DNA of 16,441 nucleotides, taken from assembly GCA_964399335.1 (NCBI GenBank), contig CAYNQI010000023.1:1-16441 (forward strand), in the 5' to 3' direction. Below the pieces are notes generated by a model. That model saw only the letters and a program-made list of their open reading frames with translations, was not told where the DNA came from and did no database searches. Shown here piece by piece: positions 1-16,441 of this stretch; the first letter of the stretch is position 1, and each line of letters begins with the position of its first letter. Source of the DNA: an uncultured Thermoplasmata archaeon. GTDB taxonomy: Archaea; Thermoplasmatota; Thermoplasmata; Halarchaeoplasmatales; Halarchaeoplasmataceae. The position numbers and the translations under genes are program-made.

Positions 1-23
1 GAAAATTCCCTCGTCCCACTGGG

Positions 24-353
24 CCACTAATCATAGATTAGTGGTAAGTTAGAATGCGTCAGCATTCTGATGGGTCTATAAAAAATAACTGATTTTATAT
101 AGGCAGTTAGAAAGCGCAAGCTTTCTGATGGGTCCACTATAAAATCTCTGATTTTTAGTGGTAAGTTAGAATGCGTCAGCATTCTGATGGGTCTATAAAA
201 AATAACTGATTTTATATAGGCAGTTAGAAAGCGCAAGCTTTCTGATGGGTCCACTATAAAATCTCTGATTTTTAGTGGTAAGTTAGAATGCGTCAGCATT
301 CTGATGGGTCCATTTATTTACAATGAATGGCAAGTTAGGATGTGTCAGCATTC
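24..353 (+). repeat. Tandem array of alternating hairpins: conserved 30-nt unit AGTTAGAAWGCGYMAGCWTTCTGATGGGTC separated by 22-29 nt variable AT-rich hairpins; candidate structured ncRNA or REP/BIME-like element
   Basis: Conserved unit at 47-76, 105-134, 164-193, 222-251 and 281-310, with a degenerate partial copy at 333-353. Spacing is 58/59/58/59/52 nt. Positions 38-310 form an exact direct repeat of period 117. Inner stems are AGAATGC-gtca-GCATTCT and AGAAAGC-gcaa-GCTTTCT. Confidence 0.95.
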
Positions 354-1914
354 AAACATGTTTTTTTCGGTATACTGCAATCGAGATTATCATAGAAACC
401 AATATAATTACCGGAGTAAATCCTGGAGTACTTGCTTCCACTTCAAAATTGGCTGTCAGTCCCTTATTCTCCTCGATAGTGATCGTGATCTCCTGCTCAC
501 CTTCGTCAATATTTTCGGATAAATCACCAGACCAGTGACTAAATTCCCATGCATGATCAGGTATAGCTTCTATTTGGATCTCGGTCCCATTTGGTATAAA
601 TTCCAACCTAGAATCCATAACTTCATCCCCCTCGATCTCTACAGTTCCTTTACCTTCAAAATAAAATCTTAAAAAAACCATCTCTAATTCTGTCCATATA
701 AGATACGGATATCCATCGTTTATTTCTTTATCCTCGTCTATATCCCAAATATCTCGGTTCCCTCGACTATCATTCGGATTCTCAACAAAATCCCATGCAT
801 CACCTAAACCTTGAATCGACTCGTCCGAAAAGGTAACGACATCCTTCATCTCTTCAGTTGTTTTTCCGGTCCCACCATCACTTTCTTCTCTCCCTGTCCT
901 CTGCATATCCCAGAATGAATCCAGTACGATGCCATCCTTTTCAGTTATTCCGACTAAACCTCCCACTATATCATCTCCCATCAAATATCCTGTCCCATAA
1001 CAATTTTTTATGGTGCCCGTGTTCCATGCAGCAAAAGAACCACTTCTAGAAGTTCCTTCCACTACTCCTCTTGCAAAGGAATTGATGACAGTACCCCGAT
1101 TGTGTGCTATAAGACCTCCTGAATTACGAAAAGTACATTTTATATGCCCAGTAGAAAAAGAATTTTCGATTATATTATGATTGACTCCAACCAAACCCCC
1201 AACATTTTGAGAACCTTCAACAGTTCCTGTGGTATAGGAGTGAGAAATAACTCCAACATTCCAACCTGCGAGACCTCCTACTTGAAACCCACCTTTAACG
1301 GATGCCGTCGAGTATGATTCCAATATTTCACCTTCTCTAGAGTCGGCTTGCCCTACTAGACCACCTACAAAAGTATCACCGATCACTTCGCCGGTAGTGT
1401 AAGTGTTGTAAAGATCACCATAGTTCCTTCCTACTATTGGCCCCGTATAATATCGGCCTCCATTGATACTCACATCTACAAGTCCTAAATTCCTTACGGT
1501 TCCGAATTTGCCCATTGTTGCAAATAAACCTACGCCCCCGTCATAATATCCAGTATTTGGACGGTTTATGTGAAGACCTCTGATTTCATGACCTCCACCG
1601 TCAAGAACTCCATCAAATCTATCATAAAAATCACCTATCGGTTCAAATCCTTTACCCCCATTCCAATCTTGGGTTTCGTTAGCATAGATATCATTAGTTA
1701 ACAAATAATATGCATCTGAATCCTCTCTAATGTTGTGCAAATCATCTATATTTTCTATGAGATAAGGGTCATCTTCGGTACCGATACCACTTTTAAAAGG
1801 CACTTCTTCTTTTTCGATCTGGTCTCTTTCTTCTAAAGAATTTACAGATATACTTGACATAGTCGTAAATAATAACATCACTATTACAATGACCATACAT
1901 TTTTTAGTACTCAT
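352..1914 (-). CDS. Secreted cell-surface protein: GLUG-motif repeats, InlB B-repeat-like domain and PGF-CTERM-type sorting signal
   Basis: N-terminal K-K plus hydrophobic signal peptide. GTEDDPYLI...YYLLTNDI start typical of GLUG-repeat proteins. Repeated VGGLVG/VGGLAG motifs. GKGTV...EAIPDHAWEFSHWSGD B-repeat-like module. C-terminal TPGF + hydrophobic helix + RKKH, the archaeosortase A substrate signature. Confidence 0.85.
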   Translation of the reverse strand: MSTKKCMVIVIVMLLFTTMSSISVNSLEERDQIEKEEVPFKSGIGTEDDPYLIENIDDLHNIREDSDAYYLLTNDIYANETQDWNGGKGFEPIGDFYDRFDGVLDGGGHEIRGLHINRPNTGYYDGGVGLFATMGKFGTVRNLGLVDVSINGGRYYTGPIVGRNYGDLYNTYTTGEVIGDTFVGGLVGQADSREGEILESYSTASVKGGFQVGGLAGWNVGVISHSYTTGTVEGSQNVGGLVGVNHNIIENSFSTGHIKCTFRNSGGLIAHNRGTVINSFARGVVEGTSRSGSFAAWNTGTIKNCYGTGYLMGDDIVGGLVGITEKDGIVLDSFWDMQRTGREESDGGTGKTTEEMKDVVTFSDESIQGLGDAWDFVENPNDSRGNRDIWDIDEDKEINDGYPYLIWTELEMVFLRFYFEGKGTVEIEGDEVMDSRLEFIPNGTEIQIEAIPDHAWEFSHWSGDLSENIDEGEQEITITIEENKGLTANFEVEASTPGFTPVIILVSMIISIAVYRKKHV

Positions 1915-2096
1915 ATCTCTTTAATCGCCCCCTTAATTAAAGCAATGATTTTTCATAGATAAAGATATGAATACATCATATTTAAGAATTTTAGGTTTAT
2001 TGAGTTGGTACTAACATATAATGGAATTTTGATTTAGAATGTTTTTTAGAAAATAATAAATATCGTTTATCACCTTATATATGGGTAGGGATAGAT

Positions 2097-2381
2097 ATGC
2101 CAAAATATGTGATATTATCAAAACTAACAGATGAGGGTAGAAAAACTATTAAAAACAATCCGAAAAGGATAAAGGAAGTGAACGAAGAAATGGAAAAGAT
2201 GGGAGTCAAAGTCGAAAAGCAGTATGCACTTCTTGGGGACTATGATTTCGTAACGATCTTTGATGCTCCTGATAAAAAAGTGATGACCAAAGTAGCAGTT
2301 GAGATGGGGTCTAGAGGTACTATCGATACTGTTACAATGGCTGCTATGTCAGTAGATGAATTTATAGAAGCCATGAAGTGA
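2097..2381 (+). CDS. GYD domain-containing protein
   Basis: 94 aa, MPKYVILSKLTDEG start and LLGDYDFVTIFDAPD motif characteristic of the GYD family. Confidence 0.85.
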   Translation: MPKYVILSKLTDEGRKTIKNNPKRIKEVNEEMEKMGVKVEKQYALLGDYDFVTIFDAPDKKVMTKVAVEMGSRGTIDTVTMAAMSVDEFIEAMK

Positions 2382-2512
2382 ACCTTCTTTCACTTTCCGT
2401 TTTATTTATTTTAGAATTTGTTTTTTCAAATAGTGTAAGTTTCCGAATAACAAAAATTTTAAATACCTTCTAACATAGGGATGCATATTAAAAACAATTG
2501 ATGGTTTTTCAA

Positions 2513-3517
2513 ATGTCTATTGAAAAAGGATGTCGTGCCGCGGTTGAGACATGTATGGGTGTTAGGAAAGATGAAAAAGTAGTCATCGTTTCAGATGACA
2601 GAACAAAGAACATAGGTATGGGACTCAGGGATATAGCTCTGGAAATAACACCGCAGGTAAGATACTTCAACCTCAATATTTATGGTAAAAGACCTCTTAA
2701 AAAGCTTCCTAGAGGAGTACAAAAATCCGCACACGATGCTGACGTTACCTTCTGGACACCTCATTCATTAGACGGGGAATTAGAAACCCTCAGGATGCCT
2801 TTTCTAAAAGCTGCATTGAACATGGGACGTCATGCACATATGGTCAATATCAATGAAGAGATAATATGTAACAGCATGGCCGCAGACTATGAAAAAATAT
2901 CAGAATTCACTGAAAAACTTTATGAAAAAATCAAGAAAACAGATAAGGTTAGGGTTACCAATGAACTTGGTACAGATATAACTGCAACTTTTGAGAAATA
3001 TAAATGGGTTCAATCTACGGGTATTTGCCATACAAAGGGTCAATGGGTTAACCTTCCATCAGGTGAGATGTTCAAGCCACCAACAACCATGGAAGGTAAG
3101 ATCGTTATCGATGGCTCAGTGGGAGATTATCTTGGAGAAGAATACAGACATTCAGATTTAGTAGAAACTCCAGTAACTATGGAGATCACGACAAAAGAAA
3201 GACCTCAGGCCACATCTGTATCTTGTGAGAATAAAGATCTAGAAAGAGAGATTAAAGAATACATCAGCCGACACGAATGTTCAAAATATGTTGGAGAAGT
3301 TGGTTTTGGAACTAACATATTTTTAGATACTATCGTTGACAATATGCTTCAAGATGAAAAATATCCCGGAATACATGTGGCCTTTGGAGATCCTATCGCA
3401 GACGACACCTTTGCAGATTGGAGTTGCCCAGAACACATAGATATGATCCTAACCAATTGTAATATATGGTTCGACGATGAAAAGATCATGGAAGATGGCA
3501 GTTATCTAATAGGGTAA
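2513..3517 (+). CDS. M29 family (thermophilic metalloprotease, AmpS/AmpT-like) aminopeptidase
   Basis: Metal-ligand motifs NLPSGEMF, GEVGFGTN, DEKYPGIHVAFGD and HID are present. Start uncertain (TTG 2498, ATG 2501 or ATG 2513). ATG 2513 chosen because MSIEKGCRAAVETCMGV resembles the usual family N-terminus. Confidence 0.88.
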   Translation: MSIEKGCRAAVETCMGVRKDEKVVIVSDDRTKNIGMGLRDIALEITPQVRYFNLNIYGKRPLKKLPRGVQKSAHDADVTFWTPHSLDGELETLRMPFLKAALNMGRHAHMVNINEEIICNSMAADYEKISEFTEKLYEKIKKTDKVRVTNELGTDITATFEKYKWVQSTGICHTKGQWVNLPSGEMFKPPTTMEGKIVIDGSVGDYLGEEYRHSDLVETPVTMEITTKERPQATSVSCENKDLEREIKEYISRHECSKYVGEVGFGTNIFLDTIVDNMLQDEKYPGIHVAFGDPIADDTFADWSCPEHIDMILTNCNIWFDDEKIMEDGSYLIG

Positions 3518-3585
3518 TCGAACAAAAATACCTAAATCTTTTGATAATAACTTATTTCAATTTTTTATTTCGTCTTTATTATGAC

Positions 3586-3599
3586 GAAAACTTTTATAT
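3586..3599 (+). promoter_or_regulatory. Archaeal BRE/TATA promoter of the 3659 gene
   Basis: GAAAAC followed by TTTTATAT (3592-3599), about 60 nt upstream of the ATG. SD-like AAGTGA lies just before the start. Confidence 0.5.
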
Positions 3600-3658
3600 C
3601 TCCACTATCATTACCCGTTAGATATAAGGAGTCTTAAAAATAAATATAAAGTGATATC

Positions 3659-4285
3659 ATGGCTTCAAAGAAAAAATCCGATAAAAAGTCTAGTGATTGG
3701 TTTGACGAGCTGGATGCTGAATTGGAAGAGAAAACCGAAGAGACCTTCAGGAGTTTGGGGGAGAGAGATTCAAGAATGGCTGAATTGAACAGACAGTTCA
3801 TCAAGGACTTCTGGCGAATATGGATAAGGTTCGAAAAGCTGAACGTTCATTTTAGCATGAAACCAGACTACAGCTCTTTCGCCCATTTCAAAGAATTCCC
3901 TGAAGAATGGGAATTCAGAGATGATTTCGATTTTTCTGGGATCAGAACCATAAAGCTGATGGATAAAACCCAAGATGAAGGTAGAACCGGGGATACCATA
4001 ATGCTCGACTATTACACTGAAGATGACGACCTCTTTTTAGGAATGTTTTTTGAATTCTGTGAAGGGGAAACATATTACAAATACAGTGGATGGAAACGTA
4101 TATTTGCTAGATATGGGATCGCAAATTACAAATTCCCCATAGATGACAAAAAAGTCGAAAAGATCCATGAAAAACTAAAAGATATTATAAAAACATGGTA
4201 TGAATCTCATCTCAAGCGGGATCGAGATATAATTATCGACTATGTCAAAGACAATTTTGAGAAGATCGAGGAATACCCTGAATAA
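3659..4285 (+). CDS. Hypothetical protein (acidic, aromatic-rich, soluble)
   Basis: 208-aa ORF with its own promoter-like and terminator-like flanks. No family recognised. Confidence 0.8.
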   Translation: MASKKKSDKKSSDWFDELDAELEEKTEETFRSLGERDSRMAELNRQFIKDFWRIWIRFEKLNVHFSMKPDYSSFAHFKEFPEEWEFRDDFDFSGIRTIKLMDKTQDEGRTGDTIMLDYYTEDDDLFLGMFFEFCEGETYYKYSGWKRIFARYGIANYKFPIDDKKVEKIHEKLKDIIKTWYESHLKRDRDIIIDYVKDNFEKIEEYPE

Positions 4286-4398
4286 CAAGGTCAAAAAACC
4301 ACTTTCACTTTTTTCACTTATCCCTGCTAGAAATAGTTAAATAATCTTTCACTATAGGGTAGGGTAGTCCTAATCGGGACTGACAAAACGCAAAAAAC

Positions 4399-5718
4399 GT
4401 GAGTAAAATGAACGAAAAAGATGAACTCGCGCCCCATATTGAAGATATAACCCGGGCGCTAAACGAAAAGGTAAGTAAAGAACAAATCGAAGAGGAACTT
4501 CACAACTATATAGATGTTTATGGAGTCCCTCTGGGAACCGCAAAAAGAGCAATAGTAAAAAAGCACGAGGGAGATCCTCAGAAGCTATTCAACAGCACTG
4601 AGAAGAAGATCGAAGGTATAACAGGTGACGAAAGATCACTAAATCTTAAAGCTAGGATCGTTTCTATCAATGATAAAGAAATAGAGGTAGAAAACGAAGC
4701 TAAGACTATACAATACGGAATTCTTGGTGATGAAACGGGGACCGTTCCATTCACTGCTTGGGAAAAATTACCAATAGATATAGAGAAAGGAGATACAGTA
4801 GGTTTACAGAACGCATATGCAAATACATGGAACGACGAACCTCAAGTTAACATAGGAACAAAAAGTACAGTTAAACATCTAGATGAAGATGATGTTCCTA
4901 AGTTTGAGAGTGAAGTCCAGCCATGTGAGCTTAAAGACATAAGAGAAGGTATGAGAAATCTCAGTATAACCGGAAGATTGTTATCAGTTGAGAAAAAAAC
5001 GGTCAATACAAAAAATGGCGAGAAGGATCTATACTCGGGAGTAATAGCTGATGAAACAGGTAAAGCACAATTCAGTGCATGGCACGATTTTGGTTTGGAT
5101 ACTGATGACGTTATCCGAGTGGAAGGCGGATATGTCCGCTCTTGGAGAGGTGTCCCTCAATTGAGTTTCGACGATAAAGCTGATGTTGAATTTTTAGATG
5201 ATGACGTGGTACCTAAAGCTGAGGATCTTAAAGAGATCAACATCCTTTCTATATCTGAGTTAGCAAAGCGTGGAGGAGCAGTTGATGCTGTTATCGATGC
5301 TGTCATGATCGATATCAAAAGCGGCAGTGGATTGATCTTCAGGTGCCCAGAGTGCAGTAGAGTCATCCAAAAGGGTGCTTGTAGGGTACATGGTAAAGTT
5401 GACGGTGAGCCGGATTTAAGAATTAAAGGCATATTAGATGATGGAACTGGAGCATTGACTGTCATAGCCAACAGAGAACTAACGGAAGAAGTACTAGGAT
5501 ATGACATGGAAAAGGCTATGGACATCGCTAGAGACAATATGAATCAAGATGTCATCAAGGATGAGATCGAAGAAAAGTTAATTGCCCAACCTATGAAGAC
5601 TACAGGAAACGTCACCAGCGATGATTACGGTTTGATGTTGATAGCAAATGACCTAAGTACAAAAACCGTTGATGTCGAGGAAGAAGCTAGAAAACTACTT
5701 GACGAGGTGAGAGTGTGA
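4399..5718 (+). CDS. rpa: Replication protein A (RPA), multi-OB-fold ssDNA-binding protein with zinc finger
   Basis: Repeated OB-fold motifs GILGDETGTVPFTAW, GVIADETGKAQFSAW and GILDDGTGAL. CPEC-x8-C-xx-H zinc finger. GTG start. Confidence 0.92.
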   Translation: MSKMNEKDELAPHIEDITRALNEKVSKEQIEEELHNYIDVYGVPLGTAKRAIVKKHEGDPQKLFNSTEKKIEGITGDERSLNLKARIVSINDKEIEVENEAKTIQYGILGDETGTVPFTAWEKLPIDIEKGDTVGLQNAYANTWNDEPQVNIGTKSTVKHLDEDDVPKFESEVQPCELKDIREGMRNLSITGRLLSVEKKTVNTKNGEKDLYSGVIADETGKAQFSAWHDFGLDTDDVIRVEGGYVRSWRGVPQLSFDDKADVEFLDDDVVPKAEDLKEINILSISELAKRGGAVDAVIDAVMIDIKSGSGLIFRCPECSRVIQKGACRVHGKVDGEPDLRIKGILDDGTGALTVIANRELTEEVLGYDMEKAMDIARDNMNQDVIKDEIEEKLIAQPMKTTGNVTSDDYGLMLIANDLSTKTVDVEEEARKLLDEVRV

Positions 5719-5758
5719 GATATCTCACACCTTTTTCCTTTTATATGGAGGTAATAAA

Positions 5759-6637
5759 ATGAGTATGATAAATAGAGAAGTTGCTTGGAGGATGTTCGCA
5801 GAAGAATTTAATAGATCTACTCTTGAAACTGGAGGGACGGAGGAAAGGTCTCCTAGCTATGTAGTTACGCCATTAGGAGCTAAAGTAAATAGAGTATATA
5901 TAGTAGGAGTATTGACTGAAACAGAAAATATAGGCACCCCTGCTGAACCAATGTGGCGAGCTAGGGTTACTGATCCCACAGGTACCTATTTCGTTTCTGC
6001 GGGACAGTATCAACCCAGGGTTGCTACCGCATTAGCCAATTTGGAACCCCCTACTTTTGTTGCAGTCGTAGGTAAAGCCAATACATATAGACCTGATGAA
6101 GAAACCATACTTGTGAACCTAAGAGGAGAACTCATCAAAGAGGTCTCAGAGGAACAGAGAGACTACTGGATATTAGAATCAGCTAAAAGCTTGAAACGTA
6201 GATTGGAAGCAGTTTCTGAGGCTGCTAATATGGAAGAAGTATCAATTGACGAAATGATAGATATAGGGTATGACGGAGATTTAGCAGATGGGATCAAAAA
6301 AGCTATGGACCATTACGGATCTCCTTCTTTTGAGAAATACTGGAGAATGATTGAGGACTCTCTACGATACATACTTCCAGAGTATGAAGGTACGGTTGAA
6401 GAGTCCGAAGATAAAGGAGAAGGTGACGAAGAGATAGAAGACGAGATCCTGAGAGTCATCGAAGAACTTGAAGATATGGCAGAACACGAGAACGGTGTTG
6501 AATACGAAAAAGTGATGAATAAAGTCATGGATAGTGAAAATATTGGACAAGATAAGTTCGAAGAAGCGGTTAACAGTCTACGAAGCAGCGGGAAAGTTTA
6601 CGAACCAGTTCTAGGGAATTTAAAAATAATAGCATAA
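5759..6637 (+). CDS. rpap: RPA-associated protein (COG3390-like; OB fold plus C-terminal winged helix)
   Basis: REVAWRMFAEEF, TPLGAKVNRVYIVGVLTE, RARVTDPTGTYFVSAGQYQP and C-terminal GKVYEP. Lies directly after rpa with a GGAGGT SD, the rpa-rpap arrangement known from euryarchaea. Confidence 0.85.
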   Translation: MSMINREVAWRMFAEEFNRSTLETGGTEERSPSYVVTPLGAKVNRVYIVGVLTETENIGTPAEPMWRARVTDPTGTYFVSAGQYQPRVATALANLEPPTFVAVVGKANTYRPDEETILVNLRGELIKEVSEEQRDYWILESAKSLKRRLEAVSEAANMEEVSIDEMIDIGYDGDLADGIKKAMDHYGSPSFEKYWRMIEDSLRYILPEYEGTVEESEDKGEGDEEIEDEILRVIEELEDMAEHENGVEYEKVMNKVMDSENIGQDKFEEAVNSLRSSGKVYEPVLGNLKIIA

Positions 6638-6638
6638 T

Positions 6639-7388
6639 TCATTCCCTACTGCCACCTTCCTGACGCCTGATAGCCTCCTTCAAATCTATTTCGCCCTCTA
6701 CTACTTTTTTTGCTAGCTTTTTAGAGATGGTTATCTTTCCCTCACTTTTTATTCTACTACGTCTTTGGATCTCTCTTTTCTCCCCTTCAGTTGCTTTGAT
6801 TTCATAATCACCTTCTATTGGTGTCCCAGATGTTATCGATATCTCTTTGGCAGAGGTAAGATCGGGGAGAAAACCTCCGTGAGTAGTATCCTCTTCGTTC
6901 ACTATCTCTATTCTTGCACATAGACCAGTGAGTTTGTTAATAGTTCTATTCCTATTGGTTTTATCACCATGGCCTATTCTAATGATCATCTCATGGAACT
7001 CATATGCATCCATATATTTATCTACTATTTCTCTAACATCTTCAGGGGATTTTGCATAAACTGTCTCTAATGTTTTACCATCACCGATCAGAGCTATACC
7101 AGGTTTTTCTCCTGGATCTATACCTACAATCATCTGTTGAAATGATTCTTTACCTGATATCACAGATAAAGCTTGTCTTATCCCTTTTCTAACATCATCA
7201 GATACAGGGATGACCTTATCGAAATCTATGCCTTCAGCTTCTTTTTCGGTGGTTATAATCGCACCTATATTTTCTGGGATAGGGTCTGTTGGAGAAATAC
7301 TTACAAATGGTATATCCCTTTGCTTCAACTCTTTAACTACATTGTAGTAGAACTCGAAATTATCCGTCGCTACAGCTATTATCTTCAC
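6639..7388 (-). CDS. Conserved hypothetical protein with RNase H-like (YqgF/Tex-like) domain
   Basis: IVGIDPGEKPGIALI, IRIGHG and IVNEEDTT resemble YqgFc-domain motifs (GxDxG, IGNG, VDERxTT). The function assignment is inference. Confidence 0.6.
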   Translation of the reverse strand: MKIIAVATDNFEFYYNVVKELKQRDIPFVSISPTDPIPENIGAIITTEKEAEGIDFDKVIPVSDDVRKGIRQALSVISGKESFQQMIVGIDPGEKPGIALIGDGKTLETVYAKSPEDVREIVDKYMDAYEFHEMIIRIGHGDKTNRNRTINKLTGLCARIEIVNEEDTTHGGFLPDLTSAKEISITSGTPIEGDYEIKATEGEKREIQRRSRIKSEGKITISKKLAKKVVEGEIDLKEAIRRQEGGSRE

Positions 7389-7456
7389 AGTTTAACATAG
7401 ACGTTAAACCAATATAGGTTTTTTTGAAAAAAATAAGAAAGAAGGAGTTTTATTGA

Positions 7457-8809
7457 TCAAACTGATGGTGCGTCCTTTATGAAACCCTCTCTCATCATAT
7501 TTTGGGTTTTATTTCTACTGGACATTATTATCTCTTCAGCCTTCTCTCTGAGTTCTTCCTCTGAAAGTTCGATTCTAGCTATACCCTGTTCAATAGCTTT
7601 TAAACCAACTCTAACGGCCTGTCTGATGTATACTTCTGTGTTGTCCATAGTAGGTACAAGATATTCTTCATCAATTCCTTGTTCCTCGGCAACCTCAGCA
7701 ATGGCATAAGCTGCTTCAATGTGCATCTCATCAGTTATAGTCTTAGCTCTCACATCTAAAGTGCCTCTAAAGATTCCAGGGAATCCTATTGAATTGTTCA
7801 CCTGATTTGGGAAATCCGATCTTCCGGTCCCAACTATTCTAACACCTGCGTCCTTTGCTTCCCACGGCCATATTTCAGGTATTGGATTAGCTTCCGCGAA
7901 AAGGATAGCGTCCTTATTCATCTCTTTTAACCATTCTTTCTTGATAGTATCTGGACCTGGTTTAGACGCTGCAACTACCACGTCTTTACCTGCTATAAGT
8001 TCGGGTAATCCCCCTTCCTGCTGCTCCTTATTGGTCTTCTGGGCAAATTTATATTTTTCAGGTGTTTTTTCTTTATCTAAATCCTCCCGGTAAGCGTGTA
8101 ATAATCCTGTTGAATCAGCAAGGTATAAATTCTCTTCTTTAACACCAGCTTTTAATAGGGTTCTAGCTAAACAGAGATTTGCAGCACCTGCTCCAACCAA
8201 ACCTATCTTTGCATTTTCCAGCTCTTTATCAACTACTTTTAGCCCATTTATGATGGCGGCTAGTGTTATTGCTGCAGTTCCCTGCTGATCATCGTGCCAT
8301 ACAGGTATATCTAGGTCTTCTCTTAATGTATCTAGGACCTCGAAGCATTTTGGTTTAGAAATGTCTTCTAGATTGATCCCTCCGAATGAAGGTGCTATCC
8401 ATTTAACCGCTTGAATTATCTCTTCAGGCTCATGAGCATTCAAACATATTGGGAAAGCATCTACACCACCTAAATATTTGAATAATAGACCTTTACCTTC
8501 CATTACTGGCATACCTGCTTCGGGTCCAATATCTCCAAGTCCTAAAACTCGGCTACCATCGCTGACAACTGCTACATTATTCCACTTGTTCGTATGTTCG
8601 TAAACCATCTCTGGATTTTTGTGTATATCCTCACATGGTTTTGCAACACCTGGTGTGTACCATACACTGAAATCGTCGAAACTCTTTACCTGTACTTTAG
8701 GGGATACTTCGATCTTTCCTTTGTAAAATGGGTGCCATTTCATGGCTTTCTTTGCCGGTTCTTTTGCCTTTTTTAAAAGTTCTTCCTTGGTGACTTTTTT
8801 TTCTTCCAT
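7457..8809 (-). CDS. mae: NAD(P)-dependent malic enzyme (oxaloacetate-decarboxylating malate dehydrogenase), no PTA fusion
   Basis: [49 protein letters not shown] and [11 protein letters not shown] motifs. Confidence 0.95.
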
Positions 8810-8878
8810 ATTAATAACTCCCTAGTTATCAGGGGATAAAAAAAAGGCTATAAATAGATATGGGAAATGAAATGGTTT

Positions 8879-9514
8879 TTAGAATCCAAACAACATCAGT
8901 TGACTAAGTCCTAAGTATAAGGCGATCAACAATGCGGAGGATATAACTAAACCCTTCCTTACATGTTCATCCAGATGATCAGCAATCGAACCAAATACAA
9001 GCATGCCCATACCCGCTATAAGAACTCCGACTGAGGTGAGAAGTAAATATAGACCACGTATAATCTCATGGTGTTCTTCTAGACCGATCTCCATAGCATA
9101 AAATGAAAACAAAATATAACCAACCATCATTAAAACAATACCAATAACACCCATCCAAAGGAAACCCATTCCCGTAGGTTCTTTAGCGATCTTTATTCCC
9201 TGGGAGGGGGTATATGAATCTTTACTTCGGTTCTTAGCTCCATTTGGGCGGGAGACTGGTTTTTGCTGTTGAGACTGTGGATTTTGCTGTTGAGACTGCG
9301 CCTGGGCAACACCTTTTTGAGGTTGTTGAGAACTGGTAGATGCTTGTTTTTCACTTTGAGCCTCTCTTGCTTTTTGTATCTCCTCCTGTGAGGCCCATCT
9401 GAAAGTTCTACCACAGTTTACACATCTACCACTACCATCATCATAAAACTCCAAGCTTTCAGAATCACATCTTGAACAAATACCTCCTGTAGGTTTTTCT
9501 ACCATTCGTTTCAC
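8879..9514 (-). CDS. Hypothetical membrane protein: N-terminal Cys4 zinc ribbon, Gln-rich linker, three C-terminal TM helices
   Basis: CSRC-x12-CVNC, QSQQQNPQSQQQKP linker and three hydrophobic segments after residue ~115. Confidence 0.75.
   Translation of the reverse strand: MKRMVEKPTGGICSRCDSESLEFYDDGSGRCVNCGRTFRWASQEEIQKAREAQSEKQASTSSQQPQKGVAQAQSQQQNPQSQQQKPVSRPNGAKNRSKDSYTPSQGIKIAKEPTGMGFLWMGVIGIVLMMVGYILFSFYAMEIGLEEHHEIIRGLYLLLTSVGVLIAGMGMLVFGSIADHLDEHVRKGLVISSALLIALYLGLSQLMLFGF
9261..9298. repeat. Short in-frame direct repeat (TTTTGCTGTTGAGACTG x2, 21-nt period) encoding QSQQQxP
   Basis: Identical 17-mers at 9261-9277 and 9282-9298. Confidence 0.85.
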
Positions 9515-9556
9515 CAGAATCGATATAGATAAAACACTAATTAAAATTTTCGACTT

Positions 9557-10522
9557 TTACCATTTCACATCGACATCGTCAGTCCGATAACCCTGTTTGA
9601 TTCCAGACTCCTTGACATCTATTGACATACCTGCTTCATACATAAGCCATCCATTCCAAGCGATCATAACACCGTTGTCGATACAAAGTTCTCCATCGGG
9701 AACATACAATGATGCCCCTCGTTCTTCAGCCATAACCTTGCCCATCTCCTGAAGTCTCTTATTTCTAGTAACACCCCCACCTAATAGGACTTCCTCTTTT
9801 CTAGTATGAGCCAAAGCTCTTTCAGTAACTTCGATGAGCATTGCAAAAGTTGTTTCTTGTATTGAATAACAAAGGTCGTTAAGTTCAGCTCTAGAATTTA
9901 AGGCAGCTGTCATTATACCTGAAAATGAGAGGTCCATACCTTTAACACTGTATGGTAAATCTATGAGGTTATTACCCTTCTTAGCTTTCGTTTCTATAGT
10001 AGGTCCAGCGGGAAACGACATACCTTTTTCTCTCCCGAATTTATCAAGCATATTACCCAGACCTATATCGAGTGTTTCACCGAATACACGGTATCTACCT
10101 CTAGAGAAAGCGATAACCTGGGTATTTCCACCTGAGGCATATAAAAGTACAGGATCGACTGCTTCGGTCCTGACTTTCCCTATTTCTAAATGAGCTATAC
10201 AATGATTTACACCTACAAGAGGAACATTCAGCCTAAGTGAAAGGCTTCTAGCTGCTGTAGCTGCGGTCCTCAAACACGGACCCAGTCCTGGACCCTGAGA
10301 AAAAGCTACTACATCGATATCCTCTTTAGTGATGTTTGCTTCTTTGAGTGCAGTCGATATAAGAGAACTTACCGTATCTGCATGATGATTTGCAGCTTCT
10401 CTAGGATGAATACCCTCATCTGGGACATATGATGAGGCTACATTCGCCAATATATCTCCTTCATCCGTCACTATACCGATTCCAACTGTATGAGCAGTCC
10501 CCTCGATACCTAATGTGATCAT
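9557..10522 (-). CDS. kae1: tRNA N6-adenosine threonylcarbamoyltransferase Kae1/TsaD (KEOPS subunit), stand-alone
   Basis: GIEGTAH, VNHCIAH (HxxxH metal site), SGGNTQ, GETLDIGLGNMLDKFGR, SFSG and DNGVMIA motifs. Stop after 321 aa with no Bud32 domain. Confidence 0.96.
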   Translation of the reverse strand: MITLGIEGTAHTVGIGIVTDEGDILANVASSYVPDEGIHPREAANHHADTVSSLISTALKEANITKEDIDVVAFSQGPGLGPCLRTAATAARSLSLRLNVPLVGVNHCIAHLEIGKVRTEAVDPVLLYASGGNTQVIAFSRGRYRVFGETLDIGLGNMLDKFGREKGMSFPAGPTIETKAKKGNNLIDLPYSVKGMDLSFSGIMTAALNSRAELNDLCYSIQETTFAMLIEVTERALAHTRKEEVLLGGGVTRNKRLQEMGKVMAEERGASLYVPDGELCIDNGVMIAWNGWLMYEAGMSIDVKESGIKQGYRTDDVDVKW

Positions 10523-10553
10523 ATATAGAAAAAAAGAAAGGTGTTAAAAGTGT

Positions 10554-10694
10554 TTATTTTCCAATTCTGAAAACTTTTGTCCCACAGTCAGGACATTCGC
10601 CCTTGGTTGCTGGACGGCCATTCTTTAATTCAGTTTTCTTTGGATCTTTGATCTCTACCTTTTCCCTACATTTTACACAATATGCTTCTGTCAT
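10554..10694 (-). CDS. Small zinc-ribbon protein, DUF5679-like (46 aa; absent from ORF track)
   Basis: My translation: MTEAYCVKCREKVEIKDPKKTELKNGRPATKGECPDCGTKVFRIGK*. Two CxxC pairs, SD-like AAGTGA upstream and a T-rich tract downstream on the - strand. Confidence 0.85.
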   Translation of the reverse strand: MTEAYCVKCREKVEIKDPKKTELKNGRPATKGECPDCGTKVFRIGK

Positions 10695-10747
10695 GGTTAT
10701 CACTTAGGCACCAAATATGACTAGGTATATTAAAGAATTTCCTAAGA

Positions 10748-10763
10748 GAACTAAGAAGAAAAA
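10748..10763 (-). terminator. Oligo-U terminator of rnpB
   Basis: TTTTTCTTCTTAGTTC on the - strand immediately after the P1 3' strand. Confidence 0.55.
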
Positions 10764-11119
10764 GGGTCAGGTCACCGTAGTAAGCCCCTTTCTGTTTAAA
10801 GACGACATTCAACTATGCGTCCTACCCGCCGGTCCTAGAAGAGTCATCCCAGCTAGTTTGGACTTGCTCCAGAGGGATTGTGGCCGTTTCATCGTTCCCG
10901 CTGAGTCAACGCTCTATGGGTTAACTCGTCTACTTTTCAGCAGATTTCGCGCAAATCACAGCTCGTCAGCGGACGTGTCGTTTCTGCGCCCTTATCGGGG
11001 ATCACTCCCCGATTTGACCTGGACTCTCGCCCCATCATCTTGCGATGATCCTCCTTTCCTAAGGAGAGGGGACTTTCCTCAGTGTCTAACACCGTCAGTC
11101 GTCCACGGTCTCCTGACCC
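10764..11119 (-). ncRNA. rnpB: Archaeal RNase P RNA (type A)
   Basis: Minus strand reads GGGUCAGG...CCUGACCC (P1), GGACGAC/GUCGUCU (P2), GAGGAAAGUCC (CR-I), GCAGAAACG (CR-II), GAUGAAACGG (CR-III), GGAGCAAG and AACAGAAAGGGGCUUA (CR-V). P8 AUCAUC-GCAA-GAUGAU and P9 GGGC-GAGA-GUCC are present. Locally GC-rich. Confidence 0.97.
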
Positions 11120-11140
11120 ACCTGTTAGTTCGATTAGATA

Positions 11141-11156
11141 ATATAAAAGTGTTGCG
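11141..11156 (-). promoter_or_regulatory. TATA box (with BRE-like segment) for rnpB
   Basis: Minus-strand CGCAACAC-TTTTATAT, with the TATA box 22-29 nt upstream of the RNase P RNA 5' end. Confidence 0.65.
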
Positions 11157-11187
11157 CTTTCCTAAATATAAACACTATAGGTAAAAA

Positions 11188-11195
11188 TTTATATT
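11188..11195 (+). promoter_or_regulatory. TATA box for the YoaP-like gene
   Basis: AAAAA-TTTATATT; spacing places the start site near ATG 11218, suggesting a leaderless mRNA. Confidence 0.5.
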
Positions 11196-11217
11196 ATCTG
11201 TGAAAATTACATTTTCG

Positions 11218-12024
11218 ATGCACGAGGAGATTCAAGACATAAGACTTACAGACCAGAATATCCAAGACATCATCTGTTGTCCTGGTGGTAAAGAGCTCGA
11301 AGGTAAATCACTTAAAGGCGATATCAAGAAAACTCTATCGTGGCGGATGGATATGATAGAAGAAGGGATGACTGGGTTTGTTTCTTATAAGGTCGATGAG
11401 CCCCTTGGATTTATAGAATATATCCCGGCTGAGAGTGCACCCTTCCCTGTACATGCTCCAGATGATATTTTTTTGATGTGTTATCACTGGGTAGGAGATG
11501 GCGAACATCTAGAGGAAGAAAGACGACTTATCAGCCTCGTCATCGAGGATGTTATGGATAGATATTCGGGCATATCTGCATTTGCCTGGAACCACTCTAC
11601 ACATTTTCCTGGATCGCTTTTAAAAACTTTCGGGTTCGAAGTTATTGAAGAACTAAAAAATGGTTCGCTGATGTGGTTACCTTTTGAAGAGGACTCTAAA
11701 AAGCCTGAATTGTTAGGTGAAAATTACGAACCAAAAGATCTCTCTCAGGAAGGGAAGCTTGTCATCGAACAGGGATACAGTCACCGGTGTCCATACAGTA
11801 TACATCACCAAAATAGGATAAACGAACTAGTTAAAGATATCGACGATGAGCGTATAATTTATGAATCACACGCTATCGATTCCCATGAAGATTCCTTGAA
11901 ATACACCATCGAACCATTGAGTTGGGAATGGTTGTATATGAACGCCGGAGAAGTGGATCATTTCTTTATGTCCACTGAAGAACTGAGAAAAGAAATCCTT
12001 AACTTTCTTAAAGAATTAGATTGA
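11218..12024 (+). CDS. YoaP-like GNAT-fold protein with C-terminal thioredoxin-like/YoaP domain
   Basis: IICC near the N-terminus, GFIEYIPAESAP and IFLMCYHW (GNAT-like), and HRCPYS (YoaP-type motif). Start is ATG 11218 or GTG 11200. Confidence 0.6.
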   Translation: MHEEIQDIRLTDQNIQDIICCPGGKELEGKSLKGDIKKTLSWRMDMIEEGMTGFVSYKVDEPLGFIEYIPAESAPFPVHAPDDIFLMCYHWVGDGEHLEEERRLISLVIEDVMDRYSGISAFAWNHSTHFPGSLLKTFGFEVIEELKNGSLMWLPFEEDSKKPELLGENYEPKDLSQEGKLVIEQGYSHRCPYSIHHQNRINELVKDIDDERIIYESHAIDSHEDSLKYTIEPLSWEWLYMNAGEVDHFFMSTEELRKEILNFLKELD

Positions 12025-12026
12025 TT

Positions 12027-12716
12027 TCAATCTGATATGGGCTCATCTTCACTTATTATACACCATCTACCATTGTAATTATCATATTCTAAAGTCCCTT
12101 TTACAACGATGACACTCCCTCTGGTTACAGAATAAGACTCAGTAAAATCCCAATCGTTGATCTTGATCATCAAAACACAATCCCTTCCATTGATTGGTTC
12201 CAACTCAACAATTGAATCTCCACCTATAGTTTCTATACTGTAAACTTCTCCTCTTATCTTATGATCCATACCTCTGTGCCATTGAGGGTTATCGAGTAGT
12301 TCAGATACCAGAGTAAAGCTAGAATAAGCAGTAGAGGTTATACGAAAATCACCGACTCTCGAGACTATTAGGTTGATATCTTCCTCATAAATATCTACCC
12401 TACCTCTAACAACCGCCTCTGCACCGGCTCTCACCTCATCAATTTCTTCAATATATGACATCACACTATTATCTACAAAAGTCGTTATTGTAGAGTTCCC
12501 TCGATCTTCTTTTAATTCTATCAAATATCTATCCTCCAAGGTTACGATATTTGAGATGGATCCACTTGTTTCTACATGGGAACCCAACATACTTTCATCG
12601 ATCTCAGTTATTTCTACACTTTCAGCATCTTGGTTAGCAGAGTAAAGATACAAAGAAGCAGTCCCTACCAATGAGATTATAACTGAGATCGTGAGTAGTT
12701 TTTTCTCATCTATCAC
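12027..12716 (-). CDS. Membrane-anchored tandem OB-fold protein
   Basis: N-terminal TM helix (LLTISVIISLVGTASLYLY), then two OB-fold-like repeats (GSHVETSGSI...GAEAVVRGRVDIYEE and KIRGEVYSI...GSVIVVKGTLEYDNY). GTG start 4 nt after the cdc6 stop. Confidence 0.7.
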   Translation of the reverse strand: MIDEKKLLTISVIISLVGTASLYLYSANQDAESVEITEIDESMLGSHVETSGSISNIVTLEDRYLIELKEDRGNSTITTFVDNSVMSYIEEIDEVRAGAEAVVRGRVDIYEEDINLIVSRVGDFRITSTAYSSFTLVSELLDNPQWHRGMDHKIRGEVYSIETIGGDSIVELEPINGRDCVLMIKINDWDFTESYSVTRGSVIVVKGTLEYDNYNGRWCIISEDEPISD

Positions 12717-12720
12717 TATA

Positions 12721-13887
12721 TCAACTCTTTATGATGGTTTCCAACTTAGTTTCAAGTACCTCAGCAGGGATATCTGATACAGTTATTTTTGTAGTACGAC
12801 CGGATCCTATAGAAACGGTTTTAGAGTCTAAAAGACCTTCTTTAGTCAATGATTTGATATACTTCCAAAATTGTGTGTGACCTAAAGGATTTAAACCGTA
12901 TTCTTCAGCTGTGATCTTGTATTGCTCCTCAAGATCTCCAGTAGTGGTGTATGCTGTATTTTTTAACTGCCTCGTAGCTGCTAAAAGGATAACTCTTTCT
13001 TGTTCATTCAGTGATCTTATTCTATTTTCAGTAAAATGTGGGTCTACTTCTGCTTTAGCATGCCTGATCTCCTCGGCATCGATTTCATCTTCACCATTTT
13101 CTTCGGTAAGAAGAGCCGATTTCTCCATCAGTTCTATACCTAACCTAGCATCTCCTCTCTTCGAAGCTATATCAGATAATAGTTTCAATTCTTCATCTCC
13201 GATAGAACCTGGATAAAGTGCTAGCCTTCTACGCTGCTCTAAGATATCATACAATTCTTCAGCATTATATTTTGGGAACTTGATCCGATTACCTCTCTTG
13301 AAAGAACTCAATGCTCCCTCCTCCAAAAACTCCAGAGCATTTTTTTGAGATATTAGTATCAAAGAAATACTTCCCCTGGGGGATAGGTTTTCATCGTCAA
13401 ATCTAGAGAATAAATATATCAGTTCGGAGCCCTCCTTTTTTATTAGAACATCTACTTCATCTAGTATGATCATTAAACGGATACTCTTTTTTTGGATGTG
13501 TTTTTTTAGTATCTCCATCATCTCCCCGACTGAGAAACCCCTATCGGGAAAGCCCTTATCGAAATGGGATATTATTTTCCACATGACCTGACCGTTGTTA
13601 CTGCTTCTTCTGCAGTTAACAAAGATATAATCTACCTTTTTACCTTCCTCCTGTGCATAACCTTTAAAATCCATACAAAATCTCTTTGCAGTGGCTGTTT
13701 TACCTGTCCCTACGCTGCCTTGCAAAAAAGCGTTCTGAGAAATATCTGAATCAACAACGCCCTTAAAAAGGGTGAATAATCTTTGGATCTGTTTATCTCT
13801 ATTAGGAAGCTCCTTCGGAACGTAATCAAAAGAAAGTTTCTTGTGGTCTTTGATAACCTTGGCACTTGTTCTTTTGAAAGCCATCAT
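12721..13887 (-). CDS. cdc6: Orc1/Cdc6 DNA replication initiator
   Basis: YVPKELPNRDKQI, Walker A GSVGTGKT, VNC, Walker B IILDEVD, sensor GDARLGI and a C-terminal winged helix (TTGDL...GLL). Confidence 0.95.
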   Translation of the reverse strand: MMAFKRTSAKVIKDHKKLSFDYVPKELPNRDKQIQRLFTLFKGVVDSDISQNAFLQGSVGTGKTATAKRFCMDFKGYAQEEGKKVDYIFVNCRRSSNNGQVMWKIISHFDKGFPDRGFSVGEMMEILKKHIQKKSIRLMIILDEVDVLIKKEGSELIYLFSRFDDENLSPRGSISLILISQKNALEFLEEGALSSFKRGNRIKFPKYNAEELYDILEQRRRLALYPGSIGDEELKLLSDIASKRGDARLGIELMEKSALLTEENGEDEIDAEEIRHAKAEVDPHFTENRIRSLNEQERVILLAATRQLKNTAYTTTGDLEEQYKITAEEYGLNPLGHTQFWKYIKSLTKEGLLDSKTVSIGSGRTTKITVSDIPAEVLETKLETIIKS

Positions 13888-13908
13888 TATCTTTATCCCA
13901 TTAATATA

Positions 13909-14883
13909 TTATAATTCGGCACCGCAGCTTCGACAAATATCCGCATCTGCATCGTTAACTTCCTCACAGATAGGGCATTTTACTTCTTCTTCAGAATCCT
14001 CTCCAGGTTCGATTAAATCATCATTATCCTCTTCCTCAAATCCCTCATCTGTGAACATATCTTCTTCGTTCTTGATCTCACTGCTAGATTTGGGCAGTAC
14101 TGAATCTGTGATCGTAACTCTACTTCCAGCCTTCAATTTACCTGCATATTCAACACTCCCCTCGACCTTTACACCATCCTGCAATCTAACATCGCCCATA
14201 GCTGAGATGTCATATAGGTGCGAGTTTTTTGCAATTTCTACATCACCGTCACTTTCAATATCTCCTGCAGAGCCACCTTCAGATATGTAGATATTTTTAC
14301 CGGAGACCATACCTCTAATCTTTGAAGACTTACCTATACTGATATCTCCATGTTTAGAACTTATATCCCCCTCGATAGTTGTATTATCGCCTACTTCGAT
14401 CCCATCCTCTGTTTCAATAGATCCATTTATATTAACTGAATCTTCGATCTTCAAATTACTTTTTGATTTGATATCTCCATTTACAACGGTTTTGGAATGG
14501 AGTACCAATTCATCCTCGGACTTTATAGCCGGTTCATCCAAACCTCTTGTTTGATCTAACTCATCCATCAACCTCTGATTTTCTTCATCGAGTTGTTCCA
14601 TTTCTTTTCTGAGCATTTCGTTTTCTTCTTCTATCTCAGCTAGTAACGTTTTTTCTTCATCAGTTAGATGAGAGAGTTCTTCAGTTTCGCCCAATTTATA
14701 CAGTAGTTCCTGTATCCTTTTCTCTTTTTCTTCTATAGTTTCCTTTTTTCTATGAAGGATCTTTCTTTTCTCTTTCTCTAAGGATTTTACTTCTGTTCTT
14801 AACCTCTTGAGTTCAGTCTTTAATTTTTGAACTCTTCTCTTATACTTCTCCATATTCTTTCGAACCTGTTTTTTACTGACCAT
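13909..14883 (-). CDS. Coiled-coil + bactofilin-like (polymer-forming cytoskeletal) beta-helix + acidic linker + C-terminal zinc ribbon protein
   Basis: Heptad-rich N-terminal third. Repeats VVNGDIKS, NINGSIET, TIEGDISS, KIRGMVSG and KVEGSVEY. C-terminal CPIC-x10-CRSC. ATG 14883 follows GAGG; the ORF track starts at TTG 14910. Confidence 0.72.
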   Translation of the reverse strand: MVSKKQVRKNMEKYKRRVQKLKTELKRLRTEVKSLEKEKRKILHRKKETIEEKEKRIQELLYKLGETEELSHLTDEEKTLLAEIEEENEMLRKEMEQLDEENQRLMDELDQTRGLDEPAIKSEDELVLHSKTVVNGDIKSKSNLKIEDSVNINGSIETEDGIEVGDNTTIEGDISSKHGDISIGKSSKIRGMVSGKNIYISEGGSAGDIESDGDVEIAKNSHLYDISAMGDVRLQDGVKVEGSVEYAGKLKAGSRVTITDSVLPKSSSEIKNEEDMFTDEGFEEEDNDDLIEPGEDSEEEVKCPICEEVNDADADICRSCGAEL

Positions 14884-14917
14884 CTTAAATCCTCTTTCAT
14901 TCAAAAACAAACTTAGT

Positions 14918-15568
14918 TTATTTATCGTTTACTATTGTCAAATCCCATCCCATATCTTGGATGTTTTTAGATATGCCCTCTAATCTTTCTACCTCCAAAA
15001 GCGCAAAACAATCACCTTTTTTAGAGATCCGCACCAAATTTTTAGCGATGATCTTTTCACGATACTCTTCGAGTTCTTGATATCCCTTTAATTTATTGAT
15101 GGTTTTATCCCATTCGATGGCAAAATCTCTAGGAGTTTGACAATCAAATCTCTTATTTTTCATTCTTTTCTCCCTCAGCGATTGCATTATCCATTGTGTT
15201 CCAGAGACATGTTCACAATAGGCCATAGTATAGTGTTCCTCATCCATATCAACAGCCATCATCTTAATGTCATTTTCAATACAATATTCTACAAAAGCCA
15301 CATAAGATGGTGGTGGTAGACTTACCTCTCCAAATTCACTCAAATTTTCTGCATACATTCTCTCAGGAGCATTTGGTTCAACAGATACATCTTTGTCCCC
15401 TTCAACTAATGTCATAAGCCCTTTCAGTTCACCTTTAGATACGGCAATGCATCCAACCTCAAAATCATAAAGTTTAACGTGTTCAAGGATCTTTTCAACA
15501 TCTGAGACCAAACCCTTTACCACACCCATAAGATAAACTTTAGTACCATCTTTTTCAAATTTATGCAA
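14918..15568 (-). CDS. Conserved hypothetical protein, possibly divergent TraB/GumN-like fold
   Basis: 216-aa ORF packed between neighbours. KVYLMGVVKG, MAVDM and YREKIIAKNL...ALLEVERLEGI loosely parallel TraB-family motifs, but the canonical His is absent. Confidence 0.55.
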   Translation of the reverse strand: MHKFEKDGTKVYLMGVVKGLVSDVEKILEHVKLYDFEVGCIAVSKGELKGLMTLVEGDKDVSVEPNAPERMYAENLSEFGEVSLPPPSYVAFVEYCIENDIKMMAVDMDEEHYTMAYCEHVSGTQWIMQSLREKRMKNKRFDCQTPRDFAIEWDKTINKLKGYQELEEYREKIIAKNLVRISKKGDCFALLEVERLEGISKNIQDMGWDLTIVNDK

Positions 15569-15569
15569 A

Positions 15570-16441
15570 TCAATTATCCCCCTTCCTTTCTTTAAGAAGT
15601 TCTGTTATATCTTGTTTAGAGCTGATGGTACCTAATTCATCTATATCGATTAGAGGTATACCTTCTATATTGACTCTAGTCACCCTTTTCTTAAGAAATA
15701 TAACAGAGTTCCTTTCTGTTATATGTGCGATATCTGAAACTATTTTAGCTTTCTGTTTGATCTCTGGACTTTCCTCGGACCCTACTCCAGTCAAAAGTAC
15801 ATCTTTTTCATCTTCAGTGATAGCTTCAAAAGGACACTTCCATGTGGGAACTATACGGTAACCTATAGATGTAAGGTATTCGAAGATATCCTTATCGAAC
15901 CTGTTTAAACCTTCTAGTAAATCTATGGAATATTCACATTCCTCAGACCTATCTAAAGGATTTAAGGGGAGGATCAAGTCTTCACCTAAAAATTCTTGAA
16001 GTTTTAAGGCAACATCTAGATCGGCTCCCATACCTTTCTCATATTTTTGAATAGCTTTTCTAGATACCCCTGCAATATCCGCTAACCTACTTAACGAGAT
16101 CTTTCTTTCCTTTCTAGCTTCTTTAATTAGATCTGAATCTATTTTCACATAAAATCCACCTGGTGCTGAGAAAACATAAGGTGGAACTCCTTCTATAAAC
16201 ATATCATAAAGTGTATCTAAAGAGAGTAAGGGAACTCCCTGTCGAGAATAGATAACGCCCCTTTCTAAAGACCTATCACCACCTTTCTCCGCAATGAATA
16301 TCGGTGACCCATCTAGAACATCGCTCAATATTTTGATCTCCTTTGCATTCCGTATCCTAGAACTGTCTGCATTGACAGATACACCAATTATAAGGAGTTC
16401 ATCATCTTTCCGGGCGATTATATCGAAACTGATATTTCTAT
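15570..16441 (-). CDS. COG1395-type archaeal HTH (Cro/C1) transcriptional regulator, 5'-truncated by window edge
   Basis: The frame stays open to the window end: ...RNISFDIIARKDDELLII..., followed by LERGVIYSRQGVP, PYVFSAPGGFYVKID, HTH ISLSRLADIAGVSRKAIQKYEKG and CPFEAI. The TTG at 16328 is internal. Confidence 0.88.
   Translation of the reverse strand, partial: RNISFDIIARKDDELLIIGVSVNADSSRIRNAKEIKILSDVLDGSPIFIAEKGGDRSLERGVIYSRQGVPLLSLDTLYDMFIEGVPPYVFSAPGGFYVKIDSDLIKEARKERKISLSRLADIAGVSRKAIQKYEKGMGADLDVALKLQEFLGEDLILPLNPLDRSEECEYSIDLLEGLNRFDKDIFEYLTSIGYRIVPTWKCPFEAITEDEKDVLLTGVGSEESPEIKQKAKIVSDIAHITERNSVIFLKKRVTRVNIEGIPLIDIDELGTISSKQDITELLKERKGDN

Follow-up and report, generated by a model that had tools for sequence, protein, structure and literature searches.

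tRNA genes are classic landing sites for mobile DNA, and the repeats behind E. coli tyrT, whose function is still unclear, are a precedent for transcribed tRNA-tail repeats. These 178-bp repeats distal to tyrT-tyrV (RtT, RF00391; mentioned in 10.1101/2024.07.17.603846) stand in tandem behind a tRNA gene, and each contains a copy of the tRNA 3′ end. REP/BIME elements, pneumococcal BOX elements and yeast mitochondrial GC clusters are short non-coding extragenic hairpins in which the stem base is conserved and the upper stem compensates; they are modular, vary in copy number, are common to several loci and are lineage-specific. IS200/IS605 ends and MITEs (PATEs) have a subterminal hairpin with an imperfection and a strand-specific polarity, and in IS200/IS605 a segment at the 5′ foot of the hairpin is complementary to the element boundary. 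Accretion of att sites by SSV-type or pNOB8-type integrases stacks direct repeats of a tRNA 3′ segment behind the gene, and type III antitoxin (ToxI) and CRISPR arrays consist of tandem short repeats with hairpin potential.

We analyzed a 16,441-nt stretch of DNA (the window; contig C23, CAYNQI010000023.1) from an uncultured archaeon of a hypersaline Thermoplasmata family that belongs to the order Ca. Halarchaeoplasmatales (PMC11332174). At 24-357 the window carries a tandem array of six hairpin units, each composed of a variable hairpin (Hv), a 2-3 nt linker, a conserved hairpin (Hc) and a copy of the tRNA-Ala 3′ acceptor strand (X). A sequence-only reading had proposed three interpretations of this array: a processed multi-unit RNA, a protein-binding scaffold or an archaeal REP/BIME-like element.

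The array and its relatives resemble each of the described systems in part. As in RtT, tandem units with a tRNA 3′ end lie behind a tRNA gene, but there is no sequence or Rfam match, the units are three times shorter with two hairpins each, T-runs interrupt them, and units of this type flank many tRNA genes throughout the family, mirrored where they lie in front. As in REP/BIME, the units are extragenic imperfect palindromes, dispersed and clustered, but they are tied to tRNA-gene ends and copy them, number about 10 per genome and are not tracked by a RAYT-like gene, PF01797 being absent from the Hc-rich genome G007 and represented in the window's own genome by an IS605 with TnpB. The foot segment of IS200/IS605 has a counterpart in X′, the complement of X, which pairs with X on either side, but this pairing spans 5-9 nt rather than 4 nt and a third of the family genomes are missing a Y1 transposase. 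As in att accretion, the module is flanked by directly repeated tRNA segments; however, Hc units are 50-105 nt long, without cargo or viral counterpart, some are mirrored at tRNA 5′ ends, and genome and IMG/VR searches gave no integrase gene or fragment for them and no free element with the same site. In contrast to ToxI and CRISPR arrays, this array has no same-strand downstream toxin or cas gene: Pfam scans found no ToxN- or AbiQ-like gene in the window and no cas domain in 18 of its 22 listed ORFs, the next gene is a convergent GLUG / InlB-B-repeat gene, and the "spacers" are two alternating hairpin types repeated exactly.

Results

Anatomy of the array

The window starts where the contig starts, within the repeat element. 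Successive Hc copies (consensus GTTAGAA, a variable stem-loop and TTCTGAY) start 58, 59, 58, 59 and 52 nt apart (Table 1). Repeat finders report a 31-nt repeated core in six copies, and TRF a period of 59 (4.7 copies) plus an exact super-period of 117 nt; positions 38-154 and 155-271 are 100% identical and thus form an exact 117-nt duplication. The stretches separating the Hc copies also fold as hairpins (Hv1-Hv6), in which the 5′ arm is X and the 3′ arm its complement X′; a typical Hv reads as tRNA end plus T-run, a loop of 3-5 nt, an A-run and the complement. Every unit terminates in the octamer TGGGTC(C/T)A, the 3′ strand of the tRNA-Ala acceptor with its discriminator, and window positions 14-26 duplicate the T-stem and acceptor 3′ side of tRNA-Ala.

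Table 1. Positions of the hairpins, tRNA-end copies and flanking signals of the array in the window.
Feature	Positions	Strand	Description and basis
End of M1 (~100-nt first module behind tRNA-Ala)	1-26	+	contig starts inside M1; match on contig C13; loci L024, L025, L031, L032
Hv1	24-44	+	5′ arm begins within tRNA-end copy; folding
Hc1	48-71	+	10-bp stem, loop GTCA; covariance model R1 match 35-83, E 2.6e-10
X (variant ending TCTA)	71-78	+	copy of tRNA-Ala 3′ acceptor strand
Further X copies	129-136, 188-195, 246-253, 305-312	+	copies of tRNA-Ala 3′ acceptor strand
Hv2	75-103	+	AT-rich; A6 run within 5′ arm
Hc2	106-129	+	compensatory A-T swap, loop GCAA; R1 match 93-141
Hv3	134-161	+	T5 run at 152-156
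Hc3	165-188	+	same sequence as Hc1; R1 match
Hv4	192-220	+	same sequence as Hv2 (38-154 = 155-271)
Hc4	223-246	+	same sequence as Hc2; R1 match
Hv5	251-278	+	same sequence as Hv3
Hc5	282-305	+	same sequence as Hc1; R1 match
Hv6	310-330	+	terminal type; also final hairpin of arrays in L028, L031, L036, L022
Hc6, degenerate	334-357	+	two wobbles, one A.A mismatch, CTGA -> CAAA
T7 run	361-367	+	directly behind array; inside C-terminal codons of − strand gene

Six copies of the conserved hairpin had been read between 24 and 353; we find five full copies and a degenerate sixth that extends 4 nt beyond 353. The compensatory double change described for copies 2 and 4 (GAATGC/GCATTC to GAAAGC/GCTTTC, with the loop changing from GTCA to GCAA) is present as reported. 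The two wobble substitutions in copy 6 are likewise present, together with an A.A mismatch and the loss of CTGA. Hc6 overlaps the stop codon (352-354) of a convergent 520-aa gene, and the T7 run that follows could serve as a terminator of + strand transcription. A 90-codon reverse-strand ORF at 27-299 was rejected as a gene: it has no Pfam match, open frames in orthologous arrays do not exceed 37 codons, and it stays open only because 117 nt equals 39 codons.

Folding of positions 1-375 is stronger than chance by far on both strands, with energies of −139.9 kcal/mol (z −10.6) for the + strand and −98.3 kcal/mol (z −6.3) for the − strand. The expectation that the array lies outside known Rfam families held: cmscan of 1-1500 against Rfam 15, which includes RtT (RF00391), C/D box sRNAs and hammerheads, gave no match inside the array at E values up to 10, and 18 related loci searched at the gathering threshold gave tRNA matches only.

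Three further candidates were rejected. C/D box sRNAs need a C box (RUGAUGA) and a D box (CUGA) at fixed spacing; the word CUGAUGG of the window prompted this comparison, but the C-box-like word is not conserved, since relatives show CUGAC with the tRNA-end copy behind it. A hammerhead needs three stems arranged about a CUGAUGA and GAAA core, plus a UH site for cleavage; CUGAUGAG occurs in contig C30 only, where GAAA is absent and stem III would not fit, and relatives do not keep the word. Integron attC sites pair an outer RYYYAAC with GTTRRRY, with AAC/GTT innermost, extrahelical bases and an IntI gene, whereas the GTT of Hc lies at the outer 5′ end of the stem, the reversed arrangement, and no cassettes lie between the sites.

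The left neighbor of the array

The sequence-only reading had placed a possible protein partner to the left of the window. Paralogy and synteny instead place a tRNA-Ala gene there. Window positions 24-66 are 95% identical to 24171-24213 of contig C13 from the same genome, and the match continues back by eye through window positions 1-23, including the T-stem/acceptor copy. On C13 this sequence lies ~100 nt behind tRNA-Ala(TGC), and the ~100-nt first module, M1, is also found behind tRNA-Ala at four other loci (Table 1). At one of these, in the congener G003 (locus L024), tRNA-Ala(CGC) is followed by the ~100-nt module, a similar array of five to six units and then a GYD gene; the GYD-domain gene of the window (2097-2381) is 92% identical to this G003 gene. 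A second genus has the same gene order, with a GYD gene 75% identical. From the C13 paralogy and the GYD synteny, we conclude that the missing left partner is a tRNA-Ala gene with its ~100-nt module. We have high confidence that the array is a tRNA-Ala gene trailer in expanded form and also a case of a palindromic module found at tRNA-gene ends throughout the family. Duplication of the tRNA and the first module within the genome is the most likely reason for the contig break at the array.

Between the array and the GYD gene lies the 520-aa GLUG / InlB-B-repeat gene (352-1914, − strand), which was either inserted here or lost in G003, since the G003 GYD gene directly follows the array.

Distribution of Hc and its context at tRNA genes

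Hc is spread through the family. The pattern GTTAGAA, 7-11 nt, TTCTGA occurs in 22 of the 23 other genomes, which represent 10 genera, and the reversed pattern used as a control gave about 0 matches. Sister families gave single matches in 4 of 16, all of them non-palindromic, and no palindromic Hc copy was found in these 16. When one exact Hc variant was compared with 185,579 species genomes, 19 Thermoplasmata/Thermoplasmatota MAGs from hypersaline and soda-lake sites matched, including Candidatus Saliniplasma; the ~10 bacterial genomes that also matched correspond to the estimated chance level for 18 fixed bases. The same search matched one Aenigmatarchaeota contig, JBKHKA010000026.1 (L069), in which the 130 nt upstream of Hc are, by eye, the same as those of the Ca. 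Saliniplasma tRNA-Ala(CGC) trailer L030 from the same sample series; this contig is probably mis-binned rather than a case of transfer.

Copy number is low, at about 10 per genome. The covariance model R1, built from 73 units, found nine strong and five weak copies in the window's own genome, with five of the nine strong copies in the window. Perfect hairpins number 693 genome-wide compared with 579 in shuffled contigs, which argues that Hc is a small family, not one of REP scale, and against a genome-wide flood of hairpins. A viral or plasmid origin was likewise rejected: three Hc variants gave 0, 0 and 5 matches in IMG/VR, and the 5 lie in coding sequence with non-palindromic centers, as expected for chance matches.

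The units are linked to tRNA genes by a simple rule: X′ stands in front of every Hc, and X, which duplicates the end of the neighboring tRNA, follows within 1-3 nt. For Ala, Val and Arg this copy covers 7-8 nt of the acceptor strand; for Tyr, Ser and Glu it begins in the T-loop and reaches up to 20 nt. Exact runs shared by the 18 nt behind Hc and the end of their own tRNA average 7.3 nt, compared with 4.6 nt for the ends of other tRNAs. The 76 units include 45 that lie on the tRNA strand, 20-360 nt downstream of the gene, and 8 that lie upstream of tRNA genes (Arg-TCG, Leu, Gln, Ser) on the opposite strand as mirror inversions, followed by the reverse complement of the first 9-13 nt of the tRNA. 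None has the opposite orientation; the order is always Hc and then X. An inverted unit is also contained in the ~100-nt first module behind tRNA-Ser. The remaining 23 units have no tRNA gene within the fetched stretch, some of them being cut by contig ends.

Five of these 23 (L007, L015, L020, L063, L060), from four genera, occupy conserved intergenic stretches rich in hairpins, many of the GGAAT...ATTCC type near Hc, and neither a tRNA nor any other Rfam RNA is present within 1.5 kb.

In the window's own genome (G000), modules of ~100-105 nt occur behind tRNA-His (C39), both tRNA-Glu genes (C8, C1), tRNA-Val (C10) and tRNA-Ser (C42), with two in tandem at tRNA-His. Their edges are 13-19 nt copies of the tRNA 3′ end, and each contains two hairpins, of which one is Hc-like, as well as the T-loop region repeated in inverted form.

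Selection on the fold and strand asymmetry

Covariation supports the earlier proposal that the Hc hairpin is selected as a fold: the upper stem covaries across 10 genera while the spacing of the arms varies from 7 to 11 nt. A comparison of 54 distinct upper stems showed Watson-Crick pairing in 52 at the first variable position, with A-T, T-A, G-C and C-G all in use, and in 46 at the second; both levels are paired in 45, compared with 9.9 in shuffles (maximum 19), although the copies are related and these counts are therefore not independent. None of 500 shuffles reached the covariation of the 73-unit alignment, and pairing collapses when the partner strand is slid along it. The variable arm spacing would suit a hairpin and not a rigid dimer site on duplex DNA.

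Some bias toward the sense strand is seen in the window as well as in the family. The sequence-only reading had taken the G.U pairs of the window copies as a sign that the + strand fold is conserved, an argument that the family does not bear out. The upper stems covary almost wholly through Watson-Crick pairs, with 2 G.T against 4 A.C in the 54 distinct stems, and the outermost G.T of the window copies is a local feature (58 G-C against 11 G-T family-wide). The sole conserved asymmetry of Hc is its fixed third pair, T.G, which 71 of 77 sites from 25 family genomes retain, even where the adjacent pair covaries; the mirrored units upstream of tRNA genes carry it antisense, so that it becomes a C.A mismatch when read in the tRNA sense. 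The other stems show an excess on the sense strand, with 61 G.U pairs against 33 on the other strand in Hv and 86 G.T against 41 A.C in the X′/X stems. In a fixed register, X′ pairs with the downstream X in 65% of cells, compared with 58% in shuffles and 28-49% when slid.

Runs of T also differ between the strands. T5+ runs break up the majority of arrays. A count over 30 arrays gave 44 such runs for the tRNA-sense strand and 16 for the opposite one, and 18 of the 30 have a run ahead of the first Hc. Because oligo-T is the archaeal termination signal, these runs make a long sense precursor through the array unlikely, although partial read-through may occur. A processed multi-unit RNA with the logic of antitoxin or guide arrays, as had been suggested, also fits poorly with a convergent next gene and with sense-strand T5+ runs that break up the units.

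Turnover and nesting

The arrays turn over rapidly. The tRNA-Ala locus carries from one to six units in five genomes of the genus, built from few Hv and Hc types whose order differs between genomes. Different tRNA genes of the same genus can carry one identical Hc variant; the cases are Arg with Lys, Ala with Ser, Tyr with two Val genes, and a Gln-upstream unit with a Tyr-downstream unit. No clean pair of empty and filled sites was recovered among the loci compared.

In C13, C30, C18, L025 and L032, a conserved segment of ~57 nt is nested in the 3′ arm of an Hc and looks like an insertion into the hairpin. It lies in the last Hc of several arrays (L003 (G000:C13) ~1530-1600; L002 (C30) ~1240-1310; C18 ~19850-19930) and consists of a hairpin with GACNAATAAAT-type arms and a tail ending in GGA. 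The idea that its reverse strand encodes the N-terminus of a split SSV-type integrase was rejected, as the ATG frame is stopped in L032 and the segment is a hairpin within Hc.

Search for a partner enzyme

The genes in the window are ordinary chromosomal genes: GLUG/InlB-repeat protein, GYD, M29 peptidase, OB-fold protein, malic enzyme, Kae1 and Orc1/Cdc6. No toxin, nuclease, RT, cas or HUH gene was found near the array, nor did the searches of the window and genome reveal a mobilizing or partner enzyme for Hc. The genome has one tyrosine recombinase and one IS605 (TnpA and TnpB). This IS605 was rejected as the source of Hc, as its hairpins, including that of the left end, are GC-rich and unrelated. 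Y1 transposase (PF01797) occurs in 15 of 23 family genomes and was not found in the other 8, among them G007, which is 95% complete and has ~10 Hc sites. A link to the expanded 5S rRNA of the genome was dismissed because the extra 5S segment is GC-rich and unlike Hc.

Some other features were seen in passing. At ~160-200 of L002 (G000:C30), ~1 kb from the tRNA-Arg array, there is a relic of an IS605 left end in the form of the GC-rich hairpin that also precedes tnpA on C101. The 16-kb window combines Orc1/Cdc6, an OB-fold SSB/RPA-like gene and an MCM-type winged-helix protein (12721-13887 and 4399-6637), near which a replication origin may lie. A 21-nt tandem repeat (2.4 copies, 9252-9298) lies inside the − strand ORF 8879-9514, an MFS-like fragment.

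Discussion

No description of tRNA-end palindromic modules of this type was found in the published literature, and gene-less palindromic modules that copy tRNA ends and are stacked on both sides of the gene seem to be undescribed. The sequence-only interpretation is partly supported, and of its three options the REP/BIME-like repeat fits best. The explanation that we favor, although tentatively, takes the array for a REP/MITE-like DNA module, palindromic in structure, that seeds at the ends of tRNA genes and expands through recombination.

Such a module would fold as a single strand or cruciform and would seed at tRNA-gene ends on either strand with a fixed polarity. Copies would move between tRNA loci, and recombination or slippage involving the X and Hc repeats would lengthen, shorten and reorder the arrays. 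The handle for a trans-acting factor may be Hc with its T.G pair, and X′ would be made locally or selected to pair with X. The relation of X′ to X could have arisen through guide-like pairing, as at IS200/IS605 ends, or through fold-back copying at palindromes, which would also yield locally matched X′ and X.

That the module acts and spreads as DNA we infer from several features. The orientations are fixed both downstream and, inverted, upstream of tRNA genes, and an inverted unit lies inside M1; identical Hc copies occur at different tRNA genes; unit number and order vary; a 117-nt segment has been duplicated and a hairpin nested within Hc; the variable stems are near-perfect palindromes; and T5+ runs concentrate on the sense strand. 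The absence of a mobilizing enzyme from our searches, the missing Y1 gene in 8 of 23 genomes and the lack of Hc in viral contigs weaken this reading. So does the retention of modules by the same tRNA species across several genera, which functional retention fits equally well, and so does the bias of fold energy, of Hv and X′/X wobbles and of T.G toward the sense strand, which a sense RNA would also explain.

A more specific proposal, and an unlikely one in our estimation, is that Hc units would be a new kind of single-hairpin archaeal mobile DNA that homes to tRNA termini on either strand, with X′ pairing to X to choose the insertion point for a putative single-strand DNA transposase or recombinase of these Thermoplasmata. 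Since an inserted unit would end in a new X and so recreate its own target, such an element would explain the tandem arrays.

The main alternative, possible but somewhat improbable, is a structured RNA like RtT that is co-transcribed with the tRNA. Polymerase would pass the tRNA-Ala terminator, the trailer would fold into Hv and Hc hairpins, and cutting at the tRNA-end copies would release small RNAs; in a variant, the trailer would act in cis on 3′ processing or stability of the pre-tRNA. The E. coli tyrT precedent, the position of most units directly behind the gene on the tRNA strand and the T7 run behind the array are consistent with such transcription, but the T5+ runs, which are enriched on the sense strand and precede the first Hc in 18 of 30 arrays, argue against efficient read-through. 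The unit ends coincide with the discriminator position of the tRNA copy, as cleavage there would predict, yet the pairing of X′ with discriminator and trailer is not that of a substrate for tRNase Z or RNase P. The better fold of the + strand, the moderate sense-strand excess of G.U in Hv and X′/X stems and the conserved U.G pair would be explained by a sense-strand RNA, whereas the variable stems show no enrichment of wobbles and the mirrored upstream units would carry a C.A mismatch in tRNA-sense RNA. Conservation of modules at the same tRNAs in several genera agrees with a function of this kind, although Rfam, RtT included, gave no match. On balance, three observations favor DNA: the upstream units are mirrored, wobbles are not enriched, and T-runs lie on the sense strand.

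Two other explanations account for less than either the DNA-repeat or the RNA reading. The units might be passive palindromes, produced by fold-back or slippage errors at heavily transcribed tRNA ends and kept as stacked bidirectional terminators or insulators between the tRNA and its convergent neighbor. Hv presents T-runs on both strands, the array lies between convergent genes, and the exact tandem duplication fits slippage, but we consider this origin distinctly unlikely, as it leaves unexplained why the base sequence of Hc and its T.G pair are conserved across 10 genera, why identical Hc variants occur at unlinked tRNA loci, and why some intergenic units have no nearby tRNA. It is very unlikely that the modules are integrase scars, that is, remnants of a virus or plasmid in the tRNA gene with X as att repeats and Hc as an arm-type site, for although direct repeats of 7-20 nt of the tRNA 3′ end bound the modules, the copy begins in the T-loop, the classic crossover place, for several tRNAs, and the newest units seemingly lie next to the tRNA (L052 compared with L048), the units are only 50-105 nt long without cargo or integrase fragment, the reverse-strand ATG beside the nested insert is not a conserved frame, the genome has a single tyrosine recombinase, IMG/VR holds only the 5 chance matches to Hc, and the mirrored 5′-end units and tRNA-less units misfit a 3′-end att site.

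Should the modules be mobile, they would indicate a new mechanism of insertion in which tRNA-gene ends are recognized, perhaps through base pairing; should they act as RNA, they would be the archaeal equivalent of RtT repeats, which are themselves poorly understood. On either reading, they can be mistaken for CRISPR-like or ncRNA arrays during annotation, and they break assemblies at tRNA loci, as contig C23 shows.
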